IMG/VR virus record: IMGVR_UViG_3300048837_000975 | Location: 32,001 to 96,000 of that record | Strand: one strand, 5' to 3' | DNA from: a virus | DNA length: 64,000 bases | In this document: piece after piece, positions 1-64,000 of the stretch | Layout: each line of letters opens with the position of its first letter | Position numbering within the stretch: the first letter of the stretch is position 1 | Notes under the pieces: generated by a model | Told to the model about the DNA's origin: nothing | Seen by the model: only the letters and a program-made list of their open reading frames with translations | The model's database searches: none | Made by a program: the position numbers and the translations under genes

Positions 1-39
1 TCCTTGGCTTGCTTCTTGAAATTGGTCTTACGTGCCATG

Positions 40-348
40 TTACTTTTGTTCCTCGCTGCCGCCCAAAGCGGCAATATTCTTGCTCAAGATTCGGATAGTT
101 GTTTGAAGGTCTTTGTTCTCAGAATTCTTCTCGCCGAGCTCCAGCTTTACGTTCCATAGCTGCTTCTGAAGCTCGTCGTTTTCGTTCTTCAGTGAGGATA
201 GCTTCCCACGAAGCCGTGCGCAAGCCTTTCTTGCGCCATTACGTCGTTTATCTGCAAGTCGCTTGAAGTGGAGCGCGGCGTCAATTTGTTCCGCTAGACC
301 GGCGGCAACCGACACTAGCTTACCAAGATTAAGGTTCTTCAGCTCCAT
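40..348 (-). CDS. hypothetical coiled-coil protein
   Basis: ORF in a tightly packed minus-strand run; heptad-like C-terminal half. Confidence 0.55.
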   Translation of the reverse strand: MELKNLNLGKLVSVAAGLAEQIDAALHFKRLADKRRNGARKACARLRGKLSSLKNENDELQKQLWNVKLELGEKNSENKDLQTTIRILSKNIAALGGSEEQK

Positions 349-749
349 GACGCAGCTCCTCCAAGGAGTTCACGAAGAACCTCGCCACCCTCACATGAGA
401 ACAAGTCCTCTGGGTCATCTGAGACCTTGGTGAGGAAGAAGGTCGGGATGCGCTCGGTTGAGGCGACCGCTACTTCGCCAAGTGTACCGGTGGATTTCTC
501 GAAGTTCGGTAGCACTACAACCGCGTCGCATACCTCCATCATGTCAAGGTCGCCATCGAGCCAGACCTGATCCGGACAGGCCCCGCTTAGACCTCTACCC
601 ATGGTGTGTGGGCAGCATGGGAATCCCCTGACGGTTCTCGCTACGGCGACGGCAACCGCTCGCGCTCGATCGCAATTCAGCTCAACCTCGTACGGCGTCT
701 TCGCTCGAAAAGGTCCAGCAACGTAAACCAAAACTCGTCGTCGGCTCAT
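339..749 (-). CDS. DUF4406/DUF1937-like nucleoside 2-deoxyribosyltransferase-fold protein
   Basis: VYVAGPF...CPH...CDAVVVLPNFEKSTGTLGEV motif pattern. Confidence 0.65.
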   Translation of the reverse strand: MSRRRVLVYVAGPFRAKTPYEVELNCDRARAVAVAVARTVRGFPCCPHTMGRGLSGACPDQVWLDGDLDMMEVCDAVVVLPNFEKSTGTLGEVAVASTERIPTFFLTKVSDDPEDLFSCEGGEVLRELLGGAASWS

Positions 750-988
750 CGTTTGTCACCCAAGGAAAGAATCATGGTCCACTCCAAAACCACCGTGAGC
801 AAGCTCGAAAGCGCTCCAGCCAGAAGGTATCCGCTGAAGTCTTCTGCGCCGAACGCCACGACCACAAGCGATGAAGCGAGGGCTACGCAGAAGATGATCA
901 CGCCAGTGAGGACAAGCGCGAGCAGCAGACGGACGATGTGATCTGCGTCGATCACCGAAAGAACCTCGATCCGAGGATTGCGGCGCAT
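746..988 (-). CDS. small two-TM membrane protein
   Basis: two hydrophobic segments; 4-nt overlap with the neighbouring ORF. Confidence 0.5.
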   Translation of the reverse strand: MRRNPRIEVLSVIDADHIVRLLLALVLTGVIIFCVALASSLVVVAFGAEDFSGYLLAGALSSLLTVVLEWTMILSLGDKR

Positions 989-1112
989 AGCCCGGCAACC
1001 ACGAGAACAAACAGCGATCCTACCTCATCCTGATTCGCTTGGTGCCACATGGCTGCGCCAACGATGCCTGCGACAGCAACTAAAACGAGAACGAGGATCC
1101 GGGCCCAGTACG

Positions 1113-1553
1113 TCACTTGGTCATACAGCATGTTGCCAACTCCGATTCCAAAAGGTCAATTGCTGAGGCTAGCAGCTTGATGCGCGCCTCTTCGTTGTCT
1201 GTGTTGTTTGCCATGAAGATGTTCGAGATCGCCATGCCGATGCGAATGTTCTCGGCGTAGCTGACCCGCACCACCTTCTCTGTGAGCTCGTCCGGATCAA
1301 CCTTCGGTTGGTTGATGCTGTAGTTGCAGTACCAGATCGCTTTTCGAAGATCCTGCTGGAGAGATCCCTTGTGGTTGCGGCGAAGAATGTACTTCGCCGC
1401 GTTCCCGAGAGGGAAACTCATGCTGCCGGTGATCTCGATAGCCTCAACGCCTGAAGGATGTGACGTATAGTGAGGTGGGTGTGCAACTGGATCCACCACT
1501 GTCTTCTTGTCACGCTCGTGCTTTTTCATGACTTGACACCCAGTAAACCGCAC
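1113..1553 (-). CDS. DUF3310 (T7 gp1.7-like nucleotide kinase family) protein
   Basis: DPVAHPPHYT...EAIEI...GNAAKYILR..HKG...DLRKAIWY signature. Confidence 0.85.
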   Translation of the reverse strand: MRFTGCQVMKKHERDKKTVVDPVAHPPHYTSHPSGVEAIEITGSMSFPLGNAAKYILRRNHKGSLQQDLRKAIWYCNYSINQPKVDPDELTEKVVRVSYAENIRIGMAISNIFMANNTDNEEARIKLLASAIDLLESELATCCMTK

Positions 1554-1993
1554 AGGATATCGAAAGCTTCTTGAGGAGTTCGCCCGCGGGAGCTGGCACG
1601 GAAGTAGCGACTGGCTTGCTGCCCACTGTCTGACTCAACTACAGCTATGTAATAGCTTTTGTCAGGAACGTCACAGACGCTTACGAGCACCGTAGCGCCG
1701 CGCCATTGGCCGCGTCCATACCACTCGTTATTTCCTGGAGGGCTTCCTGGCTCGTGAAACCTTTGAACTTGTATTCCCGCGAACTGAAAGTCGTCGTTCA
1801 TCTTCTTGAATCTTCGCTTCAAGCTCCTTAGCGAGCTCGGGTTCTAGAATCGAAACTTGAACATCCATGCCAAAGCGGCACTGGGCGGACTCCCGCGCGT
1901 CGAACCATGTGTGGTGCTGCTCAACCTTGCCGATGTCCCAGTCGGCTGCCTGAATCCGAAACCACGGATCGCCCTTTTGGACCTTGGCGGCCA

Positions 1994-2275
1994 TCAGGCC
2001 TCGTCCTCGTCGTCAAGGGCGGAGTTGAAGTTCTTGCGGTTCAGCTCGCCGACCTCTTTCAGGCCGTCGACTGACGCGTAAAACTCGGGCCAGCGAGATT
2101 TGGACCAGATGACAAGACGAAGCTTCGTTCCCTCGTCCTTGGCGGCCTGTACCAGATCCGTAGCTTCTTGTAAGGCTGCCTTCGTAGCCCACAAAAGTCT
2201 GTCGTTGAAGAAAACAAAATCGACAACGCGGTTTGAGCGATCAACAAGTGAAATGTAATTGGAAGTTGCACTCAT
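1994..2275 (-). CDS. hypothetical protein
   Basis: ATG ORF with stop/start coupling to the downstream ORF. Confidence 0.5.
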   Translation of the reverse strand: MSATSNYISLVDRSNRVVDFVFFNDRLLWATKAALQEATDLVQAAKDEGTKLRLVIWSKSRWPEFYASVDGLKEVGELNRKNFNSALDDEDEA

Positions 2276-2306
2276 GTCTGTACCATATCATCCGTACGCT
2301 TCGGTT

Positions 2307-3431
2307 TCAACCGGAATCTTTGTTCCGATGTCGATTTTTCAAAGGGGCTAGGAGCTTGGCTAGAGAGGAACCTCCAGGGAGACCGCGAGCGCCAGAGTAT
2401 AGTGCACTATGATAAGCTGCCCATGTGTCTCCAGGATGACCGTTCTCAACTTTTCCAGAATGAACAGAAGGCCACCTCCCTTTGGATCTGTTATGTTCTG
2501 CTGCTCGTTCGAGTATAAATTCTGTGTTTATCGGCCGTTTGTTGCTTATGTTCTGAACCCCAAATCTATCCTCGAACAGCTTAGCAAGAGAGCTTCCTCC
2601 AAGCAGCCCTCTGGCACCGGTCATTAGCGCCGTATTGTAACCACTCCACGTGTCAGTTTCGTATCCACCGTCAACGCGACCCGAGTACTGCGTTGGCCAG
2701 CTCCCGTGCCGCCAGAAGAATCCCAATGCCATGTCTGAGACAAAATCTTCTGTTAGCCTGGGAAGTGCCGCCTTATTTGGCACGCCAAACCTTTCACTAA
2801 GTAGTTTTGCTAACGATGAACCTCCCGGAAGACCCCTTAGTCCTTCGCGAAGCGCGTATTCGTACCTACCCCACGTGTCGCGAATATGTCCTCCGGGGAC
2901 CTGTTCCTCCGTCGTTGCTTTCGGCCAATTTCCCGTCAGTGCGCGATACTCAAGCGCTCTTTCTGCTATGAAGCTCTCGGTTACATGAAGACCCCTTCTT
3001 CCTTGACCACCGAGCGTGGCGTTGTAGCCAAAGGAAGGACACCAACCAATGAAAGAGCGAAACGCTTTAACGAACCTAGGCTCCATCTCGGCGAGCGACA
3101 GGTCCCTTTCGTCTGACGCAAAAAGTATCTCATGCAGAAATACGTCAGACCCATACTTTCTTATTGCTCTTTTGAATACGTAGTCATATCCGCACCTGTG
3201 CTTTTTGCAGCTCTCAGTTTTGTGAAACGACCATCTGCTTGTTGGATTCGCAGCAAATCCCACATACGAGAACTCCCGCTCAACCCCGTCCACGACCTTC
3301 ACATGGTAGTGCCGGTAGACGTAGTACAGTGGCGCGTTCGGATCCGAAATGACGTGCGAGTACAGCGGGCTCTTCGTCCACTGCACTCCCCGTCGATTCA
3401 ACCTCGAGATGGTATCAATCTCGTCGGACAT
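2307..3431 (-). CDS. GIY-YIG homing endonuclease-like protein with three C-terminal repeat domains
   Basis: YVY...YVG...RW..H...AIRKYG...E...GYN.TLGG; three DTW..Y..AL..G.RGL.GGSSLAKL repeats. Confidence 0.8.
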   Translation of the reverse strand: MSDEIDTISRLNRRGVQWTKSPLYSHVISDPNAPLYYVYRHYHVKVVDGVEREFSYVGFAANPTSRWSFHKTESCKKHRCGYDYVFKRAIRKYGSDVFLHEILFASDERDLSLAEMEPRFVKAFRSFIGWCPSFGYNATLGGQGRRGLHVTESFIAERALEYRALTGNWPKATTEEQVPGGHIRDTWGRYEYALREGLRGLPGGSSLAKLLSERFGVPNKAALPRLTEDFVSDMALGFFWRHGSWPTQYSGRVDGGYETDTWSGYNTALMTGARGLLGGSSLAKLFEDRFGVQNISNKRPINTEFILERAAEHNRSKGRWPSVHSGKVENGHPGDTWAAYHSALYSGARGLPGGSSLAKLLAPLKNRHRNKDSG

Positions 3432-3753
3432 TCAAACTGACCGTCTCGTAGATCTGACTCGTTAGTCCGTAGACCCCGCGCTTCTTGATCTCTTCGTCGC
3501 TGCTGAATGTTTTGAACTCAACTTCGACCTTCACCGTTCGTGGGCCATCGATCACCTGGGCGTCTTGCCACTCATTATCGTAGAACACCTCGATGAATGT
3601 TCCGACGCGAAAAGCAGACACGGGAGACAGTTCCTTGACGACCCTGGCTGGCGTGTCGCCGCTAACCTGAACACGATTGGGCTCGTCGTCAAGGTTTTCT
3701 CCGCTAATCTCCAACCAAATCCTGTCATCGATCTTCATCGTCCGGCCATCCAT
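3415..3753 (-). CDS. hypothetical protein
   Basis: ORF in operon context. Confidence 0.45.
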   Translation of the reverse strand: MDGRTMKIDDRIWLEISGENLDDEPNRVQVSGDTPARVVKELSPVSAFRVGTFIEVFYDNEWQDAQVIDGPRTVKVEVEFKTFSSDEEIKKRGVYGLTSQIYETVSLNVRRD

Positions 3754-3805
3754 TCGCTCTCAGTCGTCACGTCTGGATCTTTGAGGCGTCCAGCTGCCTT
3801 TGTAA

Positions 3806-4213
3806 TTATCGTCCGGCGATCCACTCGGTAATGTAGAACTTAGCATCCCCAAGCGAGTCGGCAACCGCAAAACGAACGCCCTCGGATTCCGCTCGCTTTG
3901 CCCACTCGACCTGGTTTTTATTTAGCTTTCCACCCTTCTTCTTACACTCCAGGAAGCACGGTTTACCTTTCACAACAAGGAAAATATCCGGAGTCCCAGG
4001 CGGAGACAGCTGGACCTTCGACCCACTCTCGGTCGTCACCAGCCCGGAGTTCATGCGCCACGCCCAGATATGCAGCGCGTCACAAAGCGCAAGCACCTTC
4101 TTGACCAGACCATCGTCAGCGCGGCGGCGCACGGAAGGGAACCTGCGAGACACCTTCGTGCTAGCCACTGGTCCTCCTCGGGAATAGCCAAAGCCAGGAT
4201 ATTGCTCCAACAA
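3806..4213 (-). CDS. VRR-NUC domain (PD-(D/E)xK) endonuclease; true start probably near 4164
   Basis: PGTPD...FLECK...GKL...Q..W motif. Confidence 0.85.
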   Translation of the reverse strand: MLEQYPGFGYSRGGPVASTKVSRRFPSVRRRADDGLVKKVLALCDALHIWAWRMNSGLVTTESGSKVQLSPPGTPDIFLVVKGKPCFLECKKKGGKLNKNQVEWAKRAESEGVRFAVADSLGDAKFYITEWIAGR

Positions 4214-4439
4214 TCAGCAGATTGACAGAGTAATTCCCAACCAGCGCAAGATCCGACGGGTACTTCGCCAGCACGTAAGCAAGCATCGCCACTTCGCCGA
4301 CCATCCACAGCGCAACCGTACCCCCAGCCATGCCCCGAGACGTTCCAAGGCGAACAGACTGAATCGCCTGCGGAATGCCGGATAGCGCGAACGCCAGGGC
4401 GCCAACGAAACCAACGACCTCAACCACTGTGGCGAACAT
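4161..4439 (-). CDS. PQ-loop / SemiSWEET-like small transporter
   Basis: three TM helices with IPQA..S.R.G.SRG PQ-loop motif. Confidence 0.75.
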   Translation of the reverse strand: MFATVVEVVGFVGALAFALSGIPQAIQSVRLGTSRGMAGGTVALWMVGEVAMLAYVLAKYPSDLALVGNYSVNLLIVGAISWLWLFPRRTSG

Positions 4440-4794
4440 GAACCACCCAAACCGGAATACTGTGAGCCCTGCATCGCGTTACGCAATCAAAAGTTCCTCG
4501 AGAGTCTTCGAGATCATCCTTGTCGCATAGAGCCAGGCAATGCGTTGCGGCGGAGTGCCGAATCATTCGCTCGTTTCTCTCGGGTCCAGCACGCCTTCCT
4601 TTGGACCAGTCCGCCGTGTAGACATGAACAGGAACAGAGAACCGGCTGCCGACGTTGCCAGCAGCCTGATCTGGTCCTCGGCACCCTCCGTGCACGATCT
4701 TGCTAGGTTTCCCGTTCTGATTGATCCACTCAACGATCGCCTTCTCGGCATCGAACTCTGGAATCGTTCTAGAACCACATACCAGCAAGATCAT
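4420..4794 (-). CDS. SLOG family (DUF2493/YspA-like) protein
   Basis: LVCGSR...IVHGGCRGPD..A...ADW...AGP.RN..M...SRGT motifs. Confidence 0.85.
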   Translation of the reverse strand: MILLVCGSRTIPEFDAEKAIVEWINQNGKPSKIVHGGCRGPDQAAGNVGSRFSVPVHVYTADWSKGRRAGPERNERMIRHSAATHCLALCDKDDLEDSRGTFDCVTRCRAHSIPVWVVHVRHSG

Positions 4795-4809
4795 AAAGCC
4801 TCACTTTAC

Positions 4810-5775
4810 CTATGCGCGGCGGCGCGTTCGCTTCTGCTGTTCAGGATCCGAGGCGTCGAGCCCTTCGGTGGCGGCAACGAATTCGCTCACCAGTGCGCTC
4901 CCGCCAACCGTGGGCGGCAGATCTGCTTCGGCAACCTCAACCGTTGGCGTCGAGCTTACGACCTCGGCGGCTACCGTCTGGACAGCTTCCTTGTCGGCTC
5001 GCTTCTCTTCCGCGGCTGCGATCGTGGCCCCGATGTCGAACCCTGCGTCGCTCTCGAGCACCTTCGCCAAAGCATCGTCCGGCGACAGGGCGACGTACTT
5101 GAGAACCTGCTTGATCGCAGTCTTTTTCCACATAGACGATTCCCATGCGTTCCATGGCGAACTCGGGTTGTTTGACGACTTCGATGCCTTCTTTACCTTG
5201 TCAATGTAGCGCTGGTTGATCACCTCGAACTCGGCGTCTCCGGACTTGAGAATAACAACTCCATACGCGTAGATCGGCCTGTCGATGTCCACTTCACCAT
5301 CAGACATCACATGAAGAGCTCCAAGAGCTTCTCGGTCTGACATCCCAGCCGGGACATGTTGCAGATCTCGGTGAAGGCCCAAGGTGTAACGGAATTCGTC
5401 ACCCGGGTATACGCAGTAAGCATAGATGCTCTTTACGTTACCAGACCGACGGGCCAGTTCACACAGACCCTTGTACCCGATCTGAAACTGGCACTCGCGC
5501 CCGTACGGAATCAGGTACGCCAGACCGAGAGCGCCATTCGGCTCAAGTCCCAAAGACGCAGACTGTCGAACCGAGTGAAAGAAGCTCTCTGGAGTGCAAT
5601 TCAGTAGTGCTGGATTTGTATGAATGGCATTGACGCAGACCTGCGCGAACCTCTTAAGATTCTGGTCTCCGCCCATTCCCTGAGGCAACGCCTGCGCCAG
5701 GGACTTCATGTTGTTGACCAAGATCTTGCGCAGCGCGGTAAAGCGCTCGTCGTCTGCTCGAATGATAGCCGTCAA
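4810..5775 (-). CDS. recT: RecT single-strand annealing recombinase
   Basis: LLNCTPES...LGLEP..LG.AYLIPY..ECQFQIGYKGL.ELARRSG...W..MWKKTAIK. Confidence 0.95.
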   Translation of the reverse strand: MTAIIRADDERFTALRKILVNNMKSLAQALPQGMGGDQNLKRFAQVCVNAIHTNPALLNCTPESFFHSVRQSASLGLEPNGALGLAYLIPYGRECQFQIGYKGLCELARRSGNVKSIYAYCVYPGDEFRYTLGLHRDLQHVPAGMSDREALGALHVMSDGEVDIDRPIYAYGVVILKSGDAEFEVINQRYIDKVKKASKSSNNPSSPWNAWESSMWKKTAIKQVLKYVALSPDDALAKVLESDAGFDIGATIAAAEEKRADKEAVQTVAAEVVSSTPTVEVAEADLPPTVGGSALVSEFVAATEGLDASDPEQQKRTRRRA

Positions 5776-6155
5776 TTTACTTTGCCTCCGGTTGCGCCCT
5801 TCTTGGGCGGTTGCGCCATCTTCAGAAGATCGCTGATCGTCTGAACGTCGTCACCCTGCGACTTGGACTTTATCTCATCCAACTGATCGATTATCGTCGA
5901 TAGCTTCAGAAGAATCGCGATGTGCTCAGACGTTGCAATGGACACCTGAATCATTGCGTGAGCATCTGCCCATCGACCTTGTTCGCTGAACTTCGCTGCC
6001 ACCCGAGGAGGAAGAAGCTGAAGCTTGTCAAAGATTCCTTGCAAGAATTCTTTGTCAGCGTAACGCTTGTCTGACCCTCCGGTGTACGCGTCATCCATCA
6101 GCTTAGCTGTCAGGTTCATAAGCGAGATAAGTTCAGTCTCAGGATCCGTTGTCAC
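5772..6155 (-). CDS. hypothetical protein
   Basis: ORF with 4-nt overlaps to both neighbours. Confidence 0.6.
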   Translation of the reverse strand: MTTDPETELISLMNLTAKLMDDAYTGGSDKRYADKEFLQGIFDKLQLLPPRVAAKFSEQGRWADAHAMIQVSIATSEHIAILLKLSTIIDQLDEIKSKSQGDDVQTISDLLKMAQPPKKGATGGKVN

Positions 6156-7354
6156 TTCTTCGCGCCCTTCTTTGCAGGTTTCTCTTCGACCTTCTTTTCG
6201 GCCTCGGAAATCTTCGTTGGCTTCTGAACAAGCGCGACAAGCGCCTTGTAGTCGCCGCTTGTCACAGTAAGATGATTCGGCTCAGACAGCTTGATCGACA
6301 CAACATCGGTTGCCGCGGACTTGATGTTAGCCAGCAGGAGAGGTGCGCTGATGTAAAGCTCGGTGTCTCGTTCTACGGAGTCACACTCTACGATATCTAC
6401 GGCTCCAAGCTCAGCGTCCGCCGTAAAGTCGGTCACCATCTCGATCTTCACTCGCCCAGGCTTCGTTATGTCGCTGAGCTGCTTTGAAAACTTCAGAGAG
6501 ATCACCGAATCTGGCTTCACGCAGGTTACGCCTTTGATGGCCTGCGTAAGAGCTTCTGAGCTCACGGTCGCGATAGAGCGCGGCTCGATCATCTTGAGAA
6601 CATTGCGCCACGGGACGAATGGCTCCATCGGCGTCATGCACGCGATCATGCTCTCATCCGTCTCAACATAGATGTGGTTTTCGTCCTGGTTGATCTGGAG
6701 AGTTTGTGAGTCTTCGCAGATCTCCCCGAGCGCCCGGTGCATCAGGCTTGGGATCAGGCGCTCCCACTTCGTATCAGCTGCGCACCCGGACGCCGACTCA
6801 ACAGCGGCGAGCTGGTATCCGTTCGCTGCAGCGACCGCAATCACCTCTCCAGTGATTTCGACCATCACTCCGGACCTGCCGGTGTTAGGTGCCGGATCCG
6901 AAGCGTGACTCACACGATTCACGAGTCCGCGGAACACTGACGCCTGTACAGTGATCGCCCCGTCCTTAGGAGGAAGCGGAATCTTCGGCATCTCGTCGGC
7001 TGGGCGAGTCGGAAGCTTGTGCGTTCGCGCAGTGCCGACCCCCTTCACAATCAGTGAGCTGCCGTCGAGGGTCATTGAGACCTCTTCCGATGTAAGGGAC
7101 TTTACGATGCGAGACAGCGGCTTGACGGACACGAGCAGCTTTCCGGCATCAGTCACGTCCGCCGGGATCGTAGTTTCTAAAGCCATCTTGAGGTTCGTGC
7201 CGGCAAGCTGAAGAGTTGCTCCAGCTTCAGCGTCAGCGACGAAAGCCATAATGCGAACATAACCTAGGGTGCTGATCGTAGACTTGTCGTCTGTGACGCC
7301 CTCAACTTTTTCGAGAGCGCGCGTAAGCGATTGGCGGTTTACCGTTAACTTCAT
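6152..7354 (-). CDS. dnaN: DNA polymerase III beta sliding clamp (divergent)
   Basis: MKLTVNRQ.L..AL..V.GV.D.KST...L; GTNLKMAL; three-domain length; GGAG SD before the ATG at 7354. Confidence 0.85.
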   Translation of the reverse strand: MKLTVNRQSLTRALEKVEGVTDDKSTISTLGYVRIMAFVADAEAGATLQLAGTNLKMALETTIPADVTDAGKLLVSVKPLSRIVKSLTSEEVSMTLDGSSLIVKGVGTARTHKLPTRPADEMPKIPLPPKDGAITVQASVFRGLVNRVSHASDPAPNTGRSGVMVEITGEVIAVAAANGYQLAAVESASGCAADTKWERLIPSLMHRALGEICEDSQTLQINQDENHIYVETDESMIACMTPMEPFVPWRNVLKMIEPRSIATVSSEALTQAIKGVTCVKPDSVISLKFSKQLSDITKPGRVKIEMVTDFTADAELGAVDIVECDSVERDTELYISAPLLLANIKSAATDVVSIKLSEPNHLTVTSGDYKALVALVQKPTKISEAEKKVEEKPAKKGAKK

Positions 7355-7406
7355 AGCTATCTCCGGGTTAAAATGTTGTAGCAGGCTCAACCTATACGCG
7401 CAAGCG

Positions 7407-7622
7407 CTATTTCTCTTCGGCCGCTAGGCAGGCTTCGCACCTGGCCGGAGAGCCAATCAATCCCTTGCGAATCGTTGTCCGGAAAAGCTTGCAAGCGTAC
7501 GAATCGGGCCCTCCTTGCATCGGAGCCGGAATGTACCTAACGGCCGGACACGGACCGCAGTGGATTCCGTCCTTCGCGACAGAGGTTAAGAGGCACAGGT
7601 GTACGGTTTTACTTTCTTCCAT
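7407..7622 (-). CDS. small Cys-rich (zinc-binding) protein
   Basis: CxxC...C...CxxC spacing; overlaps the upstream gene. Confidence 0.5.
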   Translation of the reverse strand: MEESKTVHLCLLTSVAKDGIHCGPCPAVRYIPAPMQGGPDSYACKLFRTTIRKGLIGSPARCEACLAAEEK

Positions 7623-8547
7623 AGTTCTTCTTCAATTTCAGTTGTCGCACCTCGGTCTCCGCGACCGTGTAACTCTTGCGTTTGTACTTCGAGTAGTCCC
7701 AGGATCCGGACCCATCAGGAAGCAGCCCGCGCTCATGCTGCCCGATAGACTCCGCTAGCCTGTTCTCAAGCTCGTTTACTGTCTTCTTCAAGTCCGAGAT
7801 CTGATCCTTGGTCTCCTGAAGCTCCTTGGTCCAGATCACCGCCTCATCAGGTAGGGTCACTGCCGACCCAGCCATGATGTCCAAGGCATCGATCGCGTCC
7901 TTTGACGACGTGGTGTTGTCTGCCGGGAACTCGGGCATCTTGTCGCCAGCCAGAGAGTCATAAAACTCCTGGGTCTTGCGTACAATGAGAGCGCTCAGGC
8001 CCTTGTCTCTTCTGAAGTCGCCAAACCTATGATGAAAGAACGGAGCCCCGATCACGGCCGACAGTCCACCCCAGGAGGCGCCCGTGACGATCATCTGAGT
8101 CTGCAGCTGAATCTGGTACTTCAGGTGAGGTTCACCCTTCGCTGGCCAGTTCTCTCCATTACCGGTCGTCTTCAGCTCAAGAGGCGGAAGCGGTCCAACG
8201 ATCGGCCTTCCGTCAACATCCAGAATCTCGTAGTCCAGCGTTGCGCCGAGCCACGGGTACTGCTTTGACCTCATCAGGTACTGGCAACGTCGAACCTTGC
8301 GACCGGTCTTCTTGCTGTAGAGCTCCGCAACAAGCGGCTCCATTACGTGACCCATCTCGAGGTATCCTGGGTCTTCGAGCTCTTTGCGCTCGATCCATCG
8401 TTTCTTCTCAAGCCAGATCTTGGTCGCGCCAGGCACCACGCCTAGGATAGCTGGAACCTCGCTTGCGGTGATGAGTTTCCACCTGTGCTTTAGCCAGGCT
8501 TCACGGTCGTCGTCGCCGTTGCAAACGATGTCGTAAAACTCGCTCAT
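7609..8547 (-). CDS. YqaJ-like viral recombinase exonuclease (partner of RecT)
   Basis: WL..R...ITASE...ILG...GH..EP...PWLGATLD...LELKT...Y.IQLQ.QM.VTG. Confidence 0.93.
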   Translation of the reverse strand: MSEFYDIVCNGDDDREAWLKHRWKLITASEVPAILGVVPGATKIWLEKKRWIERKELEDPGYLEMGHVMEPLVAELYSKKTGRKVRRCQYLMRSKQYPWLGATLDYEILDVDGRPIVGPLPPLELKTTGNGENWPAKGEPHLKYQIQLQTQMIVTGASWGGLSAVIGAPFFHHRFGDFRRDKGLSALIVRKTQEFYDSLAGDKMPEFPADNTTSSKDAIDALDIMAGSAVTLPDEAVIWTKELQETKDQISDLKKTVNELENRLAESIGQHERGLLPDGSGSWDYSKYKRKSYTVAETEVRQLKLKKNYGRK

Positions 8548-10043
8548 TTTCTGCCGATACTACCGAAACAATCGATCACGATGTCTTGAATCCTATCGCA
8601 GTATCCGTGATCGTCGTCGCCCCATCCCATAGCCTCGCTGCATATGTCATCGATCTTAGATAGCGCTGAAACCGCTACGCGAAGGCTCCTCTTCGCAGAC
8701 TCAATGATCTCAATAGCCTCGGCCAGCTCAGCTTTCGTTTGTACCAGGTCGACACAAACCTTGGCGCGCTCCTCTATTCCAGCTGCGTCAAGGTCGTACG
8801 CGATGATTTTCTCCTGGTCGGTCATAAGTCGAACACTTTCCCGGTCCCTGCGCCATTGCAGCCAACCACGATCCGCATCCTGCCATCGTGCAGGTGGGTA
8901 CCGTCGTAGCGACCGATCTCCTTTGGGTCTGCTTTCTTCACATGTGCACAGTACGCCTTTGTGAGCTCACGCGCAAGCGAAAACGAGACGGTTGGTGTGG
9001 TCTTTCCTGTCCGATCGTACTGGCGGAAGGTGCGCGTCTTCGCGAGCAGATATCCGTTCATTCTTCTTGTTTCCGTTGCGCATCTCGCAGGTTTGCTGCG
9101 GCCTCAAAGAACGCCCGGTGCTGACTCGGGAAGTCGCCGAGGCGAGTACCGTCGGTACCGATGACGGTCCAGCGGTTCACTTGCCGAAGTTCATCAAAGC
9201 GCACATGTACAGTGTGTAGTTTGTTTGAAAACGTCCACCAGTACGGTTTCACCTCGATCCACTCAAACTCTCCCGAGTAGATCATTGGGCGGTCATCGAA
9301 TCCGATTTCCTTGCTTACGCACTTGTCACACATTCTGTCTCCTAGCAAAAAATTTTTCGCACGAAAAGCTCTTCTCGGTTGTCTCTTCGCGATACCAGTT
9401 TACTCGTTCTGAGCAGCTTCCAAAGTCTCCTCCGACGTGAGCGCTCCAATGAACGCACGCTTCGCAGGTCTTCTTCCTGTTTTTACAGGAGCATCCTTTG
9501 CAGTTTTTGCAGGTCATCCCAGAACCCTGAGCGCCCACTGGATAGCGGCGGTTGACGTGGTCAGGTCGCTATTCTTAGCCATTATGGTCGGATTCGAGAC
9601 GCTAACGGACCAGCCCTTTACATCTTTCTGGCACAGTCGCACTCGAGCATTCCACATCTGACACGACCACTCTCCAATCACGTTTGTGCAGAACTCGTCA
9701 ACAGCTTCTGGCCTGAAGATGAACGTCCCGTACTTGAACTCTTTCCCTGGCTCCGGAACCTTCTCCTCGCGCTCTCTATTCTTGATGCTATCCATGTAGT
9801 TATTTACCCAGTGATCTCCGGTTACTCTCACCATTAGCGAGCCACCCATCCCATGTTGTTAGGCTTGTCCTGAAAGGATATGCTGAACGACAGATACTGC
9901 TGACCCGGCCGAATCGTTGACCTGATCCAAAGCTGTTGGTCCTTCAGGTGGTACGGAACCACCACCTTGCTGCATCCAAGGTTGCTCACAGTGATCACGT
10001 ACCCGCCGCTGTCGATCCGATCATCAGTCCTCGTTGGCTTCAT
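8544..10043 (-). other. run of small hypothetical early genes (8544-8825, 8822-9061, 9058-9348, 9514-9849, 9834-10043 and others)
   Basis: consecutive short ORFs, several with 4-nt overlaps, all on the minus strand. Confidence 0.55.
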
Positions 10044-10686
10044 CGATCATCCTAACGATCTTGAGCATGTCTCCAGTGTGATCCTTGAAGCCGTCAATAA
10101 CGTCTACACAGAACCGCCGAACCTGCTGCAATTTGTCTCGAAACCTAAACTGAAGATCGTCGCACTGCTCCGCTTCACGAATCCAGTCGTTACGCTGCCA
10201 GCGCACATGCTTCGCGTAGCGCTTCCATGTATCAGCTCGCTCCTCTGCTAGGTCTCGTCGTCGGACAGCCTCGTCGCGCTCCTCCTTCATACCATCGAAG
10301 TTCAGTTGAGCTGCGTGACAGAGAACCTGTTCGGTCTCGAGCTTTTCTCGAAGCTCCTCGCGATCAGCAAATAGCTCATCACTGAGAGCGCCAAGGGTTC
10401 CAACAAGAGTGCGCAGGTGCTTGTTCTCTCGACTGAGGCGTGCCGCATCTTCGATTTTGTTCTGAAGAGCCTGAGACTTCTCAAGATCTCGAGAGTTGAG
10501 CCTATGAATCTCGCGTTCGTAAAGCTCGATCTTCCGCAGTTGAGCACACGTCTCCTTCTCAGCAAACTCCTGATGCATCTCAGCTTCTGAAGCTCGACTC
10601 TGAATAACGTTCACAGCCTTCAGGATCTCCTCCCGAGCCGAGTCGAGAGTGACGTATGTTTCAAGAAGTTGTTCGATTGTGTTCAT
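10024..10686 (-). CDS. coiled-coil hypothetical protein
   Basis: 220 aa, E/R/K/L-rich helical. Confidence 0.65.
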   Translation of the reverse strand: MNTIEQLLETYVTLDSAREEILKAVNVIQSRASEAEMHQEFAEKETCAQLRKIELYEREIHRLNSRDLEKSQALQNKIEDAARLSRENKHLRTLVGTLGALSDELFADREELREKLETEQVLCHAAQLNFDGMKEERDEAVRRRDLAEERADTWKRYAKHVRWQRNDWIREAEQCDDLQFRFRDKLQQVRRFCVDVIDGFKDHTGDMLKIVRMIDEANED

Positions 10687-12163
10687 CGTTTGTTGCTCAT
10701 ATCCCTCAAACTTCTAGTCCAGAATACGTGGCTGTGCGCGCTATGGAGCGGGCACAACTTCAGAACATCGCCGATGCCAGCTCCATGGTCTCTTATCCAT
10801 CTACATCCGCAGGTATACTCGCTGTCACTTCCTTGTTTGTATACTCGGTTGTAGATGTCTCCGTTCGTTGGTTGCGAGTGTTTGCTCATTCTGCTCCAAG
10901 TCTCCTAAGAACAGCTTCCATTGCCTGGTTCCAGCCCCTCTTCCACATGTCTGTCTCATCGCGCGGCCACGGGTCTTTCGCCAAACGGATCAATCTGTCG
11001 ACTGAGTCCTTCAAAGCGTATTGTTCCTTGTGCACGCGGTTGACGTAACTTACGATTCTATCTCTAGCTTCGTCCTTTTCTTCAAGAGTCGCAGCGCAGT
11101 CGTAGTCATCAAGCAAGTCTTCTATGTGTGTCACTGTAACCCCTCTCTGCAGGACGACGGCGCTCCGCAGTTTGAACAGGGACCAAGCCCAAAGTCGTAA
11201 CAGTAGCTGCAGCGCCTGGGCTCAGGCTCGGACAGAACCCGGTGCGGCATCTGTGGAGTTGGGTGCTTCGGAAACGGAGGACGGTGCTCATGCGGATCGC
11301 GCGAGCTCTGACCAGCAGTCCTGGAGCTCTGCTCTGCTGCTCGTCGCATCATGGATCACCTAGCACTTCACTAATTAGCTCACGAATCATCGCGTGCTTC
11401 GCCGGAACGCTGAGTAGCTCGTGGTCCAGAACAAGGGTGATCTCCGAAAGGATCTCCTCAGCCTTTTTTGCTCTCTCCTCCATTAGGGATCCGGCGACAT
11501 CAGACTCCCAGCACGCAGCTCTGTATGTGTTTAGGAGATATTCGGCCCTGTCAGCTCGCGCCACCTCAGCGAAGAATAGATTCCTCTCGGTTGATGCTGC
11601 AAGCTCTGCTTTTTCTGCGCGAACAAGAGCAGATACCAGACTCTCCTGAGTCTCATAAAGCTCACCAGATAGCTGTTGAACGCGTAGCTCTGCCTTCTCG
11701 GTTCGAGCGCTAAGATCTCCGAATAACTTCAAGATGGCGTCCTTGGAGTTATCAAACCACTCCTTAGCCTCGTCAATCTCTTCTTTCGATGCTGCGCTCT
11801 CCATGCAGCAAAACAGCTCATCTTGAGCCGTGTAGAGTTCTTTTAGAAGACGTTCTATCTTAGTCATTTGTTGTCCTGATGAAGCGGGCATGACGGATCG
11901 TGAGGATGCCTTTTCCTTCCCCGGTGAGACCCCCTGCCTTCCGTTCGGCACAATGTGCACCATGAGCGTTCCATGCAAACCTCTACCACAGCTAGCGCAA
12001 GAGCTTCATGCAGAATCTTGATCTTCGCTTCTGCCTTCTCAGCCCGATCCTTCATCCGCTTCCATCGGCGTCCCTCAATCTCGGCGACTCTTCCTGTATG
12101 GCCGTACCGGCGTGCGTCGTCTAGCTCGAGATCTTCGATGTCTTGTTCTGTAAGATCGCTCAT
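10683..12163 (-). other. run of small hypothetical genes (10683-10889, 10886-11134, 11131-11352, 11349-11867, 11864-12163)
   Basis: 4-nt overlaps; shared MxxIExLL N-termini and RAEKAE motifs. Confidence 0.55.
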
Positions 12164-12995
12164 TGTTGGTCACACGCGCACGGTATATATCCGCACGTCC
12201 CGCATTCTCCGGACGCCTTCTTACCACAGATGCCACGCACGAAAGGATCGGTCAACCAAAATCGTGTGGCATAACCCAGGTCACACGTGACCCATCAATG
12301 TTAAAACATACCCACCTAAGATGTTAGTTGAGCCTAAACTAAGCATCTGCCGAAGGTGGTATTCGTGGCCTCATCGCAAACTTTGCGTACCCTACCGAAC
12401 CATTTTGCGCATTCAGGAGGGACGCAACGGAGCAACTACCACCTATCCCACCTCAGCTAAGTACAGAAGAAAAGAAGAGAAAACCTGCCCTACACGATTT
12501 TTCTTGACATCGTATTTCGGACGTGGTAGACGTTGTGTCTCGCGTGTGTTCGTTTTCTTTTGTTCGCTACCGCGGACAAGCCTTCAGGGTACGCAGCTAC
12601 CAGGTGTGAGTTCGGCATTGAAGCGCTAACCCTTACCACGTAGGATGCTTTCATGCAAGGGTTGGCGCTTCCGTTCCAACCCGCAAAGCACAACCGGTGG
12701 TTCGGCGCGGGGAGGAAGTGACGAAGCGTAGCGTAGTCGCTTCCGAGAGAAAAAAAGAAATCAGGGATGTTCGTCGGCGCTTCGGGGCCGAGACCCCGAG
12801 CAAGCGGGATGGAAGGGCGAAGGGCCCTTCCCGCAGTGCAGCGCTAGCCGCTGCCCATGAGCTCTGGTCTAAAGACGTTACCGGTTGGAACTTCCTGTCG
12901 CTCCCGCCTGGCCTGGCGTACCAAGTCGGGCACACGTTCCTTTTCTTTAGATCTCTTTTTCTGATCTCCTACCACCTTACCAGGTTACTATAGCT

Positions 12996-13019
12996 ACGCC
13001 CGCGCGCGCGCGCGGGCGT
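12996..13019. repeat. perfect 24-bp palindrome containing (CG)7
   Basis: ACGCCCGCGCGCGCGCGCGGGCGT equals its own reverse complement; located at the strand switch. Confidence 0.95.
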
Positions 13020-13113
13020 GTGTGCGCGTATGTGCGAGCGCGAGCGCGCGAACAACAAAGAACCAAGAATCTGGTTGCGCCAGGTGCTTATCTGGTGTAG
13101 AGAGATCGGATCC

Positions 13114-14043
13114 ATGAGCGAAAACGAAACAGATCCGAGTGGTGGGTCAGAGAACACCGATCAGGCTGCCGGCCCGCTGGACCAACTTGCGATCGGATGG
13201 CAGCAGTCGCTGACCAAGATGCGAGCAGAGTTTGCTGAGCGACTTCGTGAGAAGGGTCCGATCGGGTGGCTCGAGGAGAACGCTCCTCGGTTGCTACCTC
13301 TCGTCGGACCGGACGTGACCGAGGAGGAGCTGCTTGCTTGCTCCAAGGAAGACCTCTCAGACGCGTCCGTGCGCATCGGGCACTGCGAGACCTGTCCGGA
13401 GACCGGAGGCGTCTGTGCGGGCGCGTACAGGGCCGGCGAGACGGTGTCCTGGGAGAAGGGGCAAGGGGTGGTCTACTCTCCGTGCTCCGAGAAGTGGAAA
13501 AAGCACATCATCACGGAAACTGTGCGACGATGCGGAGTCCCTCGCGGCATGGAGTGGGCGAAGCCTCACAAGGGCTGGGATCTTGTGACCATAGGTGCAT
13601 GGCTACGCGGGGTCATATCTGGTCAGTCGCAGAGCCTGCTCATCCTGAGCGCCCCCAGGCAGCCGCGCGTACTGGCTCCGGTATGTGCCGCCGTCGCGCG
13701 CAAGCTGACCGAGAACACGGGTTTGGGTGGCAGGTGGACTCCTGCGTGGGTCCGGAACGCCTACGCGCTGGAGGAGCCCGTTCTGCGCGCCCTGAAGGAT
13801 GATCTCGACCCACTCGACTGTGACACGACGCGCAACGCTCAGCTTGTCATCCTGTACGGGTGGGACGGAGAGATCGAACGCAAGGTCACCAGGAGTATTG
13901 ATAAGATGCTCTCGTTCAGGCTTCGAGGCCGGAGCCCTTACACAATCTTCGCCACCACTGAAAGTCCGCGTTTGATAGCAAACTGCTTCAAGCAGTGCGC
14001 GGATTTGCTAGATTGCGCAGAGGTGGTAGAGTTTAGAGGGTGA
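13114..14043 (+). CDS. DnaC/IstB-like helicase-loader homologue with degenerate P-loop
   Basis: N-terminal Cys cluster; SLLILSAPRQPRVLAPVCAAVARKL where a Walker A is expected; R....TIFATT sensor-like segment. Confidence 0.5.
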   Translation: MSENETDPSGGSENTDQAAGPLDQLAIGWQQSLTKMRAEFAERLREKGPIGWLEENAPRLLPLVGPDVTEEELLACSKEDLSDASVRIGHCETCPETGGVCAGAYRAGETVSWEKGQGVVYSPCSEKWKKHIITETVRRCGVPRGMEWAKPHKGWDLVTIGAWLRGVISGQSQSLLILSAPRQPRVLAPVCAAVARKLTENTGLGGRWTPAWVRNAYALEEPVLRALKDDLDPLDCDTTRNAQLVILYGWDGEIERKVTRSIDKMLSFRLRGRSPYTIFATTESPRLIANCFKQCADLLDCAEVVEFRG

Positions 14044-14243
14044 AGTTGCTGTTCGTGCTCCTGATGTTAGCAAGCGCGTCTTGTCTTCGTGGCAAGTGCT
14101 ATGAGTCCGTGTCCGACAAGGACGAGGGCCTCTATTGCGACAACGGAGCTACGCTCGTGTATTGGAACGGTCGATGGGCCTGTGTTTGCGGTCCCGTTGA
14201 AAATCGCACTGTTGAGCAAAATTCGGTTGACCAGCAAGAGTAG
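14040..14243 (+). CDS. small Cys-rich lipoprotein-like protein
   Basis: signal peptide ending LASASC. Confidence 0.5.
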   Translation: MKLLFVLLMLASASCLRGKCYESVSDKDEGLYCDNGATLVYWNGRWACVCGPVENRTVEQNSVDQQE

Positions 14244-14261
14244 GCATGTAAGCATGGGTTC

Positions 14262-14813
14262 ATGCGCCTGGTATTCGCCTTCGCTGAACTTACCATCATA
14301 ACCGGCCTGCTGGCATCATGCTGCGGTGTAGCTCCTGAGGCGGAGGCTCCCGATCGTGTCTTTCTTCCTGTTCCAGCTTTCATAAGCGAATCTGTTACGG
14401 TGTTTCGTAGCGGAACATACAAGTGTGGCGCTTGGCTGTCTGGGCCTGCCGAGCTAACGACCGCGCTTCATTGTTACAACGGTGAGGACGCGAACGCTGA
14501 GCGAGTAGCGATTCGCTCGGTGCGCAGAATGGACATTCTTCGTGACACAGTGGTCTTTGATCTTGCGAACACGAATCCGACGTGGCTAGACCCTGGCAAG
14601 CCGTATGACAACGAGATCGTTGACGTTGTTTCTCCGATCTTCGGTGTCAGCATAACGCCTGTCACTGCTGTGAGTTCAAACTTTGTTAATCTAGAATGGA
14701 CGGCGAAACCAGGGTGGTCCGGAAGCCCAGCGATCGGACCCGACGGGACTGTTGCGTGCATGATTTCTGCGTACTACTACGCGGGAGGTACAAAATGTGT
14801 GAGAGTAAGATGA
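14262..14813 (+). CDS. secreted trypsin-like serine protease
   Basis: signal peptide; CGA...TALHC; D; PGWSGSP. Confidence 0.75.
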   Translation: MRLVFAFAELTIITGLLASCCGVAPEAEAPDRVFLPVPAFISESVTVFRSGTYKCGAWLSGPAELTTALHCYNGEDANAERVAIRSVRRMDILRDTVVFDLANTNPTWLDPGKPYDNEIVDVVSPIFGVSITPVTAVSSNFVNLEWTAKPGWSGSPAIGPDGTVACMISAYYYAGGTKCVRVR

Positions 14814-15148
14814 GCAAAGAAGATCTGGAGCGCGCCATTAAGAACCACCTCGCGTGCGTGCACGGCGATGCAGGAGAGACCACGGATGAGCTCGGTCTGA
14901 AAAAAGCTATTGCAGAAGCAACGGCGAAATGGTACAAGGCTGTGGAGCGCCTAGATCGCAGCGCATGGATCCCTGTCGAGGTTGTGATGCCAGGGACTCC
15001 TATGAAGGTCGGCGTCTGGTCCAGCAGTACCGGACACGCTACTGCGTTCTATCACAACGGATTCTGGATCGAAACGTACTCTGAGCTTCCGCTGGTTGAC
15101 GTAACGCACTGGAAGCTGCTTTCGGAGCCGCCGAGGGACACAAAATGA
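14810..15148 (+). CDS. DUF551-like protein
   Basis: WIPV...MP...VTHW.LL.EPP C-terminal domain. Confidence 0.65.
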   Translation: MSKEDLERAIKNHLACVHGDAGETTDELGLKKAIAEATAKWYKAVERLDRSAWIPVEVVMPGTPMKVGVWSSSTGHATAFYHNGFWIETYSELPLVDVTHWKLLSEPPRDTK

Positions 15149-15320
15149 GCAAAATGAATTGGATTGCTGAAGTCGAGCGACTTAACAAAAAGCAAGAAGA
15201 ATTCAACAAGTCTACCGAAGCGACGCGTAAGTTCATGATAGACGACATGCTTGAAGAGCTCGGGCTACTTCGAGGAATGCCTTACGAGGTCGCGCTGGCG
15301 ACGTTGCTTTCGCGAAAACA

Positions 15321-15713
15321 ATGAACTCTAAGCGCATACGCCACGAGATCGCCCGCGAACTAAAAGGCGGAGAAAAGTATGAGTTCAAAGTACTTGAAAA
15401 GGTTGCTGTCAGGCTCAACCTTGGCAAAGACGAAGTGCTCGACTGCATAAACAGAATGGTCTACTTGTACAGAGAGATCGACAGATCGTACAACTCGATA
15501 CATCTGGAAGAGCTTGCACTTACTGGCAAGTACGATCCTGCCAGGAAAGAAGAAATCAAATCGTACATGATTGAGCTCGGAACTATAAGGACTTACATCA
15601 ATGCCGAGAGCGAGAACCTTGCTAGGATCAAGGTGTCAAGAGCCATCTCTTGGCTAGCGAACAACCTGGATGACGTGGAAGCGGCAGTGTCCGCTGGAAA
15701 CATGGAGATTTGA
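15321..15713 (+). CDS. hypothetical protein
   Basis: ORF in operon. Confidence 0.55.
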   Translation: MNSKRIRHEIARELKGGEKYEFKVLEKVAVRLNLGKDEVLDCINRMVYLYREIDRSYNSIHLEELALTGKYDPARKEEIKSYMIELGTIRTYINAESENLARIKVSRAISWLANNLDDVEAAVSAGNMEI

Positions 15714-16183
15714 TGGCAAAAGTTATCAACATGGATGCGTTGGACTTCTACGCGTACGAGTCTACGGTGCAGTCCCTTGAGCGTGACGCTCAGCAAGCTA
15801 GGATAGCGGCGAAGCAGTCAAGGTCAGAGTGGGTAGGTGACATCCTTCAGGCCGCGGGTCTGCCGCGAACGATCGCACTCGAGGAGGCCGTGTTCCTGCT
15901 CTCGAAGCGCAGCGTGGAGCTTTCGGTTCCTGACGATCACGAGCTTATCAGCACTGAAAAGCTTGAGATCCTGATGGCTCAGGCGGATGCGTACAAGGCC
16001 ATGTGCGAGGCTTCAAAGGTGTACGTGGATCCTCAGACGTTCAATGACGCCTGCAACACGTTCTACGATGCGAACGATGATGATGGCACGTTCTGTGTTC
16101 CTGTTTACGCATCGGCGAACAAGTCCGATCTGGACGAGATTCCACTGGTACAGTTTATCTGGGCTGACTACGACAATTCGTGA
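15710..16183 (+). CDS. hypothetical protein
   Basis: ORF in operon. Confidence 0.55.
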   Translation: MMAKVINMDALDFYAYESTVQSLERDAQQARIAAKQSRSEWVGDILQAAGLPRTIALEEAVFLLSKRSVELSVPDDHELISTEKLEILMAQADAYKAMCEASKVYVDPQTFNDACNTFYDANDDDGTFCVPVYASANKSDLDEIPLVQFIWADYDNS

Positions 16184-16211
16184 TGCCACTACTTACAAGG
16201 GTTCAAACTTT

Positions 16212-16451
16212 ATGAACGAAACTGAAGAAGAGTCGTCCTCGCTTACCTGGAGTGAGGTTTTCTATCGACTTGGCGTGGTATTTGCTGTATACCTGGTGAT
16301 GTCGATCGGCGCGTTCCTTTCAGCCAATCTGCTGGGGGTCGCTGTTACGTACGCATCCGTGCTGTACGTCACTCTCTTCATCTTGGTAATGAGGCTCGCG
16401 TTCTCATTCCTCGCCGCGGCTCACCGACTATTCAACGAGAAGGACAACTGA
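16212..16451 (+). CDS. two-TM membrane protein
   Basis: two hydrophobic helices. Confidence 0.55.
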   Translation: MNETEEESSSLTWSEVFYRLGVVFAVYLVMSIGAFLSANLLGVAVTYASVLYVTLFILVMRLAFSFLAAAHRLFNEKDN

Positions 16452-16474
16452 CTCTCGCGCAACGAAAGTCTGCT

Positions 16475-17671
16475 ATGCTTCGCCATCGCGCCTACCGCTA
16501 CGAACTAGATCCCGGTCTAGAGACCGAGGAATTGTTGCGCAAGCATTGCGGCGCAGCTCGATGGGCGTGGAACTGGGCGCTTGCGGAACGGAAGAAGCGG
16601 TTCACTGAGAAAGAAGGAAAGGAACGCTTTACGAATGCGCAGACCCAGAACAAGGAGCTGGTTCTACTTAAGCACACTACGCATCCTTGGTTGTTCGATG
16701 TAAGCAAGTGTGCTCCCCAGCAGGCGCTTCGTAATCTAGATCGCGCATTCAAGAACATAAAGAAGACTGGTGCCGGGTTCCCAAAGTTCAAGAAGCGCGG
16801 AGCGTGTCGAGATAGCTTCTATCTTCAGCTAAACATAGCCATTTCCGGACGCTACGTCCGCCTTCCTCGCCTAGGCGCCATTCGGCTGAAGGAGCGCCCG
16901 AAGGTCTACGGTGAGATCAAGAGCGCTACGGTATCACGACAAGCAGATCGCTGGTTCGTATCGCTTCACGTTGTTGAGGAGGTTCCGCTTCCGGCTCCTC
17001 CGCCTCCAAATGGAGATGTCACCGGGGTAGACCTGGGCATCAGCACCTTCGCGACGCTGTCTGATGGGACGAAGATCGAGCATCCGAAGCCGCTGGCGCG
17101 CGACCTGGAGAAGCTGAAGCGAGCACAGCGAGCGCTGTCTAGAAAGCGCAAGGGATCCAAGAACCGCGAGAAGGCGGCGCTTCGGTTCGCCAAGATTCAC
17201 ATGCGCATCGGAAACGTGCGCAAAGACTTTTTGCACAAGATCACCACGATGCTTGCGAAAACCAAGCAGGCTATAGTCGTGGAGGATCTTAACGTCTCGG
17301 GCATGGTAAAGAACCGCCACCTGTCGCGCTCTATCATGGAGCAAGGCTGGGGCGAGTTTAGGCGTCAGCTCGAGTACAAGACGGAATGGTATGGTTCAAA
17401 GCTCATCGTAGCGGATCGCTTATTCGCATCATCGAAGAAATGTTTCGATTGCGGAGAGAAGAACGCCATGCTAAAACTGTCTGATAGGAAATGGACTTGT
17501 CGATGCGGAGCGCATCACGATCGTGATGTGAACGCAGCGAGAAACCTACGCCAGCTCGGCGTGGTCAAGCCTGTGGAGAGTCCTCTTGCGGCGGAACCGG
17601 AATCCTCCGGGTCTACGAGTAATGGCTCGATGAAACAGGAAGCAGGAATGGGAAATGTCAGAATTTTCTAG
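16475..17671 (+). mobile_element. tnpB: solo TnpB (IS200/IS605/IS607-type RNA-guided endonuclease), no transposase adjacent
   Basis: HTH AYRYEL.P...G.AR.AWN.AL; GFPKFKK; RuvC GVDLG, VEDLNV, DRDVNAA; CxxC/CxC zinc finger. Confidence 0.95.
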
Positions 17672-18146
17672 GAACGCAGTGCGGAAAAGCATTAACCTGC
17701 ATACCATTAGCGGAAACATCGGGCGCGACCCGTACTACAAGCCGGGACACGGAAACGGAAGCTTCATCGCGTTCTCAGTCGCTACGTCTACGTCGTGGAA
17801 GGACAAGAACGACGAGTGGAAAGAGAAGACGCAGTGGCACAACGTGAAGGTGTTTGGAAAGCTCGCCGACAAGCTGTCGAGCGCCCTCTCTAAAGGTACT
17901 CCGGTGTTCGTCTCAGGGCGCCACGAGTACGAGAAGAAGACTGGGAAGGACGGCAAGGAACACAACGACTCCTACATCCTGGCAGACAACGTCTACGTAC
18001 TGGTCCGCGAGGAAGCCGACCCAGACCAGCGAAAGACGCAGCGACGAAAAGATCGGCAGGACAGCGCAGGTCCGATGGGCACCGCTGACGACCTGGATGA
18101 CGCGTACTACTCAGTTGGAGGTGGAGACGAAGACATTCCGTTCTGA
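17655..18146 (+). CDS. ssb: single-stranded DNA-binding protein (start may be GTG at 17679)
   Basis: SIN...I.GNIGRDP...FSVAT...W.EKTQWHNV..FGKLA...KG..VFV.GR; acidic tail ending DIPF. Confidence 0.95.
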   Translation: MSEFSRNAVRKSINLHTISGNIGRDPYYKPGHGNGSFIAFSVATSTSWKDKNDEWKEKTQWHNVKVFGKLADKLSSALSKGTPVFVSGRHEYEKKTGKDGKEHNDSYILADNVYVLVREEADPDQRKTQRRKDRQDSAGPMGTADDLDDAYYSVGGGDEDIPF

Positions 18147-18212
18147 TCAGAGTCTTCCTCTATGAGGGTCTGTTGAAAGGAGTCTTTTAAGTTCTGAGCG
18201 CGAAGCGACACT

Positions 18213-19838
18213 ATGAGCCAAGACTGGATCGACATTGCGCAAGGTAAGTTTCGTTCTGGGGCGTTCCCTGAGGACGTTACCGTAGTAGTGCCTGATCCAG
18301 GTAAGCCAACTACAACTCCGCTCAAAGACGACAAGACAAAGAACAAGACTCCGCCGTGTGCTCTTCGCTCGGAAGAGGTAGTGCTAGTCGGGTGTATGTC
18401 CATTCCTGAGAGCATGGACGAGCTTGATGACCTGCTGCCTCAGCACTTCTATGACGTACGGAACCAGATCATCTGGGAAACGATGCTGGATCTCAGATCC
18501 AAGGATCTGGTTCCAGATCATGTCCAGATAAAGGCGAAGATCGAGGAGAAGGGGAAGACCCCACTCGTCAAGGAGTCGTATCTCAGCTACCTCGATGAGA
18601 TTCCGATCAACGCAAAGGTCCGCGAACACGCTAATATCGTAATAGCTAGGTATCGTCAGCGCGAATTGGTGAACCTTGGCAGGAGCATCGCAAATAATGC
18701 GATGACCCCTGCCGAGGACGTTCAAATGATGATCGAGGAGGCCGAGCGACTGGTCTCCGAACTTGCTCATACCAACAAAAAGTCTACACTTATCAGTATC
18801 GGAGAAGTGTACGACGAAGAGCTGCGGACGATCACCAGAGCTCACCAAACTGGTGAGTCCGCTACAGGTGTGCCTAGCGGCTTCGATGGCATCGATCGTC
18901 TAACCGGAGGATGGCACGCTGGCGATCTGGTAGTGATCGCTGGCCGTCCAGGATCCGGAAAGACCAGCTTCGTAACGAACACGCTGCTGAACATCGTGTC
19001 GACGCGCCTGGATGACGATGGCACCAGGTTCGGTGCTGCGTTTTTCTCTCTGGAGATGCCTCGAGCACAGATCGCCGTGCGTCTTGCCTGCTCCAGAAGC
19101 GGTGTTGCAAGCGAGAAGGTGCGTTTCAACAAGCTCGACTCGAGGGAGCTGGCGCGCCTGGTCAACGAAACCGTCGCGATGAAGCAGTTTCCGCTGTGGA
19201 TCGACGACACTCCGGCCATTTCGCTGCTTGAGCTAAGATCCCGAATAAAGACGCTCAAGCGGCAGGTAGACGCCGGAACTTCACGGATCGCGTGTAAGAA
19301 ACTGAAGATCGTAGCGGTTGACTATATTCAGCTGATGAAGTCACACGCAAAGAAGAACGAGAACCGCGACCGAGAGATCGCGCTCATTACGTCTGGACTG
19401 AAAGAGATCGCTAAGACAGAAGAAGTTTGCATCATAGCGCTCAGCCAGATGAATCGATCCATCGAGAAGGACAAGAAGCGTCGCCCGTGCCTGTCTGACC
19501 TGCGAGAGTCAGGGTCTATCGAAGCAGACGCGGATGCTGTTATGTTCGTACACCGCCCGTACGTAGGCGTAGACGAGGACAGCGAGGCTCCTGTCGATCG
19601 GGTTGAGCTGGTGATCGCGAAGCAGCGAAACGGCCCAACTGAGTCGGTTGCGCTTCGCTGGGACGGCAAGACTACGACCTTCTCTGACGAGGATTCTCAG
19701 CCTGGAAGGTACGTCCATAAGAGCGACTCGTACGCTGGGACTGGAAATGGCTTTGAAAAGGTGAGGAATGGTGGTAAGGTAGACTATAGGAAGCAGGAAG
19801 ACTACGATGACTTCGACATTCCAGAAGGGCTTGCCTAA
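18213..19838 (+). CDS. dnaB: replicative DNA helicase DnaB
   Basis: AGRPGSGKT, FFSLEM, VDYIQLM, ALSQMNR, SDLRESGSIEADAD, IAKQRNGP. Confidence 0.98.
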   Translation: MSQDWIDIAQGKFRSGAFPEDVTVVVPDPGKPTTTPLKDDKTKNKTPPCALRSEEVVLVGCMSIPESMDELDDLLPQHFYDVRNQIIWETMLDLRSKDLVPDHVQIKAKIEEKGKTPLVKESYLSYLDEIPINAKVREHANIVIARYRQRELVNLGRSIANNAMTPAEDVQMMIEEAERLVSELAHTNKKSTLISIGEVYDEELRTITRAHQTGESATGVPSGFDGIDRLTGGWHAGDLVVIAGRPGSGKTSFVTNTLLNIVSTRLDDDGTRFGAAFFSLEMPRAQIAVRLACSRSGVASEKVRFNKLDSRELARLVNETVAMKQFPLWIDDTPAISLLELRSRIKTLKRQVDAGTSRIACKKLKIVAVDYIQLMKSHAKKNENRDREIALITSGLKEIAKTEEVCIIALSQMNRSIEKDKKRRPCLSDLRESGSIEADADAVMFVHRPYVGVDEDSEAPVDRVELVIAKQRNGPTESVALRWDGKTTTFSDEDSQPGRYVHKSDSYAGTGNGFEKVRNGGKVDYRKQEDYDDFDIPEGLA

Positions 19839-20053
19839 CAATCTGATTGCTATCACCAGGTGGCAGTCAGGAGCGTGGTACGGGAAGGTATTCTTTCCCG
19901 ACGGAACCACGCAGTGGTACAAGCTCTTCGAGGGATCTCAGTGCAAGACGAACTCAAGATGGGCCTGGCGGAGGGCCGGTCAGATGATTCGTACAGTGCA
20001 GCAGTACGGAATCTTACCGCCCAGCAAGAAAGCCGATACGAACAAATAACGGC

Positions 20054-20365
20054 TTGCGGCTCGTTCGGACCTATGACAGCATGGGTCCTATGATCGACGG
20101 AAACTTCATTGCATTGAAAGAGGAAGCGATTCACCGGCTTAACCTGCCGTACGGAATCAACGGTAAGGACATCAAGTTCGCGCGTCTGGCGCTAGGCATG
20201 TCGCGCATCACCATCGCCTATGACCTTCGTATGAAGGTCGAGGAACTTAAGAACATAGAGATGTGTTTGGATCCCGTTCCGGACTATCTTCTTGATCACA
20301 TGAAGTTCCTGCTTGGAGTTCCGGAGCTTCAGGATCCCAGGGATGAGCTTGAGGAGGATATATGA
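20054..20365 (+). CDS. XRE-like helix-turn-helix protein
   Basis: GKDIKFARLALGMSR..IA..L.......NIE....PVP. Confidence 0.6.
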   Translation: MRLVRTYDSMGPMIDGNFIALKEEAIHRLNLPYGINGKDIKFARLALGMSRITIAYDLRMKVEELKNIEMCLDPVPDYLLDHMKFLLGVPELQDPRDELEEDI

Positions 20366-20640
20366 AGACATCCAAGCGCTTTCGCAAGAAGCGGGAGAAA
20401 CGACGACACCTCAGCAGGTGGTTCTATGTGCGCGACGCAGGAAGTCACCAGCGGTGGATGGCAGCTGGTGTTATTCATAAGCTTGTTGATTCCGAAAACG
20501 GCTGGACATACTCTTGGTGCTTGCGCGAAGTTGCTGACATGCTTCACGGCATTGATCTGTACCAGCGCACCGGAGATCGTGCTAGAGGGAAAGTCCTGAA
20601 GCGTTACATGGATGGGTTCCTGAAAGGATTAATGCATTGA
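20362..20640 (+). CDS. hypothetical protein
   Basis: ATGA overlap; GAGGAGG SD. Confidence 0.55.
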   Translation: MKTSKRFRKKREKRRHLSRWFYVRDAGSHQRWMAAGVIHKLVDSENGWTYSWCLREVADMLHGIDLYQRTGDRARGKVLKRYMDGFLKGLMH

Positions 20641-21107
20641 ATGTGTTCGCTGTAAATCTCGATCCAGTGCTCGCTGCTCGCGATTTGGCTAACCAGCATG
20701 TCGTGAAAATGCCGTTGGAAACCGCGCAGATGCTGTGCAGCGTGTCTGCACGCCACGGAAAGCCGGGTCCGTACAAGGCCGCCTACACGAAGCACCCGTG
20801 TACGCTGTGGGCTGGCGATAGTTACGAAAACTGGTACTGGCTAGTTCTTCACGGAATCGGCCTCTGCGAGGAGTACACCGCTCGCTACGGCAAGAGACAC
20901 GCTTCTCACGATGTGATCGAGTGGTGCCTAAGTGACGGGAGAATGCCAACCGATCACGGATTTACTCCATTCGCCCAGGCGATGCCTGATCAGTACAAGC
21001 GCACTGATGCAGTAGAGGCTTACCGCGCCTATTACATCGGCGAGAAGCTGAAGTTCGCCAAGTGGGAACCTCGCGCTAAGCGTCCCGACTGGGCAAATGG
21101 ATCCTAG
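20637..21107 (+). CDS. pyrimidine-dimer DNA glycosylase / DenV-related family protein
   Basis: MN.F....DP..AA..L...HVVKM.LE.AQML...HPCT.WA...EYT.RYGK.H...QAMPD.YK..DAV.AYR.YY. Confidence 0.8.
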   Translation: MNVFAVNLDPVLAARDLANQHVVKMPLETAQMLCSVSARHGKPGPYKAAYTKHPCTLWAGDSYENWYWLVLHGIGLCEEYTARYGKRHASHDVIEWCLSDGRMPTDHGFTPFAQAMPDQYKRTDAVEAYRAYYIGEKLKFAKWEPRAKRPDWANGS

Positions 21108-21303
21108 ACCACAGAAGCCGCGCAAGTACGTGGTTGTCTTTGACCATATATCAACGGTCAAGGCCGGGGACATGGTTGTGTGCCCGTCAAGTGGCTGCTG
21201 GATCGGTGTCGAAAAGGTCACAACCGACAGCGAAGGCAATATTGAGCTGACCTGGGTGGAAAGTCGCCCACCAGGATGCGACGGCTTCGTGGGAAGCCCG
21301 AAT

Positions 21304-21540
21304 CTAGAGCTGGCTGTCCGAAGACAGGCCCGATGAGGCGTCGGATACGCCCTGAGCGTACGCGTCCCCGATCGAGTCCTCTACCACTCTAGCCAAAGTT
21401 ACACGAAGACCTGCCATGATCTTGTTGATCTGGTCAGTCGTGTTCTGATCTGCCTTAGCAACAGCGTATCCCTGGCGCTGAGCTGCCTTGATCAGACTAG
21501 TTAAAAGCGAGTTGAACTTCTCTTCTTGCTCGTTAGACAT
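21304..21540 (-). CDS. small hypothetical protein, lone minus-strand gene next to the solitary CRISPR repeat
   Basis: AAAGGAAG SD; minus-strand promoter TTGACA-N17-TATGGT at 21670-21642. Confidence 0.6.
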   Translation of the reverse strand: MSNEQEEKFNSLLTSLIKAAQRQGYAVAKADQNTTDQINKIMAGLRVTLARVVEDSIGDAYAQGVSDASSGLSSDSQL

Positions 21541-21566
21541 TGTCCGGGCTTCCTTTGTTGTAGGGG

Positions 21567-21595
21567 TTGACTTTCTTAGCCATCAGCAGTATCCA
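21567..21595 (+). promoter_or_regulatory. sigma70-like promoter for the solitary repeat RNA
   Basis: TTGACT-N17-TATCCA, 6 nt before the ATTG at 21602. Confidence 0.55.
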
Positions 21596-21601
21596 GTATC
21601 C

Positions 21602-21621
21602 ATTGCGCTCCGAGGAGCGAC
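21602..21621 (+). CRISPR. solitary truncated CasPhi repeat (single repeat-guide unit)
   Basis: ATTGCGCTCCGAGGAGCGAC, 19/20 identical to the repeat core, with the change in the hairpin loop. Confidence 0.9.
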
Positions 21622-21714
21622 TAGGGCACCATATGTCAATGACCATACACTACAACATGTGCGGTGTCAATAAATTCTGTTGACTGTGTGTCAAGAACTT
21701 GGTACAAGTAGGCG

Positions 21715-22158
21715 ATGCGCGCTATCCGCCTGGTCCTCGGTCTGGCTCTAATTTCGCCGTTCGCTCTCGGTTGCTCCCTGCTAGGAGGGGTCGGCCCTGC
21801 TATTCCGACCATCGTTTCTGTTGTAAACGACGCGATGCTCATTCTGAAAACGATTGACGCGGCCGCTCAGGAGTACTTTCGCTCTCGAGAGGTGCCGGAA
21901 GATGTGCGAAAAGAGTACGTGCGAGCATACACGGCTGCTGTGGCAGCCCTGAACGCAGCAAATCACACCTTGCGAGGCGTCAAAAACATCGATCAGAAGG
22001 AGTACGACCGGGCTATTCAGGAGTTCCGTAGCGCATACGGTGGCCTTCGTGATTTCCTTGAGCAGTATGGTGTCATGCGCGACGACAAGATGTCTATCGG
22101 TGGAGACGAGGTGACTGTTCCTGTTCCCGAAGCCATCGAGTTCCGATTCGATGACTGA
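21715..22158 (+). CDS. lipoprotein
   Basis: signal peptide with ALGC lipobox; promoter TTGACT-N17-TACAAG-N6-ATG. Confidence 0.7.
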   Translation: MRAIRLVLGLALISPFALGCSLLGGVGPAIPTIVSVVNDAMLILKTIDAAAQEYFRSREVPEDVRKEYVRAYTAAVAALNAANHTLRGVKNIDQKEYDRAIQEFRSAYGGLRDFLEQYGVMRDDKMSIGGDEVTVPVPEAIEFRFDD

Positions 22159-22527
22159 TCCAATAGCCATCGCGGCAGGGTACGTCGCTGTAGCCGTCCT
22201 GCTGTCGTTAGTTGGTCGAATCTTTGAGCTTTTCCACTAGGTATGGTAGTCTCATGGAATGGGATCCATAGACCCGAGGCATGTTCCGTATCTAGCAGCC
22301 GCAATCGGAGCCACAGCTGCGATGCTCACTGGACGTGAGCGCACCAGAATCGACAATCTGTTGATTGGTGGTCTGTTCGCCGGATTCGCAGCGTACCGCG
22401 ATCCGCGAGCGACCCCAGGTTCAACGCTCGCCGTTGCCGCGATCGAGGGAATCATCTGGGGGGTAACCGACCGGATGGTTCCTGTGATTAAGGAAAAGAT
22501 CATGCCGAGCCACCCGCAGGTCTCTGC

Positions 22528-22923
22528 ATGACAGCCAAAATGACCCCAGGTCACGGGACGTGCGTTCGTCTCGAAGATCCGGAGTCTGGGTTGGACTTCT
22601 CCTGGACTGGAAAGTGTCCGATCCTTGGCGTTGGTGTGTTCGGTGACAGCTTCATCTATCTTCGGTGCGAATCTCACCGTGCGATCGTGGTGTTTAGGGA
22701 CAAGAACGACGCTCGGTGGACATACGAGGAGCACGTTTCCGGGGCCGGGCTCATGCCGTGTTACGAGGTGCGCTTTCTGATTGAAAGAGCAACAGAGCGC
22801 TTCCTGGAAACTAGACCGGCTCTTGACCTGGATCAGGGAGAGCATTCTGCCGAAACGGAATGTCACCGTCTCACAAGCGAGTCTGGCGACAGAACAAGGC
22901 TAACGTACCGCCCAGCGGGGTAA
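22528..22923 (+). CDS. hypothetical protein
   Basis: ORF in operon. Confidence 0.45.
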   Translation: MTAKMTPGHGTCVRLEDPESGLDFSWTGKCPILGVGVFGDSFIYLRCESHRAIVVFRDKNDARWTYEEHVSGAGLMPCYEVRFLIERATERFLETRPALDLDQGEHSAETECHRLTSESGDRTRLTYRPAG

Positions 22924-22926
22924 AAA

Positions 22927-23682
22927 ATGACACGAGAAAACGGCTGGTTACCTGATTTTGCTGACCGCCGAGACAAGCCACTGGCGGCCACCATCGAGAC
23001 CGAAGAGGAGTTCCCGGAGAGCTGCTCGCTGTCCATGCACGTTCCGTTCGTTCTGGACCAGGGCGGGCTCGGATCCTGCGTCGCTCACGCCGTTCTGTAC
23101 GCCACGATGGTAAACGATGCTGCGAACGGACGCCGAATCATGCCGTTCTCGAGGCTGTTCGCCTACTGGCACTCTCGGAACCAGCACGGAGACGCCAGCA
23201 AGAACACGGGGACCTATATCCGTACTCTGATCAAGGTACTGAATACGCTTGGGCGTCCGCCCGAGTCTGAGTGGACCTACGAAGGCGACCCAAAGAACGA
23301 CAAATTCACCAAGAAGCCACCGCTCACTGTGATGCTTTCGGCTTTCGACAGGAGAAAGGCAGACTACAGCCGAATTGATGCAGACGGAGAGGAGCGGATT
23401 CGCCAGATCAAAGCGTCAATCTGCAACAAGCGCCCGGTTGTGTTCGGAACTGGCATATCGTCTGAGTTCGCCGAGGGTAACACGCCGCCCGGAGGAGTCT
23501 GGCGCCTTCCGTCCTCTACCATTGGCGGGCACGCAATGTGCGCAGTCGGGTACAAGAAGACAGGTTTGGTGATTGTGAATTCATGGGGCCTGCTTTGGGG
23601 CGACAACATGGGGTACGCGACGCTCGACTGGGAATGGATCGCCGACCCGTCGACGCGCGACCTGTGGTCTATATCACTGTAA
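22927..23682 (+). CDS. papain-like (C1) cysteine peptidase
   Basis: DQG.LGSCVAHA; GGHAM..VGY; NSWG..WG..GY. Confidence 0.93.
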   Translation: MTRENGWLPDFADRRDKPLAATIETEEEFPESCSLSMHVPFVLDQGGLGSCVAHAVLYATMVNDAANGRRIMPFSRLFAYWHSRNQHGDASKNTGTYIRTLIKVLNTLGRPPESEWTYEGDPKNDKFTKKPPLTVMLSAFDRRKADYSRIDADGEERIRQIKASICNKRPVVFGTGISSEFAEGNTPPGGVWRLPSSTIGGHAMCAVGYKKTGLVIVNSWGLLWGDNMGYATLDWEWIADPSTRDLWSISL

Positions 23683-23729
23683 AATTATTCAGTTGACGCC
23701 AGGTTACAATCAGGGTATAAACGGTACTC

Positions 23730-24068
23730 ATGTGGTCCCGGTTTGTCCTGCTTTCCGCGCTAGCCGTTCCTTCTATCATAACGTGTCATCACGTGACGGT
23801 TGATCCGGATACGGTCGAGCCGAATCAGGTGGTTCCGGCGCCCCCATCTTCCGTAGCAACGGATCCGTGTTCACTAGCGTGCCGCAGACTGTATGACTTG
23901 AAGTGCCCAGAGTGGAAAGGATCGCCCGGGGGCGCATCCTGCTGGGATGTTTGCTTTTATACGGAGTCTAGCGGCATAGCGCATTTCTGCCCTGACGCTG
24001 TTGCGAAGATCAAGACCTGTGCCGAGCTTGATGAGGCTTTCTTGTCGTGCGAAAACACGGTGAAATAA
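23730..24068 (+). CDS. secreted Cys-rich protein
   Basis: signal peptide and multiple Cys; promoter TTGACG-N17-TATAAA at 23693-23721. Confidence 0.65.
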   Translation: MWSRFVLLSALAVPSIITCHHVTVDPDTVEPNQVVPAPPSSVATDPCSLACRRLYDLKCPEWKGSPGGASCWDVCFYTESSGIAHFCPDAVAKIKTCAELDEAFLSCENTVK

Positions 24069-24577
24069 CAGTCCTGGGCGTATGCCCGGGAATGAAGTCG
24101 CTCTCGTACTGCTGCGTCACGTGGGAACTCGGTGTTCCCGAGGGCGAGCTGATCGATTATGACGTTCTAAGGGGCTCGAAATGCTCACCTGACGATGATG
24201 AGGAGAGAATCCTGCGTCGAGCAAGGGCGCACATGCTTATTTTGTCTGTTGTTATTGAAAGACACGAGCCGGACCTGATTGCCATAGCCCCAGTTTCCAT
24301 CAAGGAGCCGCCGGAACGGACCGAGGCCGTAGCCTTCGAGCTGGGAAAGACCGCCGCGGACTACAAAGTGCCCGTTCTGGTCTGGTCGGACAAGCGCGAT
24401 CTCTTCGGATCGTTCCCTGTGGGCGCCGACTCGAAGGGAATTATTTTGCAACGTATTGAAAATGGCGTTCCCGGGTCACGGAACAGGGCGCTGGCGTGGT
24501 CGGCGATAGCGTCAATCGCCGGATTTGAACGCCTGGCAATGGCTAGCGGCGCCGCTGGTCTATTTGTGCAAGAATAG
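24047..24577 (+). CDS. RuvC Holliday-junction resolvase-like protein, catalytic acids substituted
   Basis: VLGVCPG (cf. ILGIDPG); ...RHEPDLIAIAP (cf. PD.VAIE); similar length. Confidence 0.55.
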   Translation: MRKHGEITVLGVCPGMKSLSYCCVTWELGVPEGELIDYDVLRGSKCSPDDDEERILRRARAHMLILSVVIERHEPDLIAIAPVSIKEPPERTEAVAFELGKTAADYKVPVLVWSDKRDLFGSFPVGADSKGIILQRIENGVPGSRNRALAWSAIASIAGFERLAMASGAAGLFVQE

Positions 24578-24828
24578 CGCTTGCGCCAACAGATCTATGG
24601 TGCTAGTTTCGTTTGAATGAGCAAGTGTGGCCCGTGTTCGTCGGTTGGTTCCTTCTATTCGCGGTATGAGAACGAGAGAGATCTCGGTCCGGTCTTTATT
24701 CGTGAAACCTGCGGAAGATTTCACGTACTAAAGCAACTATCCGACAATCCCGGATTGTTCGAGATCGTTGCGGACACTGGGACGAACCGCGAACTGGCCG
24801 AGGTGTTGGTCGATTACTTGACAGTTGC

Positions 24829-25335
24829 GTGAAAGATTTCGCTTGCCAACCGGTCTTGGTTGGTGTAGGTTCGCTTACCATGGTCGAAATTGTTTTTACG
24901 GTCATGCTCCTACTTTTGGGTGGAGCTGTTGGGTACGGAGCATACCAGCGACGGTCGAATTTGACCCTGTCGTCTGCCCTGAACGACGTGATGGACCGGT
25001 CGATTGGCCAGTCCATGCGCTACGAGGAGCAGGTTGCCAGCCTCAAGGCACAGGTATCCAACGAGATCCGGAAGCGAGAAGAGCTCTTCAAGTCGGTAGA
25101 CGACGCGGTCAACGAGACCCGCAGGTGGAGGGACCTCTATTTCGTGGAGGCCATGGAACACGGGAACGCCCAGGTGGCAATGATGAACGAAATCGCCCGC
25201 CTGTCGAAGCTGCTGTCTGCCAAGGGTGTCAACGTGAAGCTGAACCGTGGCATCGAAGCGGCGCTCAACGAGTTTCGTGAGCACCATCCTGTTACCCAGG
25301 AACAATACGCAGAAGCGAAGAAGAGCATAAAGTAA
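24829..25335 (+). CDS. N-terminally anchored coiled-coil membrane protein
   Basis: TM followed by helical region. Confidence 0.65.
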   Translation: MKDFACQPVLVGVGSLTMVEIVFTVMLLLLGGAVGYGAYQRRSNLTLSSALNDVMDRSIGQSMRYEEQVASLKAQVSNEIRKREELFKSVDDAVNETRRWRDLYFVEAMEHGNAQVAMMNEIARLSKLLSAKGVNVKLNRGIEAALNEFREHHPVTQEQYAEAKKSIK

Positions 25336-25542
25336 CATGGACCTGTTGAACTTCCTTACCATATCTTCCTCCATGCTTTTTGGAGGCGTTCTTGGGTACC
25401 ATATGTGCCATCGTCGCTACGAGAAGCAGGATTATGCTGATTTTCTGACAGCGAGAGAGTCTGAGCGCAAAAGAGCTATGCGCGAGGCTAGGGCTGTGGC
25501 CGACGGAAAACTGGTTCTTTTGAGCGCAAGAAAGGCTGCGAA

Positions 25543-26262
25543 GTGCCGACAATTCTAGGTAGAAATGACGATGAGGAGGTCACGCTAGATGGAGCCCTGG
25601 ACGGCTCCAGGGCTGGTCTCGATCGTCACAAGGTTTCAGACTCTATTTATCAACAAATGCAAGAGGAGCGGCTGGATTTCGGGCTCGCTCCCGACGGACT
25701 ACCGAGGCCAATCGTGAAATCAAACGGACTACCATTAGCTCCAGTACTTGATCCTAAAACTTTTGTTTGCATGGCGGACACGTCTGAATTCGTGATCCGA
25801 GATCGATGGGGCGAGGTGATTCTTCGCTTCACTCCGGATCAGGTTGAAAGGACCGAAGGGGGAGCTTACAGGGTCCTGCGCTCCGGTGTGGTCAAGCTAC
25901 TGCCGAGCCTCAACGACCGTGGTGCAGACATCGGAAACGACGATAAGTACCTCAAGGTAGAGCCGCTGCGTCCCCAGTGTCGCCACTACGCGCGTCAGAT
26001 GACCGACTTCGCGGACAACCCCGGCGCCCGCTTCGTGGAACGCGTGTGTACGGCTCGACGAGACTCCGGAGGAGAGTTCTTGTCCCTGCGAGATTCGTGC
26101 ATGTATGCTTGCGAACTTCGCACTCCGCGTCACTCAGTTTCAGAGAAAACCCTTGACGCCTTCGATGAGGAGAAGGTAAGGTTGGGTCGCGAGCGAGTTG
26201 AGGCAGAGGAACCTTTTGATGTTGATGCGGCTCTGACCGCTATCACCGAGGAGATCAAGTAA
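25543..26262 (+). CDS. hypothetical Cys-containing protein
   Basis: 239-aa ORF coupled to neighbours. Confidence 0.65.
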   Translation: MPTILGRNDDEEVTLDGALDGSRAGLDRHKVSDSIYQQMQEERLDFGLAPDGLPRPIVKSNGLPLAPVLDPKTFVCMADTSEFVIRDRWGEVILRFTPDQVERTEGGAYRVLRSGVVKLLPSLNDRGADIGNDDKYLKVEPLRPQCRHYARQMTDFADNPGARFVERVCTARRDSGGEFLSLRDSCMYACELRTPRHSVSEKTLDAFDEEKVRLGRERVEAEEPFDVDAALTAITEEIK

Positions 26263-26828
26263 TGTCCGAAGTTGAGTCAAATCCGTATGAGGCGATTGCT
26301 GAAGATGCAAAGAAAAACCTTCAGCGCGTCAAGGTGCTTGTTTCGTCTCTGACGGACAAGGCAAAGAACGGCGACCAGGCGGCGCTTCAGGAGGTGGTAG
26401 CCACTCTGCTGAAGGAGCAACTCACGGTCTACTCACTTCTGACCGATGTTGCTGGTCTCACGAAGGATCTAGACGAGGGCCTCACTGGCGTTGAGGAGTC
26501 GATTGATGCCATTGCAGAAGCTGGCGACGAGGAAGACGAAGAAGACGGCGAAGAAACTGACGAGGAAGAAGGAGACGAGGAAATGGTCGACGATGAAACT
26601 GGTGAGTCGCAGCTTGAGCCCCATCACGCAGAACCTCTGAAGTATCTGATTCAGGCGTTCATCACGTCACTGAATGCTGCGCTTGCTCAGCCCGGACTCG
26701 ATCCTCAGCAGAAGTCTTCCGTGGAAGAGCTTGTTCGCCTATGCGATGAGCAGGTGAAGTTCATTGATAACATCACCCTCGTTGATGACGACGAGGAAGA
26801 GGGCGAAGAAGAAGACGAAGAGGACTGA
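26262..26828 (+). CDS. highly acidic helical protein
   Basis: D/E tracts; GAGGAG SD. Confidence 0.75.
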   Translation: MSEVESNPYEAIAEDAKKNLQRVKVLVSSLTDKAKNGDQAALQEVVATLLKEQLTVYSLLTDVAGLTKDLDEGLTGVEESIDAIAEAGDEEDEEDGEETDEEEGDEEMVDDETGESQLEPHHAEPLKYLIQAFITSLNAALAQPGLDPQQKSSVEELVRLCDEQVKFIDNITLVDDDEEEGEEEDEED

Positions 26829-26830
26829 AA

Positions 26831-29452
26831 GTGGCTTCCGCACTAACAGACCAGCCGGATGTCCATCCTATTGACGAGCCCGTTGAACAGGATGGCGTCC
26901 GGCTCCGCAAGTGGGAACGAAAGATCCGAAAGGACGGAGCCGCGATCGTGGAAATAGAAGACAAAACCGAAGAGGAAAAGCCGCAAAAGCGCGGTCGCGG
27001 CCGTCCGCGCAAGAATCCAGATCAGAAGGCTGCGAAGCCGTCTAAACCGGCAAAGAAGGCTACGAAGCCAGCAAAAAACGCGATCAAGAAGATCGTGAAA
27101 CAGCCGGAACCGGAACCGAGCGATGAAGAAGAGGTAGAGGAAGAAAGCGAAGACGAGGAAGAGGAGTTTGACGCAGATGAGCAAGCGGAAAAGCTGCTTG
27201 ATCTTGTCGACTCTGTAACAAGCGGAGTGTCGCTTGTCCCAGGTCTTTCTGACGCTCCGGTTCAGCGCCAATCTGTTCCCACCATCGGCGGCGACTTTCG
27301 TGTTCTGGACGAAGAGGAGGCTCCAGATCTTTCCGACGGAAAGCCAAAGACGCTCGAGGATCTTGTTGCTAAGTTCCCGATCGGGGACGGGCAGCACTTC
27401 ATTCGCGTAAACCGCCGCAAGCCGCAGTCGTGGCACGGATACTCGTGTCACGGAATTCAGCGACCAATGCGAGATCCGCTATCCTACGAGCAATTCGTAG
27501 AGGAATACGGAGGCGGTGAGTACGCTCTTACGGTCATGGGTCCGCCTCGAAAAGGCGGAATCTACGATCCGTCCACCGGAAAGCTGCGTCCCAAGACGCT
27601 TACCGGCGAGATTGTCTTCACTGTCCCTTGGGATAGCGCCGGGTATGGCGGATACGCGCCGAATCCGGAATCTGCTTTGGTTGACGTAGAAACAGAAGAG
27701 GATACCGAAATGCGATTTTCAGGCGCACCTGCTGCGCGCGGGCCAGTGACGCCTGCTACCGCGGCTATGTTCAAGACACAGGTAGAAGCAGACGAGCGCC
27801 GCGAGGAGCGCCAAGAGCGTAGGGAGCGCGAGCGTAGCGCTGCCGAGGCTGCCGCAGTCTCTCCGGCGATCGAATCGCTTCGGGAGATGGGAAAGACAGC
27901 GATCGACGTTGCTCAGTCTCAGGCTGAACAGACCCGTCGAGAGGCTCAAGAGTCGATTCGGCGCGCACAAGAGCGCCAGGAAAAGCTAGAGGAACAGCTG
28001 CGCGAGACTCAGCGTGAATCTCGCGAACGTGAAGAAAGGCTTCGGGAGGAGATGCTAGGCAACAACAAGCTCGATTTTGGCGGTTTGGCATCCCTGATGG
28101 CGTCTATGCGCCCGAAGGAAGACAACACCGCAGTCCTGGCAGCGCTCGAATCTGCTCGCGCAGACGTTCAGCGCGTTCAAGATGCCGCACAACGCGAAAT
28201 GGACCGCGTTCTCCGTGCGCATACCGACGAGCGGCGCCTCTGGGACGATCGCGTCAAGGAGGAGCGAGAGCGAGCGGATCGACGACTTCGAGAGATCGAG
28301 GAGCTGGCTGACAAGCGCGTGGCCGAAGCCGAGCGCAGAGCCGAGCGCATGATCAAGGAGGTCCGAGAGGACGCAGATCGGCAGCTTCGCGCTACCGAGA
28401 CGATGTACAAGATTCAGCTCGACAACGCGGCGCAGAACCGCGATCGGGACCACCAGACTACGACCACGGCCTTCGAGTCTCGAATGCTGGCCGAGAAGGC
28501 TGCTCTTGAGGCACGAATCTCGATGCTCGAGATGGAAACGAAGCGCCAAACGAACGAGGCCGAGAAGTGGCGTCAAGAAGCCGAGAACAACAAGGATATT
28601 GTCAAGAAGATCCAGGAGTTTACCGGCGTTGCGGAGGCGCTTGGATTCCAGAAGGACGCTGGCGGATCTGGCGAGGACGATGACGACGAGGAGAAGCCGT
28701 TCAACTGGAGGGCGATTCTTGGTCAAGCGCTGATGCAGGGCGTTACCACTCTTCCTAGCATCATCTCGAATGCTGGAGAGGCAGCTGCCCGGCTGAAGGG
28801 CGCGCAATCGAGCCAGAGCCAGATGATGCAGCTCGCTCCTCCCTCCATGAGCCCCGCATCCCTCGCTTCGATGCCCACGATGCGAGCTATTCCCGGCGGA
28901 GACCTGCCCTTCGGAACCGAAGACGGCGGACCGATCGGAATGCCGTTCGATCATAGCATGGCGGTCCCGCTTCCTCCGCCTCCTCAGGTTCCGCGAGTCA
29001 GCCGACCGGTGCAGCACGTTCAGCAGATGGCACCCGCTCCGGTTCAGCAGACACAGGCGATCGTCCCGGTTCAGCAGTCTCAGGCGCCAATCCAGCAGGC
29101 AGCACCTGTGGCTCCTCAACCGTCACGAACGTCAAAACGACACCAGAAATCACAGCGAGCAAGTGAGCAGGTTCAGGAAGCCTCAGGTGGTGATGACATG
29201 ATCGGTGATGAGCAGATTCTCATGTTCCGTGGAGCCCTGGAAATGTCGATCTCTAACGGAGAAACTCCGGAACAGGTCGCCGAGGGACTGAAGAAGGAAT
29301 ACGGCCCGATGGTAGTCTCCATGGTCGCAGGATCCCTGACACCTGCCAGGGTGGCGAAGGCCGTCATGTCGGCTCCTGACGGTGCGTCAAGCGTGCTTGT
29401 TCAACCGGAAGGTCAAGCCTGGTTGACTAAGCTGCAGTCGCTTCTCTCCTGA
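26831..29452 (+). CDS. large protein with AT-hook-like motif, long coiled coil and Pro/Gln-rich linker
   Basis: KRGRGRPRK; about 280-aa E/R-rich coil. Confidence 0.75.
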   Translation: MASALTDQPDVHPIDEPVEQDGVRLRKWERKIRKDGAAIVEIEDKTEEEKPQKRGRGRPRKNPDQKAAKPSKPAKKATKPAKNAIKKIVKQPEPEPSDEEEVEEESEDEEEEFDADEQAEKLLDLVDSVTSGVSLVPGLSDAPVQRQSVPTIGGDFRVLDEEEAPDLSDGKPKTLEDLVAKFPIGDGQHFIRVNRRKPQSWHGYSCHGIQRPMRDPLSYEQFVEEYGGGEYALTVMGPPRKGGIYDPSTGKLRPKTLTGEIVFTVPWDSAGYGGYAPNPESALVDVETEEDTEMRFSGAPAARGPVTPATAAMFKTQVEADERREERQERRERERSAAEAAAVSPAIESLREMGKTAIDVAQSQAEQTRREAQESIRRAQERQEKLEEQLRETQRESREREERLREEMLGNNKLDFGGLASLMASMRPKEDNTAVLAALESARADVQRVQDAAQREMDRVLRAHTDERRLWDDRVKEERERADRRLREIEELADKRVAEAERRAERMIKEVREDADRQLRATETMYKIQLDNAAQNRDRDHQTTTTAFESRMLAEKAALEARISMLEMETKRQTNEAEKWRQEAENNKDIVKKIQEFTGVAEALGFQKDAGGSGEDDDDEEKPFNWRAILGQALMQGVTTLPSIISNAGEAAARLKGAQSSQSQMMQLAPPSMSPASLASMPTMRAIPGGDLPFGTEDGGPIGMPFDHSMAVPLPPPPQVPRVSRPVQHVQQMAPAPVQQTQAIVPVQQSQAPIQQAAPVAPQPSRTSKRHQKSQRASEQVQEASGGDDMIGDEQILMFRGALEMSISNGETPEQVAEGLKKEYGPMVVSMVAGSLTPARVAKAVMSAPDGASSVLVQPEGQAWLTKLQSLLS

Positions 29453-29499
29453 TACAAATTGTCTGCACATAGACAAGAAGTGTAGGCAGTTTGTAACAA

Positions 29500-29534
29500 T
29501 CGCCCGGCGCCTCTAAAAAGGGGTTGCCGGGCGA
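29500..29534 (+). terminator. GC-rich hairpin, probable terminator
   Basis: TCGCCCGGCGCCTCT-AAAA-AGGGGTTGCCGGGCGA; weak U tract. Confidence 0.5.
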
Positions 29535-29553
29535 ACCTGTTTGAGGTAGACCG

Positions 29554-30102
29554 TTGGGTATGAAGAGACTGCTGATCCTGCTCCTGGCTTTGTTCGCATG
29601 TACGCCTCAGACTCCTCCGTCGGTTCCCAATACGGAGCCGCCGAGCTTCCCCAGTGTGGCTGTGCGCGCCAGCAACGGGCAAGGTTTCTGTGGAGGTGTC
29701 TGGATCGCCAACGACCGGATTCTGACCGCCGCGCATTGCGCGAATGACCATATGTTAGCTGTGTATGAGAAGCAGCAGATTCTGGGTCGTGAGGTCTGGC
29801 GTGACGATATGTTTCTGGACCTGGCGGAGTACGCCACGGACAAGGCTAGCAGCCACTACGCGAAGGTTGGTGACGTTCCGAGTGTAGACAACAAGCTCAC
29901 GATCGTGATGGCGGACGGCGGAAGAATCGTCACATGGGTTGTCGGAATCGACTTGACCTGGAAGACTGCTCAGCTAAAGTGGATAGCACCGCGAGGCGCA
30001 AGCGGAAGCCCTGCATTCCACGAAGACGGAACTCTTGCTTGCATAATCACTAAGCAGCTGCCCAATAGGGGGTCGCTGTGTGACTTGTACCAGTTGAGGT
30101 AA
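29554..30102 (+). CDS. lipoprotein trypsin-like serine protease
   Basis: LFAC lipobox; CGG...LTAAHC; DLA; GASGSP. Confidence 0.85.
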   Translation: MGMKRLLILLLALFACTPQTPPSVPNTEPPSFPSVAVRASNGQGFCGGVWIANDRILTAAHCANDHMLAVYEKQQILGREVWRDDMFLDLAEYATDKASSHYAKVGDVPSVDNKLTIVMADGGRIVTWVVGIDLTWKTAQLKWIAPRGASGSPAFHEDGTLACIITKQLPNRGSLCDLYQLR

Positions 30103-30526
30103 CCTATGCTAGATATTCGAGTCGAGTGTCCAGAATGTTTTCAGAGCTTCGATGTTATCGAAGAGGACCCTGACAACGCGACATATGTTAACGAGTTCCT
30201 TCAGTCCGAAAGAGGTACTGGTTGCGCTCGAGAAATCGAGCAGGAGTTTCGAGATCTTGCGGAGCTTGCGTACGCTCAAGATCCGAAGCATACAGAGTAC
30301 CTGCTGACAAAACTCGGACTGCGAAAGATTCTGCGGTCTGTTGAGTTTATGTCGAGGAACCGATGAAGGAACAATGGGCTGTAGCTGTCGACATCATGTG
30401 TGTTCCTGCCTCAATGAAGCTAGCAAGCACGAACCTGGATAGCGGCAACTACGTTTTTGCATTCTTGCTTGTTGCGCTTTGCGTTTGGACATCGTATAGA
30501 TTGGCTGGACTCATCATTAAGTAAAC

Positions 30527-31732
30527 GTGCCGTTCATCAAGAAAAAACTAGGCGTCAACGTGCTCGAGGCGGCTAAGTCTCGGATCTCTGAAGTCTTCGA
30601 CAACTTCGAGCACATCTACGTGTCGTTCAGCGGAGGCAAGGACAGCAGCGTCATGCTGCACCTTGTTATGGCCGAAGCAAAGAAGCGCAACCGCAAGATC
30701 GGTGTGCTGTTCGTCGATCTGGAGGCGCAGTACGCTCTGACCATTGAGCACATTCGCGAGTGCTACGACGAGTACGCAGCCAACATCGATCCGTACTGGG
30801 TTGCGCTTCCGATCGCCCTCAGGAACGCTGTCAGCAACTACCAGCCACAGTGGTTGTGCTGGGATCCTGACGCCAAGGACATGTGGGTGCGCGAACGCGA
30901 TCCGATGTCGATTGCGGACGAGAGCTTCTTCCCGTTCTTCGAGCGCGGAATGGAGTTCGAGGACTTCATCGAGGTATTTGGTGAGTGGTACGGCAAAGGC
31001 GAGCCAACGGCGTGTTTCGTCGGCATCCGATGCGATGAGAGCCTGAACCGGTGGCGCACACTGACCGGTGACAAGGCAATGTGGGGCGGCCGGAAGTGGA
31101 GTACCCAGGTCACGGAAAATGTGACGAACATATATCCAATCTACGATTGGAAAACTGCTGACCTGTGGGTTTTTTCCAGCAAAACCGGACTAAAGTACAA
31201 CAAGCTGTACGACCGGATGCACCAGGCCGGTTTGACCATACATGCGATGCGGATCTGCCAGCCGTACGGAGACGACCAGCGGAAGGGTCTCTGGCTGTAC
31301 CAGGTGATTGAGCCTCAGACGTGGGGAAAGGTAGTAGCGCGTGTCAACGGTGCAAACTTTGGGAGTCTTTACGCCCAGGAGTCCGGCAACGTCCTGGGGC
31401 GCCTCAAGATCGCGAAACCGAATGGGCACACCTGGAAAAGCTTCGCGAAGCTGCTATTGGATACCTTGCCGCCTGCGGCACGAGAACACTACACAAACAA
31501 GATTATAGTGTTCCTGAAGTGGTACTCTGAACGCGGGTATCCAGATGACATTCCAGACGACGGGCCGGTCAACACAAGGGATACACCGAGCTGGGCAAGG
31601 GTGTGCAAGATGCTGCTCAAGAATGATTATTGGGGAAAAACGCTCGGTTTCAGTCAGCACAAGACTGGCGCCTACCAGAAGTATCTCGAGTTGATGCGCC
31701 GTCGCAAGGAAGCCTGGGGAATCAAAGTATGA
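30527..31732 (+). CDS. ibrA: IbrA-like PAPS reductase family protein (DUF3440)
   Basis: SFSGGKDS PP-loop; VGIRCDESLNR; PIYDW; MRICQPYGDDQR.GL; SW.R.CK..LKNDYW. Confidence 0.92.
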   Translation: MPFIKKKLGVNVLEAAKSRISEVFDNFEHIYVSFSGGKDSSVMLHLVMAEAKKRNRKIGVLFVDLEAQYALTIEHIRECYDEYAANIDPYWVALPIALRNAVSNYQPQWLCWDPDAKDMWVRERDPMSIADESFFPFFERGMEFEDFIEVFGEWYGKGEPTACFVGIRCDESLNRWRTLTGDKAMWGGRKWSTQVTENVTNIYPIYDWKTADLWVFSSKTGLKYNKLYDRMHQAGLTIHAMRICQPYGDDQRKGLWLYQVIEPQTWGKVVARVNGANFGSLYAQESGNVLGRLKIAKPNGHTWKSFAKLLLDTLPPAAREHYTNKIIVFLKWYSERGYPDDIPDDGPVNTRDTPSWARVCKMLLKNDYWGKTLGFSQHKTGAYQKYLELMRRRKEAWGIKV

Positions 31733-32364
31733 ATGGGCTAATCGAAAAACTGGTTGCCGAGCTTGGTGCGCTGGACCTGGACGCGCGTGTTGAGGCGCTG
31801 AACAAGATTCGTGAGGCGCTTCACGATGTGAGCCCGTTCAAGGAGGAACCGGTCGACTTCGTTCGATGGGTTAAGTCCGATACAGTTTCCGCGAACGCGT
31901 GGAATCCAAATCACGTCGCTCCGCCTGAGATGAAGCTGTTGGAGCTGTCGATTGTCGCTGATGGGTACACTCAACCAGTGGTAGGGTACGCCATTGAATC
32001 CGGCTACGAGGTTGTTGACGGCTTTCACAGAAATCTAGTGGCCAAAACTTCACCTCAAGTACGCGAACGAGTGAAGGGTTACCTTCCGATAGTCCGGATC
32101 AAATCCGACCGAGAAGATAAGGGAGATCGGATGGCGGCCACAATACGCCATAACAGGGCTCGCGGAAAACATGAGGTAATGGCCATGTCAACCATAGTAG
32201 CCGACCTAATCAAGCGCAACTGGTCAGAAAGTCGTGTTGCTACAGAGCTCGGAATGTCCGCTGATGAGGTTTTACGCTTGCGTCAGGTTACAGGGCTAGC
32301 AGAACTGTTCGCGGATCGCGAGTTCTCAGAGGCTTGGGAGATCGTTGAGGACACTCCGGAATGA
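31729..32364 (+). CDS. ibrB: IbrB-like ParB/Srx nuclease-domain protein
   Basis: EPVD.V.WV...AN.WNPN.VAPPEM.LL..SI..DGYTQP; VDGFHR; ATIRHNRARGKH. Confidence 0.92.
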   Translation: MNGLIEKLVAELGALDLDARVEALNKIREALHDVSPFKEEPVDFVRWVKSDTVSANAWNPNHVAPPEMKLLELSIVADGYTQPVVGYAIESGYEVVDGFHRNLVAKTSPQVRERVKGYLPIVRIKSDREDKGDRMAATIRHNRARGKHEVMAMSTIVADLIKRNWSESRVATELGMSADEVLRLRQVTGLAELFADREFSEAWEIVEDTPE

Positions 32365-33638
32365 AGCTTGAGCAGATGCTAGAAACGGACGGCTGGAGCA
32401 AAAGTTCGCTGTACTCCGACGAATCAGAATACCCATGGTATGTGTATAGGCATATATGCGAGCCAACTGGCAAATGCTACGTTGGTTATTCGGACAAGCC
32501 GATCAGGCGGTGGTTAGAGCACGTCAGGAACTCAAGAAATCAAAACAGCGATTGCTATGATACGAAGCTAAGTCGAGCGATCAGAAAATATGGAGAGACA
32601 CAGTGGTCGCACGAGATAGTAGCAAAGACCGACTGCCAAGAGTCGGCGGCTACACTTGAGCTGAAGTACGTTTCCGTGTTCAATTCGTACGAAGATGGTT
32701 ACAACTCCACGCTGGGCGGAGACGGAGCATCTCAAAAAGAGCGACTTACTGAAGAGTTCATCCTCGATAGGATCCGTGACCACAAGAAGCTCACGGGAAA
32801 GTTTCCGACCACGTCGTCGCTTTCGGTTGCCGGCGGATACGAAGGAGACACCTGGAACGGATACAGCCTAGCACTGTCGCAGGGATTTAGAGGGTTGCCC
32901 GGCGGATCCTCTCTGGCAAAGCTTCTGGCAAAGCACTTTGATCATGCAACAAATATGACCAAAGTGGACCTGACCGAAGAGTTCATTCTTGAGAGAGCTA
33001 CCGAGCACTTTAGAATCTTTTCAAGGTGGCCCCGCGGGTCTGATGGAGATGTTATAGGAGGACATCCCGGCGATACCTGGTCAGGGTATCATAGTGCTTT
33101 GTCGAAAGGTCACAGAGGTCTTCGCGGAGGAACGTCACTGGGAGAATTCCTACTATCAAAGACAGGTTACAGGAACCACAAAAACAAGCAGAAGCTTACC
33201 GAGTCGTTCATTGCAGAAGCTGCAACAAAGTACAAGGATAAAAACGGACGATGGCCAACATCAAAATCTGGTGATGTAGAATTTGGTCATCCAGGAGATA
33301 CCTGGATTGGTTACGACGGTGCGCTTGAGAAGGGTCTCCGCGGCCTGCCAGGCGGAAGCTCACTAGCTAGACTGTTAGACGAGCAAACTGATTATGTGAA
33401 CCACAAGACGAAGCCGGATCTAACTGAAGAATTTATCCTGAACAGGGCAGCAGAATACCTGTCAGAAACAGGAAAGTTACCAACCAAGCATTCCGGTAGC
33501 GTAAGAAACGGTCACCCTGGCGATACGTGGTGCGGATACGCAGCATCCCTGGAAAGGGGAACAAGAGGTCTTCCTGGCAAATCAACCTTGCCGAAGCTCC
33601 TCAAACCCCTGAAGCTCGTCAAGCCCACTCAAACTTGA
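32361..33638 (+). CDS. GIY-YIG homing endonuclease-like protein with four C-terminal repeat domains
   Basis: YVY...YVG...RW.EH...AIRKYG...GYN.TLGG; four G..GDTW.GY..L..G.RGL.G repeats; paralogue of 2307-3431. Confidence 0.8.
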   Translation: MKLEQMLETDGWSKSSLYSDESEYPWYVYRHICEPTGKCYVGYSDKPIRRWLEHVRNSRNQNSDCYDTKLSRAIRKYGETQWSHEIVAKTDCQESAATLELKYVSVFNSYEDGYNSTLGGDGASQKERLTEEFILDRIRDHKKLTGKFPTTSSLSVAGGYEGDTWNGYSLALSQGFRGLPGGSSLAKLLAKHFDHATNMTKVDLTEEFILERATEHFRIFSRWPRGSDGDVIGGHPGDTWSGYHSALSKGHRGLRGGTSLGEFLLSKTGYRNHKNKQKLTESFIAEAATKYKDKNGRWPTSKSGDVEFGHPGDTWIGYDGALEKGLRGLPGGSSLARLLDEQTDYVNHKTKPDLTEEFILNRAAEYLSETGKLPTKHSGSVRNGHPGDTWCGYAASLERGTRGLPGKSTLPKLLKPLKLVKPTQT

Positions 33639-33671
33639 ACTTCCGGCCGGCAAAGTGTATTGTCAACAGAA

Positions 33672-34208
33672 ATGTTGACGCTTGCCGACGTTGCCGCTCC
33701 GAAACACACCATCCGGTCATTCAAAGGGCCAGAGGATACGATTTCGACCATGACGGAAATGGTGCGCGGTCCAAGAGGCGAGCGCTCCATGGTCGTATAC
33801 GCCGCGACGCAAGCCGTTATTCGCGGTCTGCAGCCGAAGGACTACCTGTCGGAGATCCTGGCGATCCGGAACTTCGTTGCTGAAAAGTGTAGATACTGCA
33901 ACGATCCAGCCAGTACCGAGCTCGTTAGGGATCCTCAGCATATCATTGAAGAGATCGCGAAGCACGGTCGCATCAGCGCCGACTGTGACGACATCGCCTG
34001 TGTGACCGCCGCTATGGCGCGCCAGGTTGGGCGAGATGCGGAGTTCATCACTGTTGGCTTTGGGGAGCCTGGTCGGTTTACTCACGTGTTCTGCAGGGTT
34101 CTGGAGCCGAAGTCAGGCAAGTGGATCGTGTGCGATCCGGTTGCTGGCACCGGCGAAGAAAAGATGCTGTTGCGAGTCAAGACGTGGAAAGCACACAAGA
34201 TTCCGTAA
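33672..34208 (+). CDS. transglutaminase-like cysteine protease, candidate virion maturation protease
   Basis: DCDD...HV...W...DP (Cys-His-Asp triad); first gene of the structural cluster. Confidence 0.8.
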   Translation: MLTLADVAAPKHTIRSFKGPEDTISTMTEMVRGPRGERSMVVYAATQAVIRGLQPKDYLSEILAIRNFVAEKCRYCNDPASTELVRDPQHIIEEIAKHGRISADCDDIACVTAAMARQVGRDAEFITVGFGEPGRFTHVFCRVLEPKSGKWIVCDPVAGTGEEKMLLRVKTWKAHKIP

Positions 34209-34219
34209 GGTAAACAAAC

Positions 34220-34891
34220 ATGAGCTACTATCCTACGAATGGTTTGGGCGCGTCCGCGTCTGTTTCGGCCTCTGCCTCGTTGAGCGTTGGTGCGAAGAAG
34301 CCGGCTCCGAAGAAGCCTGCGCCCAAGAAACCGGCTCCGAAGAAGCCTGGTCTCATCACTTCGTTCGCCGCGAAGATAGCTGCGGCTACGAAATCTGCCG
34401 CTGATGCTAAGAAAAAGGCACAGATTGAGGCCGCCCGCAAAGCAGCCTCAGCTGCCGCATCAAAGCCTGGCACACCGAAGGCTGCTTCTGTTCCCGCTGC
34501 GCGGCCAGCGCTGCTGAGCGCTGCTGGTCACGCTATCAAGGCTGCGTCTACGCCAGTTGCTCGCCCAGCGCTCCTGAGCGAGTCCGGCGCGAAGGCGAAC
34601 GCCGATGTGATGAATCCGGAAAAGCAGAGCATTTCGACCGACGGAAAGTGCTACGCTGGTAAGGTTCTTTTTGAGAACCGTGGAATCAGCTTCTGTATGC
34701 CTCCCGCCGCGTACGCGCAGATGCAGCTCGAAAAGGCTGGCCCCGCCGTCGTCTCGGTGAAGCCCGAGGATGCCATTAATTCTGATCAGAAGACGGTGGA
34801 GGTGGAGCCAAAGAGTAACCTTCCTCTGAAGATTGCTGTCGGTGGGTTGATTGCTGCCGGAGCCATCACGCTGATTATTGTGGCAAGCTAA
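34220..34891 (+). CDS. Ala/Lys/Pro-rich protein with C-terminal TM
   Basis: NGLG, KKPAP x3, C-terminal hydrophobic helix. Confidence 0.7.
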   Translation: MSYYPTNGLGASASVSASASLSVGAKKPAPKKPAPKKPAPKKPGLITSFAAKIAAATKSAADAKKKAQIEAARKAASAAASKPGTPKAASVPAARPALLSAAGHAIKAASTPVARPALLSESGAKANADVMNPEKQSISTDGKCYAGKVLFENRGISFCMPPAAYAQMQLEKAGPAVVSVKPEDAINSDQKTVEVEPKSNLPLKIAVGGLIAAGAITLIIVAS

Positions 34892-35913
34892 TGTCGGTTC
34901 TTACATCAATAGCAAAAGCTCAAGCTGCCGCTGCCAAGGTTGTCGCAGAAGTGAAAGCTAAAGCGGCAGCTGACGCCAAGAAGAAGGCTGCGATTGAGGC
35001 TTCGCGTAAGGCATCATCCGAGATGGCTGCAAAGTCAGCCGCCTACGCCGCTCAGCAGGAGGCAAAGGCTCGTGCCGCTCAGCAAGCTGCGATCGAAGCC
35101 TCACGCCGAGCGTCTGCGGAGCAAGCCGCCAGATCTGCTGCGGCAGCTGCCCAGTCTGAAGCGAAAGCAAAGGCTGAACGCGCAGCTATGATCGAGGCAT
35201 CCCGGAGGGCGTCGGCTGAGATGGCTGCGAAGTCTGCTGCAGCGGCTGCTCAGGCCGAGGCTAAAGCCAAAGCGGAGCGCGCGGCGATGATCGAAGCCTC
35301 GCGCAAAGCTTCGGCGGAGCAAGCTGCTAAGGCTGCTGCCTATGCTGCTCAACAGGAAGCTGCCGCCAAAGCTGCTGAAGCGAAGCGTCTAGCTGCGATC
35401 GAGGCGTCCCGCAGGGCTTCAGCCGAGATGGCGGCGAAGTCTGCAGCGTACGCTGCTCAACAAGAAGCTGCCGCCAAGGCTGCTCAACAGGAGGCTATCG
35501 AAGCTGGGCGGGCAAAGCTGTCTCAGCAGGCGTCTGCGGCTGCCGCTCAATCCGCGCAGATCGAAGCTGCTGCGAAGCAAACCGAGTCGCGAGTGTCGAT
35601 GGAAGCTGCTCGCGCTGCTGACATGGCGGCTCGCGCTGCCGCTTCAGCAAAGACGGCTGAGGATGCTCGCGCAGCACAGATCGCACAGACCATCGCTTCA
35701 GCAAAGGCTGCCGAAGCGAACCGCATCAAGCAAGAGACCGATTCCGTTCTGGTTCAACCGGAGAAGTCAGCCATAACCCCGATTGACATCAAGGAATTTG
35801 CTCTAAAGCAAGAACCGGTGCAGAATAGACCCAAGGTGTCTAAGGTGGCAGTCGCTGCGGGCGCCGGCATTCTGGGAATCGGTGTGGTTGCATATCTAGT
35901 GTATCGGAAATAA
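34891..35913 (+). CDS. Ala-rich repeat protein with C-terminal TM anchor
   Basis: six IEA(S/G)R repeats; TM followed by RK. Confidence 0.75.
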   Translation: MSVLTSIAKAQAAAAKVVAEVKAKAAADAKKKAAIEASRKASSEMAAKSAAYAAQQEAKARAAQQAAIEASRRASAEQAARSAAAAAQSEAKAKAERAAMIEASRRASAEMAAKSAAAAAQAEAKAKAERAAMIEASRKASAEQAAKAAAYAAQQEAAAKAAEAKRLAAIEASRRASAEMAAKSAAYAAQQEAAAKAAQQEAIEAGRAKLSQQASAAAAQSAQIEAAAKQTESRVSMEAARAADMAARAAASAKTAEDARAAQIAQTIASAKAAEANRIKQETDSVLVQPEKSAITPIDIKEFALKQEPVQNRPKVSKVAVAAGAGILGIGVVAYLVYRK

Positions 35914-35916
35914 CCA

Positions 35917-36603
35917 ATGTCGAGATATCCTGTTTACCCTACCCAGATTGTTGGCGGTAACCTTCCTTCAATGAAGGATATGGGGCCCCCAGATCTGAGG
36001 CCGTCCTCGAGCACGGCGCCGCGATACCAAAGGAGATTTGATCAAATGTACGGAAGGCACTTGGCTGGCGCGTCGCTGGGCACCGTCGTAGCGGACGAGG
36101 AGGTTCAGTCGGGCTGGGCGCTGAACGAGATTCAGCAAATGGAAGCGATGGACGACACGCAAGCTTCTGGCGTGTTCGACCCGCCCGGCTCACGTCCCAA
36201 CATTAACGTTGACTACGGCATTCTTGCTGCGCGCTACTCGCTTCCGGGGTTCCTTGCGCGCGAGAAGATGTTCGCGCCGTCCGAGGTTCGCGATGCGACT
36301 ACGGGCGAGCCGATTGTGAACGTTCCTGCCGGCTGGACGGTCGCTGATGACGCGTCGAAGATCGCGTTCATTCAGAATCGCTTTCACCAACCTCCGAAGT
36401 CTGTGGTCGCTTGGACCAAACAGGATCCGATGGTTGAGCGCTCTACCGTGAATGCGACCATGCCCGCGAAGCCGGTGAGCGGCCTCGGAAGCCTCGGTTC
36501 GTCTACTACCATGATCGCTGTTCTGGGTCTTGCTGGTCTTGCTGCTGGCGTGTATGCGGCTAGCAAGATGGGAGCGATGTCGAAGAACGGGAGAAAGCGC
36601 TAA
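35917..36603 (+). CDS. putative virion membrane protein
   Basis: SGLG, TM, basic tail. Confidence 0.7.
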   Translation: MSRYPVYPTQIVGGNLPSMKDMGPPDLRPSSSTAPRYQRRFDQMYGRHLAGASLGTVVADEEVQSGWALNEIQQMEAMDDTQASGVFDPPGSRPNINVDYGILAARYSLPGFLAREKMFAPSEVRDATTGEPIVNVPAGWTVADDASKIAFIQNRFHQPPKSVVAWTKQDPMVERSTVNATMPAKPVSGLGSLGSSTTMIAVLGLAGLAAGVYAASKMGAMSKNGRKR

Positions 36604-37115
36604 TGGCAACTGTTCTTGGTCTGCCTCTGATTCTTGATGATGAAGAGGTGAATGAGCCGGTTACCATTCGTCACGATCCTCGTGAGCCGGGTCACCCGCT
36701 TCACGTTCAGCGAGACTACAACCGTCCGATGAACATTCGGCACGGAGGCAACATGTCAGGGTTCGGAAACCCGGATCCAAGCATGGGCGCATTCGGCAAC
36801 CTCGGCGCGTACTACCCATCTTCCGGCAAGCCTGTTGGCGCAGGCTCAGCGATTGCTGCTACGGTTTCGCCGGTTGCTGGCCTTGGAATGGGTCCTCTGT
36901 CCGCTGCTGGCCTTGGCATGGGAACGATCGCGCTGATTGGGCTCGCGTACGTGGCGGCGCTTGGCGGCTCTGGCTATTACCTCGGCGGTAAGTTCGCTCC
37001 TTCTGCAAAGCAGGAAGAGGCGTACAAGTGGATTGGTGCGGTTGCCAACGTGATTCTTCCTGGCATTGGTCTTGTTGGCCTTGGTCTGGCTAGCGCGCTG
37101 TCCTCAGATGAGTGA
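36603..37115 (+). CDS. putative virion membrane protein
   Basis: multiple GLG/GFG motifs, two TM. Confidence 0.7.
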   Translation: MATVLGLPLILDDEEVNEPVTIRHDPREPGHPLHVQRDYNRPMNIRHGGNMSGFGNPDPSMGAFGNLGAYYPSSGKPVGAGSAIAATVSPVAGLGMGPLSAAGLGMGTIALIGLAYVAALGGSGYYLGGKFAPSAKQEEAYKWIGAVANVILPGIGLVGLGLASALSSDE

Positions 37116-37155
37116 ATTTGTGTTTCATCCCCAAAAGGGGTAGATTAGAGGAGTC

Positions 37156-37554
37156 ATGTATCAAGGCGTTCCCTCCCCTTTTGCTGTCAGGGCACATCCA
37201 TACCCGTCAAGGTTCCACGGAACTTCTTCCGTGCGTCCGGTCTTTAGCTTCCCTTTCGTTAGGAAGCCTCACAATGTGCTGATGCCAAATCAGTACAAGG
37301 GGCTCGGTGCTGAGATCGCAACCGTTCCGACCACGACCGCTCCGGAGGAGATTGATTATCCCGAGAAGCATATCGGATGGGACACTCGTGATGGTATCTT
37401 CCGCGACTACGAGGTTGGCGGAGGAGGACTCTTCAACAACGTTTCGGGGCTCGGTATGACCGTAGACGCAAAATCAGTTTCACTGTTCATGGTTGGTGCT
37501 GGCGTAGCGTTTGCCGCCGTGTCCCTGTTCCTGGCGAACCGAAAGAAGGCGTAA
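37156..37554 (+). CDS. putative virion membrane protein
   Basis: GAGGAG SD; two GLG; TM and basic tail. Confidence 0.7.
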   Translation: MYQGVPSPFAVRAHPYPSRFHGTSSVRPVFSFPFVRKPHNVLMPNQYKGLGAEIATVPTTTAPEEIDYPEKHIGWDTRDGIFRDYEVGGGGLFNNVSGLGMTVDAKSVSLFMVGAGVAFAAVSLFLANRKKA

Positions 37555-37555
37555 C

Positions 37556-38377
37556 ATGGCTTACACTTCTCTTCGCGGTGGACTCGGCGCTGGCTGTCAG
37601 GGGGTGACCCTTGCTGAACCGTCTCCGGTCTGCTGGGACAAGCCCGGCTTCACGGACTGCATGAACGAGCAGCTTCGTAAGGCTCAGGCCAACTGCAACA
37701 ACGTTTGGAAGACGCAAGGTTATTGCAGCTACGACAACTGCGTTCAGCAGTATCGGCGCATGTACCAGAAGTCCAATTGCAGCAACATCTACTGTGATGT
37801 TGGGCCAGCAAAGCCGACCGAGACGAAGTGTTACACCAGCGCGCAGTGCCCATCTGGTCTGATCTGTCAGGGAGCAGGAAGCTTCTCGCAAGGAATCTGC
37901 GTCGCCAAGGTTCTGCCTTCGGTCACCACGTCTGCTCAGAATGCTGTTGCGCAGATGCAGGTCTCGGACGCGAGCAAGTATCCGTGGATGGTGAAGTCTG
38001 CGGCTACCCTCGAGCTTCAGAAGAGAATCAACGCCGCTGGGTTGGACCGCTGGAAGAAGGGTCTAACGAAGGGCTACTGTAAGATCGAAGAGGACGGAAA
38101 GCTTGCCGCTGGCACTTGTGGCGCCGGTCGAGCTAATGGCATTCCGATGCCGACTTCGTGTAAAGAGTACGCGACGGATTGTCGAGGAACTTTCGTTGGC
38201 GACGCGAAACCTGCGGTTGTTGCGCCTCGCCCCACGTCTGTTCCTGTATATGTGCCTACTCCTGCTCCGGTTGACGTGCCCGCCTACGTGGCTCCGGAGC
38301 CCGTGTACAAAAACAAGGCGCTTCTCTTTGGTATCATCAGCGGAATCGTTGGCGCGGTTCTGAAAACGGGAATGTAA
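37556..38377 (+). CDS. Cys-rich protein with peptidoglycan-binding-like domain and C-terminal TM
   Basis: GGLG; LQKRIN...I.EDGKL...TC resembles PG_binding_1. Confidence 0.6.
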   Translation: MAYTSLRGGLGAGCQGVTLAEPSPVCWDKPGFTDCMNEQLRKAQANCNNVWKTQGYCSYDNCVQQYRRMYQKSNCSNIYCDVGPAKPTETKCYTSAQCPSGLICQGAGSFSQGICVAKVLPSVTTSAQNAVAQMQVSDASKYPWMVKSAATLELQKRINAAGLDRWKKGLTKGYCKIEEDGKLAAGTCGAGRANGIPMPTSCKEYATDCRGTFVGDAKPAVVAPRPTSVPVYVPTPAPVDVPAYVAPEPVYKNKALLFGIISGIVGAVLKTGM

Positions 38378-39165
38378 TGGCTACTCACACTATCAAAGCT
38401 GGCGATACGCCCTGGTCTCTCGCGGTGAAGTACGTTGGAAACGGAAACCGCTGGAAGGAACTCTGTTCGTCGAATCCGCAGCTTCCGAAGCACGCGACGT
38501 ATGGGTGCGTGTTTACGGTTGGTAAGGTGATTGAGCTTCCGCAGTCCTGGGTTCCTGACTCTCCTGTTCAGCAGGATCTGCCGACGGCTCCGACCACCTA
38601 CATTACGGTTCCGCAGCAGATCAATATTCCAGGATTTGGGCCGGTATCCGTTCCTCAGATTCCTGGGCTGACGGCTCCGACGGCTACTCCAGCTCCAGCG
38701 ACTGCTCCTTCGGTTACGTCCGCTCCGAAGCCTGGTCTGATGGTTCCGGTGACTGCTCAGGTGAAGCCGGGTCTCATTCCTGGGTTGCCCGCGCAGGTAG
38801 CTGGCGTCGACACGTCGTACCTTCTGATTGGTGCCGCTGGCTTGCTCGCGATTGGCGCCGCCGTGGTGTTGACCGGCAAGAAGAAGCCGGCCATGTCGCA
38901 GAACCCGCGCAAGCTCACCAAAGAGCAGCTGTCGGCGTTCAAGCGGTGGGACCGTGCGTCCAAGGCGTGGTACGGAGCGATCAACGCCAAGAGGAAGCCC
39001 GAGGTGATCTCGGTCCTCGCCAAGAAGGAGATGGCGGCTCGAGACAAGATGCGAAATGCTGGTGTACAAGAGCAGTACATCCACAGCATCGAGACTCGCA
39101 ATATGAAGCTGCGACCGAAGCGCAAAGCTGCGCCCAAGTCTAAGCGGCGTGGTGGTCGACGATGA
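38377..39165 (+). CDS. LysM domain membrane protein with basic tail
   Basis: HTIKAGDTPWSLA.KY.G...RWKEL...NP.L...VG.VI.LP. Confidence 0.85.
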   Translation: MATHTIKAGDTPWSLAVKYVGNGNRWKELCSSNPQLPKHATYGCVFTVGKVIELPQSWVPDSPVQQDLPTAPTTYITVPQQINIPGFGPVSVPQIPGLTAPTATPAPATAPSVTSAPKPGLMVPVTAQVKPGLIPGLPAQVAGVDTSYLLIGAAGLLAIGAAVVLTGKKKPAMSQNPRKLTKEQLSAFKRWDRASKAWYGAINAKRKPEVISVLAKKEMAARDKMRNAGVQEQYIHSIETRNMKLRPKRKAAPKSKRRGGRR

Positions 39166-39644
39166 GCGGTCTATTCAGAAACCAGCGAATAACGCGAGAG
39201 TCGTGCGGATCCTGCTCCGGTATGGGCGAGGTGACGCAGGATGATCTTGCACGCTGGCAGGCCGGTGACTTCTCATGGGCGGACTGGGCCTGGTGCAAGG
39301 CGTCCCCGAAGGCTCTGCTTGTCCTGGTGCCGCTGATCGGTCCGGCGCTTGGAGTTGCCTCGCTCTTTGGCGCTGGGCGCATTCCAATGCACAAGAACGT
39401 TCCGCTTGTCGCCGTTCAGGCGGCGTCGGTGTGGCCGTGCTTGTCCGAGGAGGCTCAGCGAGCAGCGAACAAGAAGGCAGAGGAGTACACCACCGGCTCT
39501 CCGTCTTCGACGCCTACTAACGTACCTGAGACATCTGTTATCCCTGAGGTGTCCAAGGAAACCAAGAAGCAAATTGGACTTTTGACTGTAGCTGCTGTAT
39601 TTATCGGTCTGACTATTCTGTCGAAACGTAAGAACAGAAAGTAA
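39162..39644 (+). CDS. membrane protein
   Basis: two hydrophobic segments, basic C-terminus. Confidence 0.6.
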   Translation: MSGLFRNQRITRESCGSCSGMGEVTQDDLARWQAGDFSWADWAWCKASPKALLVLVPLIGPALGVASLFGAGRIPMHKNVPLVAVQAASVWPCLSEEAQRAANKKAEEYTTGSPSSTPTNVPETSVIPEVSKETKKQIGLLTVAAVFIGLTILSKRKNRK

Positions 39645-39647
39645 CTC

Positions 39648-40796
39648 ATGGCTAGAGACCTGATCATATCCTGCTTCGCTCGTGCGGGGCAGAGTCAGCT
39701 GAACGCGGCTGGGCTCAAGATGATGCGCCCGGAAGACGTGTTTCCGATCAACAAGCTGACTAACTCTGTTGATGTGATCGCCATCGAGAAGGGGATGGCT
39801 GGGCACGTGCGCTCGCCGTCCGGAACCTTCTGCGACGCTGGTGACGTTTGGGGAGGGTTCTGCTTTGATCAGCTTGCGGAGAAGCTGCGAGCGTCAGGTG
39901 GCGGCTCTATCCTCCGCGGAGCCATCCTTCAGAAGGGTCTCAATCCGGCCGACTATGAGGGTGGTCGAATCGCATTGATCGCCTTCAGCGCCGGTCACAC
40001 GATGGCCCGCCACATTCTGAATAGCGCAGACGCAGAGAAGATCGATACTGTGATCTCTCTGGACGGCATTGCTTTCTCAAAGGTCAACGGAAACCTGATT
40101 GACGATCAGGGCTGGATGAACTTCGCGCGTCGCGCGTGCGGCATTGACCGAATGGGCGCAAACCGGAATCCGTATCTCGGTCCGATGATGGTTGTTGCGC
40201 ACACGCGCATAGCTCCTGCTAGCGCTGCTGTTGCGGCAACCTACCAGTCGTCTGAGAGGATCTTCTGGAGGCTCACCGAGGACTACATGAAGAAGCTGGC
40301 CTCTGTTCCTCGCTCCTTTGTGGAGCAGATGGGCAAAGCTCAGCAAGAGATCATGGCTCGCGTGACTCGGTCGCTCGACACGCTTCCGTGGCCACTCACG
40401 ATCAACTGCGCTGGCAGCAAAACGTTCTCTCGTGCATCAGCGACGCCTAGCCGAACAGGCTATCTTGGTAACCTGTGGGATCTAGAGTGGTCTGGTACGC
40501 AGGGAGCCGATCACTGCTTCGTTGCCTATGTTGCGCAGCGCGTGATCATGGAGTCGTACCTAATTCCTCGATGGAACTCGAACGACGTTGCTGTCGCCGG
40601 GCTCGGATCTGACGCTCTCACGAACGGATCTGTTACGTTTCAGTCTCCTTCCTACGCGAACCGTGGTGGAGGAGTTGTCAATCCTGGGTCTCTAGGACCA
40701 GCGAACTATTCGGTTCCCACATTGGCGCTAGGTGCTCTTGCGGCATATGGCGGATACTGGCTCGGCAAGCGTTGGTATTCAAAGAAGCGAAAGTAA
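39648..40796 (+). CDS. alpha/beta hydrolase-like protein with C-terminal TM anchor
   Basis: IALIAFSAG nucleophile elbow; ID.VISLDG; ADH; AGLG then TM. Confidence 0.6.
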   Translation: MARDLIISCFARAGQSQLNAAGLKMMRPEDVFPINKLTNSVDVIAIEKGMAGHVRSPSGTFCDAGDVWGGFCFDQLAEKLRASGGGSILRGAILQKGLNPADYEGGRIALIAFSAGHTMARHILNSADAEKIDTVISLDGIAFSKVNGNLIDDQGWMNFARRACGIDRMGANRNPYLGPMMVVAHTRIAPASAAVAATYQSSERIFWRLTEDYMKKLASVPRSFVEQMGKAQQEIMARVTRSLDTLPWPLTINCAGSKTFSRASATPSRTGYLGNLWDLEWSGTQGADHCFVAYVAQRVIMESYLIPRWNSNDVAVAGLGSDALTNGSVTFQSPSYANRGGGVVNPGSLGPANYSVPTLALGALAAYGGYWLGKRWYSKKRK

Positions 40797-40803
40797 ACTC
40801 ATC

Positions 40804-41190
40804 ATGCGCAGAATTTACACTTCAGTTGCGAACTTTCGCGCTCCGTACAACAACGTTGAGTTCGCCGGCCTTGGCGACGCTCCGACGTGGCCGAAGGGAC
40901 GAACGTACTGGGACACGGCCAACTTTATGGCCACTCAGGACGATGGGTATTTCCAGAACAATAGCCTTTTTGGGCTTGGTTTGACCGACGTTCAGCGAGC
41001 AAACATCGAAGCTGCTCGCAAAGCCTCGTCAGAGGCGGCGTCCAAGGCGGGAGCTATCGCCGCCAGAGCCGAAGCTGTCGCTCGCGGTCTGGTTCCTCCG
41101 CCGTCTAGCCTTACGTCCTACCTGTGGCCGGTCGCTATCGGCGCGGCTATCATTGGTGCGGCTGTCGCCTATCGTAAGTTCAAGAGCTAA
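40804..41190 (+). CDS. putative virion membrane protein
   Basis: two GLG; IEAARKASS module; TM. Confidence 0.7.
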   Translation: MRRIYTSVANFRAPYNNVEFAGLGDAPTWPKGRTYWDTANFMATQDDGYFQNNSLFGLGLTDVQRANIEAARKASSEAASKAGAIAARAEAVARGLVPPPSSLTSYLWPVAIGAAIIGAAVAYRKFKS

Positions 41191-41210
41191 GCTCTTCAAT
41201 TTGCTCGAGG

Positions 41211-42071
41211 TTGAAAACCGGTGTACTCTACTGTGAGTACATGAGCGCACTAATCTCACTTGCGGCCAAGTACACGTCCGCGAACCCGTTTCCGGTTGGC
41301 GACTTTGCCAAACCAGACGTGCGCTGGGCTGTGCTGTGGGCCAAATACCTATCCGCGAAAGCCGTTGTGGACCAGCTGGACAAGACCGGCTACTCAAAGA
41401 CCAACGCAACAACGGCTAGTCAGAAGCTGACGACGTTCGCTGAGCAGAATGCTAACAGCTGGATTCCGGAGTCGGTTTCGAGGCTCATCTCAACCACGGT
41501 TAAGACTCCGATCTCTTCTAGAGATCTGCGCGATCTGATTCTGAATCAGTTCTTTGCGGCAGCCGAAGCGATGCGGCTGCATGAGATTGATCGAGCATCG
41601 AAGCTGATCGCTCAGGGTATCATGTCGAACGACGAGCTAATCCGAGATTTCTCGGCTCGCCTTCGCATCTTCTCTGTCATTGAAGATCTGAACAAGAAGA
41701 AGGCCCTTGAGAGCATCAAGGGAGTCTATTCTCCTGTGCCGCTTGGCGAACCGATCACGATCGGAATCAGCGCTGCCGTGCTGGCTGTCGTGCTGGCTTT
41801 GATCGTTGTTGCTGGCATCGTCGCGTGCATCGTTATGATGTACGAGATTGAGCGAAAGAATCAGTTTGCTCGAGAGCAGTGCCGAATCAACCCGAACAGT
41901 CTGGCTTGTGTGCAGGCTGTTAAGGAACTTTCCTCGGTATCAAAAGGGATCACCGAGATGGGTGGGGATATTCTGAAGTATGTGCTGATTGGTGGAGCGA
42001 TCTACCTTGGAGCAAACATGCTTCTAGCAAAGGCTCAGGGCGCCGCCATCAGTAGGGCTATTCGACGATGA
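41211..42071 (+). CDS. membrane protein (start probably ATG 41241)
   Basis: two TM near the C-terminus. Confidence 0.65.
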   Translation: MKTGVLYCEYMSALISLAAKYTSANPFPVGDFAKPDVRWAVLWAKYLSAKAVVDQLDKTGYSKTNATTASQKLTTFAEQNANSWIPESVSRLISTTVKTPISSRDLRDLILNQFFAAAEAMRLHEIDRASKLIAQGIMSNDELIRDFSARLRIFSVIEDLNKKKALESIKGVYSPVPLGEPITIGISAAVLAVVLALIVVAGIVACIVMMYEIERKNQFAREQCRINPNSLACVQAVKELSSVSKGITEMGGDILKYVLIGGAIYLGANMLLAKAQGAAISRAIRR

Positions 42072-42388
42072 AATACTCTAAGTGGAAGCCGTCAGTTGGT
42101 GGGTACGACGTTTTCGAGGAGCGCGGAGGGCAGTCCGTTGACCTTGGTAACGACCTGCCTGTGCCCAACCTCACAGGAGGAAGCCCTATCGGCGTTTCCA
42201 GCGTGGAAGCTGGAAGACGAGCGACCGGTCGCCATGTGAAGGTTGGAACCTCGCCGATGCCGCAGGGAATGATTTTGGCAACCAGATCTGGTCAGCTCGG
42301 GTTCCTTCCGGAGATTCCTGGCGGGACGAGCGGGCTCTGGATGCTCTTAGCTGGGCTTGGTTTCGGTTGGTTGCTTTGGCGCAAGTGA
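42068..42388 (+). CDS. small membrane protein
   Basis: C-terminal TM followed by RK. Confidence 0.65.
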   Translation: MKYSKWKPSVGGYDVFEERGGQSVDLGNDLPVPNLTGGSPIGVSSVEAGRRATGRHVKVGTSPMPQGMILATRSGQLGFLPEIPGGTSGLWMLLAGLGFGWLLWRK

Positions 42389-42398
42389 AGAGGTAGCC

Positions 42399-42851
42399 GT
42401 GGAATCTCACGAAAAAGCAATTCTTACTACGTTGCTCAACGAAGTTATGGAACTCCGTCGAGAGATTCAATCTATGCAGGTTGAGGATTCTCGGCGGTTC
42501 GATCTGATCACCGGCAGAATAGCTTCGCTCGAAGTCGACGGAAGTTCCGCTCGAACCGTTCGTCACCTAGAGTCGCTGGACAACGCGTTCGCGCAGCACG
42601 TCGAGGATGAGATTGAGTGGCAAGGGCGCGTCGGAGAGAGGCTGCTTGAGATCGACAGAAAGCAGGATGAGTTTCAATCGAACTTCATTGGCTCACTGCA
42701 GGAGATGAATGTTCTCACTCGCGATCTTGGTAACACGCGCGCAGAGATCATTAGTCGAGGTCAGGTTCACGGTCTGAAGGCCGGCGCTCTGGTATCCTTC
42801 GTTGTCAGTGTCGTTGTTGGTGTAATCAACGCGTTTGGTTTCGGGAACTAA
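42399..42851 (+). CDS. coiled-coil protein with C-terminal TM
   Basis: GAGGT SD before GTG; C-terminal hydrophobic helix. Confidence 0.6.
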   Translation: MESHEKAILTTLLNEVMELRREIQSMQVEDSRRFDLITGRIASLEVDGSSARTVRHLESLDNAFAQHVEDEIEWQGRVGERLLEIDRKQDEFQSNFIGSLQEMNVLTRDLGNTRAEIISRGQVHGLKAGALVSFVVSVVVGVINAFGFGN

Positions 42852-42856
42852 AGGCT

Positions 42857-43405
42857 ATGCGCAGAACGGAAGTTGATGCAAAGGCTCTCCGTGAGACCTT
42901 TATGGATCGTCCTGCTAAGCGAAAGACCAAGCTCAAGTGGTCTTGGCCCAAGCAGATGATTGAGGCTGGCTCCTGCGAAGCTGTGATGTATACGTCCGAC
43001 AAGTGGCGCGACGAGGGCGACTATCAGGACTATAAGCACGTCGCGGAGGGTCCGCAGACGCTCTACGTAAAGAAAGGTTTCCTAGCGGACCACGCTGGTA
43101 AAGAGATCGTTCTTTGTGGACCAGTCGTCGAGATCGTTACGGACATGCCCGACACGATCGCGATGCTCGCTCCGATTCTTGGAGTTCAGTGCCGCCTCTA
43201 TGATGAGGATGAGGGCGGCGAGGCGTACCTGCCCAATGGAAACAAGAACCTGTATCAGGTTGACATCAAAGGAGCGAAGCTTGGCGCGGCGAAACACCCT
43301 GAGACCGGCGAGACGTTTCTCGTCGTTTACACAGAGAACGAGGGTGTACTCTGCATGATCACTGGCACCAAGCTCGACGTTCTCAAAGACGGAATCGTAG
43401 GCTAA
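42857..43405 (+). CDS. hypothetical soluble protein in the structural cluster
   Basis: 182-aa ORF with TAATG coupling. Confidence 0.65.
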   Translation: MRRTEVDAKALRETFMDRPAKRKTKLKWSWPKQMIEAGSCEAVMYTSDKWRDEGDYQDYKHVAEGPQTLYVKKGFLADHAGKEIVLCGPVVEIVTDMPDTIAMLAPILGVQCRLYDEDEGGEAYLPNGNKNLYQVDIKGAKLGAAKHPETGETFLVVYTENEGVLCMITGTKLDVLKDGIVG

Positions 43406-44400
43406 TGTACTATTCGCTTTCTGGAACAACCACCGTGAATCAGTATGCCAAGGATGTTGGCATTACTGATGATCTGGTTCGCGCGTGGGAGGACAAGAAG
43501 GCAGCGTTCGTTAGCAAAGCAAGATCCGATATCGAGCAGTTTGCTGCAAACGCAGAGCAGCTGATCGCCAAGAAGAGCAAGTTCGCGAACGAACTTCTTT
43601 CGATGGATGCCGACAGTCCAGCTGGAAGGGCTGTCATTTCTACTCTCAAGGCTGTTGCGGACGGGAAGCTTCGCGCTTCTGAGGTCGAACAGATCGCTGG
43701 TGGAGCCGCAGCTTCAGCGGGTGTGATTTGTGGGCCAGGAGCTCCCGCTTGTGCGGCTGCGTTCGCTACAGTTGCCAGCTTCACGGCCGGATCCATTCAC
43801 AGGTGGGTCACCGGTGAGTACAAGAAGGCTCGGCGCGAGGAAAAGAAGGCGGAGAGTTTCTGTCGAGAAACAAAGGTAGCTTGGCAGTCCGCGATCGACG
43901 GCCTCTCGTCCGCATACTATCGACTTCTGAGCCCGTACATCGGCAACAAGGCGTTCTTGAGCAGGGCGGATGCGGAAAGGCATCTGATCAACGCTGGAGC
44001 CGTTCCTCCTCCAGAATACTGCACAGTTCCGTGTAGCACATGGGGAAACCCGAGTTGCGTCAAGCCAGAGACTGCAAGAGCGAAGGCTTCCGATCTTACT
44101 CGTAAGTCATCGAACACTGTTGAGTCAACTAAGGTTGCGTACGAGGCGGTGATCAAATCGTATGCAGATCTGTCTCTGGCATACCAGATCAAGTCCAGGG
44201 TTGAGGAGGCAGCAAGGTTCGCTCAGCAGTCTGCCGCAGCAAAGTCAGAGGATGACACAAAGAGAGCCGCGTACGAGGCCAAGATGCGCGCAGCTCAAGC
44301 TGAAGTAACCAAGCAGCGTACTCGTAACTTCACAATAGCGGTTGTGTCCGTCTCTGCGCTGGCCGCTGCTGCGATTGTAGTTCTTGCTCCACGCAGGTGA
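43405..44400 (+). CDS. helical protein with C-terminal TM
   Basis: 331-aa ORF; TM followed by RR. Confidence 0.7.
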   Translation: MYYSLSGTTTVNQYAKDVGITDDLVRAWEDKKAAFVSKARSDIEQFAANAEQLIAKKSKFANELLSMDADSPAGRAVISTLKAVADGKLRASEVEQIAGGAAASAGVICGPGAPACAAAFATVASFTAGSIHRWVTGEYKKARREEKKAESFCRETKVAWQSAIDGLSSAYYRLLSPYIGNKAFLSRADAERHLINAGAVPPPEYCTVPCSTWGNPSCVKPETARAKASDLTRKSSNTVESTKVAYEAVIKSYADLSLAYQIKSRVEEAARFAQQSAAAKSEDDTKRAAYEAKMRAAQAEVTKQRTRNFTIAVVSVSALAAAAIVVLAPRR

Positions 44401-45110
44401 TCCAAATGTCGGACGGACTAGGTAAACTGAGAATCAAGAGCCCGATCAAGATCAGCACAAAGGGCGGTCTTAAGGTCGGGGTGCAATCGCCTGTTCAGGT
44501 TGATAAGGGAACGAAGCCACTGGAGATCGTTAGTGGCGTAGCTAAAGCGATAATCAGCCCGGTCACGGCTCCCGTAAAGGCCGTAAACCAGTTGCTGGAC
44601 AAGGTTCAGGATCAAAAACCAGCAGATCCTTTTGGTGGAATGTGCTGGACAGCAATAGCAGTTTGGTACTCGGACTTTGCCAAGTCGGCGACTGCAACTG
44701 AGCGGGCATTTGTTCTGGCCAAAGGCAGATCCGCAACGGCTAGCGAGCTCGCACAGATGAGAAAGATCGCCAACCGTGTCCCGGTTGAGCACTATAGATT
44801 CCTGAGATCCAAGAAGGACAGAAGAAACGATAAGGTATCCAGCACATGCGACAAAACAACCGACGATCTCTTCAAGGCTGATGTCCAGCGAAGAGAGTCC
44901 GAGATCGTGTCGGCGTTGTCGCGTGAAGCTGCGGCTAAGCCGGTGACAAAGAGTCCTGCTCAGCCGACGATAGCTCCCCAGATCGAAAGATATGTCGCTC
45001 CTCAGGTCTTGGTCGAAGCGGTGTCGTCCGCTCCGGCCAGGATTGCTATATCTGTTGCGGTTGTCGGCGTTGCCGCGATGATTGCATACCGCATTGCTAG
45101 CAAATCTTGA
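44397..45110 (+). CDS. putative virion membrane protein
   Basis: DGLG near the N-terminus; C-terminal TM. Confidence 0.65.
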   Translation: MIQMSDGLGKLRIKSPIKISTKGGLKVGVQSPVQVDKGTKPLEIVSGVAKAIISPVTAPVKAVNQLLDKVQDQKPADPFGGMCWTAIAVWYSDFAKSATATERAFVLAKGRSATASELAQMRKIANRVPVEHYRFLRSKKDRRNDKVSSTCDKTTDDLFKADVQRRESEIVSALSREAAAKPVTKSPAQPTIAPQIERYVAPQVLVEAVSSAPARIAISVAVVGVAAMIAYRIASKS

Positions 45111-45156
45111 CCGAACTTCTCATGTGTGAGACTCTACTGGTTAAGGGGAAACAACT

Positions 45157-45546
45157 ATGTTCAGTGGACTAGGCGCTACAGCTCAGGCATCGTTGAGCTT
45201 CAACGCGAGCAGCTCTGGCGGAACTTCCACCAAGAGCACATCTTCTTCTGGAGGGGTAAATCCTTTCCAGATCATTCAGAAGGTACAGAGCGATTTCGCC
45301 GCCGCGCAGAGGAAGGCGGCAATCGAAGCCTCGCGCAAGGCGTCGTCTGAAGCTGCGTCCAAAGCCGGAGCAATCGCGGCACAGATCGAGGCTGCAGCAA
45401 AGCGTACCGCGGCTGAGCGCTCGCTACTTACGTCTAGTGTCACCGCTCCGACCGCTCCCGCGTCAGGAGTCTCGACTGGGCTTCTTGTCGCTGGCGCTGC
45501 TGTTGTTGCTGCTGGCGTTGTTGGATATCTAGTTCTGAGAAAGTAA
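45157..45546 (+). CDS. putative virion membrane protein
   Basis: MFSGLG; IEASRKASS module; TM followed by RK. Confidence 0.7.
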   Translation: MFSGLGATAQASLSFNASSSGGTSTKSTSSSGGVNPFQIIQKVQSDFAAAQRKAAIEASRKASSEAASKAGAIAAQIEAAAKRTAAERSLLTSSVTAPTAPASGVSTGLLVAGAAVVAAGVVGYLVLRK

Positions 45547-45549
45547 CAC

Positions 45550-46230
45550 GTGCCGACACCCTGCGGGAAAGCGTCGTACCAGATTCTGCCCAACTACCTT
45601 GTTGAGGTAAACGGGAAGGTTCCGACTTCTGACGGAATGCGCTCGAAGCTCGAGAAGCTTTGGAAAATGTATGGTCGCGAGGTCGCGGCCGCTTGCTCCA
45701 AGCACGGCATTCCTAAAGCGTGGTTCATGGGAATCATGCTGAAGGAGTCCGGTGGAGATGCGAACGCCTGTAGCCAGTGCAACGCACAGCTGTGTCCAGC
45801 CCTGTATAAGCACGGACTGTGCGCCACGCAGAAGTGTTGCGCATACGGTCTGATGCAGTTTATTGACAGCACAGCTCGCGACTACGGGACAACTGGCCCG
45901 GCGTTGCTAGGAAACGCTAGCCTGGCGATCGAGATTGCTGCTAGGTTTATTGCAGACAAGCGTTCCGAATATGGAAACGATCTCGTAAAGATCGCCGCAA
46001 GCTACAACTGTGGAAGCCCAAAGTGTACCGGAGAGGGAACCTTTGGGTACTGCGGACAGAACGACTACTCGATGGGCGTTTTGACCGCATCAAATACCTT
46101 CCAGCTGATGGGGCTCGGATCTGACTTCAGCTTGAGCCTGGAGCCAATCTTCTGGTATGGCGCCGCCTTGGGCGCCTATCTCGCCTGGCGCAAAATGCGC
46201 AAAGCGCAGCGCCTTCCGGTACCGGTGTAA
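45550..46230 (+). CDS. SLT-family lytic transglycosylase with C-terminal TM
   Basis: ESGG..NA; GLMQF...TA; ASYN.G. Confidence 0.88.
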   Translation: MPTPCGKASYQILPNYLVEVNGKVPTSDGMRSKLEKLWKMYGREVAAACSKHGIPKAWFMGIMLKESGGDANACSQCNAQLCPALYKHGLCATQKCCAYGLMQFIDSTARDYGTTGPALLGNASLAIEIAARFIADKRSEYGNDLVKIAASYNCGSPKCTGEGTFGYCGQNDYSMGVLTASNTFQLMGLGSDFSLSLEPIFWYGAALGAYLAWRKMRKAQRLPVPV

Positions 46231-46235
46231 CTTAG

Positions 46236-46904
46236 ATGGCTGTTTCCGTAAAAGACGTTTGTGGCCAAGCTCACCTAAAGCGAGGTGTCTGGGAGAAGGT
46301 GTGCTTTTCTCAGCAGTCTGACGCTTTCAAGGTGAAGATGGTCCAGGTCGCCCAGAGGTTAGGAATGGATCCTAGCTGGCTGGCCGCCGCGATTGCGTTT
46401 GAGAGCGGATTCAACCCGCAGGCCGTTAACCCGATATCTGGAGCTACTGGTCTTATCCAATTTATGCCGAAGTCGACAGCTCCTCAGCTTGGAACCTCCC
46501 AGGCTGAATTGCTGAAGATGAGCGCCATTCAGCAGTTGGACTACGTTGAGAAGTACTTTACGAAGTTCCACGCGAACAGATCCTGGAAAGGTCCCCAGGA
46601 TGTCTACTTTGCCATCTTCCTTCCAGTACTGATCGGAAAGGGACTGGATGACGTTGCGGCAAAGGCTGGCTCCCCGATCTATGATCAGAATAGGGGTTTT
46701 GACAGATCTGGAAAGGGATACTTTACGGCAAGAGACGTGGCTCAGCCCATCCTCTCTATTCTTAGCTCTGCAGATAGCAAACCACTTGTGATCGCGGCCG
46801 CGGCCGCAACAATCGGAGCGGCTGTCTGGTTTGGTGTCGCGGTTGGCGCATATCTCGCCTGGCGCAAGATGCGTAAAGCCCAGCGCCTTCCGGTGCCGGT
46901 GTAA
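46236..46904 (+). CDS. lytic transglycosylase with C-terminal TM
   Basis: FESGFNPQAVN..SGATGLIQFMP..TA. Confidence 0.88.
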   Translation: MAVSVKDVCGQAHLKRGVWEKVCFSQQSDAFKVKMVQVAQRLGMDPSWLAAAIAFESGFNPQAVNPISGATGLIQFMPKSTAPQLGTSQAELLKMSAIQQLDYVEKYFTKFHANRSWKGPQDVYFAIFLPVLIGKGLDDVAAKAGSPIYDQNRGFDRSGKGYFTARDVAQPILSILSSADSKPLVIAAAAATIGAAVWFGVAVGAYLAWRKMRKAQRLPVPV

Positions 46905-46912
46905 CTTAGAAC

Positions 46913-46941
46913 TTGACTATACATAAATCGGATGGTACCTT
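46913..46941 (+). promoter_or_regulatory. sigma70-like promoter
   Basis: TTGACT-N17-TACCTT with extended TG. Confidence 0.55.
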
Positions 46942-47067
46942 CCTACGTGAAGCTGAGTGATTCCTGGTTTTGTGTTCTCGCCAATCCAAAAATGGCGAAT
47001 GACCATGCCAGGTACTCTCTAAAGAGAGACGGCGGGCTCCGTGTCGTGCGGAGTTGTGTATTCAGAC

Positions 47068-49329
47068 ATGGCTGCTAAGCGAACAACCAAAGGTAAGGCG
47101 TTCAAGATCACCGAGAAGCAGGTGAAGGGCTACGGTTATGCGAAGCCTAATCCTGTTCCGGTTACCGCCATTGTCGCTGTGAACGGCAAAGGCGCGTACA
47201 AGAAGGCGCAGTCCGCTAAGTCTGTCATGTCCGGTCGCTCCAAGTCCGAAAGGCTCGGACGCGCACGGAAGTTGACTGCAAACACCCTAAAGGGTGAGAA
47301 TGCAAAAGGTTCGGCCTCTTACAAGAGCAACAAGGAGATTGGTATGCGGAAAACGGTAGCGCGCGCTCGAGTAAGGGCCGCGCTGAAAAAGAACCCCAAG
47401 TCGCCCACTGCGGCGCAGCTGAAAGCTCGTCAAGCTTTCGCCAAGATGGTCAAGGCGAAGTCTGGTAAGCTCAAGAAGAACCCGGGCAAAACTTCTGCGA
47501 AGAAAGCTCTGGCTGCTGCGCGCAAAGAATGGGCATCAAAGATGACCGCTAACAAGCGGCGTCGCGGTGGAAAGGCCAAGAAAAAGTGGGCCACTCCGCC
47601 AAGTTGGGCTCGCGGTCCTGCTGGCACCCAGGTGATGGGCGCCATTGGTCCTACCGGAACCAAGGTGATGGATGCTGCGAGGACTACGCGCATGGACGCC
47701 GTTGGCGCCCGTACGATGGTCTCCCCGGTCTACAGTGAAAGTTCTGCGCCCACTCGGCGCGCCGGTCGCAAGACCGCTTCTGTTCGTGTTGTGAAGCCTA
47801 CTAAGAAAGCAAGAAAGGGATCTCGTAAAATGGCTCGAAAAGCGGCCAGCAAGCGCGCCAAGAAGGCCGCTTCGGTCAAGTCGGTTAAGGTTGTTCGTCG
47901 TCGTCGGAAGCGCGTTGCCAAGAAGGCGGCGAAGAGCGTCAAGTCTCGACGCACGCGCAAGGCTGCGAAGTCTCGCAAGCCCCGTCGGCGAGTGAAGCGC
48001 ACCGCGAAGAAGGCAAAGCGCACCAAGAAGGCGAGCAAGCGTCGCACCAAGAAGAGCCGCAAGGCTGCCGCGAAGAAGGCTCCCCGCAAGGCTCGCAAGA
48101 CGCGGAAGGCTCGCAAGAGCCGCAAGACGCGACGTATGCGCAAGAATGGTCTGACTCGTCGTCAGCGCGCGGCTCGCAAGGCCGCTGCCACTCGCGCGGA
48201 GAAGAAGGCGCGACGTAGCGCTGCTGCGAAGAAGGCTGCTCGCAAGCGTTCACGCAAGTCTTCTGCGAAGAAATCGGTTCGTCGGGTGCGTCGTCGTCGG
48301 TCCGCTAAGCGGACGACCAAGCGATCCGCGAAGCGTGCTGCTCCGAAGAAGAAGGCTCGCAAGGCTCGCAAGTCGCGTCGCTCGTACAAGCGCAATGGCG
48401 TCGGTGCGAAGGTCAAGAGCTTCTTCAAGCGGAATGGCGTGATGGAGATCGTGAAGTTGGCGGGTCTCGTGACCGCTGGCGTCGTGACTCACCGCGCTTT
48501 GACCGCTGGTCTGAACGCTCTCGTTCTCAACCCGCTGCTCAACCCCGCTCCGACGGTTGCTGAGCCTGCTGCGACCGGATTCGTTCCGGAAGCTGCGAAG
48601 CCGATCGTCAAGCTGCTCGCTTCGGCTGCTGTTGCCGCGGCTGGTACGCTCGCCGTCAAGGCTGTCTCGAAGGATGCTCAGGTCGTCAACTCGGTTGCTG
48701 CCGGTATGATTGCCTCGGTTCTCCATCAGGCGGTTGTGACTGCGGTGGATATGGTCTCGCCCAAGGTTGCTGGCTACCTCGCTGGCGTCGAAGACGGTAC
48801 CGCGGCTCGCCTCTCGGCGATGTACGGTTACGGCGCTGCGTCGCTGCAACCGAGCTATGCTCCGATCTCGGGCATGGGCGAGTACTTCGAGGGTACGGCG
48901 GGTCTCGGCGAGTACTTCGAGGGTACGGCGGGTCTCGGCGAGTACTTCGATAGCACCTCCGGTCTCGGCTCGTATGGCGGCAACCCCGACATCTTCGAGG
49001 CGGCGGCGGGCTACGGAATGCTCGGCGACAACTCGGACGGCTACACGAACAACATCAACCCCAATGACGACCTCGATCGCCAGCTGACGATCGCGGAAGC
49101 GGCGGCTGGTGTTGGCGCGGCGCCCTATGAGGCTGCTGCTGGCATCGCGGAAGCGGCGGCGGGCTTCGGCTCGATCCAGTCGGTTCCCTCGGCGGACACC
49201 TGGGTTCCGGGTTCTGCTAACGGTCAGCTGTGGGCGGGTACGCGAGCTGTGAGCAATCCGCAGTCGGCAACCGCGATGGTTCCGGCCGGCGTGCTCGAGA
49301 GCGGCGGCGGCGCTGGCATCTTCGGCTGA
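47068..49329 (+). CDS. histone H1-like Lys/Arg-rich protein with hydrophobic helices and acidic GLGEYF/EAAAG repeats; candidate DNA-condensing core protein
   Basis: about 450 aa extremely basic region; strongly biased codons; directly upstream of the capsid-like gene. Confidence 0.7.
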   Translation: MAAKRTTKGKAFKITEKQVKGYGYAKPNPVPVTAIVAVNGKGAYKKAQSAKSVMSGRSKSERLGRARKLTANTLKGENAKGSASYKSNKEIGMRKTVARARVRAALKKNPKSPTAAQLKARQAFAKMVKAKSGKLKKNPGKTSAKKALAAARKEWASKMTANKRRRGGKAKKKWATPPSWARGPAGTQVMGAIGPTGTKVMDAARTTRMDAVGARTMVSPVYSESSAPTRRAGRKTASVRVVKPTKKARKGSRKMARKAASKRAKKAASVKSVKVVRRRRKRVAKKAAKSVKSRRTRKAAKSRKPRRRVKRTAKKAKRTKKASKRRTKKSRKAAAKKAPRKARKTRKARKSRKTRRMRKNGLTRRQRAARKAAATRAEKKARRSAAAKKAARKRSRKSSAKKSVRRVRRRRSAKRTTKRSAKRAAPKKKARKARKSRRSYKRNGVGAKVKSFFKRNGVMEIVKLAGLVTAGVVTHRALTAGLNALVLNPLLNPAPTVAEPAATGFVPEAAKPIVKLLASAAVAAAGTLAVKAVSKDAQVVNSVAAGMIASVLHQAVVTAVDMVSPKVAGYLAGVEDGTAARLSAMYGYGAASLQPSYAPISGMGEYFEGTAGLGEYFEGTAGLGEYFDSTSGLGSYGGNPDIFEAAAGYGMLGDNSDGYTNNINPNDDLDRQLTIAEAAAGVGAAPYEAAAGIAEAAAGFGSIQSVPSADTWVPGSANGQLWAGTRAVSNPQSATAMVPAGVLESGGGAGIFG
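48877..48950 (+). repeat. 30-bp coding tandem repeat, about 2.5 copies (GEYFEGTAGL)
   Basis: GGCGAGTACTTCGAGGGTACGGCGGGTCTC exact copies. Confidence 0.95.
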
Positions 49330-49335
49330 TAGTTG

Positions 49336-49364
49336 TTGACAAATGATGTAGGTTCATGTAGTAG
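49336..49364 (+). promoter_or_regulatory. putative promoter of the capsid-like gene
   Basis: TTGACA-N17-TAGTAG. Confidence 0.45.
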
Positions 49365-49503
49365 TATCTGAACACATCGCACCTTGCCCCAGAGACTTCC
49401 GGAAAACCGGGGTCCTGGGGTTAAGGTGTCAGAAGGGTCCGAGCGGGAACCAGGCCCGTAACTAACCAAGGTAGACCTTTCAGGAAAGTAAAAGCAAAAG
49501 ACC

Positions 49504-50253
49504 ATGGCAAAAATTGTTTCTATTCGCGAGCGCGTTCATCAGCCCTTCTATGACCACCTGATCCGTACGGCTGGTATGGCGCAGGGCTCGGTCCAGGACA
49601 CGAACGCTCTGTTCACCTCGAACGGCGCGCGCACCGAGGCGACCACGAACTTGATCAACGGCGCGACGCTGCCGTCTGACCAGTCGCACGTGACCCTCGT
49701 GCTTCGCGTTTTCACGTGGTTCCGTAACCCCGTTCTCCGCGTTGCGGGTGCGGATGCTGGTGAAGTGGCTGGCAACGGCGATTATGACGATCTGGACGAG
49801 TTCCAGACCGGCGGGATCGCGGTCGGCAACGCTCCGGGTTCCACGAAGGACGTGTACCGTCTGGCGTGGCAGTCGAGCGAGCAGCTTCACTGGACGTTCG
49901 GTGCGGGTCTGAAGCCCAGCATTGACAATATGCCTACTTGGTACTTCCCGACGGGTGGCGGCCTCCTGTCGGACCTCGCCGGCAGCACGGACCTCGTGCA
50001 CCTCAACAACGGTATGCCCTCGCATGAGAGCATTCTCCGCCTCGGCCGCGCGGTGCTCATCCCCCCGCGTCAGAACATTCTCTGCACTGCCAAGATTTTC
50101 AGCCTTCCCGACGCCGGGAACGCGCTGGCGTTCGGCACGGTGCAGGGCAGCCGCAACATGCTGTCGCTCCGCGACAACCTGAACGCGGTCGACCTCGTGC
50201 AGAAGTGCGTGAGCTTCTGTATCGATGGTCTGTTCAGCCGCGACGTTCAGTAA
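49504..50253 (+). CDS. putative major capsid protein (beta-rich, single jelly-roll-like)
   Basis: 249 aa, no TM, alternating beta pattern (QPFYD...TNL..G.LP...FP.GGG...NG.P...IDGL.SRDVQ); strong codon bias; own promoter and terminator; the fold is inferred, not searched. Confidence 0.6.
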   Translation: MAKIVSIRERVHQPFYDHLIRTAGMAQGSVQDTNALFTSNGARTEATTNLINGATLPSDQSHVTLVLRVFTWFRNPVLRVAGADAGEVAGNGDYDDLDEFQTGGIAVGNAPGSTKDVYRLAWQSSEQLHWTFGAGLKPSIDNMPTWYFPTGGGLLSDLAGSTDLVHLNNGMPSHESILRLGRAVLIPPRQNILCTAKIFSLPDAGNALAFGTVQGSRNMLSLRDNLNAVDLVQKCVSFCIDGLFSRDVQ

Positions 50254-50280
50254 CAGCGGATTCTGTCGAAATCGACAGGG

Positions 50281-50316
50281 CGAAGGGGCTCCGGGGTTGA
50301 CTCGGGGCCCTTTTCG
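50281..50316 (+). terminator. intrinsic terminator hairpin after the capsid-like gene
   Basis: CGAAGGGGCTCCGGG-GTTGA-CTCGGGGCCCTTTTCG; a second small hairpin CTGTCGA-AA-TCGACAG at 50263-50278. Confidence 0.7.
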
Positions 50317-50324
50317 TCTACAAT
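50297..50324 (+). promoter_or_regulatory. sigma70-like promoter of the mini-array, embedded in the terminator
   Basis: TTGACT-N16-TACAAT, 7 nt before the first repeat. Confidence 0.7.
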
Positions 50325-50331
50325 GTAGAGC

Positions 50332-50570
50332 ATTGCGCTCTGAGGAGCGACATACAGAAGCTGACGCACCGTCGCAAATTGCGCTCTGAGGAGCGACATG
50401 CTGGGCTTCAGACCTGCGGCACCTATCATTCCACAAATTGCGCTCTGAGGAGCGACTAGAAGGGCTGATGAACGCGCTCGCGAATAGAATTGCGCTCTGA
50501 GGAGCGACAGCCGCGACGTTCAGTAACAGCGGATTTGCGCTCTGAGGAGCGACACTTGGTACTTCCCTAC
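50332..50570 (+). CRISPR. mini-array of five 5'-truncated CasPhi repeats with five self-matching guides
   Basis: core ATTGCGCTCTGAGGAGCGAC at 50332, 50378, 50437, 50489 and (19 nt) 50535; guides match 49518-50262. Confidence 0.95.
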
Positions 50571-50603
50571 ACACTGTAATCTGGAGTGGTGCAAAAAAAG
50601 TTC

Positions 50604-50632
50604 TTGCTCCGCTTCGCATGGGCTGCTACAAC
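50604..50632 (+). promoter_or_regulatory. putative cas12j promoter
   Basis: TTGCTC-N17-TACAAC with extended TG; ATG at 50642. Confidence 0.5.
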
Positions 50633-50641
50633 GCTGGAGCG

Positions 50642-52945
50642 ATGAAGAAAACGACAAATCTGAAGATTGAAAATGGCGTATCGCCGCTTGCGCAGATGAC
50701 TCGCAAGCATTTTCCGGGAAAAAGGTTTCCAGCTAGCGTCTTGAAGCCAGCTGGCAGGAAGCTCAAGGATCACGGTGAGCAAGCTGCGATCGAATTTCTG
50801 CAGGCCAACATTGATGTTCCTTACGGGAACTTTAAGGCGCCGGCAAAGTGTAATGTTGTCGCTACTAGTCGCCCGTATAGCGAGTGGCCGCTTTACAAGT
50901 TCTCATCTGAGCTTCAGAAAGCAGTCTTTGCACTCTCAAAGGATAGGCTGATGGAGATTGAACCATCAAAGCAATCCGACGCAGAGAACGAGAAGTTCCT
51001 GTCAGCGATCGGAGTCAGCGCGGATCCGTCAATTAACGTGACGTTCGTTAGCGCGTGCATTTCAAAGGCCGTGCATACGTACCTTGGAATGGAGAAGAAG
51101 GCTGAGAACAAGTACCAGAAGAAGTTGTCAAGGTGTCGCTCAGAGAGCGAGCTAAGTAGCGTCACACCAGAAAACGTATACAATGAAGACGGAACGCTTT
51201 CTGACGGGTGGCGGCCCGGTTTCAATGCTAACCTATACGGAAACTCAAATAGCAAGCTGAGTCTATTCGGATCCGTTAGGTCGCACAACAAGGTGGAGCT
51301 GCCTGTGTGGCTTTCTGAATACCGAGAGTGGGCAAAGAATCGCTCAAAGGATTCAAAGATCAATGAGTACAGCGCAAGCGTTGATCGACTGTCGATTCCG
51401 GAGGGCCAGCCCGGTCACGTTCCGCTTTGGCAAAGAGACTCGTCTAAGCGAACTAAGCCGGGCGGTGGAGAGATCAAAGAAGGGGTTCGTCGTCATCGAT
51501 GGTACTCGAACCGAAACAACGCGAACCGAAGGAACAAGGTTGACCAGGCAACCAGGTTGGCCGCATCGGCTATGGAGATGGTTCTTGCAATCGCATTCTT
51601 CGGAGAGGACTGGGTTCTCTTTGACATTCGCGGACTACTTAGGAACGCTCGCTACCGCAAGCTTGTGAACAAGAATACGACATATGGCGATCTGATGGAG
51701 TTGTTTACGGCAGATCCTGTTCTTGATACAAAGCGAGGAATCATCACCGCATCGTATAAGGACACGACTCTCAAGATCGTTCAGCAGACAATAGTCGGCG
51801 AAAAGAAGTCCAAATCCAAGATTCTGGAAGAGGTCCAGAAGAACGGGCCGGTTGCTGTTGTATCGATCGATCTCGGTGTAAATGAGCCCGTGTCGTACCG
51901 TGTGTCGAGGGTTGATGTAGCTGGAGGGAACGCCATCGTTGCCGAGCTTGCCGCTGAAGGATTCATGAGCAACGAACTAAAGAAAGAGATTTCTAGTTAT
52001 CGGGAAAAGTCGGACGAGCTTAACGGCGATCTTCGTGAGAAGGCAGTCCTTTCCCTCTCGGACGAAATGCAGGCAGAGATTCGCCGAGTCGACGCAACGA
52101 ATGCCAGTGACTCGAAGAACAGAATCTGCGAAATGCTCAGCCTGGATCCGGAAAGCGTTGACTGGTCAAAGATGACCACGCAAACCAGGTTCATTTTCAA
52201 CAAGCACGTTGAGAACGGCGGGGATCCTAACGTCCTTCTGTTCACTCCGACCGAGGACAAAAAGAACAAAGGTAAGAAGAGCAAGAATAAGAAGGGCGAG
52301 TACGGAGACAGGGTTCCGCACTCCGACAGTGGGATCGCTCGGAACATTGCCAGAGAGAAGCTCAGTATGGAGACTTGCGAGGCTCTCAACAAAGCAAAAC
52401 GGGAACTGCAACAAGAAGATCCTCGGTATGGTAAGCTTTCCAAGCGAAAGCAGGAGTTCGCTCGACGCGTAGTGAACGGAGTGGTTGTGCGCGCACAGGA
52501 AGTCACTGGGTGTGATAACGTTGTGCTGGTCGTTGAGAAGCTCAACGTATCAAACAAGATGTTTAGCGGAAGCGGAAAACGAGCTCCAGGATGGGACAAC
52601 TTCTTCGTTCACAAGAAAGAGAACCGCTGGTTTATTCAGGCGCTACACAAGGCGTTCACCGACAAGGCTGCGCACAAGGGCATTCCTGTAATCGAAATTA
52701 AACCGAGCTATACAAGTCAGACTTGCCCAGCGTGCGAGCATTGTGACAAGGACAACCGAGACGGGGTTCACTTCTGCTGCACCAGGTGCGGGTTCACCGG
52801 TCACGCGGACCTCAACGTAGCGTGCTTCAACATTGAGAAAGTTGCTCTTACTGGAGAAGCTATGAGCGGACCCGGCAGCGCAACTGCGCACAAAAAGACT
52901 CGCAAACCAAAGAAGGCTATGGTAGAGTCAGATAAAGCCGCGTAA
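50642..52945 (+). CDS. cas12j: CasPhi (Cas12j) type V CRISPR effector
   Basis: KHFPG.RF; NF..PAKC.VV..SR...EWP; PG..P.WQR; D.RGLLRNAR; FT.DPV.D; RuvC-I SIDLG; RuvC-II VEKLNV; GSGKR.PGWDNFF..KKENRWFIQ.LHKAF; zinc ribbon; RuvC-III ADL.VA. These match the CasPhi-2 sequence as recalled. Confidence 0.97.
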   Translation: MKKTTNLKIENGVSPLAQMTRKHFPGKRFPASVLKPAGRKLKDHGEQAAIEFLQANIDVPYGNFKAPAKCNVVATSRPYSEWPLYKFSSELQKAVFALSKDRLMEIEPSKQSDAENEKFLSAIGVSADPSINVTFVSACISKAVHTYLGMEKKAENKYQKKLSRCRSESELSSVTPENVYNEDGTLSDGWRPGFNANLYGNSNSKLSLFGSVRSHNKVELPVWLSEYREWAKNRSKDSKINEYSASVDRLSIPEGQPGHVPLWQRDSSKRTKPGGGEIKEGVRRHRWYSNRNNANRRNKVDQATRLAASAMEMVLAIAFFGEDWVLFDIRGLLRNARYRKLVNKNTTYGDLMELFTADPVLDTKRGIITASYKDTTLKIVQQTIVGEKKSKSKILEEVQKNGPVAVVSIDLGVNEPVSYRVSRVDVAGGNAIVAELAAEGFMSNELKKEISSYREKSDELNGDLREKAVLSLSDEMQAEIRRVDATNASDSKNRICEMLSLDPESVDWSKMTTQTRFIFNKHVENGGDPNVLLFTPTEDKKNKGKKSKNKKGEYGDRVPHSDSGIARNIAREKLSMETCEALNKAKRELQQEDPRYGKLSKRKQEFARRVVNGVVVRAQEVTGCDNVVLVVEKLNVSNKMFSGSGKRAPGWDNFFVHKKENRWFIQALHKAFTDKAAHKGIPVIEIKPSYTSQTCPACEHCDKDNRDGVHFCCTRCGFTGHADLNVACFNIEKVALTGEAMSGPGSATAHKKTRKPKKAMVESDKAA

Positions 52946-53133
52946 TGATCTAAAACGCCGAGATCCTCTGAACCGGAGGCGCTCGCAAACAGAAATTGAC
53001 AACAAGTTCGACAGGATGCCATCTGAGCATAGAATGGCACCAGGAGGCACGAGCGCGAGATCGCTCCCGGATCGGAAAGGCTCTCGCAAACCGTTCGGTA
53101 ACCGCGCGAATCTACAGGGTCTCACGGAGACCC

Positions 53134-53662
53134 ATAGAAACCCCTACAAATTGCGCTCTGAGGAGCGACGACCGCCAAAGCAGCCAAGGTGCCAGCGCTA
53201 CCGACATAGAAACCCCTACAAATTGCGCTCTGAGGAGCGACTGACCACGGGATCGCTCGCCGTCGTGAACGGAATGATCATAGAAACCCCTACAAATTGC
53301 GCTCTGAGGAGCGACCCAGTGTTCGTGACCTCTACCGCCGTCTACTTTTGGCATAGAAACCCCTACAAATTGCGCTCTGAGGAGCGACTTGGTGCCAGCC
53401 TCACCACGACCGCCGCATCAGGCGCGATAGAAACCCCTACAAATTGCGCTCTGAGGAGCGACTGAGTCCACCCAATCACTATCGAGCATATGCCACTCCT
53501 ATAGAAACCCCTACAAATTGCGCTCTGAGGAGCGACCGCGACGAACGCAAAGAGCTTGTGGCTGCGGCCCGCCATAGAAACCCCTACATATTGCGCTCTG
53601 AGGAGCGACTTAGCTTCGCCGAGGATCTAGAAACCCCTACAAATTGCGCTCTGAGGAGCGAC
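53134..53662 (+). CRISPR. CasPhi CRISPR array, 8 repeats of 36 bp and 7 spacers (36, 38, 37, 38, 38, 37, 17 nt)
   Basis: ATAGAAACCCCTACAAATTGCGCTCTGAGGAGCGAC at 53134, 53206, 53280, 53353, 53427, 53501, 53574 (1 SNP) and 53627 (1 SNP); ATTG-hairpin-AC 3' end typical of CasPhi. Confidence 0.99.
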
Positions 53663-53788
53663 ACTCAAACGGAACGAACGTCAGGGGAGACGCCACAAAA
53701 CGTAAAGCTTGATTGAATTCCTGCGTCATGGTAACTTGCTATGTGTTGCAGCCCGCCATGTTGGCGGAGACCCAATCATAGGAGAACC

Positions 53789-54721
53789 ATGGCAAATATC
53801 GATCTGACTCAGCTCATTCAATCCGCTAATTTTGCGAGCGCGGCCGCGCGTAAGCACGAGCAGCAAATCTCTGGCATCGGAATGCGCGTTGCGGAGATTC
53901 AGAAGGAGTTCGGCAACCTTCGTGATGCTCTTTCGCGCGTTGAGATCTCGTCCCGCATGGGCGATCCCGGAATTCAGCGTGTTGAGAACATTCCCGGCCG
54001 ACGAGTGCCCTTCGATCTGCTCGTAGACATTCCGATCGCTGCGGGCAGCACCGCTGTTCAGCAGGGCACTATCACGATCAGCCAAGAAGGCCCGTTCGTG
54101 GCGGTCTCGCGCTTCGCTACGCTGCTTTCTGCGTACGAGTACACCTACACGGAGCCCGGCACTTCTAGCACGACGCGTTACCAAGGCCGCAGCTACGGCC
54201 GGTACCGCCCGATTCACTCTGCGTGGGATCTGAACGATGGCAATCCGATTGCGACTACGACTCTGACGACTCCGCCCACCTTCCCTGGTACCGGTGCGCC
54301 TCTGATCGTGTCTCCGAGCAACGCGAGCAGCTTCCGCACGATGGAGGGAGACTTCCGAATCAAGTTCGAGAACGCCGGTTCCAGCTTCCCCAGAAGCAAC
54401 CTCGAAGTTCCGAGCCCGTTCTGGACGAAGAGCATCAACGAGGCATTCGATCTTGGGGCTCTGGATGTGTTTGAGCGCGGCGAGGTGCTGAGCTTCCGTG
54501 TTCTTCCGCTTCATGCCGCAAACGCCTCCTATGGCAACCTCGCTGGCTACGGAACGGGCGACTATCCGTACATTGAGTCGCAGTGGGATGCTGTCGAAGG
54601 TATTGACGATACGGTCGACGCGGAAGCCACGGTGGATCCGATTACGCGTTACCCGAACTCGATTCTGACTATTGGCTTCCACGGATACCGGATCATCCAA
54701 CAGCCGGGCGTCGTCTACTAA
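53789..54721 (+). CDS. second beta-rich capsid-like protein with N-terminal coiled coil
   Basis: AGGAG SD; beta pattern ending LTIGFHGYRI; biased codons. Confidence 0.55.
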   Translation: MANIDLTQLIQSANFASAAARKHEQQISGIGMRVAEIQKEFGNLRDALSRVEISSRMGDPGIQRVENIPGRRVPFDLLVDIPIAAGSTAVQQGTITISQEGPFVAVSRFATLLSAYEYTYTEPGTSSTTRYQGRSYGRYRPIHSAWDLNDGNPIATTTLTTPPTFPGTGAPLIVSPSNASSFRTMEGDFRIKFENAGSSFPRSNLEVPSPFWTKSINEAFDLGALDVFERGEVLSFRVLPLHAANASYGNLAGYGTGDYPYIESQWDAVEGIDDTVDAEATVDPITRYPNSILTIGFHGYRIIQQPGVVY

Positions 54722-54729
54722 GGAGCATT

Positions 54730-55560
54730 ATGAGCGATTTCGCGAGGCAATTTAGCCAAGCGTTCGCGCAGACCAACCCGCACATCGGTGGCAATCGTTC
54801 TGCCAGTGTGCGGGTTGGACAACCGGCGCCAATTCCCGAGTCCGTAAGGGGTCGGGGGTGTAGCGACGCTGCGCGCACTGTTGTGGCTGGCGGAGCAATG
54901 TCACAGTTGCTTCTGCACCCTACGTTCGTTCCGTTTGAGCTTACGTTCCGTAAGCTACCCGACGACGGCGTTTATACCGCTAACAGAATAAACCAATACG
55001 CATTTGAGCTTGGATCCTTCACGGTTCCCACTTCGATGTCATTGGCTGTCGCGGAGTACTCGTTTCGACCTTACCGCATCTCTGGGGCTGCTCCTGGAGA
55101 AGCTGTTCCGCTCGAGACAGGTAGATTGTCGTTGGAGCTTGCGTACGACCTGAACATTGACCAGTACCGTAAGGGAAACATCAAGACACAGGTTGTCCCG
55201 CGGCTACCTTCGCCTGCACAGAACGCGTTTGCTGGTAATCCTTCTGGCGGATCTGTGTTTCAGCAGTCGGTTGGCGGGCTGGCTGGATCGGCGTCGCTGG
55301 CGAGCTTCAACTCTGACGTTACATCCGGGCTCACCAACTATGGTGACGCTCTCATCATTCAGGGAACAAAGACTCAGCAGGGTCCTGAGAAGTTCCCGTT
55401 CACCTATTACGTTAGGTCCAACCAGGCTGTTCAGATGCGAGTGATCGTGTTTGGGCAGATCACGATTCCTCTTGCGTTCTTCGAGGGCGTGTTGAGCGGG
55501 TATCTGATGCCGCAGAACACTCTTGAGTCGATGCTTGACGGCGTGAGTCCCTGTCAGTGA
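54730..55560 (+). CDS. third beta-rich capsid/vertex-like protein
   Basis: AGGAG SD; FELGSFTVP...EGVLSGYL. Confidence 0.5.
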   Translation: MSDFARQFSQAFAQTNPHIGGNRSASVRVGQPAPIPESVRGRGCSDAARTVVAGGAMSQLLLHPTFVPFELTFRKLPDDGVYTANRINQYAFELGSFTVPTSMSLAVAEYSFRPYRISGAAPGEAVPLETGRLSLELAYDLNIDQYRKGNIKTQVVPRLPSPAQNAFAGNPSGGSVFQQSVGGLAGSASLASFNSDVTSGLTNYGDALIIQGTKTQQGPEKFPFTYYVRSNQAVQMRVIVFGQITIPLAFFEGVLSGYLMPQNTLESMLDGVSPCQ

Positions 55561-55651
55561 GTTTGCTTGTTGCGTTGCTGCTGCGGAGGAGACAAAACAC
55601 CCTACGTGGCAGCGGCGCAACGGGCAGTATCGTTAGCGAAGAGAGTGGATA

Positions 55652-55795
55652 ATGGCAAAGACAGTTTCCGTTATCTCTGGAGTGCCTGATGGGCTGAGCG
55701 GATCGCCTGGAGCGACTATCGTTCCGTGGGTGATCATTGCCAGTGTCGTTGGATTTGTGTTTTGGTCTACGACATGTCAGATTAAGGGGAGCTAA
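55652..55795 (+). CDS. 47-aa membrane protein (absent from the ORF track)
   Basis: MAKTVSVISGVPDGLSGSPGATIVPWVIIASVVGFVFWSTTCQIKGS; TAATG overlap with the next gene. Confidence 0.65.
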   Translation: MAKTVSVISGVPDGLSGSPGATIVPWVIIASVVGFVFWSTTCQIKGS

Positions 55796-56121
55796 TGTCC
55801 CTTAGTCTCGCAGACATAGAGACGATCTCCAACGTGGCGACTCGGATTGACGCGAATCCGGTGTTGCTGCTTGGAAGGTTCTTTGGGCTGAGCGCGGAAG
55901 AGCAGCGCGCGGGCGTTCCGACGTGGGGATGGATCGCTTTGGGGGTTGGCGTAGCTGTGGCTGGCGGACTGCTTCTTCATCGCAAGTACGCGAAGAACAG
56001 TAGTGAAGACGACGACGAGGAAGAGGACGAGAAGCCCAAGAAGCGTGTGAAGAAGCGCAAGAACCCAGCGAAGCGCTCTAAGATGTTTCGCGTAGTTAGG
56101 ACTCCAAATGAGACGGTCTGA
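55795..56121 (+). CDS. membrane protein with charged tail
   Basis: central TM; RKNP motif. Confidence 0.7.
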   Translation: MSLSLADIETISNVATRIDANPVLLLGRFFGLSAEEQRAGVPTWGWIALGVGVAVAGGLLLHRKYAKNSSEDDDEEEDEKPKKRVKKRKNPAKRSKMFRVVRTPNETV

Positions 56122-56356
56122 CACTGAGTTTATTGCTGAGGTTGCTCTGAGGGCCGGGTTATCCGTTAACGCAACCGGCGTCGGGTATATGTGCCTCGTG
56201 AGTCCGGACGATCCTCATTCGTCGGTCGCCTGCTATGCGGTCGTTTTGACCCAAGATGGCGTTGAGACCATTTTTGATCCTGGCGTGGGCGGTACAGTTG
56301 CTCAGGCTGAGGAAGACCTACTGTCGATTGTCAAGCGAGTTCACAAGAAATTGTGA
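56108..56356 (+). CDS. hypothetical protein
   Basis: ORF in operon. Confidence 0.5.
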   Translation: MRRSDTEFIAEVALRAGLSVNATGVGYMCLVSPDDPHSSVACYAVVLTQDGVETIFDPGVGGTVAQAEEDLLSIVKRVHKKL

Positions 56357-56400
56357 TTCACAAGAGTTTTTGATACTCTGTATCTCAGGAGTCGAAGATT

Positions 56401-56688
56401 ATGGCTAACGGAATTCTGCAAGTTGGGCAAGGTCGTGCGGTTCGTGATGGTGTGCTTGGTTCGGTGCTTGCTACCGGTCCTGGCGCGTCGTATCGTGATG
56501 GCTCGCTTGGCGAGTACATGAGCTACGGAACGAACGGCCTTGGCGGCTGCAGCTCGTGTGGTACGAGCGGTCTCGGCGAGGGCGCGAGCGTGCTCGGTTT
56601 CGATATCGGCACTAACACCATCCTTGGCGCGCTGATCGGTGCCGCTGCAGTGTACTACGCGATTGCTAACGGCCATATCAAGGTGTGA
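56401..56688 (+). CDS. small Gly-rich membrane protein
   Basis: AGGAG SD; SLGEY, two GLG; TM. Confidence 0.75.
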   Translation: MANGILQVGQGRAVRDGVLGSVLATGPGASYRDGSLGEYMSYGTNGLGGCSSCGTSGLGEGASVLGFDIGTNTILGALIGAAAVYYAIANGHIKV

Positions 56689-57191
56689 TCGTGGCGCACA
56701 GATCCGAACATAGTCAACGGATCCTGTCTATGGCGGCGGAGTACAACGCTAAGAAGGTTGAGAGCTGCCTACGGCACATTGATCTGGAGATGAACCGTCT
56801 TCAGGAAGCGTCAGATCGCGGCGTTGATGTTTATGAGCTGTGGACAACGGCTACTCCAGAGTCTCTCGGTAAACTCCAAGAGATGGGCATAATCCGCAAC
56901 GCCAAAGCTCTCGCTGACTCGATGGACTACTGCGCTGAGCACTATGCGCGGTGGGAGAAGGAGCAGCAGAGCGATCGTAGCTACGACTCCGAGGAGTACG
57001 AGTACAACGGAAAGAACTCGTTTAAGACGAGGGCAGCTTTCCAGATTGGTGGCCGCTGGAAGTGGGTAACGTGGGTTCACGAGGAGCCCAATAAGCACGC
57101 AGCGATCATCGAAAAGGCGAAGGAGCTCGGAGCTTCCCGGTGGGATTACGGAAACGCAGATCATGCGTTTGTGAGTGAAGCTAACTTCTGA
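56685..57191 (+). CDS. hypothetical protein
   Basis: GTGA overlap. Confidence 0.55.
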   Translation: MIVAHRSEHSQRILSMAAEYNAKKVESCLRHIDLEMNRLQEASDRGVDVYELWTTATPESLGKLQEMGIIRNAKALADSMDYCAEHYARWEKEQQSDRSYDSEEYEYNGKNSFKTRAAFQIGGRWKWVTWVHEEPNKHAAIIEKAKELGASRWDYGNADHAFVSEANF

Positions 57192-57247
57192 TCTCTGCGC
57201 CAAGCCACGTCGCGAACAGCGAAGGCGCCAGACTCCTGTTGTGGCCT

Positions 57248-57285
57248 GACCCGGTGATCGCAAGGTTGCCGGGTCCTACTTTTTT
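57248..57285 (+). terminator. intrinsic terminator
   Basis: GACCCGGTGATC-GCAA-GGTTGCCGGGTC followed by a T tract. Confidence 0.8.
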
Positions 57286-57323
57286 GTCTTCCATTTAAGC
57301 TGGATCTGTGCTAACACCGTTGG

Positions 57324-57974
57324 ATGGTACAGTTTTTGGATTGGCTTGAGGTAGCCGGGCGCGTTGCTACATCGTTTCAGGTTGCGCCCGAGGGAACGCC
57401 TCAGCGAGTGTGGGCGGAGATTGCTCCGTGGCTCACGCGCTTTAGCAAGAACGCAGCGCAGAAGTGGCTTCCTCGCATTCTCAACAACCAGACGTGTCAG
57501 GTTCCGAGTCTGACCAGCGGCATTCCTTCGCCGTGTACGCGTCACGCCGTATCTACGTGCGATGTCTGCGGTCGGCAGGTTTGCTTGGAGCACGCTCGAG
57601 TAGACCACCGAGCAGAAGCGATCTGCTTTCCGTGTGTTGCGGCGGCGATGAAGGCGGCTCGCGCGCAAGGAACAGGGTTCTACGGCGAGAATCAGCCAGC
57701 TGACAAGGGCTATGAGGGGGATCCTGGTCAACCTAAGGCTCAGCAGCCTCCTCATCGAGACAAAAAGGAGATTCTTCGGGAAGCGTACAAGATTCTTGGC
57801 GTCAAGCAGTCGTGCACAGATGCTGAGTTGAAGTCTGCTTACAAGAAACTTGCTGCGAAGTGGCATCCAGATCGGCATCCGGATGACAAGAAGGCGGCCG
57901 CCGAGGAGCGGTTCAAGCGTGTCCAGAAGGCGTACGAATACGTCACTGCAGCCAGAGAAAACTCCGAAACTTGA
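57324..57974 (+). CDS. zinc-finger plus C-terminal DnaJ (J-domain) protein
   Basis: C..H...CxxC...C..H...CxxC; AY.ILGV...ELKSAYKKLA.KWHPDR...AEERFK.V..AYE. Confidence 0.88.
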   Translation: MVQFLDWLEVAGRVATSFQVAPEGTPQRVWAEIAPWLTRFSKNAAQKWLPRILNNQTCQVPSLTSGIPSPCTRHAVSTCDVCGRQVCLEHARVDHRAEAICFPCVAAAMKAARAQGTGFYGENQPADKGYEGDPGQPKAQQPPHRDKKEILREAYKILGVKQSCTDAELKSAYKKLAAKWHPDRHPDDKKAAAEERFKRVQKAYEYVTAARENSET

Positions 57975-58006
57975 TATAAGTCCTCTGATAGTGCAGACTG
58001 TAGAGC

Positions 58007-58327
58007 ATGAGTTACCTAGGCGTAAATCCGGGCTGGTATCAGATGACGGCGCCGGATACCGTTCTATCGGCCGGCAGCAAAGGGTGGAGCGAAGCTCCCT
58101 GGGTTGATTGGGGCGACAATCCCAACACCGCTGGCGGGCCTAGGCTTGCTGTGGGAGCGTTTGGTGAAACGAAGCCAGTGACTGGGCTTCTGGATCCTTC
58201 GCTTGTTGCCGCTGCTCAGCCTGCTCAAGCTAAGTCGAGCGGGCTCCTGGTGACCGGTGGTCTTTTTCTGGCAGCCGCGGCCCTGATCGGAGCGGCGGTG
58301 TATATGGTCAAAAAGGAGTCCGTGTAA
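58007..58327 (+). CDS. putative virion membrane protein
   Basis: YLG/AFG motifs; C-terminal TM. Confidence 0.65.
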   Translation: MSYLGVNPGWYQMTAPDTVLSAGSKGWSEAPWVDWGDNPNTAGGPRLAVGAFGETKPVTGLLDPSLVAAAQPAQAKSSGLLVTGGLFLAAAALIGAAVYMVKKESV

Positions 58328-59049
58328 TGTTGTACGCGGAAGAAGTTGAAGTTCCGGATCTTGGAGCGGACGCTCCAAAGAAACCTCCGTTTTGGCAGTC
58401 AGGCGGCTTTCAGTGGCAGGGGTTCGTTCGTCCGGAAGCTGCTCCATGGGGCGACTTTCGGCGCGCGTACGCTTCTCCTCGTGAGAGCACGTGCCCAAGC
58501 TGTGTAGGTACTCCGGTTGGCCTTTCCGGAACGGAAGCTTGCCAGGTGATGCCTCTCGCGGCCTCGTCGCGGACTGGCCGCTGGGCGGAGATGACGGCTA
58601 AGTTCGGTTGCCCGGTGCGACTGTACCCGTTTTGGTTTTGGCCCAAGTCGCCAGTTACCGGAGCCTTCGGGTACGGATGGTTCAAGTACATTCCGTTCAT
58701 TCACGGTGAGAAAGATATGCGCGCACGGGATGCCTGGTCCAAGGCTCACCCGAGCGACTACATGACTCCTCCTTACATGGAGGACTTCGGATCTGACTCG
58801 AAGCCGGCCGCTCCAGTTAAGCCCGCGGATCCTGCGATTCAGGCAAGCACGGCGCCTACGGCTACGGTAAACGTGATTCCGCCTCCTCCTGTTACGTCAA
58901 ACCTTGCTAAGAAAGCAGAAGAAGAGCTTCTGATCCAAAGCACCATTGATGCTAGCAAGAAGAAGAAGGAGCAGCAGCTAGTTGCGGCTCTTGCTATCGG
59001 AGCGGTCGCGCTGATCTGGTGGACGCGCAAGAATAAGAAGCGCAAGTAA
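58327..59049 (+). CDS. putative virion membrane protein
   Basis: C-terminal TM followed by RKNKKRK. Confidence 0.65.
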   Translation: MLYAEEVEVPDLGADAPKKPPFWQSGGFQWQGFVRPEAAPWGDFRRAYASPRESTCPSCVGTPVGLSGTEACQVMPLAASSRTGRWAEMTAKFGCPVRLYPFWFWPKSPVTGAFGYGWFKYIPFIHGEKDMRARDAWSKAHPSDYMTPPYMEDFGSDSKPAAPVKPADPAIQASTAPTATVNVIPPPPVTSNLAKKAEEELLIQSTIDASKKKKEQQLVAALAIGAVALIWWTRKNKKRK

Positions 59050-59080
59050 ACAGTCCTCCCTCACGGTACGCCCGTGAGCC

Positions 59081-59109
59081 GCCCCGGGTTAACAGCCCGG
59101 GGCTTTTTT
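59081..59109 (+). terminator. intrinsic terminator
   Basis: GCCCCGGG...CCCGGGGC followed by TTTTTT. Confidence 0.85.
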
Positions 59110-59171
59110 ATGCTGTTATTGTAACTCAGAAATGTGTTGACCGGATCCGAACGGTGCGCTAGTCTCTCGGC

Positions 59172-59759
59172 ATGGCTGAAGAAACTAGCAAGAAGACTGC
59201 GTCGCCGACCGTGTTCATGCGCGGCGGCTCAACTACATCAACCTGGGCTCAGCAGAAGGCTGACGACCAGATGCGCGTTGAGACCGCGAAACGTCGAGCG
59301 GCCGCTGACAAGATGAAGAAGGTTGCGAAGGAGCAACCGCGTAACGCGAAGTTGTTCTCGTATAAGATGGGAACAGCCGACAGCAATGCGAGCATTGTGC
59401 TCTCTGTGCAGGGAAAGGACTCCACCTCTCAGGAGTTTGAGACCTGTGAGCTGAACTTGGTGGATCTTCCTTCTGGCGGAAACGAGATGACCCTGACCCT
59501 CGTTTGCCCAGTTTGCGCGATCACCAACAACAAAGGACATGCGGCGTCACAAATGACGTTGCACAGCTCATCGCGAGCTTTCACACTCGATACTCGTACA
59601 CCTTCAGAAGGTGGAGTGGCCGGTACGCTGTGGGTCAACCCGAACGATTCCTCTGACGTTGTTCACCTGGCTGGCCAGATCAACATGCACGGCCCAGCTA
59701 GGTGTCCGGTGTGTTCTTGGCAGTTTATCATCGAAAACAATGTGCTGCGACGGTACTAA
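59172..59759 (+). CDS. zinc-binding hypothetical protein
   Basis: two CPVC motifs; promoter TTGACC-N17-TAGTCT-N6-ATG. Confidence 0.7.
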   Translation: MAEETSKKTASPTVFMRGGSTTSTWAQQKADDQMRVETAKRRAAADKMKKVAKEQPRNAKLFSYKMGTADSNASIVLSVQGKDSTSQEFETCELNLVDLPSGGNEMTLTLVCPVCAITNNKGHAASQMTLHSSSRAFTLDTRTPSEGGVAGTLWVNPNDSSDVVHLAGQINMHGPARCPVCSWQFIIENNVLRRY

Positions 59760-59762
59760 TAA

Positions 59763-61109
59763 ATGACTACACCCGATCAACTGCATAGCTTTGCTGGCGC
59801 TCCGACTCCAATCGAGGACGGTGAAAACGTTGCAATCTGCGCTCAGGGAGAACCGGCGAAGTACATTACCGGAATCGAGTACCGTGGGCCTCACGAGACC
59901 GTTGCCGACGGAACGAACCGTGCCGTCAGACTTAACGCTCGAGCCTTAGCTTCTGCTGGACTTCCTTTACTTCTTACTTCCTTCGCCCATATCGTTGTCG
60001 ACGAGAGCGGAATCTGTCACCGGGTATTCGATGTAGGTCTTCCGGAGGACGTTGAGAACGAGGTTGGACCGCTTCGGCGCACCAGCATCGGAACCGTTTC
60101 TGCGCGAATTCTTCACATGGTGGTGACGAGCGCAGATCATCTTCGTCGCAGCGTTCTGCCTCGAAGCTATGCTCTCATGGAGCTGGACGAGGTTGAACAG
60201 CTTCTGGCGACGACTGTTGTGTATTCCGTATGGGAACGTGATCGAATCGACCGAGAGATCGTGGAGATCATGAACCGTTGCGGGCAGCAGTGGGTTCCGT
60301 GTGAGCAGAACAAGCAGATGCTTGTCGACAGCGGGGTGATCGAGTCCAAGGTGAAGGTTGTTCCTCACCCGTTCGATCCTGAAAGCAAGATCGCGAAGCT
60401 CACCAAGCGACCCGTCGGCTACAAGCCTCCAGGTGGCGCCACGAAGCGCTTTTACAGCATTGGGCACTGGCAGCCGCGAAAGGGCTACCACGAGCTTATC
60501 GGGGCGTTTCTCCAGGCGTACGGGCCAAACGATGACGCTACGCTGACGCTCAAGATCAATGGGCACTCCTGGCCGGACTATCCGAATCCTGAGGAGTCCG
60601 TGTCTCAGTGGCTTCAGGACTCTGCGGTAAAGCGCAACGGGTGGGACTCTGCGTCGCTTGATAAGCGAGTCACGCTGATCCGAAAGCGAATCTCAGAAGA
60701 TCAGATCGTGAAGCTGCACTTTGAGAATAACATCTATGTTTCTGCCTCTCGAGGCGAAGCGTGGAATCTCGGAGCTTGGGATGCCAAGATCGCCGGAAAC
60801 GTAATGGTCCATGTACCTTACGGCGGAACGGCTGATTTTGAGGACATGTCTCGAGATCTGATTGTCCCGTATCACATGTCTCCTGTGCACTCGAGCTATC
60901 GCTGGGAACCTGGCGCTCAGTGGGCGGATTTCGACCAGCAAGACTTGGTTGAGGCTTTGCGCGATGCACAGCCGGCACCGTTCGTGCGAACCGACAAGTT
61001 CAACCGATTCACCATTGAGTCTGTTGGAAAAGAGATGAGAGCAAACTTGCTTAACATGCTTGAACTTACATTTCCGCAAGCTTGGGAGTATCTGAATGCG
61101 CAACGTTGA
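59763..61109 (+). CDS. GT-B (family 4-like) glycosyltransferase
   Basis: VVPH.FD; IGHWQPRKG...LI.AF; YVSASRGEAWNL...DA. Confidence 0.85.
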   Translation: MTTPDQLHSFAGAPTPIEDGENVAICAQGEPAKYITGIEYRGPHETVADGTNRAVRLNARALASAGLPLLLTSFAHIVVDESGICHRVFDVGLPEDVENEVGPLRRTSIGTVSARILHMVVTSADHLRRSVLPRSYALMELDEVEQLLATTVVYSVWERDRIDREIVEIMNRCGQQWVPCEQNKQMLVDSGVIESKVKVVPHPFDPESKIAKLTKRPVGYKPPGGATKRFYSIGHWQPRKGYHELIGAFLQAYGPNDDATLTLKINGHSWPDYPNPEESVSQWLQDSAVKRNGWDSASLDKRVTLIRKRISEDQIVKLHFENNIYVSASRGEAWNLGAWDAKIAGNVMVHVPYGGTADFEDMSRDLIVPYHMSPVHSSYRWEPGAQWADFDQQDLVEALRDAQPAPFVRTDKFNRFTIESVGKEMRANLLNMLELTFPQAWEYLNAQR

Positions 61110-61560
61110 TTGGGTTCTTAGCGAAGATGAGGCACAGGATCTGAACGAGGACGAGGACCAAGATCCAAGTCGTCTCACAGAGACCATGGCTGCGCTAGAA
61201 GGAGAGTCCTTCGGCGTGGCGTTCGCGGATGAGCAGTCACACTCATCCGGAGACCGAGGTGTAGAGATCGGTTGTGCTCTGATGTGGAACTGGAAGCTTG
61301 CGACCGGAATTCTGTTCGTCCAGGTCACAATTTCCGCTCCTGACACCGATACTACGGATGTGATCTGGAAGACCTTCTGTGCCTCTCTGCCTGACGATCA
61401 GGTCGTCTCCGTGTGCGAGTCGAACCACTTTGACATGTTCTTTGTTGCGGGAAACCTGAAGACTCGCCGATCTGCGGTTCGGTGGGCGGCCCACATGGCT
61501 CACGACGTAAACAAGGCTGCAGAGGAATCTCTTTCCATGATTCCGCGGGGGACGGCATGA
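61096..61560 (+). CDS. hypothetical protein
   Basis: ORF in operon. Confidence 0.5.
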   Translation: MRNVDWVLSEDEAQDLNEDEDQDPSRLTETMAALEGESFGVAFADEQSHSSGDRGVEIGCALMWNWKLATGILFVQVTISAPDTDTTDVIWKTFCASLPDDQVVSVCESNHFDMFFVAGNLKTRRSAVRWAAHMAHDVNKAAEESLSMIPRGTA

Positions 61561-61898
61561 CCAAGCAGGAGGAATTGGCTGATCACATTCAGAACATCTT
61601 CCCTGTTCTGAAGAAGTTGGTGATGGCTACTCCGGAGATTCCTGTAAAGGAAGCTCTTGCTGTGGCGATTCAGAACAAGGGCGAATACTCGATCTTGTAC
61701 CACGACTTCTATGAGATCATGAGTGAGTTCGAGGTTCTGAATGAGCAGCACCCGAGCAAGGAACTTGAGCTCATGATCGATGCTTGTGATCAGATCAAGA
61801 GCAAGACTGATGCCACGCTGCTACGAATCATTGTCGTAGCGGAAAGTGGATCATCGTACTGTGGAAGAGTCCAAATCTGGAACAACCCAGTCTGCTGA
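61557..61898 (+). CDS. hypothetical protein
   Basis: ATGA overlap at 61557. Confidence 0.55.
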   Translation: MTKQEELADHIQNIFPVLKKLVMATPEIPVKEALAVAIQNKGEYSILYHDFYEIMSEFEVLNEQHPSKELELMIDACDQIKSKTDATLLRIIVVAESGSSYCGRVQIWNNPVC

Positions 61899-61918
61899 TC
61901 GTGTGACGGGGGATTCAA

Positions 61919-62989
61919 ATGGCAAGAGTTTACGGAGTTACGGGAACTTACACGAGCCACGCAGCTGTAACGCGTGGAATGGTCGCGGGGCTGAAGGCTA
62001 ACGACTGCTTCTCTGGGTTGTATTCCTTGAATGAGGAATGGGATCCCGATGTTGATGAGCCGCGCACCGGCTTTGATGCGTCAGTGGCAGTCTTCACTGG
62101 CAGCTTGGATCAGACGGCAAAGATGAAGCAGTGGGGCAAGCACGAGCACCGTCTTGCGATGGTTGCTCCGAATAGCTCCGCTCTTCCGAAGCGCCTCATG
62201 GTCTCCCTCGAGCACACATGCACAGGACTGCTGGCTCCGAGCGGCTGGGCAGCGTCTGTGATTCGAGCTCACACCTCGCTTCCTGTGCTTACCGTACCTC
62301 ACGGCCTTGATGAGGAGTTTGCTCCCGATCCGGAGGCCAACCTGCGGGATGCGTTTACGGCTCTGCATTTCTCAACGTCAGACAGGTCCAGGAAGGGAAC
62401 CGATCAGCTTGTTCAGGCGTGGTCGTACCTGAAGGATGCTGGAAAGCTTCCTGAGAGCGCGAACCTGAAGTTGATTCTCAACGATCATGTTCTGTGCGCC
62501 AACGAGAAGAAGTACAACGGGTGCAAGCGCTGGGGAATCGACCTGGTTGAGCGCCCTGGCGGTGGAAACGGTTTCTCGCCGGAGCAGATGGCTTTCGTTC
62601 TGCAGCACTCCCACCTTGTGATTCAACCTTCTCGCGGCGAGGGCTTCGGAATGGTGCCGTTGCAGGCGCTGGCTTGCGGAACCCCGATCGTGGCAACGGA
62701 TTGCACCGGGCAGGGCGAATACCTTGTTATGCGATCTCTGCAAGACGGTTTTGTGAAGGTAGAAACCGGCAAGAACGAGCCGATTGACGATCTTCCCGAC
62801 GAGGGATCTCTGGCTCCCTCTCTGTCGTGGGAAAGCGTTGCGGAGTCGATTGCTCTGGCTTATGATGTGTGGCCGCTGCTGAAGCAGGCTGCGATGGAGC
62901 GGGCTGTGGACGTTTGCCAGGAATGGTCCTGGAAGCGACAAACCCGTGAGTTTGCTGAACGAATCAAGAACGGATTTTCTTATGAGTAA
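61919..62989 (+). CDS. GT-B (family 4) glycosyltransferase
   Basis: VPHGLD; RKG.D.L..AW; PSRGEGFGMVPLQALACGTPIVAT. Confidence 0.9.
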   Translation: MARVYGVTGTYTSHAAVTRGMVAGLKANDCFSGLYSLNEEWDPDVDEPRTGFDASVAVFTGSLDQTAKMKQWGKHEHRLAMVAPNSSALPKRLMVSLEHTCTGLLAPSGWAASVIRAHTSLPVLTVPHGLDEEFAPDPEANLRDAFTALHFSTSDRSRKGTDQLVQAWSYLKDAGKLPESANLKLILNDHVLCANEKKYNGCKRWGIDLVERPGGGNGFSPEQMAFVLQHSHLVIQPSRGEGFGMVPLQALACGTPIVATDCTGQGEYLVMRSLQDGFVKVETGKNEPIDDLPDEGSLAPSLSWESVAESIALAYDVWPLLKQAAMERAVDVCQEWSWKRQTREFAERIKNGFSYE

Positions 62990-63404
62990 TGCGATGACAC
63001 CCGAGCTGAATGCCGAAGTGAAGCCCTCTCCAGCTGTGGAGCGATTGGCCGAGTTCTTTATGGTTCCGGTCGTTGTGCAGCTGAAGCACGCGATCTATCA
63101 GGCCGCTCCTGTTCTCGAAAAGGGATATGTTCCCACGAGCTCCGGACAAGCGCTGTGCTATCCGGGAATCGACACGACCGACGATGGTAATTATATCGCG
63201 TCTGATGTGATCGCTCCGGCGATCCTGAAGCCCGAGCATACCGGAACCTGCGTTCGCATTCTTCAGGAGTACAAGAAAGCCGGCGTCACTGTAGCTGTCA
63301 CGGAGACCGTTGTTGCGGCCGAGGACATTGCTGCGGTCACTCTGATTTGGTCCAACGGAAAGCAGCCGGCTCCTCAGAAGCCGAGCATCATCCTCACGAA
63401 GTAA
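62982..63404 (+). CDS. hypothetical protein
   Basis: ORF overlapping the glycosyltransferase stop. Confidence 0.55.
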   Translation: MSNAMTPELNAEVKPSPAVERLAEFFMVPVVVQLKHAIYQAAPVLEKGYVPTSSGQALCYPGIDTTDDGNYIASDVIAPAILKPEHTGTCVRILQEYKKAGVTVAVTETVVAAEDIAAVTLIWSNGKQPAPQKPSIILTK

Positions 63405-64000
63405 CATGACAATTCTACAAGCTTCCGCCGTCGGGCTTCTCTTCTCAGCGTGGATCGTTAAGTTCATGGCTCTCGTGCTGCTCCTGTCCGGAGAGCGCGT
63501 TGGAGCATGGTTTGCGCTGTGTGCCGCAATCGTTATGGTAGTAGCGTGCGTGTCTATTTGCATATACGATCTTAAGATCAATGCGACTTCCCAAGACTGA
63601 CGAAACCAGAGCAAGGATCCAGCTCTTTGTTCGACTGAACCCTGGTTGCATTATCGCTGATGTGATTCAGGATCTTCGCGACGCGGATCTCTTCTTCTGG
63701 AAGAACGCCAAGCAGGCGAGACTCAGTATCCGTCACATGATCAAGAAGAAGCTGATTGACGTGGTTGGCGTTAACCGCAGGCATCTGCTACTGTTTCCTG
63801 GCGACAAGCGATCTTCACTTCGCAAGGTGGAGCGGCAGTTGCTTGCGGTGGTGAAAGAAACGCCTGGAATACCGATCAAGACTGCTGTAAGCAAGATCGA
63901 GTGGAAAGGAACTTGGCGCAGTTACGAGAGCGCTATCTGCTCCGTTGACTATCTTGTTCGCAACGGAAGTATTCCGGTGTACTCGAAGATTGCAGGAACT

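Follow-up and report, generated by a model that had tools for sequence, protein, structure and literature searches.

A single copy of a Cas12j (CasPhi) repeat was found within the 64,000-nt stretch of viral DNA analyzed here (the window, part of a 125,690-bp record), far from the nuclease gene and from the arrays to which such repeats belong, and the question arises of what a lone repeat might do at this position. The solitary 20-mer (21602-21621) corresponds to the complete 20-nt 3' portion of the resident Cas12j repeat, i.e. the crRNA handle, and shares 19 of its 20 letters with 12 of the 13 array repeats. Its sole mismatch, a C for T at 21611, falls inside the 4-nt loop; the stem of 5 bp (CGCTC/GAGCG), to which the initial annotation had drawn attention, is intact and folds. 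When the window was searched with this 20-mer allowing up to three mismatches, 14 matches were obtained against 0.01 expected from shuffled sequences. The other 13 were the five truncated repeats of a mini-array (50332-50553) and the eight full repeats of the main array (53134-53662), 12 of them differing from the solitary copy by one letter and one by two. All 14 copies of the 19-nt handle core in the entire record were on the + strand, and none further was detected. The solitary handle stands alone outside the two arrays, as a single repeat rather than a member of a repeat-spacer-repeat array, with the next copy 28.7 kb off. The distance of about 29 kb to the cas gene given previously agrees with the start of cas12j at 50618, and a scan of the 125.7-kb record for more solitary repeats returned no second copy outside the arrays. 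No Rfam family was found at E values up to 1 in the interval 21300-21900. Counting back from 21621, the bases C-1, A-2, G-17 and U-18, named as handle contacts of CasPhi-3 (10.1101/2021.06.27.449965), are all present in the sequence. The coordinates of the features are given in Table 1.

Table 1. Features of the solitary repeat unit, its surroundings and the Cas12j system (positions in the window).
Feature	Position	Strand	Remarks
Solitary 20-nt Cas12j crRNA handle	21602..21621	+	Repeat positions -20 to -1; hairpin CGCTC/GAGCG; loop C variant
61-bp insertion (-35, weak -10, handle)	21561..21621	+	Missing in all relatives seen
TTG PAM-like triplet	21558..21560	+	Directly precedes the guide sequence in the relatives' empty allele
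Guide-like 20 nt (native DNA)	21622..21641	+	Empty-allele protospacer; overlap with the start region of the promoter for the 78-aa gene
Promoter-like site TTGACT-17-TATCCA	21567..21595	+	Inside the insertion; predicted start at/beside 21602; unlisted by consensus scan
Promoter-like site TTGACA-17-TATGGT	21642..21670	-	For the 78-aa gene; 10/12; transcript would be antisense to the handle
78-aa gene, function unassigned	21304..21540	-	Also found in insertion-free relatives
147-aa gene downstream of the unit	21715..22158	+	Signal peptide with Cys, lipoprotein-like by eye; 88% identity in one relative
Promoter and mini-array, 5 truncated repeats	50297..50553	+	First unit laid out like the solitary unit
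cas12j (CasPhi), 775 aa	50618..52945	+	RuvC motifs align with CasPhi-2/-3
Main CRISPR array (eight 36-nt repeats)	53134..53662	+	

The nuclease with which such a handle could work is encoded in the same record. The 775-aa ORF matched CasPhi-3 (7odf) with an E value of 7.8e-133 and CasPhi-2 (7lys) with 3.7e-124, and its three RuvC motifs (IDLG, VEKLN and ADLNVA) align with their CasPhi-2/-3 counterparts, at residues that we take to be catalytic. Judged by these alignments, cas12j is a real gene for an intact-looking nuclease. Four of the five mini-array guides match a neighbouring gene with TBN flanks (p 0.006), so that the Cas12j system is directed against genomes of the phage's own kind.

As had been proposed, the layout of the solitary unit recurs in the mini-array's first unit: the distance from TTGACT to the ATTG that opens the handle is 35 nt in both (50297/50332 in the mini-array), while only 4 of 29 letters are identical between the two promoter-to-handle cores, so that the geometry has been conserved and the sequence has not. 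In the solitary unit, TTGACT (21567-21572), 17 nt, TATCCA (21590-21595) and 6 nt before the ATTG were read from the sequence with the letters and spacing originally claimed. This site matches the consensus at 8 of 12 positions, but its -10 (TATCCA) does so at only 3 of 6 and it was not listed by the promoter scan, so that a + strand promoter with its start at the ATTG is plausible only. A pre-processed single crRNA is nevertheless a fair reading of a complete handle placed behind a promoter-like site with the mini-array geometry.

Comparison with relatives placed this unit within a segment that they lack. Contigs from all four public sequencing runs examined (X1, X2, X4 and X5) were without exactly these 61 nt: in X1 and X2 position 21560 is joined to 21622, a skip of 61 with five letters fitting either side; in X4 73 nt are skipped and 12 letters stand instead; and X5 has a loose end reading over the joint. 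Read depth in the bin 21463-21613 equalled the expectation from cover only up to 21560. In a sister lineage, three gene calls (P0007, P0005 and P0009) start with MVI(D/A/T)IWCP-T-TKEARN-MSNEQ in a frame that crosses the empty site, which was deduced from these protein calls through their non-wobble letters; the window counterparts are MVIDIWCP, read from 21646-21623, and TKEART-MSNEQ, read from 21558 downward. The two ATGs are 45 nt apart in that lineage vs. 106 nt in the window, and the 61 nt are therefore absent from it as well. Every relative seen, represented by the contigs of the four runs and the three sister-lineage gene calls, lacks the unit.

The right end of the segment is the last base of the handle, and its first five letters, TAGGG, are also the first five of the guide-like sequence, so that the segment is flanked by a 5-bp direct repeat and its boundaries could equally be placed at 21566-21626. 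An insertion in this lineage and a deletion in the relatives require one event each, and the comparison was made without an outgroup; the unit might be ancestral, once a normal solo guide or the remnant of an array, which the forebear of the relatives sampled lost in one deletion from TAGGG copy to TAGGG copy, and its PAM junction would be a by-product. The direct repeat would suit such a loss, yet a deletion between chance 5-mers must have spanned exactly from the -35 to the last handle base and have made a TTN junction (5.5%), and at least three distinct empty-site sequence types were found with no filled relatives among those examined, for which we regard this history as highly improbable. 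Two other origins were rejected, namely a miniature transposon (the segment is present once, and inspection by eye showed no terminal inverted repeats) and an off-target Cas1-Cas2 integration, given that the duplicated 5 bp are not repeat-sized and that neither Cas1 nor Cas2 was found when the record was searched.

Since the handle forms the right end of the 61-bp insertion, the "spacer" that follows it is, as read from the sequence, native DNA downstream of the insertion and not an acquired spacer. In the empty allele, the Thr-Thr codons over the joint fix a T at -3 and a G at -1 of the TTG triplet (position -2 lies outside the codon evidence), and the P0007 empty site agrees with the guide at all 14 determinable positions, a comparison in which the letters of the relatives are only partly read (the six wobble positions are not covered, and guide positions 6-20 of X1 and X2 fall outside it). 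CasPhi-2 has a TBN PAM. For CasPhi-3, a 5'-TTN-3' PAM is given (10.1101/2021.06.27.449965). As TTN makes up 5.5% and TBN 19.3% of the trinucleotides of this genome, an insertion at a random site would be expected to fall beside a PAM in 5-19% of cases, and the PAM alone is therefore weak evidence.

The carrier's own copy of the guide sequence is preceded by the handle rather than by a PAM. As first reported, the sequence after the handle has no convincing match: three settings (12/12, 16 with two mismatches allowed and 20 with four allowed) gave no second one in the 125.7-kb record, and neither the guide 18-mer in the viral contig collection nor the guide 20-mer in the species-genome collection gave any match. 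Among the relatives, P0007, P0005 and P0009 share all of 92 residues but residue 4 (D/A/T), which maps to guide positions 14-16, and X4/X5 differ at 5 of 12 letters in the guide region vs. about 12% divergence in the flank (p about 0.008). Variation concentrated in the guide region is the pattern that escape from targeting would give; the D/A/T polymorphism lies in non-coding DNA and may be neutral (about p 0.03, rough count).

The handle, the insertion polymorphism, the empty allele with PAM plus target and the intact-looking Cas12j are all read in the sequences, and the reading that we tentatively prefer, at somewhat less than an even chance, is that of a guide-only unit inserted in its own target site, which would arm Cas12j against un-inserted sister phages. 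A 61-bp module, consisting of a -35/-10 promoter and a bare 20-nt handle arranged as in the first unit of the mini-array, would have been inserted precisely between a Cas12j PAM (TTG) and the DNA after it. A transcript initiated at the handle would run on into the native DNA, yielding a ready-made crRNA whose guide is the right flank of the insertion site. This crRNA would be loaded onto the phage's own Cas12j, encoded 29 kb away, and would recognise the TTG plus guide of sister genomes, while the carrier would be immune because the module parts the PAM from the target. In mixed infections the sisters would be cut or blocked, and a break repaired from the carrier would copy the module into the sister. 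Transcription, loading, cutting and copying of the unit are steps that we infer. Target-bound Cas12j is described as trimming long 3' guide extensions (PMC11797020), so that a transcript running into the next gene would be no obstacle.

Several observations count against this preferred reading, namely the weak -10, a better promoter close by that reads the other strand, and the presence of one such unit only in the record, unlinked to cas12j. Moreover, for two of the mini-array guides an exact match, beside TBN flanks, is present in the carrier's own gene, which implies that the carrier is spared in some other way or that these guides act differently, and weakens the argument of immunity by displacement of the PAM.

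A close parallel to a guide-only unit of this kind is the restorative homing guided by the omega-RNAs of TnpB and IscB (OMEGA; IS200/IS605 and IS607). The guide of these systems is the DNA flanking the element end (PMC13565253), as here, where relatives have the 20 nt that follow the handle joined directly to the left flank. The cutting motif is located on the other flank, like the TTG at 21558-21560 with its -3 and -1 positions fixed by the relatives' codons, and the RNA matches the element-free site only, sparing the carrier; Cas12 nucleases are described there as descended from TnpB (PMC13565253). The unit differs from OMEGA elements in that the nuclease lies 29 kb outside and in that 61 bp with their own promoter and a CRISPR handle take the place of the omega-RNA scaffold. 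It has no transposase, no defined element ends, no ORF and no terminal inverted repeats by eye, and its homing is one that we infer.

Synthetic CopyCat elements and split gene drives resemble the unit in carrying a guide gene at its own cut site that is copied with an unlinked nuclease, but they are engineered, work in diploid animals and use Cas9 (PMC5800851), whereas the unit is natural, is located in a phage and would be copied only under the preferred reading. Free-standing homing endonucleases of T-even phages (intronless homing, marker exclusion) are likewise described as cutting the element-less allele of co-infecting phages and co-converting flanking markers; unlike in the unit, a protein recognises the site there, and the mobile part is the endonuclease gene itself (PMC13565253). 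Arrays borne by phages and viruses against competitors also carry guides that match close relatives of the carrier, without an adaptation module (PMC7162821). The present guide does so too (14 of 14 determinable positions in P0007, no second copy in the carrier), but it arises from a handle placed before native DNA, and self-sparing would be achieved through the insertion.

The precise position of the module can also be explained without any present activity. A site under attack by a rival Cas12j could have been repaired from a unit of the rival's array, promoter and handle being copied between PAM and protospacer and leaving an inert scar, i.e. an escape allele that survived as uncuttable and today does nothing or is not transcribed. 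For this, the first guide of the rival cassette would have been directed against this site, and the repair would have relied on GGG microhomology at the left end and on homology to the spacer at the right end. Such a repair accounts for the exact position, the 5-nt duplicate TAGGG and the unrelated 29-nt core, for GGGGTTGACT and the spacing common to the solitary unit and the first unit of the mini-array, and for the loop variant, present in none of the 13 resident repeats. Given that the record is without Cas1 or Cas2, recombination is the likely route by which such units move, and Varble is said to have described, in 2019, recombination of this sort between phage protospacers and array spacers. 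A search for a donor unit, however, found none, the module core (24 nt) having no match in the viral contig collection, and an inert scar needs a dead promoter, as the matching Cas12j of the phage would load any transcript of the unit. We consider an inert scar, the main rival of the preferred reading, rather unlikely, while its proposed origin is compatible with present use; it differs from the guide-only unit only in function.

The surroundings of the unit suggest a further possibility. The convergent promoter facing the lone 78-aa gene was confirmed (21670-21642, 10 of 12 positions, pointing at 21304-21540) and was the only promoter listed by the scan in 20500-22800. In the record, 19 TTGACW-N16-18-TA sites were counted, approximately the number due to chance by a rough estimate, and it is only their clustering that stands out: five are intergenic by crude gene calls, and four of the 19 are located in the single 174-bp divergent intergenic gap that holds the unit. 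The insertion could thus be a cis-regulatory one, adding a promoter toward the 147-aa gene and giving the 78-aa mRNA a leader of about 95 nt instead of about 34 nt, along with one more hairpin and an RNA antisense to it, and its likeness to a guide would be incidental. The setting in a divergent control region and the strongest predicted promoter, which transcribes the handle antisense, are consistent with this, but it offers no reason for the insert to stop at the last handle base or to keep the contact positions, and neither strand of the unit folds better than shuffled sequences (z 0.12 and 1.12); we deem it improbable. As for the flanking genes themselves, searches of the 78-aa and 147-aa proteins against Pfam and PHROGs gave nothing above the cut-off, and the protein atlas gave leads below 0.9 only. 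The suggested coupling of the unit to the 78-aa gene as a toxin pair was not supported, since relatives have the gene without the unit.

Viral solitary repeats are currently read as decoys or regulators, and Racr-type and CreA-type roles were also those put forward for this locus in the initial annotation. A lone handle would then soak up Cas12j, its own or a rival's, or would guide it to a partly matching promoter of the same genome. Precedents exist for viral solitary repeats behind promoters, some of which inhibit Cas complexes (PMC10651486), and for viral crRNA-like RNAs that reprogram Cas proteins (10.1101/2024.10.29.618823), and a second lone copy of the same handle was detected in an unrelated 1,096-bp contig (L011). 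The unit resembles Racrs as a single repeat in a viral genome, here directly behind a promoter-like site that the scan did not list; Racr units, however, are described as being without cas genes, mimicking host repeats and blocking host Cas (PMC10651486), whereas here the repeat and the nuclease are the phage's own, with cas12j and two arrays of the same repeat in the record. No host array with this repeat was found in 185,579 species genomes, and in the unit, unlike in Racrs, the position of the handle creates a guide with a natural target.

CreA/CreR and the viral Cracr RNAs resemble the unit in that a stand-alone repeat with guide-like sequence programs Cas outside an array, but their guides are described as partial matches to cas or toxin promoters (10.1101/2024.10.29.618823), and no such match occurs in this record. 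PAM-flanked partial matches to the guide in the 125.7-kb record, which is 78% complete, numbered zero at 8/8, zero at 10 with one mismatch, and two at 12 with two mismatches vs. 1.4 in shuffled sequences, neither at a cas promoter, i.e. chance level. The idea of a CreA-type partial match in the carrier's own genome was thus not supported. The unit is placed 29 kb from cas12j rather than beside a cas operon, and has one repeat only, whereas CreA-type guides are flanked by two repeats. A decoy would leave the PAM junction unexplained. Both types of role are poorly supported, and we rate a decoy or regulator as very improbable. The related claim that the unit directs Cas12j to a promoter holds for sister genomes only, as the target is the un-inserted allele that overlaps the start region of the 78-aa promoter; it does not hold for the carrier.

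Beyond the record, no related locus was found in the viral contig collection with the 147-aa, 78-aa and Cas12j proteins as queries, nor in the metagenome contig collection with the query alignment A1. Among INPHARED phages there was no DNA match, and the protein search gave only seven records, short and TnpB-like, amounting to 9-18% of the Cas12j query. The repeat scan gave one match in the viral contig collection (L009, inside a GC-rich coding region), three in the metagenome contig collection, of which L010 and L012 lie inside coding regions and L011 is a real lone copy, and one in the species-genome collection (L013, located in a TPR gene and identical in sequence to L010). A literature search yielded no published lone repeat placed at its own target, though no query joined lone repeat, insertion site and PAM.

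A broader and somewhat unlikely proposal is that Cas12j phages carry natural guide-only homing elements, approximately 60-bp promoter-plus-handle modules between a PAM and native DNA, with a guide against module-less genomes and spread by repair from the carrier; such modules may be how arrays without Cas1-Cas2 acquire new units. In the unit described here, the guide would be created by the position of the repeat rather than by an acquired spacer, and the same insertion would shield the carrier, which for this one guide would be a simple answer to the question of self-sparing posed by the neighbouring mini-array. If true, phage CRISPR nucleases could be used like homing endonucleases, and arrays without Cas1-Cas2 in phages would have a route to arise and grow. 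The unit would then be a natural counterpart of engineered guide-only drive elements; such modules would amount to a split gene drive that occurs naturally in phages, and would connect CRISPR arrays with TnpB-style homing as a living link.

A further observation concerns the left edge of the insertion, where positions 21558-21568 are, as had been annotated, the exact reverse complement of AACCCCTACAA. Its reading as the missing part of the repeat was not supported, and a functional half repeat was rejected, because 8 of the 11 letters are native DNA, also present in relatives without the unit. Allowing up to one mismatch, the inverted 11-mer had nine matches in the window against 0.37 expected, eight of which were located in the main array.

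The window, positions 32001-96000 of a linear virus record of 125,690 bp with an estimated completeness of 78%, was searched for the 20-nt solitary handle with up to three mismatches. It contained 14 sites against 0.01 expected, all on the + strand, and no further copy was detected in the whole record. The handle sequence given in the initial annotation was confirmed, the sole difference from the array repeats being a C instead of a T in the hairpin loop. Positions C-1, A-2, G-17 and U-18 (numbered back from the last base), which hold the handle together in the CasPhi-3 structure (10.1101/2021.06.27.449965), were all kept, so that, judging by its letters, the segment is a complete Cas12j handle rather than a fragment of one. 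The 775-aa ORF lying with the arrays matched CasPhi-3 (7odf, E 7.8e-133) and CasPhi-2 (7lys, E 3.7e-124) over nearly the full length, with three of three RuvC motifs aligned, while neither Cas1 nor Cas2 was found in the record.

Features of the solitary handle, its neighbouring genes and the Cas12j system (window positions)
Feature	Position	Strand	Remark
78-aa gene	21304-21540	-	left border of the 174-bp gap
Solitary handle ATTGCGCTCCGAGGAGCGAC	21602-21621	+	20 nt
147-aa gene	21715-22158	+	right border of the 174-bp gap
Truncated repeat copies (n = 5)	50332-50553	+	match to handle 20-mer
cas12j ORF, 775 aa	50618-52945		between the two arrays; matches CasPhi-3 and CasPhi-2
Full 36-nt repeats (n = 8)	53134-53662	+	match to handle 20-mer

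The final 24 nt of the repeat also occurred once, as a lone copy, in a metagenome contig of 1,096 bp (L011, positions 181-204) that shows no other relation to the phage. This copy stands in non-coding DNA, some 90 nt ahead of an ORF; ATAGAA precedes it, and its 5' half is longer and different. At least two genomes thus contain lone handles of this family of repeats.

By its layout, the 61-bp solitary unit (21561-21621, a promoter-like site plus the handle) follows the plan of the first unit of the mini-array beside cas12j, and on the right it stops at the final base of the handle. The distance from GGGGTTGACT to that base was 59 nt in both units, and TTGACT and ATTG were 35 nt apart in both. 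However, only 4 of the 29 nt between matched, and the solitary loop letter differed from all 13 resident repeats, indicating that the unit was not copied from the resident mini-array.

Five public sequencing runs, none recorded as RNA, held small parts of 19500-24000, and contigs from four of them were compared at 80% likeness. An 8,546-bp contig from run X1 aligned to 20599-21560 and continued at the next letter with 21622-22799, skipping 61 letters, with five fitting both sides; the joint in X2 was identical. In X4, position 21565 was joined to 21639 via 12 other letters, again 61 fewer, and the loose end of an X5 contig starting at 21639 crossed the same joint. Sequencing depth in the bin 21463-21613 equalled the value expected from cover up to 21560 alone. 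The short form was thus present in all four runs and the 61 letters in none. The five ambiguous letters, TAGGG, lie at 21561-21565 and are repeated at 21622-21626.

Gene calls gave the same picture. Relatives of the 78-aa protein formed three clusters, one of them 84% identical and from other sources, in which the gene calls of three members started 15 residues earlier (MVIDIWCPTTKEARN, MVIAIWCPTTKEARN and MVITIWCPTTKEARN, with MSNEQ next in every case). The - strand of the window translates to MVIDIWCP at 21646-21623 and to TKEART-MSNEQ from 21558 downward; a single Thr codon, combining base 21622 with bases 21560-21559, would bridge them. The ATG-to-ATG distance was 45 nt in those relatives versus 106 nt in the window, the 61 nt being absent from the position found with the contigs. 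Since a ribosome-binding site precedes MSNEQ, translation probably does not begin at the extension, which serves only as a DNA read-out. With the relatives' DNA read through contig joints, one loose end and translations of gene calls, the unit is an insertion relative to all relatives seen; the comparison is unrooted as to gain or loss, and loss in the relatives is the less likely reading.

In X1, segments 20471-20599, 22799-22888 and 22926-23038 were swapped for dissimilar sequence of equal or almost equal length, whereas identity in the flanks stayed at about 85-88%; the segments resemble small hypervariable cassettes within or between genes.

On this alignment, the 20 nt after the handle (21622-21641, the guide) are native DNA, which explains why they match nothing else: the initial annotation had seen no convincing match in the window, and none was found in the record, viral_contigs or genome_contigs. 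In the empty allele, the guide lies directly 3' of TTG (21558-21560), of which the codons of the relatives determine T at -3 and G at -1 and leave the wobble base at -2 free. The PAM of CasPhi-3, the closest relative with a solved structure, is 5'-TTN-3' (10.1101/2021.06.27.449965); TTN makes up 5.5% and TBN 19.3% of trinucleotides in this genome. In the carrier, these 20 nt are preceded by the GAC of the handle instead of a PAM, so that a guide made from the unit would recognise sisters that lack it, and not the carrier. An inverted 11-mer had been taken for the missing part of the repeat; eight of its letters (TTGTAGGG) proved to be native, comprising the PAM and the first guide letters, and GTT alone comes from the insert.

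Variation at the guide site was suggestive of pressure on it. Gene call P0007 agreed with the guide at 14/14 determinable non-wobble positions, and P0005 and P0009 differed only at guide position 15, or 15-16. The three are identical over 92 residues save residue 4 (D/A/T; guide positions 14-16), a placement with a chance of ~0.03 by a rough count within 15 non-coding codons. Non-coding DNA is more variable than genes, and the excess in X4/X5 (5 of 12 displayed letters changed versus ~12% in the flank, p ~0.008) is therefore only suggestive. The mini-array guides (50352-50580) point the same way: all five match the neighbouring gene 49504-50253, with the flanks TCG, TCA, TCA, TTC and CCT, four of which are TBN (p 0.006). 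Two of these matches are exact over at least 20 nt and PAM-flanked in the carrier itself, which weakens the argument that displacement of the PAM spares it.

Beyond this anatomy, we infer a mechanism in which the module promoter would start an RNA at the handle, Cas12j would bind that handle, and the 3' part of the RNA would be trimmed; target-bound Cas12j is described as trimming guides (PMC11797020). In a sister infecting the same cell, the complex would then locate TTG followed by the guide sequence, which there coincides with the start region of the 78-aa gene promoter, and cut or block the sister; if the carrier served as repair template, the module would be copied into the sister. The tidiest account of its origin would be that it recombined with the leading unit of another mini-array carrying this guide, using homology to the spacer on the right side and GGG microhomology on the left, which would also account for the TAGGG duplicate. 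The main rival shares this origin and supposes no present function, the unit being a scar or an escape allele with a displaced PAM. A cis-regulatory effect of the insertion is less likely, as is a decoy or CreA-type role of the lone handle: PAM-flanked partial guide matches in the phage's own record were at chance level, and genome_contigs yielded no host array containing this repeat. The chance-level matches likewise speak against the proposed targeting of Cas12j to a promoter of its own genome, and coupling to the 78-aa gene was not upheld, that gene occurring without the unit in all relatives.

A guide that such a unit directs at its own empty site would resemble TnpB/IscB omega-RNA, where the element's flank is the guide and the empty site next to the TAM is cut (PMC13565253), and would share its logic with engineered guide-only CopyCat elements (PMC5800851). 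The unit fits the class of viral solitary repeat units by form, but not the absence of a cas gene and mimicry of the host described for that class (PMC10651486). Phage arrays directed at competing phages are known (PMC7162821). A non-exhaustive literature search found no account of a lone repeat whose placement generates a guide directed at the site it left unoccupied in relatives.

The handle lies in the 174-bp gap separating the 78-aa and 147-aa genes, whose proteins had no family match above the cut-off. Of the promoters read there by the initial annotation, TTGACT-17-TATCCA is present and its start would fall on the A of ATTG, although its -10 is poor and the promoter scan did not list it; the convergent one (21670-21642, TTGACA-17-TATGGT) was the sole site listed within 20500-22800. 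The record has 19 TTGACW-N16-18-TA sites, four of which fall in the gap (21541-21714), two per strand, indicating a crowded divergent control region. One of the four (21681-21709) ends 5 nt ahead of the ATG of the 147-aa gene, whose message may be leaderless given this proximity and no clear ribosome-binding site. The -10 region within the insert (21590-21601) is a tandem TATCCAG plus TATCC. An 8-nt inverted repeat (TGTTGTAG at 21556-21563, CTACAACA at 21650-21657) flanks the guide sequence on both sides; in the empty allele its arms would be 25 nt apart, around the promoter start of the 78-aa gene. This repeat may function as an operator, or may form a fragile hairpin where the insertion occurred. 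The N-terminus of the 147-aa protein (21715-21780) is signal-peptide-like and ends in ALGC (AAGC in an 88% relative), and the protein appears lipoprotein-like by eye. Two small genes downstream are followed by a cysteine-peptidase-like gene (22927-23682), and together with the 147-aa gene these may form a lysis or exclusion cluster.

Follow-up and report, generated by a model that had tools for sequence, protein, structure and literature searches.

A phage Cas12j cassette and its guides matching genes on both of its flanks

CRISPR mini-arrays carried by viruses are usually aimed at relatives of the carrier and not at the carrier itself. In a 64,000-nt stretch of a viral genome (IMG/VR record IMGVR_UViG_3300048837_000975, positions 32,001 to 96,000; here called the window), a mini-array beside a cas12j gene instead holds five guides that all match the gene next to it. 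This arrangement raised the question of whether the guides act on the carrier itself, act on related viruses or have no function. The features of the locus are collected in Table 1.

Table 1. Features of the locus, in window coordinates
Feature	Position	Strand	Remarks
Solitary handle	21603..21621	+	Its one mismatch falls in the loop; cas12j 29 kb away
Insertion site of a close relative in the target-gene leader	49355..49380	+	Same handle within ~30 added letters in that relative; uninterrupted in the window, GTTC before
Target gene P0001, conserved 249-aa protein	49504..50253	+	ORF; probably a jelly-roll shell protein
Guide C protospacer	49518..49550	-	Guide 50457-50489 (reverse complement), 33/33, first 17 nt 17/17; flank TCA; codons 5-16; first 17 nt in 93rd-96th conservation percentile
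Guide B protospacer	49903..49922	-	Guide 50398-50417 (reverse complement), 19/20, first 17 nt 17/17; flank TCA
Guide E protospacer	49936..49952	+	Guide 50554-50570, 16/17 (position 15 differs); flank CCT; PAM side towards that of B, gap 13 bp; 89th-96th conservation percentile
Guide A protospacer	50205..50222	-	Guide 50352-50369 (reverse complement), 17/18, first 17 nt 16/17 (mismatch at 12); flank TCG
Guide D protospacer	50236..50262	+	Guide 50509-50535, 27/27, first 17 nt 17/17; flank TTC; across the stop codon; PAM side towards that of A, gap 13 bp
Terminator-like hairpin of the target gene, with -35 TTGACT	50293..50324	+	-10 TACAAT in inserted DNA
Inserted cassette, 3.46 kb	50318..53779	+	Mini-array, cas12j, leader, main array, trailer; joints in kin contigs
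Mini-array	50333..50570	+	3' half of the repeat (19 nt) in five identical copies, with a guide after each
cas12j, 775 aa	50618..52945	+	PDB sequence matches; Pfam Cas12f1-like TNB domain
Promoter-like site before the main array	53008..53035	+	10/12 matches
Canonical main array	53134..53662	+	8 repeats of 36 nt; spacers 36-38 nt, seventh 17 nt
Terminal guide after the last main-array repeat	53663..53681	+	18/19 to 54922-54940
Terminal-guide protospacer in p276 (54730-55560)	54922..54940	-	Flank TAA; mismatch at guide position 1

[quoted passage not shown]

An earlier note on this DNA had listed the five matches and had read them as a dedicated, maintained set of guides. The positions, scores and 5' flanks were reproduced for guides A to E, and the reading of a dedicated, maintained set aimed at the neighboring gene was supported. 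Guides B, C and D matched the carrier's own gene perfectly over their first 17 nt, all with T-pyrimidine flanks; guide D comprises the 26 nt to the next handle plus the first T of that handle. The differences between guide and gene in A, B and E are all synonymous third positions (codons 236 GTG/GTC, 134 GCG/GCA and 149 CCG/CCT, respectively), as had been claimed, and fall at PAM-distal guide positions 12, 18 and 15. CasPhi-2 uses a TBN PAM, and such flanks stood on the nontarget strand at four of the five sites (background, 0.17; P = 0.004); pyrimidine-pyrimidine-N was found at all five. None of 400 shuffled 17-mers had any site of at least 16/17 in the whole 125.7-kb genome, and an analytic estimate gave 4.6e-6 expected matches inside the target gene per guide; a chance origin of the five matches was therefore excluded. 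The target sites fall at codons 5 to 16, 134 to 150 and 235 to the stop codon of P0001, with three of the five guides in its most conserved stretches. The back-to-back pairs A/D and B/E, with their PAM-in orientation and equal gaps, represent a geometry that, in a post hoc comparison, arose in 2e-4 of 200,000 random placements. The identity of guides A, B and E ended at 17 to 20 nt, as also stated earlier, which fits the limit of 17 nt given for the Cas12j3 hybrid in the available text of PMC8298400, where a hybrid of more than 12 nt activates cutting. By that standard, the guides would count as full-length and cleavage competent, unlike the short partial matches of crRNA-like repressors.

The handles of the mini-array start at 50333, 50379, 50438, 50490 and 50535. 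Each corresponds to a crRNA handle with a 5-bp stem (fold, -7.0 kcal/mol) and is identical to the repeats of the cassette's own array; the cassette's own cas12j lies 65 bp downstream, and the reliance on host Cas and host-type repeats that marks arrays of virus-virus conflict was not seen. Upstream of the first handle, a promoter-like site (50297 to 50324; 10 of 12 matches) overlaps a terminator-like hairpin (50293 to 50311), and a cassette-free relative matches the window up to 50317. A sigma-70-like promoter may consist of the neighbor's terminator joined to cassette DNA, with a start predicted a few bases before the first handle, and a 19-nt handle with a guide of about 17 nt would suffice for each unit. 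Rfam gave one sub-threshold match only, and no tRNA was found within the window. The guide of the solitary handle at 21603 gave only noise-level matches in the carrier's own genome and in the whole records of six relatives. The exact 19-nt handle had no match among viral contigs and two among metagenome contigs, of which one (L012) is a 1,096-nt contig bearing a solitary handle and the other (L011) looked like a chance match in unrelated surrounding sequence. A single match of the guide A 18-mer among viral contigs, on an unrelated contig, was likewise judged to be chance.

The earlier note had called the target gene capsid-like. P0001 has 671 homologues at an E value of ≤0.001, with identities from 97% to about 62% among the 120 matches listed, and a search of genome contigs gave one relative of 56%, in a MAG bin. 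Its structure model is a jelly-roll (pLDDT, 66), of which the best structural match was the SPV1 coat protein 6oj0 (Foldseek E value, 0.08; VIA Z score, 7.3 over 132 residues, within the tool's stated noise range). P0001 may be a jelly-roll shell protein, although the model is weak; the capsid-like designation was only weakly supported, and Pfam and PHROG gave no matches for P0001. A second, recoded copy of the gene was not found on the 125.7-kb contig.

The matching guides might be a nonfunctional by-product, in which neighboring DNA was caught beside repeat fragments by illegitimate recombination and has been tolerated because Cas12j no longer targets double-stranded DNA. Such an origin would accommodate the last six letters of spacer C, which are the first six of the full repeat, and the loss of both PAM-reading glutamines described below. 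Moreover, no cas1 or cas2 was found in the cassette, which has one long ORF, so any capture must have been unorthodox. However, in three units identity stops exactly at the functional length, the five handles do not differ from one another, and neither the PAM-like flanks nor the paired geometry would be expected of debris; we consider this origin quite improbable.

The cassette and its cassette-free relatives

The 775-aa protein was assigned to the Cas12j (CasPhi, type V-J) effectors from its full-length similarity to characterized CasPhi proteins (PDB entries CasPhi-3 7odf, E value of 8e-133; CasPhi-2 7lys, 4e-124; and 8iew, 1e-118). The RuvC D/E/D residues are intact, in agreement with the earlier note: D418, E640 and D731 did not vary among all 13 family members compared and, in the PDB alignments as printed, stood opposite identical residues of the CasPhi-2 and CasPhi-3 chains. 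The PAM-reading residues Q123 and Q197 of Cas12j3 are replaced by T142 and S210; glutamine was found in 10 and 9 of 12 homologues, respectively, and one homologue (P0127) also lacks both. Alanine mutants of either glutamine in Cas12j3 lose about 90% of activity. Since both are replaced here, efficient double-strand targeting is not assured. The repeats of the main array have a 5-bp 3' stem, which together with their length, the adjacency to the effector gene and the lack of cas1 and cas2 is as expected of a type V-J locus, and its spacers S1 to S7 gave only noise-level matches (23 to 26 of 36 to 37 positions) in the carrier's own genome and the whole records of six relatives.

Contigs of about 96% identity to the window, from two studies, skipped the cassette, with joints from 50317 to 53780 in run X1 (3,462 bp) and from 50235 to 53777 in run X3 (3,541 bp). 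In addition, the genes run p762-P0001-p326-p276 in all 10 distant relatives from IMG/VR, P0001 being directly followed by p326, and cas12j was absent from their records. Judged from these comparisons, the 3.46-kb block is a recent insertion missing from close relatives, and it shows the presence or absence at a fixed site that is expected of a homing element. A cassette-free relative in runs X1 and X2, of one study, carries a solitary handle in the leader of the target gene. In the shell protein of a 3,998-bp contig, which appears to be the X1 contig with both the skip and the solitary handle, 2 of 249 residues differ, none of them in target codons.

The guides of the cassette address genes on both of its flanks, with five directed at P0001 and one, the terminal guide, at p276. 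The mismatch of the terminal guide at position 1 and the lack of a T-pyrimidine flank are as expected if self had escaped, and among the six guides self-avoidance was seen in this one only. The 19-mer of the terminal guide had no match among viral contigs.

For guides B, C and D, the resistance expected of a homing element's own allele was not found in the assembled consensus, which may hide variants. The carrier's real shell allele might then be recoded, with the assembly having taken up a majority cassette-free allele, so that the targeting of kin would be real and the self-matches an artefact. Public runs do hold cassette-free relatives with shell-gene pieces 95 to 99.6% identical, and no sequencing run held more than 7% of the words of the stretch (no RNA holder was listed). 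This explanation nevertheless appears improbable to us. Identical copies of this shell protein and of this Cas12j were found on two contigs each, possibly not the same two, with a greatest length of 126,880 bp in either case; the target of guide D lies 56 bp from the cassette edge, a distance that one short read or read pair would bridge; and three positions at which guides and gene disagree are already present in the assembly. If the shell-protein and Cas12j contigs are the same two, a one-off chimeric join, which the earlier note had named as a way to refute its reading, becomes less likely as well, and the two may not be independent.

Kin or self as the target of the guides

The best explanation, which we advance tentatively and at somewhat below even confidence, is a selfish or competitive element whose fixed guides would be directed at the shell genes beside its site in kin that lack the cassette. 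A Cas12j cassette of 3.46 kb would have been inserted between two shell-protein genes of a phage of roughly 125 kb, bringing, besides an ordinary array, fixed guides against the conserved structural genes beside its insertion site. In a mixed infection, guide-loaded Cas12j would cut closely related cassette-free genomes at five sites in the left shell gene, two facing pairs among them, and in p276 on the right. Cassette-free genomes would then be excluded, or the cassette could be copied into them from the carrier via RecT/YqaJ, the genes for which are present as the earlier note had said. The carrier itself may be spared by strain-level recoding hidden in the consensus, by an inhibitor, by timing or by DNA modification. 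Expression, loading, cutting, the competitive outcome and the sparing of the carrier's own sites are steps that we infer.

The recent insertion of the block, the p276 guide on its other flank and the solitary handle in a cassette-free relative favor kin conflict or homing over the other functions proposed in the earlier note. The solitary handle of the kin would fit a countermeasure like the RNA anti-CRISPRs. Guide C matched the homologous gene of two relatives at 28/29 (G003) and 27/28 (G007) and would thus remain a match in relatives only about 70% identical. At the mismatch of guide E, the self base stands in all 10 relatives and the variant base of the guide in none, and this mismatch is therefore no evidence of a kin allele. 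Arrays of huge phages are reported, in the available part of PMC7162821, to target structural genes of other phages. Against a kin-directed function, the RuvC site is intact and the self sites of guides B, C and D are perfect over 17 nt, so that known Cas12j biochemistry predicts self-cutting.

A bolder form of the kin-directed cassette, rather unlikely in our estimate, would be a natural RNA-guided gene drive, which in sister phages would cut the conserved shell genes to either side of the empty site and be copied there through recombination. The handle in the leader would be the answer of the sisters, either sequestering the rival Cas12j or directing it against the carrier's uninterrupted allele. 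The facing guide pairs, 13 bp apart, would be the functional unit for paired cutting.

The main rival to the kin-directed cassette is self-regulation, which we regard as unlikely, albeit a serious contender. Cas12j would bind the carrier's own shell genes without destroying them, as a roadblock or late-gene timer, with the facing pairs as bidirectional blocks and with either an inhibitor or some property of this particular Cas12j preventing cutting. The perfect or near-perfect self-matches with PAM-like flanks are what binding of self would require, the three mismatches are PAM distal, and the variant base of guide E, being absent from all 10 relatives, may be a change in the guide. The replaced glutamines, in view of the loss of activity of the Cas12j3 mutants, point the same way. 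CasPhi processes its own crRNA with the RuvC site, and an intact RuvC is therefore compatible with binding of self. Moreover, crRNA-like regulators are described as widespread in the text available from PMC10120712, but the regulators known from that text pair partially with promoters, whereas pairing here extends over the full Cas12j length, inside an ORF and at a stop codon. All 10 relatives also do without such control, the cassette is a recent insertion, and the position 1 mismatch and TAA flank of the sixth guide are poorly suited to binding self.

Programmed self-breaks, in which Cas12j cuts its own shell gene and initiates RecT/YqaJ-dependent allele exchange or recombination-dependent replication, would make use of the full-length guides, the intact RuvC and the RecT/YqaJ present in this phage. 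However, five sites in one essential gene would be a costly start for recombination, the fact that the right-flank guide matches self poorly would not be accounted for, and a literature precedent was not found; we consider such breaks very improbable.

The earlier note had asked whether other cas12j loci have capsid-matching arrays that co-vary with the gene, and neither of the two loci examined has such an array. These two huge-phage loci (L013/G001 and L014/G002) came from an alignment search of viral contigs with Cas12j; a single-sequence search of the viral contigs and an alignment search of genome contigs gave nothing, and among GenBank phages nothing matched at the DNA level, while proteins yielded TnpB-like partial matches only. 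The whole 323-kb record of L013/G001 held 7 array repeats and 9 solitary handles, and no guide in it had a long self-match except that of one solitary unit, the first 17 nt of which are repeated as a tandem copy directly downstream. At L014/G002 a search for handles gave 10, all within its array. Matches of 11 nt with a GTTC flank, considered as regulatory sites, were dropped, as they resemble tRNA T-arm sequences. The architecture of guides directed at flanking genes was seen in one genome only.

Comparison with known systems

A precedent for fixed guides against the genes flanking a system's own insertion site was not found in the literature searched, and we know of no other natural viral CRISPR nuclease with fixed guides against essential genes flanking its insertion site. 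Should the guides act on kin, the locus would be the first natural case known to us, with the layout of designed multiplexed gene drives. If they act on self, the locus would represent gene control by a Cas12 with full-length guides, or tolerated self-targeting, and would point to a mechanism of self-protection. On either reading, the locus offers a minimal natural crRNA design, in which a promoter would directly start a 19-nt handle with a guide of about 17 nt, together with a Cas12j that has a changed PAM pocket and a paired-site geometry of interest.

Virus-borne mini-CRISPR arrays of inter-virus conflict, as described in the accessible portions of PMC6858448 and PMC11656645, are similar in being short viral arrays against structural genes of the same virus family, and a competitive role is plausible here since cassette-free kin exist. 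Such arrays combine host repeats and host Cas with one or two spacers aimed at relatives; here, in contrast, there are an own Cas12j, handle-only repeats and five or six guides, and the carrier's adjacent gene is matched, by all five mini-array guides at 16 to 17 of 17 positions where no match to the carrier would be expected. The crRNA-like mini-arrays of the CreA/CreR type (available text of PMC10120712) also have repeat-like units outside the main array, beside the effector, with guides against the same locus. As presented there, these regulators avoid cutting by partial pairing (e.g., 11 bp) with promoters; unlike the CreA/CreR/tracr-L type, the guides here would form a full 17-nt hybrid within the coding region of a structural gene, and neither regulator hallmark was found. 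The solitary handle of the kin and the handle at 21603 have the same form as the solitary repeat units of RNA anti-CRISPRs (PMC10651486 and PMC11656645, in the parts available). The units of the mini-array are not mere decoys, since they carry specific full-length guides.

Free-standing homing endonucleases of phages are exemplified by Seg and Mob of T4. Such elements, in the accessible text of PMC10448857, likewise place a nuclease gene between conserved essential genes and cut nearby conserved sequence of genomes without the nuclease. Flanking markers would be co-converted, as here; unlike these endonucleases, the present system would be RNA guided, with several guides and both flanks addressed. 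Carriers of homing endonucleases are immune through site polymorphism, and none was seen here for guides B, C and D. TnpB and IscB provide homing guided by omega RNA, and type V-K CRISPR transposons use a short, delocalized homing guide. The solitary handle of the relative has adjacent DNA as its guide and would therefore address the uninterrupted allele. Although, unlike those systems, the cassette is without a transposase, has its targets in neighboring genes and not at the empty site, and retains the nuclease residues of Cas12j, it resembles them (as far as the available text of PMC13565253 describes them) in its truncated repeats, its guides of about 17 nt and its dedicated, nonacquired guides tied to the insertion site of the element.

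Guides of the Cas12j cassette and their target

The virus contig holding the window is a single contig of 125,690 bp. The cas12j product was identified by its matches to the solved CasPhi-3, CasPhi-2 and Cas12j-SF05 chains (E values of 8e-133 to 1e-118), and a search of 5.8 billion protein clusters returned only 12 homologues, at 31 to 37% identity. The RuvC acidic residues reported in the earlier note were present, all three being invariant across this Cas12j and its 12 homologues. In Cas12j3, Q123 and Q197 read the PAM, and approximately 90% of activity is lost in each alanine mutant. In the printed alignment, T142 and S210 of this Cas12j occupy these two positions; the glutamines were retained in 10 and 9 of the 12 homologues, respectively, and both were absent in one. 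The TBN PAM rule derives from CasPhi-2, and since T142 and S210 replace the PAM-reading glutamines, TBN may not be the PAM of this ortholog. Spacer 7 of the main array (53610-53626) was just 17 nt long, the functional guide length, versus 36 to 38 nt for the other six. A handle-only array (the handle being the 3' half of the repeat) lay beside the gene in neither of the two other cas12j loci examined.

Features of the cassette and neighboring genes
Feature	Position	Description
p762	47041-49329	
Shell gene (P0001)	49504-50253	249 aa; target of guides A to E
Mini-array	50333-50553	Five copies of an identical 19-nt sequence, the 3' half of the repeat; 5-bp stem
cas12j	50618-52945	775 aa
Main array	53134-53662	Eight 36-nt repeats of normal form, just 3' of cas12j
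p326	53790-54721	
p276	54730-55560	

All five claimed matches between guides A to E and the shell gene were recovered (17/18, 19/20, 33/33, 27/27 and 16/17, respectively), and the three mismatches were indeed synonymous third positions. Every guide lay directly 3' of a handle, with three targets antisense and two sense. Among 400 shuffled 17-mers, none had a site of at least 16/17 anywhere in the genome. It appears quite improbable that the mini-array is a non-functional by-product. The 5' flanks of targets A to E were TCG, TCA, TCA, TTC and CCT; TBN-type flanks, by the CasPhi-2 rule that may not be this ortholog's, thus occurred at 4 of 5 targets versus a background of 0.17 (P = 0.004), and a pyrimidine-pyrimidine-N flank occurred at all five. 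Targets A/D and B/E formed two pairs with PAM sides facing and 13 bp apart, and two equal-gap pairs arose in 2e-4 of random placements, a test chosen after the data had been seen. According to PMC8298400, Cas12j3 separates the crRNA-DNA hybrid past base pair 17, and its cutting is switched on by a hybrid of more than 12 nt. Identity in A, B and E stopped abruptly after 17 to 20 nt, as claimed, and because the Cas12j3 hybrid limit is 17 bp, this stop points to functional guide length rather than decay. Guides B, C and D were perfect over 17 nt against the carrier's own shell gene. The targets of C, E and D fell at the 83rd to 96th conservation percentile among 17-nt windows, whereas those of A and B were not so placed, and guide C matched the gene of approximately 70%-identical relatives at 28/29 and 27/28. 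At 34659-34698 (minus strand, flank AGGC), the initial 13 nt of guide A occurred again, with the base that mismatches the shell gene among them; the expected number of such matches is approximately 0.004 per guide, and the recurrence may be chance.

The target protein, P0001, had no Pfam or PHROG family match; its 671 homologues were mostly approximately 250 aa. Its model, built from 34 sequences (pLDDT, 66; pTM, 0.67), was a beta sandwich whose best matches were the coat proteins of SPV1 and HHIV-2, which have a single jelly roll, although the values obtained (Foldseek E, approximately 0.08; VIA Z, 7.3 over 132 residues) lie within the stated noise range of the tool. The earlier label of capsid-like is a reasonable if tentative reading. 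Within the 175-nt leader of the gene (49330-49503) were a TTGACA box and a stretch rich in G+C that appeared to be structured. Genomes of the family are approximately 95 to 138 kb, with direct terminal repeats in two records. A 56%-identical homologue was found on a 4.6-kb contig (L100) that had been placed in the genome bin of an uncultured member of the Pirellulales, which hints weakly at the family's host range.

Evidence that the cassette is an insertion

In all 10 IMG/VR relatives (55 to 72% protein identity), p762, the P0001 homologue, p326 and p276 followed one another in this order with nothing between, and cas12j was found in none of these 10 records, three of which are at least 90% complete. 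When contigs of four public runs were compared with 46000-57000, both flanks were covered at approximately 95 to 96% identity and the cassette interior was essentially uncovered. In contigs from two different studies, 50317 was joined directly to 53780 in one case and 50235 to 53777 in the other. We infer that the 3,998-bp contig encoding P0142, a relative's shell protein, is the contig of run X1 with the jump, which is also 3,998 bp; P0142 and P0001 were identical at all but 2 of 249 residues, and neither difference lay in a target codon. The left boundary of the inserted DNA fell just past the T-tract of the shell-gene terminator, and a predicted sigma-70-type promoter (10/12 matches) had its -35 element in the ancestral hairpin and its -10 element in inserted DNA, eight bases 5' of the first handle. 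Sequence past the final main-array repeat matched the p276 minus strand (54922-54940) at 18/19, with the mismatch at guide position 1 and a target flank of TAA, a poor self-match that fits self-escape.

Solitary handles in relatives and other phages

In the contig of a cassette-free relative (runs X1 and X2, one study), 30 extra letters were present between 49360 and 49355, in the shell-gene leader; together with the next base, they supplied 18 of 19 handle letters, and the guide of this solitary unit would be the adjoining leader sequence. The matching leader sequence is uninterrupted in the window and preceded by GTTC, as is target D. From one contig per run, we infer that the relative's leader handle points to conflict over this Cas12j. 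The solitary unit could be a decoy, by analogy with the RNA anti-CRISPRs described in PMC10651486 and PMC11656645, or could be a guide that would direct the rival's Cas12j to the allele without the interruption.

Other solitary handles were also observed. One in the window (21603-21621, one loop mismatch) lay in a divergent intergenic region, and approximately 40 nt further upstream, the other strand carried 11 letters identical to a segment of the full repeat's 5' half, so that two repeat halves are near each other yet inverted (21551-21621). A 1,096-nt metagenome contig, otherwise without similarity to this genome, carried an identical solitary handle, with the preceding six letters also identical, 3' of a promoter-like stretch (L012:181-206). 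The 323-kb phage with one of the two other cas12j loci (L013/G001) had nine dispersed solitary handles, all on the strand of its array; none of the nine units had a long self-match. An identical 22-nt upstream sequence was common to three of them, one was followed by a 15-nt tandem duplication, and another was followed by a tRNA-3'-end-like sequence.

Possible roles of the cassette and relation to known systems

Because the cassette is an insertion with guides to both of its flanks, and kin carry a cognate solitary handle, action on cassette-free kin by exclusion or homing is tentatively favored. The RecT and YqaJ genes were present, as claimed, and would support homing. Against action on kin stands a serious objection: guides B, C and D would be expected to cut the carrier too. 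No second, recoded copy of the gene was found on the contig, which CheckV rates 78% complete, although complete relatives are 125 to 138 kb. Two contigs are on record for the exact shell protein and two for the exact Cas12j, with 126,880 bp as the greater length in each case. Binding of self sites by Cas12j for regulation, rather than cutting, is the main rival to action on kin, though rather unlikely. A consensus artifact hiding a recoded shell-gene allele is improbable, and programmed self-breaks, in which cutting of the carrier would be the function, appear very unlikely.

Phage arrays that target other phages' structural genes have been described (PMC7162821), as have mini-arrays directed at relatives (PMC11656645). 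In the literature searched, we found no virus-encoded Cas12 with fixed guides to its own neighboring structural genes; the architecture described here is that of one genome. Known crRNA-like repressors, as described in PMC10120712, pair only partially, and with promoters. The mini-array is set apart from them, since its guides B, C and D pair perfectly over 17 nt with the carrier's gene.

Follow-up and report, generated by a model that had tools for sequence, protein, structure and literature searches.

A Cas12j mini-array of handle-only repeats whose guides match the adjacent virion-type gene of its own phage genome

Introduction

Cas12j (CasPhi, type V-J) is known as the effector of canonical CRISPR arrays in huge phages, and the PAM of CasPhi-2 is TBN. 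Phages also carry free-standing homing endonucleases, which are encoded by intergenic genes and are specific for DNA flanking their own location. As described in PMC9917002, the Cas12j repeat has an ATTGC motif, a 5-nt stem, a tetraloop and a GAC end, and the published PAMs of Cas12j are given as TTN (PMC8298400). The handle contacts named for Cas12j3 are C-1, A-2, G-17 and U-18 (PMC8298400), and the mature handle reported for Cas12j-8 has 25 nt (PMC11933828). None of the papers listed by our literature searches links Cas12j/CasPhi to naturally occurring units that are truncated, solitary or repeat-like, and Cas12j occurs not once in the paper on regulatory mini-arrays (PMC10120712).

Here we describe a Cas12j locus from a phage genome of 125,690 bp (contig 78% complete), in which a canonical main array lies downstream of cas12j and a mini-array of much shorter repeats lies upstream. 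The five bare-handle repeats would all guide to the neighbouring virion gene of the same genome, which is an unusual arrangement. All coordinates are those of the window, i.e., the whole stretch of 64,000 nt of DNA that was analysed.

Results

Repeats reduced to the crRNA handle

The locus and its surroundings comprise the following features:

49504..50253, + strand: p249, the target gene, coding for a conserved virion-type protein of 249 aa and holding all five self-protospacers
50263..50318, + strand: two hairpins 3' of p249, the second (50279-50318) GC-rich, followed by a U-run and terminator-like
50297..50324, + strand: sigma-70-like promoter TTGACT-16-TACAAT, predicted start 50331-50332
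50332..50553, + strand: mini-array of five handle-only repeats, with cores at 50333, 50379, 50438, 50490 and 50535
50554..50641, + strand: guide 5 and the 88-nt gap to the probable cas12j start, fold z -0.12
50618..52945, + strand: cas12j, probable start ATG 50642 with GGAG before it
53134..53662, + strand: canonical main array of eight 36-nt repeats and seven spacers
21567..21621, + strand: solitary handle-only unit, handle 21602-21621 with one loop change

The cas12j product matched Cas12j3 (7odf, E 7.8e-133) and CasPhi-2 (7lys, E 3.7e-124) in phmmer searches of PDB, and a TNB domain was recognised by Pfam. It is 33-37% identical to the nearest homologues found, and the RuvC triad D418, E640 and D731 is invariant in six of six homologues. 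The main array has six spacers of 36-38 nt and one of 17 nt. No Cas1 was identified in the contig (78% complete), the only ground for the earlier suggestion that the mini-array probably cannot acquire spacers.

A 19-nt core, TTGCGCTCTGAGGAGCGAC, is present in 14 copies in the window at up to three mismatches, 13 of them exact, against 0.02 expected by chance from shuffles; none of 100 shuffles reached 14 copies. Five copies (all exact) make up the mini-array, eight belong to the 36-nt repeats of the main array, and one, with a loop change, is located at 21603. The core is the 3' end of the 36-nt repeat, and the sequence common to the mini-array units amounts to 19 to 24 nt immediately 5' of the spacer, as the original prediction had it when it claimed that only this 3' part with its hairpin is kept. 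The identity of the retained part with the crRNA handle also holds: it consists of ATTG, a 5-bp stem, a tetraloop and AC, and the repeat 3' end (ATTGC, 5-nt stem, tetraloop, GAC) is that of the Cas12j repeats described in PMC9917002. It contains the positions named as Cas12j3 handle contacts in PMC8298400. The further idea that these units mimic already processed guides fits no more than approximately, as they fall 2-6 nt short of the 25-nt mature handle given for Cas12j-8 in PMC11933828.

The mini-array cores are spaced by 46, 59, 52 and 45 nt, with spacers 1-4 of 23, 36, 33 and 26 nt, and the units were recovered as covariance-model matches of 20-30 bits. The 16 nt located 5' of the five handles agree with the 5' part of the full repeat at 3, 7, 7, 3 and 4 positions of 16 (24/80 altogether), whereas 15-16 of 16 positions are identical in the main array. 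The cores carry no change in 95 bases while their 5' flanks are unrelated to the full repeat; from these comparisons, the 5' repeat part is absent rather than decayed. The handle folds into a 5-bp stem with a tetraloop (-7 kcal/mol). Across eight Cas12j loci, 40 of 40 stem cells pair, three of the five pairs vary on both sides, and the covariation score was matched in none of 500 shuffles. The regular alternation of ~36-nt repeats with spacers of ~36-38 nt is seen in the main array but not in the mini-array, which consists of repeat-like units outside the main array, within the cas locus; Tandem Repeats Finder reported the former and not the latter.

A predicted promoter within the putative terminator of p249

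The fold of 50262-50325 has two hairpins (-37.9 kcal/mol, z -6.2). TTGAC of the -35 box occupies the loop of the second one, with the U-run downstream. The predicted promoter is the sole promoter-like match in 49400-51000 (shuffles: 0.5, s.d. 0.6), and 7 nt separate the end of its -10 box from the A of ATTG at 50332. The claim that TTGACT-N16-TACAAT overlaps the terminator and points to the ATTG of repeat 1 is borne out by the positions of the -35 box in the hairpin loop and of the -10 box; by sequence, the promoter/terminator overlap is real, and transcription should start at the first handle base of the mini-array. The sole Rfam hit, to the L31 leader at 50261-50288 (25.3 bits, below the cut-off of 33.3), was taken as chance. 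No terminator-like fold was found between the mini-array and cas12j (50554..50641).

The arrangement is repeated at the solitary unit, where GGGGTTGACT precedes ATTG by 29 nt, just as it does at the mini-array. The genome contains three copies of GGGTTGAC in its 125,690 bp on both strands, two of which precede the two promoter-proximal handle units at an equal distance. TATCCA, the -10 box of the solitary unit, is weak. In a relative with 96% identity, the hairpin and the -35 box are kept, with TATGCT at the same 16-nt spacing, and different cargo follows. The geometry of a guide 5' end set by the promoter would fit the first mini-array repeat (R1) and the solitary unit; within the mini-array, the promoter can set the 5' end of the first unit only, not those of R2-R5.

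Guides and protospacers

All five mini-array spacers, counting as guide 5 the sequence after the last repeat, match the adjacent p249 of the same genome from spacer base 1:

50205..50222, - strand: spacer 1 protospacer, 17/18 with a mismatch at guide base 12; PAM side ATCG
49903..49922, - strand: spacer 2 protospacer, bases 1-17 exact, 18 mismatched, 19-20 matching; PAM side GTCA
49518..49550, - strand: spacer 3 protospacer, 33/33; PAM side GTCA (49551-49554, reverse complement)
50236..50262, + strand: spacer 4 protospacer, 26-27/27; PAM side GTTC
49936..49949, + strand: guide 5 match, bases 1-14 exact; PAM side CCT, not T-rich

The exact runs from base 1 in guides 2-5 are 17, 33, 26 and 14 nt, all inside p249, and two of the five guides (spacer 3 with 33 nt and spacer 4 with 26 nt) are perfect self-matches. 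Among 2000 random 30-mers used as a control, one reached a 14-nt match. The protospacer of spacer 4 covers the stop codon of p249 and 9 nt past it, and it forms one arm of a 28-bp direct repeat, the other arm being 50508-50535. The targets are situated about 35-780 bp to the left of the -35 box of the cassette promoter at 50297, and none is on a promoter. A 13-nt exact prefix match of spacer 1 at 34698 (- strand; PAM side GGC) was taken as chance, and an exact 21-nt search of viral contigs revealed no source for the non-matching 3' part of spacer 2.

Four of the five self-protospacers have a T-rich PAM, the PAM sides being TCG, TCA, TCA, TTC and CCT; at least four of five fitting TBN has a p of 0.006. 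Main-array spacers 2 and 6 have their protospacers in other contigs of X1 and X2, two public DNA runs from which contigs of 96%-identical relatives were obtained, and both (2/2) have a TCA PAM. No significant match of the main array was found in the whole records of the five closest relatives (best E 0.018), and no target was found among GenBank phages.

The carrier genome is the best match for five of five guides, and relatives match less well. Spacer 3 matches the relatives at 28/29 (L001), 27/28 (L005) and 23/23 positions (L003 and L004), and it has the carrier allele at the base where L001 differs. Among the differences listed, the X1 and X2 relatives (96% identical), the nearest known, differ at base 3 in both guide 1 and guide 5, and the X1 relative alone has a mismatch at base 6 of guide 2; the carrier itself would be a better target than such kin. 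We saw no signal of escape-mutation enrichment in the X1 allele, with at least about 6 differences in 105 PAM-plus-seed bases versus 4% overall. The targeted codons of p249 are more often invariant in the family (19/31) than those elsewhere in the gene (90/218; p 0.029).

The targeted gene and the insertion site

Homologues of p249 occur in 10 of 10 related phage loci with 55-72% identity. No family was matched in Pfam or PHROGs, tblastn of GenBank phages gave no match, and the matches in Atlas are to unnamed viral clusters only. An AF2 model (pLDDT 81.9) predicts a jelly-roll fold; an earlier model from 10 sequences (pLDDT 34) was unusable. The best match of the model is a single jelly-roll capsid protein (Z 7.8, r.m.s.d. 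3.7 over 137 residues), cement/decoration proteins follow at Z 5.4-5.7, every match stays at Z <8, and Foldseek yielded nothing at E 0.001 or better. The label 'capsid', which the original prediction had given to this gene, is putative; the negative feedback proposed to arise by read-through from the gene is speculation.

The 3.5-kb cassette is an insertion: it is carried by none of 10 related loci, where the p326 homologue directly follows p249. Close relatives have other inserts at the same site (2742 and 1244 nt), and neither the 461-aa ORF of the L005 insert nor p276 or p326 matched Pfam. The only ORF of the cassette is cas12j, with no transposase. Elsewhere, the genome encodes RecT, RecE, at least five homing endonucleases, four methyltransferases and a TnpB-like ORF. 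The stretch 50429-53208 is covered by no contig of four public DNA runs.

Handle-only units in other Cas12j loci

Off-array copies of the handle were identified in L013 (seven), L016/L019 (one) and L017 (two to three). The copy in L016/L019 is 125 nt upstream of cas12j, and in L017 a copy is found within the first cas12j codons; L015 has no off-array handle in the 4.8 kb upstream. In L013, three of eight copies of the motif CGGTGTA (1.5 expected) precede handle-only units by 14-21 nt. Neutral decay, which the original prediction had named as the finding that would overturn it, is disfavoured by the unchanged cores with their unrelated 5' parts and by the recurrence in L013 and L016/L019; as handle-only units recur in distant Cas12j loci, such decay is unlikely. 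For L013, L016 and L017, no spacer of such a unit matches anything within its own 12-kb locus, so the aiming at self is so far unique to the carrier phage.

No closer relative bearing the cassette was found in viral contigs by Cas12j (a single protein; alignment of six sequences), and the 19-nt core had no match there. In genome contigs, a single copy was present in a Duodenibacillus MAG; about four chance matches are expected in the 596 billion bases, and this one was discounted.

Discussion

The match of five spacers to the adjacent gene, with PAMs, dominates any reading of mini-array function. Since two perfect self-matches have PAMs, an active Cas12j should cut its own phage. The segment 50332-50553 may well be a maintained Cas12j guide cassette, not a decayed array, aimed most likely at p249 DNA of kin; we prefer this explanation tentatively, at somewhat less than an even chance. 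Each repeat is pared to the part of the crRNA held by Cas12j (ATTG, 5-bp stem, tetraloop, AC), and the first unit is fused to a sigma-70-type promoter sequence with its -35 box in the terminator loop of the upstream gene, so that the RNA would start at the first handle base without 5' processing. Later units would still require cutting by Cas12j or host RNases. With no terminator between the array and cas12j, both probably share one transcript. The guides, pairing from base 1 by T-rich PAMs with conserved p249 blocks of the phage lineage, would send Cas12j to p249-type DNA of kin phages in the same cell. The cassette occupies an intergenic hot spot for cargo in a phage that is proficient in recombination, and it could play the part of a free-standing nuclease for homing or marker exclusion, with RNA as its guide. 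That the carrier's p249 is spared while that of kin is cut is, like the start, co-transcription, loading of handle-only guides and outcome at the target, what we infer or at most presume; if carrier and kin were cut equally, this gives no drive.

A further reading, rather unlikely in our estimate, takes the cassette for an RNA-guided counterpart of homing endonucleases. Private, promoter-fused handle-only guides would target conserved blocks of the gene flanking their own insertion site, cuts in co-infecting kin would be repaired by RecET with the carrier as template, and the repair would spread the cassette together with flanking markers. Handle-only guides would form a separate class, the ordinary array being reserved for unrelated targets.

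A phage that cut its own genome would not be viable, so binding without cleavage offers the simplest escape, and handle-only guides might make Cas12j bind the phage's own p249. Such binding could act as a roadblock to late transcription or set its timing, or do the same for transcription that reads through into the cassette; regulatory mini-arrays and cr-like RNAs are known parallels. At polymorphic sites the guides do agree with the alleles of the carrier (spacer 3 versus L001), three of five stop matching abruptly after 14, 17(20) and 18 nt in the manner of the regulatory guides described in PMC10120712, and atypical off-array repeats are typical of regulatory or homing guides as presented there and in PMC11656645. 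We nevertheless regard such self-regulation as somewhat unlikely, given that the RuvC triad of Cas12j is intact, two guides are fully complementary, the targets are inside the p249 ORF, 70-800 bp upstream of the cassette promoter, none of them coinciding with a promoter, and p249 runs without the cassette in 10 of 10 relatives. The hairpins may, alternatively, operate at the RNA level as sites in the leader where Cas12j binds or cleaves and so tunes cas12j mRNA by autoregulation, or they may stabilise the 3' end of p249 read-through RNA, the spacers being secondary in either case. This agrees with the location of the array in the cas12j 5' leader with no terminator between, with the handle copies just before or inside the cas12j 5' end in L016/L019 and L017, and with cutting of pre-crRNA by the Cas12j RuvC site (PMC8298400, PMC11127173). 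It seems improbable, as it leaves unexplained both the agreement of five spacers, from base 1 onward, with a single gene (on the two strands and with PAMs) and the solitary unit at 21602, far from cas12j.

The self-matches would pose no problem if the mini-array were an inactive, deletion-damaged old array, its self-spacers tolerated because truncated repeats give no guides. Truncation could abolish loading, the handle being shorter than the 25-nt mature form of PMC11933828; self-matching spacers are expected to survive only if harmless; no Cas1 was identified that could renew the array; and an 8-nt identity of the full-repeat start with the spacer 3/R4 junction hints at microhomology deletion. 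The chance of this is slim, however: it needs four independent deletions, each ending no more than 5 nt from the handle edge, with 0/95 core changes yet unrelated 5' parts, and it accounts neither for the in-register promoter of the array and the repetition of this arrangement at 21567-21621, nor for the handle-only units of unrelated Cas12j phages, nor for matches that all start at guide base 1 with enriched PAMs. Self-targeting could also be an artefact of assembly, if the strain with the cassette has an escape allele of p249 and the contig was joined to the allele of a co-occurring target strain; the array would then be an ordinary weapon against kin. The record is a metagenome-derived virus contig, close p249 variants (96% and over 99% identity) co-occur in public runs, and four of five protospacers are >100 nt from the array. 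To this we give little credence. The distance from the spacer 4 protospacer to the terminator-promoter hairpin is 35 nt, and to repeat 1 it is 71 nt, which fits within one short read. In a relative, an independent contig likewise has the end of p249 joined to this hairpin and -35 box, and we saw no escape allele.

Overall, the observation made in the original prediction is confirmed, and its interpretation is supported in part, at the sequence level. The entry had not included the match of the five spacers to the adjacent gene with PAMs.

If the preferred explanation is true, a bare handle with a promoter would be a second natural route to Cas12j guides, with little or no processing, and would bear on how compact multiplex guide arrays are designed for these small editors. 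It is paradoxical for a nuclease-proficient CRISPR system of a phage to have PAM-flanked self-matching guides, and the resolution of this must reveal something new: a binding-only class of guides, protection of self-DNA (by an anti-Cas12j factor or DNA modification) and a homing-type conflict among kin are the candidates. As such arrays are probably missed by programs seeking regular repeats, the CRISPR content of phages and the extent of self-targeting may be under-counted.

Comparison with known systems

The locus shares with the canonical Cas12j arrays of huge phages the effector, the absence of a tracrRNA and the 3' architecture of the repeat, as well as a T-rich 5' PAM and the position of the main array downstream of the gene (as described in PMC9917002 and PMC8298400). 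It differs from them in repeats of 19-24 nt instead of 36, a spacing of 45-59 nt, a first unit fused to a promoter, self-matching spacers, a phage of 126 kb and a Cas12j only 33-37% identical to the nearest homologues found.

Regulatory mini-arrays and standalone units, including those upstream of cas12a (Shmakov et al., PMC10120712), are likewise off-array and beside the effector gene, and pair with DNA of their own genome, seed first and partially. As characterised in that paper, they aim at cas promoters and avoid full matches, whereas here the interior of a virion gene is matched, twice over the full length. Partial complementarity to a cas or toxin promoter was not found: three of five guides are partial, the targets are in the p249 ORF, and two of five are full-length.

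The delocalised crRNAs of CRISPR-associated transposons, as outlined in PMC11656645, are similar in their off-array position, partial repeat match and target beside their own insertion site. Those systems combine a nuclease-dead effector with a transposase, whereas in this case the RuvC triad is kept and there is no transposase. Viral mini-arrays in inter-virus conflict are also short, virus-borne and directed at a conserved gene of their own lineage. According to the account in PMC11656645, they borrow host repeats and Cas proteins and match a rival rather than the carrier; the phage described here encodes the effector itself, and all five guides match the carrier best. RNA anti-CRISPRs and solitary phage repeat units resemble the mini-array in being phage-borne repeat hairpins that could load a Cas protein. 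As presented in the same source (PMC11656645), the known cases have no working spacer and inhibit a host system, in contrast to the seed-first matching spacers adjoining the phage's own Cas12j.

In type II-C systems with promoters inside the repeats, the 5' end of the guide is set by initiation, as predicted here, but every repeat has a promoter and Cas9 acts with a tracrRNA (as described in PMC5965381); in our locus, the predicted promoter is found at the first and the solitary unit only, outside the repeat. Finally, TnpB and the free-standing homing endonucleases of phages have in common with the Cas12j cassette an intergenic nuclease gene and specificity for DNA flanking its own site. In the descriptions available (10.1101/2023.03.14.532601, 10.1101/2023.11.20.567912), TnpB cuts the vacant site only, since its element splits the target from the motif, whereas in the carrier phage the targets are intact.

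Bare crRNA handles upstream of cas12j

The source, a single virus record of 125,690 bp and 55% G+C of which the window covers bases 32001-96000, encodes Cas12j in the ORF at 50618-52945 (phmmer against solved structures: Cas12j3, 7odf, E 7.8e-133; CasPhi-2, 7lys, E 3.7e-124). The ORF contains a TNB domain (Pfam), and its RuvC carboxylates D418, E640 and D731, which line up with those of CasPhi-2, do not vary in 6/6 homologues. ATG 50642 is probably the true start, since it is preceded by GGAG and solved Cas12j proteins align with the long ORF only from residue 23 on. Downstream lies a canonical main array (53134-53662) with eight 36-nt repeats and seven spacers; the first six measure 36-38 nt, the seventh (53610-53626) has 17 nt, and each of the last two repeats carries one change in its 5' part. 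Cas1 was not found in the genome, the contig being 78% complete.

The 19-nt repeat core, TTGCGCTCTGAGGAGCGAC, has 14 copies in the window at three or fewer mismatches (0.02 expected from shuffles; 14 reached in 0/100).

50333-50553: mini-array between cas12j and p249, the adjacent upstream gene; five exact cores, spaced 46, 59, 52 and 45 nt
53134-53662: main array; eight cores, which are the 3' ends of the repeats
21603: solitary unit; one core, alone, with a single loop change

Just these 14 copies were returned from the whole genome by a covariance model of the handle, the 3' repeat part kept in the crRNA (next match 14.5 bits, E 0.53). Common sequence in the mini-array units spans 19-24 nt, and the next 16 nt upstream share 3, 7, 7, 3 and 4 positions with the full repeat's 5' part (24/80 in total), whereas the main-array repeats share 15-16 of 16. 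In its predicted fold (-7 kcal/mol) the handle consists of ATTG, a 5-bp stem, a tetraloop and AC. Across the repeats of eight Cas12j loci the 5' halves are freely variable and the hairpin pairs in 40/40 cells, with double changes at three of five pairs (covariation score reached by 0/500 shuffles). The Cas12j processing site was reportedly mapped by Pausch 2020. Two papers describe ATTGC motifs, 5-nt stems, tetraloops and a GAC end in Cas12j repeats (PMC9917002), and a grip of Cas12j3 on the handle via C-1, A-2, G-17 and U-18 (PMC8298400); all these positions fall inside the 19-nt core. Judged by sequence and fold, the part kept in the mini-array repeats is the crRNA handle, which bears out the original prediction of repeats trimmed to a 19-24-nt handle with an invariant hairpin: the cores are exact and the 5' part is missing. 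The further idea that the units mimic already-processed guides fits only roughly, as they fall 2-6 nt short of the 25-nt mature handle of Cas12j-8 (PMC11933828). Going by Tandem Repeats Finder, which reported the main array and not the mini-array, such arrays are probably missed by programs.

A promoter-like site in the terminator hairpin

A promoter overlapping the terminator hairpin and aimed at the ATTG of repeat 1 had also been proposed, and the sequence agrees. Bases 50262-50325 are predicted to form two hairpins (-37.9 kcal/mol, z -6.2; equal stability in 0/200 shuffles), the second GC-rich, with TTGAC in its loop and a U-run after it. The putative -35 box in this loop belongs to TTGACT-16-TACAAT (50297-50324), the sole promoter-like site in 49400-51000, and a start is expected at 50331-50332, since 7 nt separate the end of the -10 box from the A of ATTG. 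Between mini-array and cas12j there is no terminator-like fold (fold z -0.12), and the two are therefore probably co-transcribed on one transcript. Promoter, start and transcript are predictions from consensus motifs. The public runs used here are contigs of DNA.

Three more findings, on the solitary unit and on a relative, speak for this promoter. The 10-mer GGGGTTGACT is common to it and the solitary unit, with a gap of 29 nt from TTGACT to ATTG in both; GGGTTGAC has only three occurrences in the genome on both strands, against 44 for TTGACT. The solitary unit (handle 21602-21621, region 21567-21700) has its own GGGGTTGACT promoter motif with a weak -10 box, TATCCA. Its 40-nt 'spacer' has no genome match of at least 12 nt and overlaps a minus-strand promoter-like TTGACA-17-TATGGT, the transcript of which would hold the reverse complement of the handle. 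A 96%-identical relative, a contig in two public runs, shares hairpin and -35 box with the window up to 50317; thereafter it has 2742 unrelated letters, opening with TATGCT, a -10-like hexamer again spaced by 16 nt. On that contig an exact handle stands upstream of p249, after TACAAC plus 7 nt, which is the same geometry.

Guides matching the neighbouring gene

All five mini-array spacers match p249 (49504-50253) of the same genome, each from spacer base 1.

Guide 1: 50222-50205 (-), 17/18, PAM side TCG
Guide 2: 49922-49903 (-), bases 1-17 exact, a mismatch, 2 more, PAM side TCA
Guide 3: 49550-49518 (-), 33/33, PAM side TCA
Guide 4: 50236-50262 (+), 26-27/27, spanning the stop codon, PAM side TTC
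Guide 5: 49936-49949 (+), 14/14, PAM side CCT

An exact prefix match of at least 14 nt anywhere in the genome was obtained for 1 of 2000 random 30-mers, and the longest for main-array spacers and the solitary unit is at most 11 nt. PAM sides fit TBN in four of five guides (p 0.006 for four or more); the PAM is independently supported by other contigs of public runs X1 and X2, in which main-array spacers 2 and 6 have protospacers (two mismatches each), both preceded by TCA. Family-invariant p249 codons make up 19/31 in the targets versus 90/218 elsewhere (p 0.029). Spacer 3 matches relatives at 28/29, 27/28 and 23/23, and the best match of every guide is the carrier itself, the phage of this record. 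Among the differences listed for the 96% relative are base 3 of guide 1, base 6 of guide 2 (X1 only) and base 3 of guide 5.

The sequence directly after the last main-array repeat (53664-53681) matches 54922-54939, on the minus strand of gene 54730-55560, at 18/18 (guide bases 2-19); this self-match, the sixth, lies on the opposite side of the cassette and has the PAM side TAA, outside T-B-N. A perfect 28-bp direct repeat (50235-50262, p249 end; 50508-50535, spacer 4) brackets hairpins, promoter and repeats 1-4, and recombination of its arms would remove 273 bp, placing repeat 5 and cas12j right behind the p249 stop codon. The spacer 3 self-match ends in ATAGAA, followed in the genome by AC; this gives ATAGAAAC (49516-49523, reverse complement), identical to nt 1-8 of the 36-nt repeat (53134-53141), a microhomology exactly at the missing 5' repeat part.

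Insertion site and identity of p249

In nine of ten related phage loci (p249 at 55-72% identity) p249 is followed after ~110-320 nt by a homologue of gene 53789-54721; the tenth has a 1.6-kb insert at the p249 site (L005:6753-8347) with a 461-aa ORF lacking a Pfam match. Cas12j is encoded in 0/10 of them. Closer relatives in public runs have different inserts between these flanks (2742 and 1244 nt), and here the gap from p249 to the next conserved gene (50254-53788) holds 3.5 kb. By locus comparison, the cassette of promoter, mini-array, cas12j and main array is an insertion in a cargo hot spot. The genome also encodes RecT (4810-5772), RecE (7609-8544), five or more homing endonucleases of GIY-YIG or HNH type (2307-3428, 32361-33638, L030:316-1179, L031:12678-13748, L032:6504-7832), an integrase (L031:17536-18453), four DNA methyltransferases (L031) and, on the same phage as Cas12j, a TnpB-like 398-aa ORF at 16475-17668 (PHROG 506 'transposase', E 1e-121).

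The designation of p249 as the capsid gene fared less well. The protein has no match in Pfam or PHROGs. An AlphaFold model (46-sequence alignment, pLDDT 81.9) is a beta-sandwich with top fold matches to single jelly-roll capsid proteins (SPV1, Z 7.8, rmsd 3.7 over 137 residues; satellite panicum mosaic virus, Z 6.3), followed by phage capsid cement/decoration proteins (Z 5.4-5.7), all with scores too low to signify more than a shared arrangement; Foldseek gave none at E 0.001 or better. Elsewhere the genome encodes a 455-aa 'virion structural protein' (head and packaging, E 1e-93). From the model, p249 is a conserved virion-type protein with a predicted jelly-roll and may be a capsid accessory protein; a role as major capsid protein is unsupported.

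Off-array handles in other Cas12j loci

Neutral decay, the counter-reading named in the original prediction, should strike handle and 5' part equally, yet only the 5' parts differ (core changes at 0/95 bases, 5' parts at chance identity), which argues against it. Off-array handles also recur elsewhere. We compared nine metagenome loci with Cas12j relatives of 34-43% identity, two of them (L016, L019) near-duplicates; the count rests on the loci below and L015, the remaining contigs being too short to judge.

L013: seven off-array handle copies, three cut at exactly 20 nt
L016/L019: one off-array handle, 125 nt upstream of cas12j
L017: within cas12j, one handle (first codons) and one near-full repeat

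Of the 20-nt-cut handles in L013, two share a small array whose spacer is 20 nt long; the third is found on the opposite strand, a short way upstream of cas12j. In L015 no off-array handle occurs in the 4.8 kb upstream. The near-full repeat of L017 (6036-6094) lies in coding sequence, flanked by an 11-bp direct duplication, and the insert of 37-nt repeat plus 11 nt (48 nt) keeps the reading frame.

CGGTGTA is over-represented in L012-L017 (8 copies in L013 versus 1.5 expected; for example L013:985, 1027, 1093, 2369 and 7263). It stands 10-13 nt before start codons, including that of cas12j, and before arrays, and probably serves these Cas12j phages as a promoter. As 3/8 copies in L013 precede handle-only units by 14-21 nt, and the promoter here is of TTGACT type, two unrelated promoter types appear to be fused to bare handles.

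One exact 19-nt core lies outside any array in a Duodenibacillus MAG (L028:3350-3368); it does not exceed chance, since ~4 such matches are expected in the 596 billion bases searched. An 855-nt contig of run X3, from another study, has one exact 34-nt repeat copy (window 53209-53242) with unrelated flanks, so the same repeat occurs elsewhere, either as a lone unit or beside other spacers.

Possible role of the cassette

We infer that the promoter would start a transcript at the first handle base, that it would pass five handle-guide units into cas12j, and that Cas12j would load these units and be directed to p249-type DNA. Conflict among kin phages at a recombination hot spot is our tentative reading, to which, as a whole chain, we give slightly less than an even chance; the architecture alone we hold with good confidence. 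This conflict is favoured because the targets are conserved blocks with PAMs, and because the arrangement of the cassette mirrors that of free-standing homing endonucleases. It is favoured also because phage CRISPR systems and viral mini-arrays usually target competing viruses (PMC11656645). The Cas12j RuvC site processes pre-crRNA as well (PMC8298400, PMC11127173). Even the short p249 matches should be effective, since Cas12j3 is activated by hybrids above 12 nt (PMC8298400) and Cas12j-8 works best with spacers of 16-18 nt (PMC11933828). The strongest objection is that the carrier is the best match of its own guides, and nothing protecting it against them was found in this analysis.

As the main rival reading, Cas12j might instead bind p249 without cutting, as regulatory mini-arrays do (PMC10120712). 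Three matches that end abruptly agree with this, but two full-length matches do not, the nuclease is intact and the targets lie within an ORF, and we consider it rather unlikely. Control of cas12j at the RNA level, by a mini-array that probably shares its transcript, seems improbable; a similarly low probability is given to an inactive relic, its cores being unchanged, and to an assembly chimera.

Comparison with known systems

Our literature search found no paper in which truncated, solitary or repeat-like units are described as natural to Cas12j loci, and Cas12j has 0 occurrences in the Shmakov paper on regulatory mini-arrays (PMC10120712). The locus belongs to the Cas12j family in its effector, handle and PAM, but the mini-array departs from the family's array definition in repeat length and regular spacing. 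In its off-array place, atypical repeat and neighbouring-DNA targets it resembles both regulatory cr-like RNAs and the delocalized homing crRNAs of CRISPR-associated transposons. It differs from the former in that the target is no promoter and the matches are not limited, and from the latter in that the nuclease is not dead and a transposase is absent. Type II-C systems have crRNA 5' ends defined by promoters (PMC5965381); there, unlike in the mini-array here, each repeat contains one.
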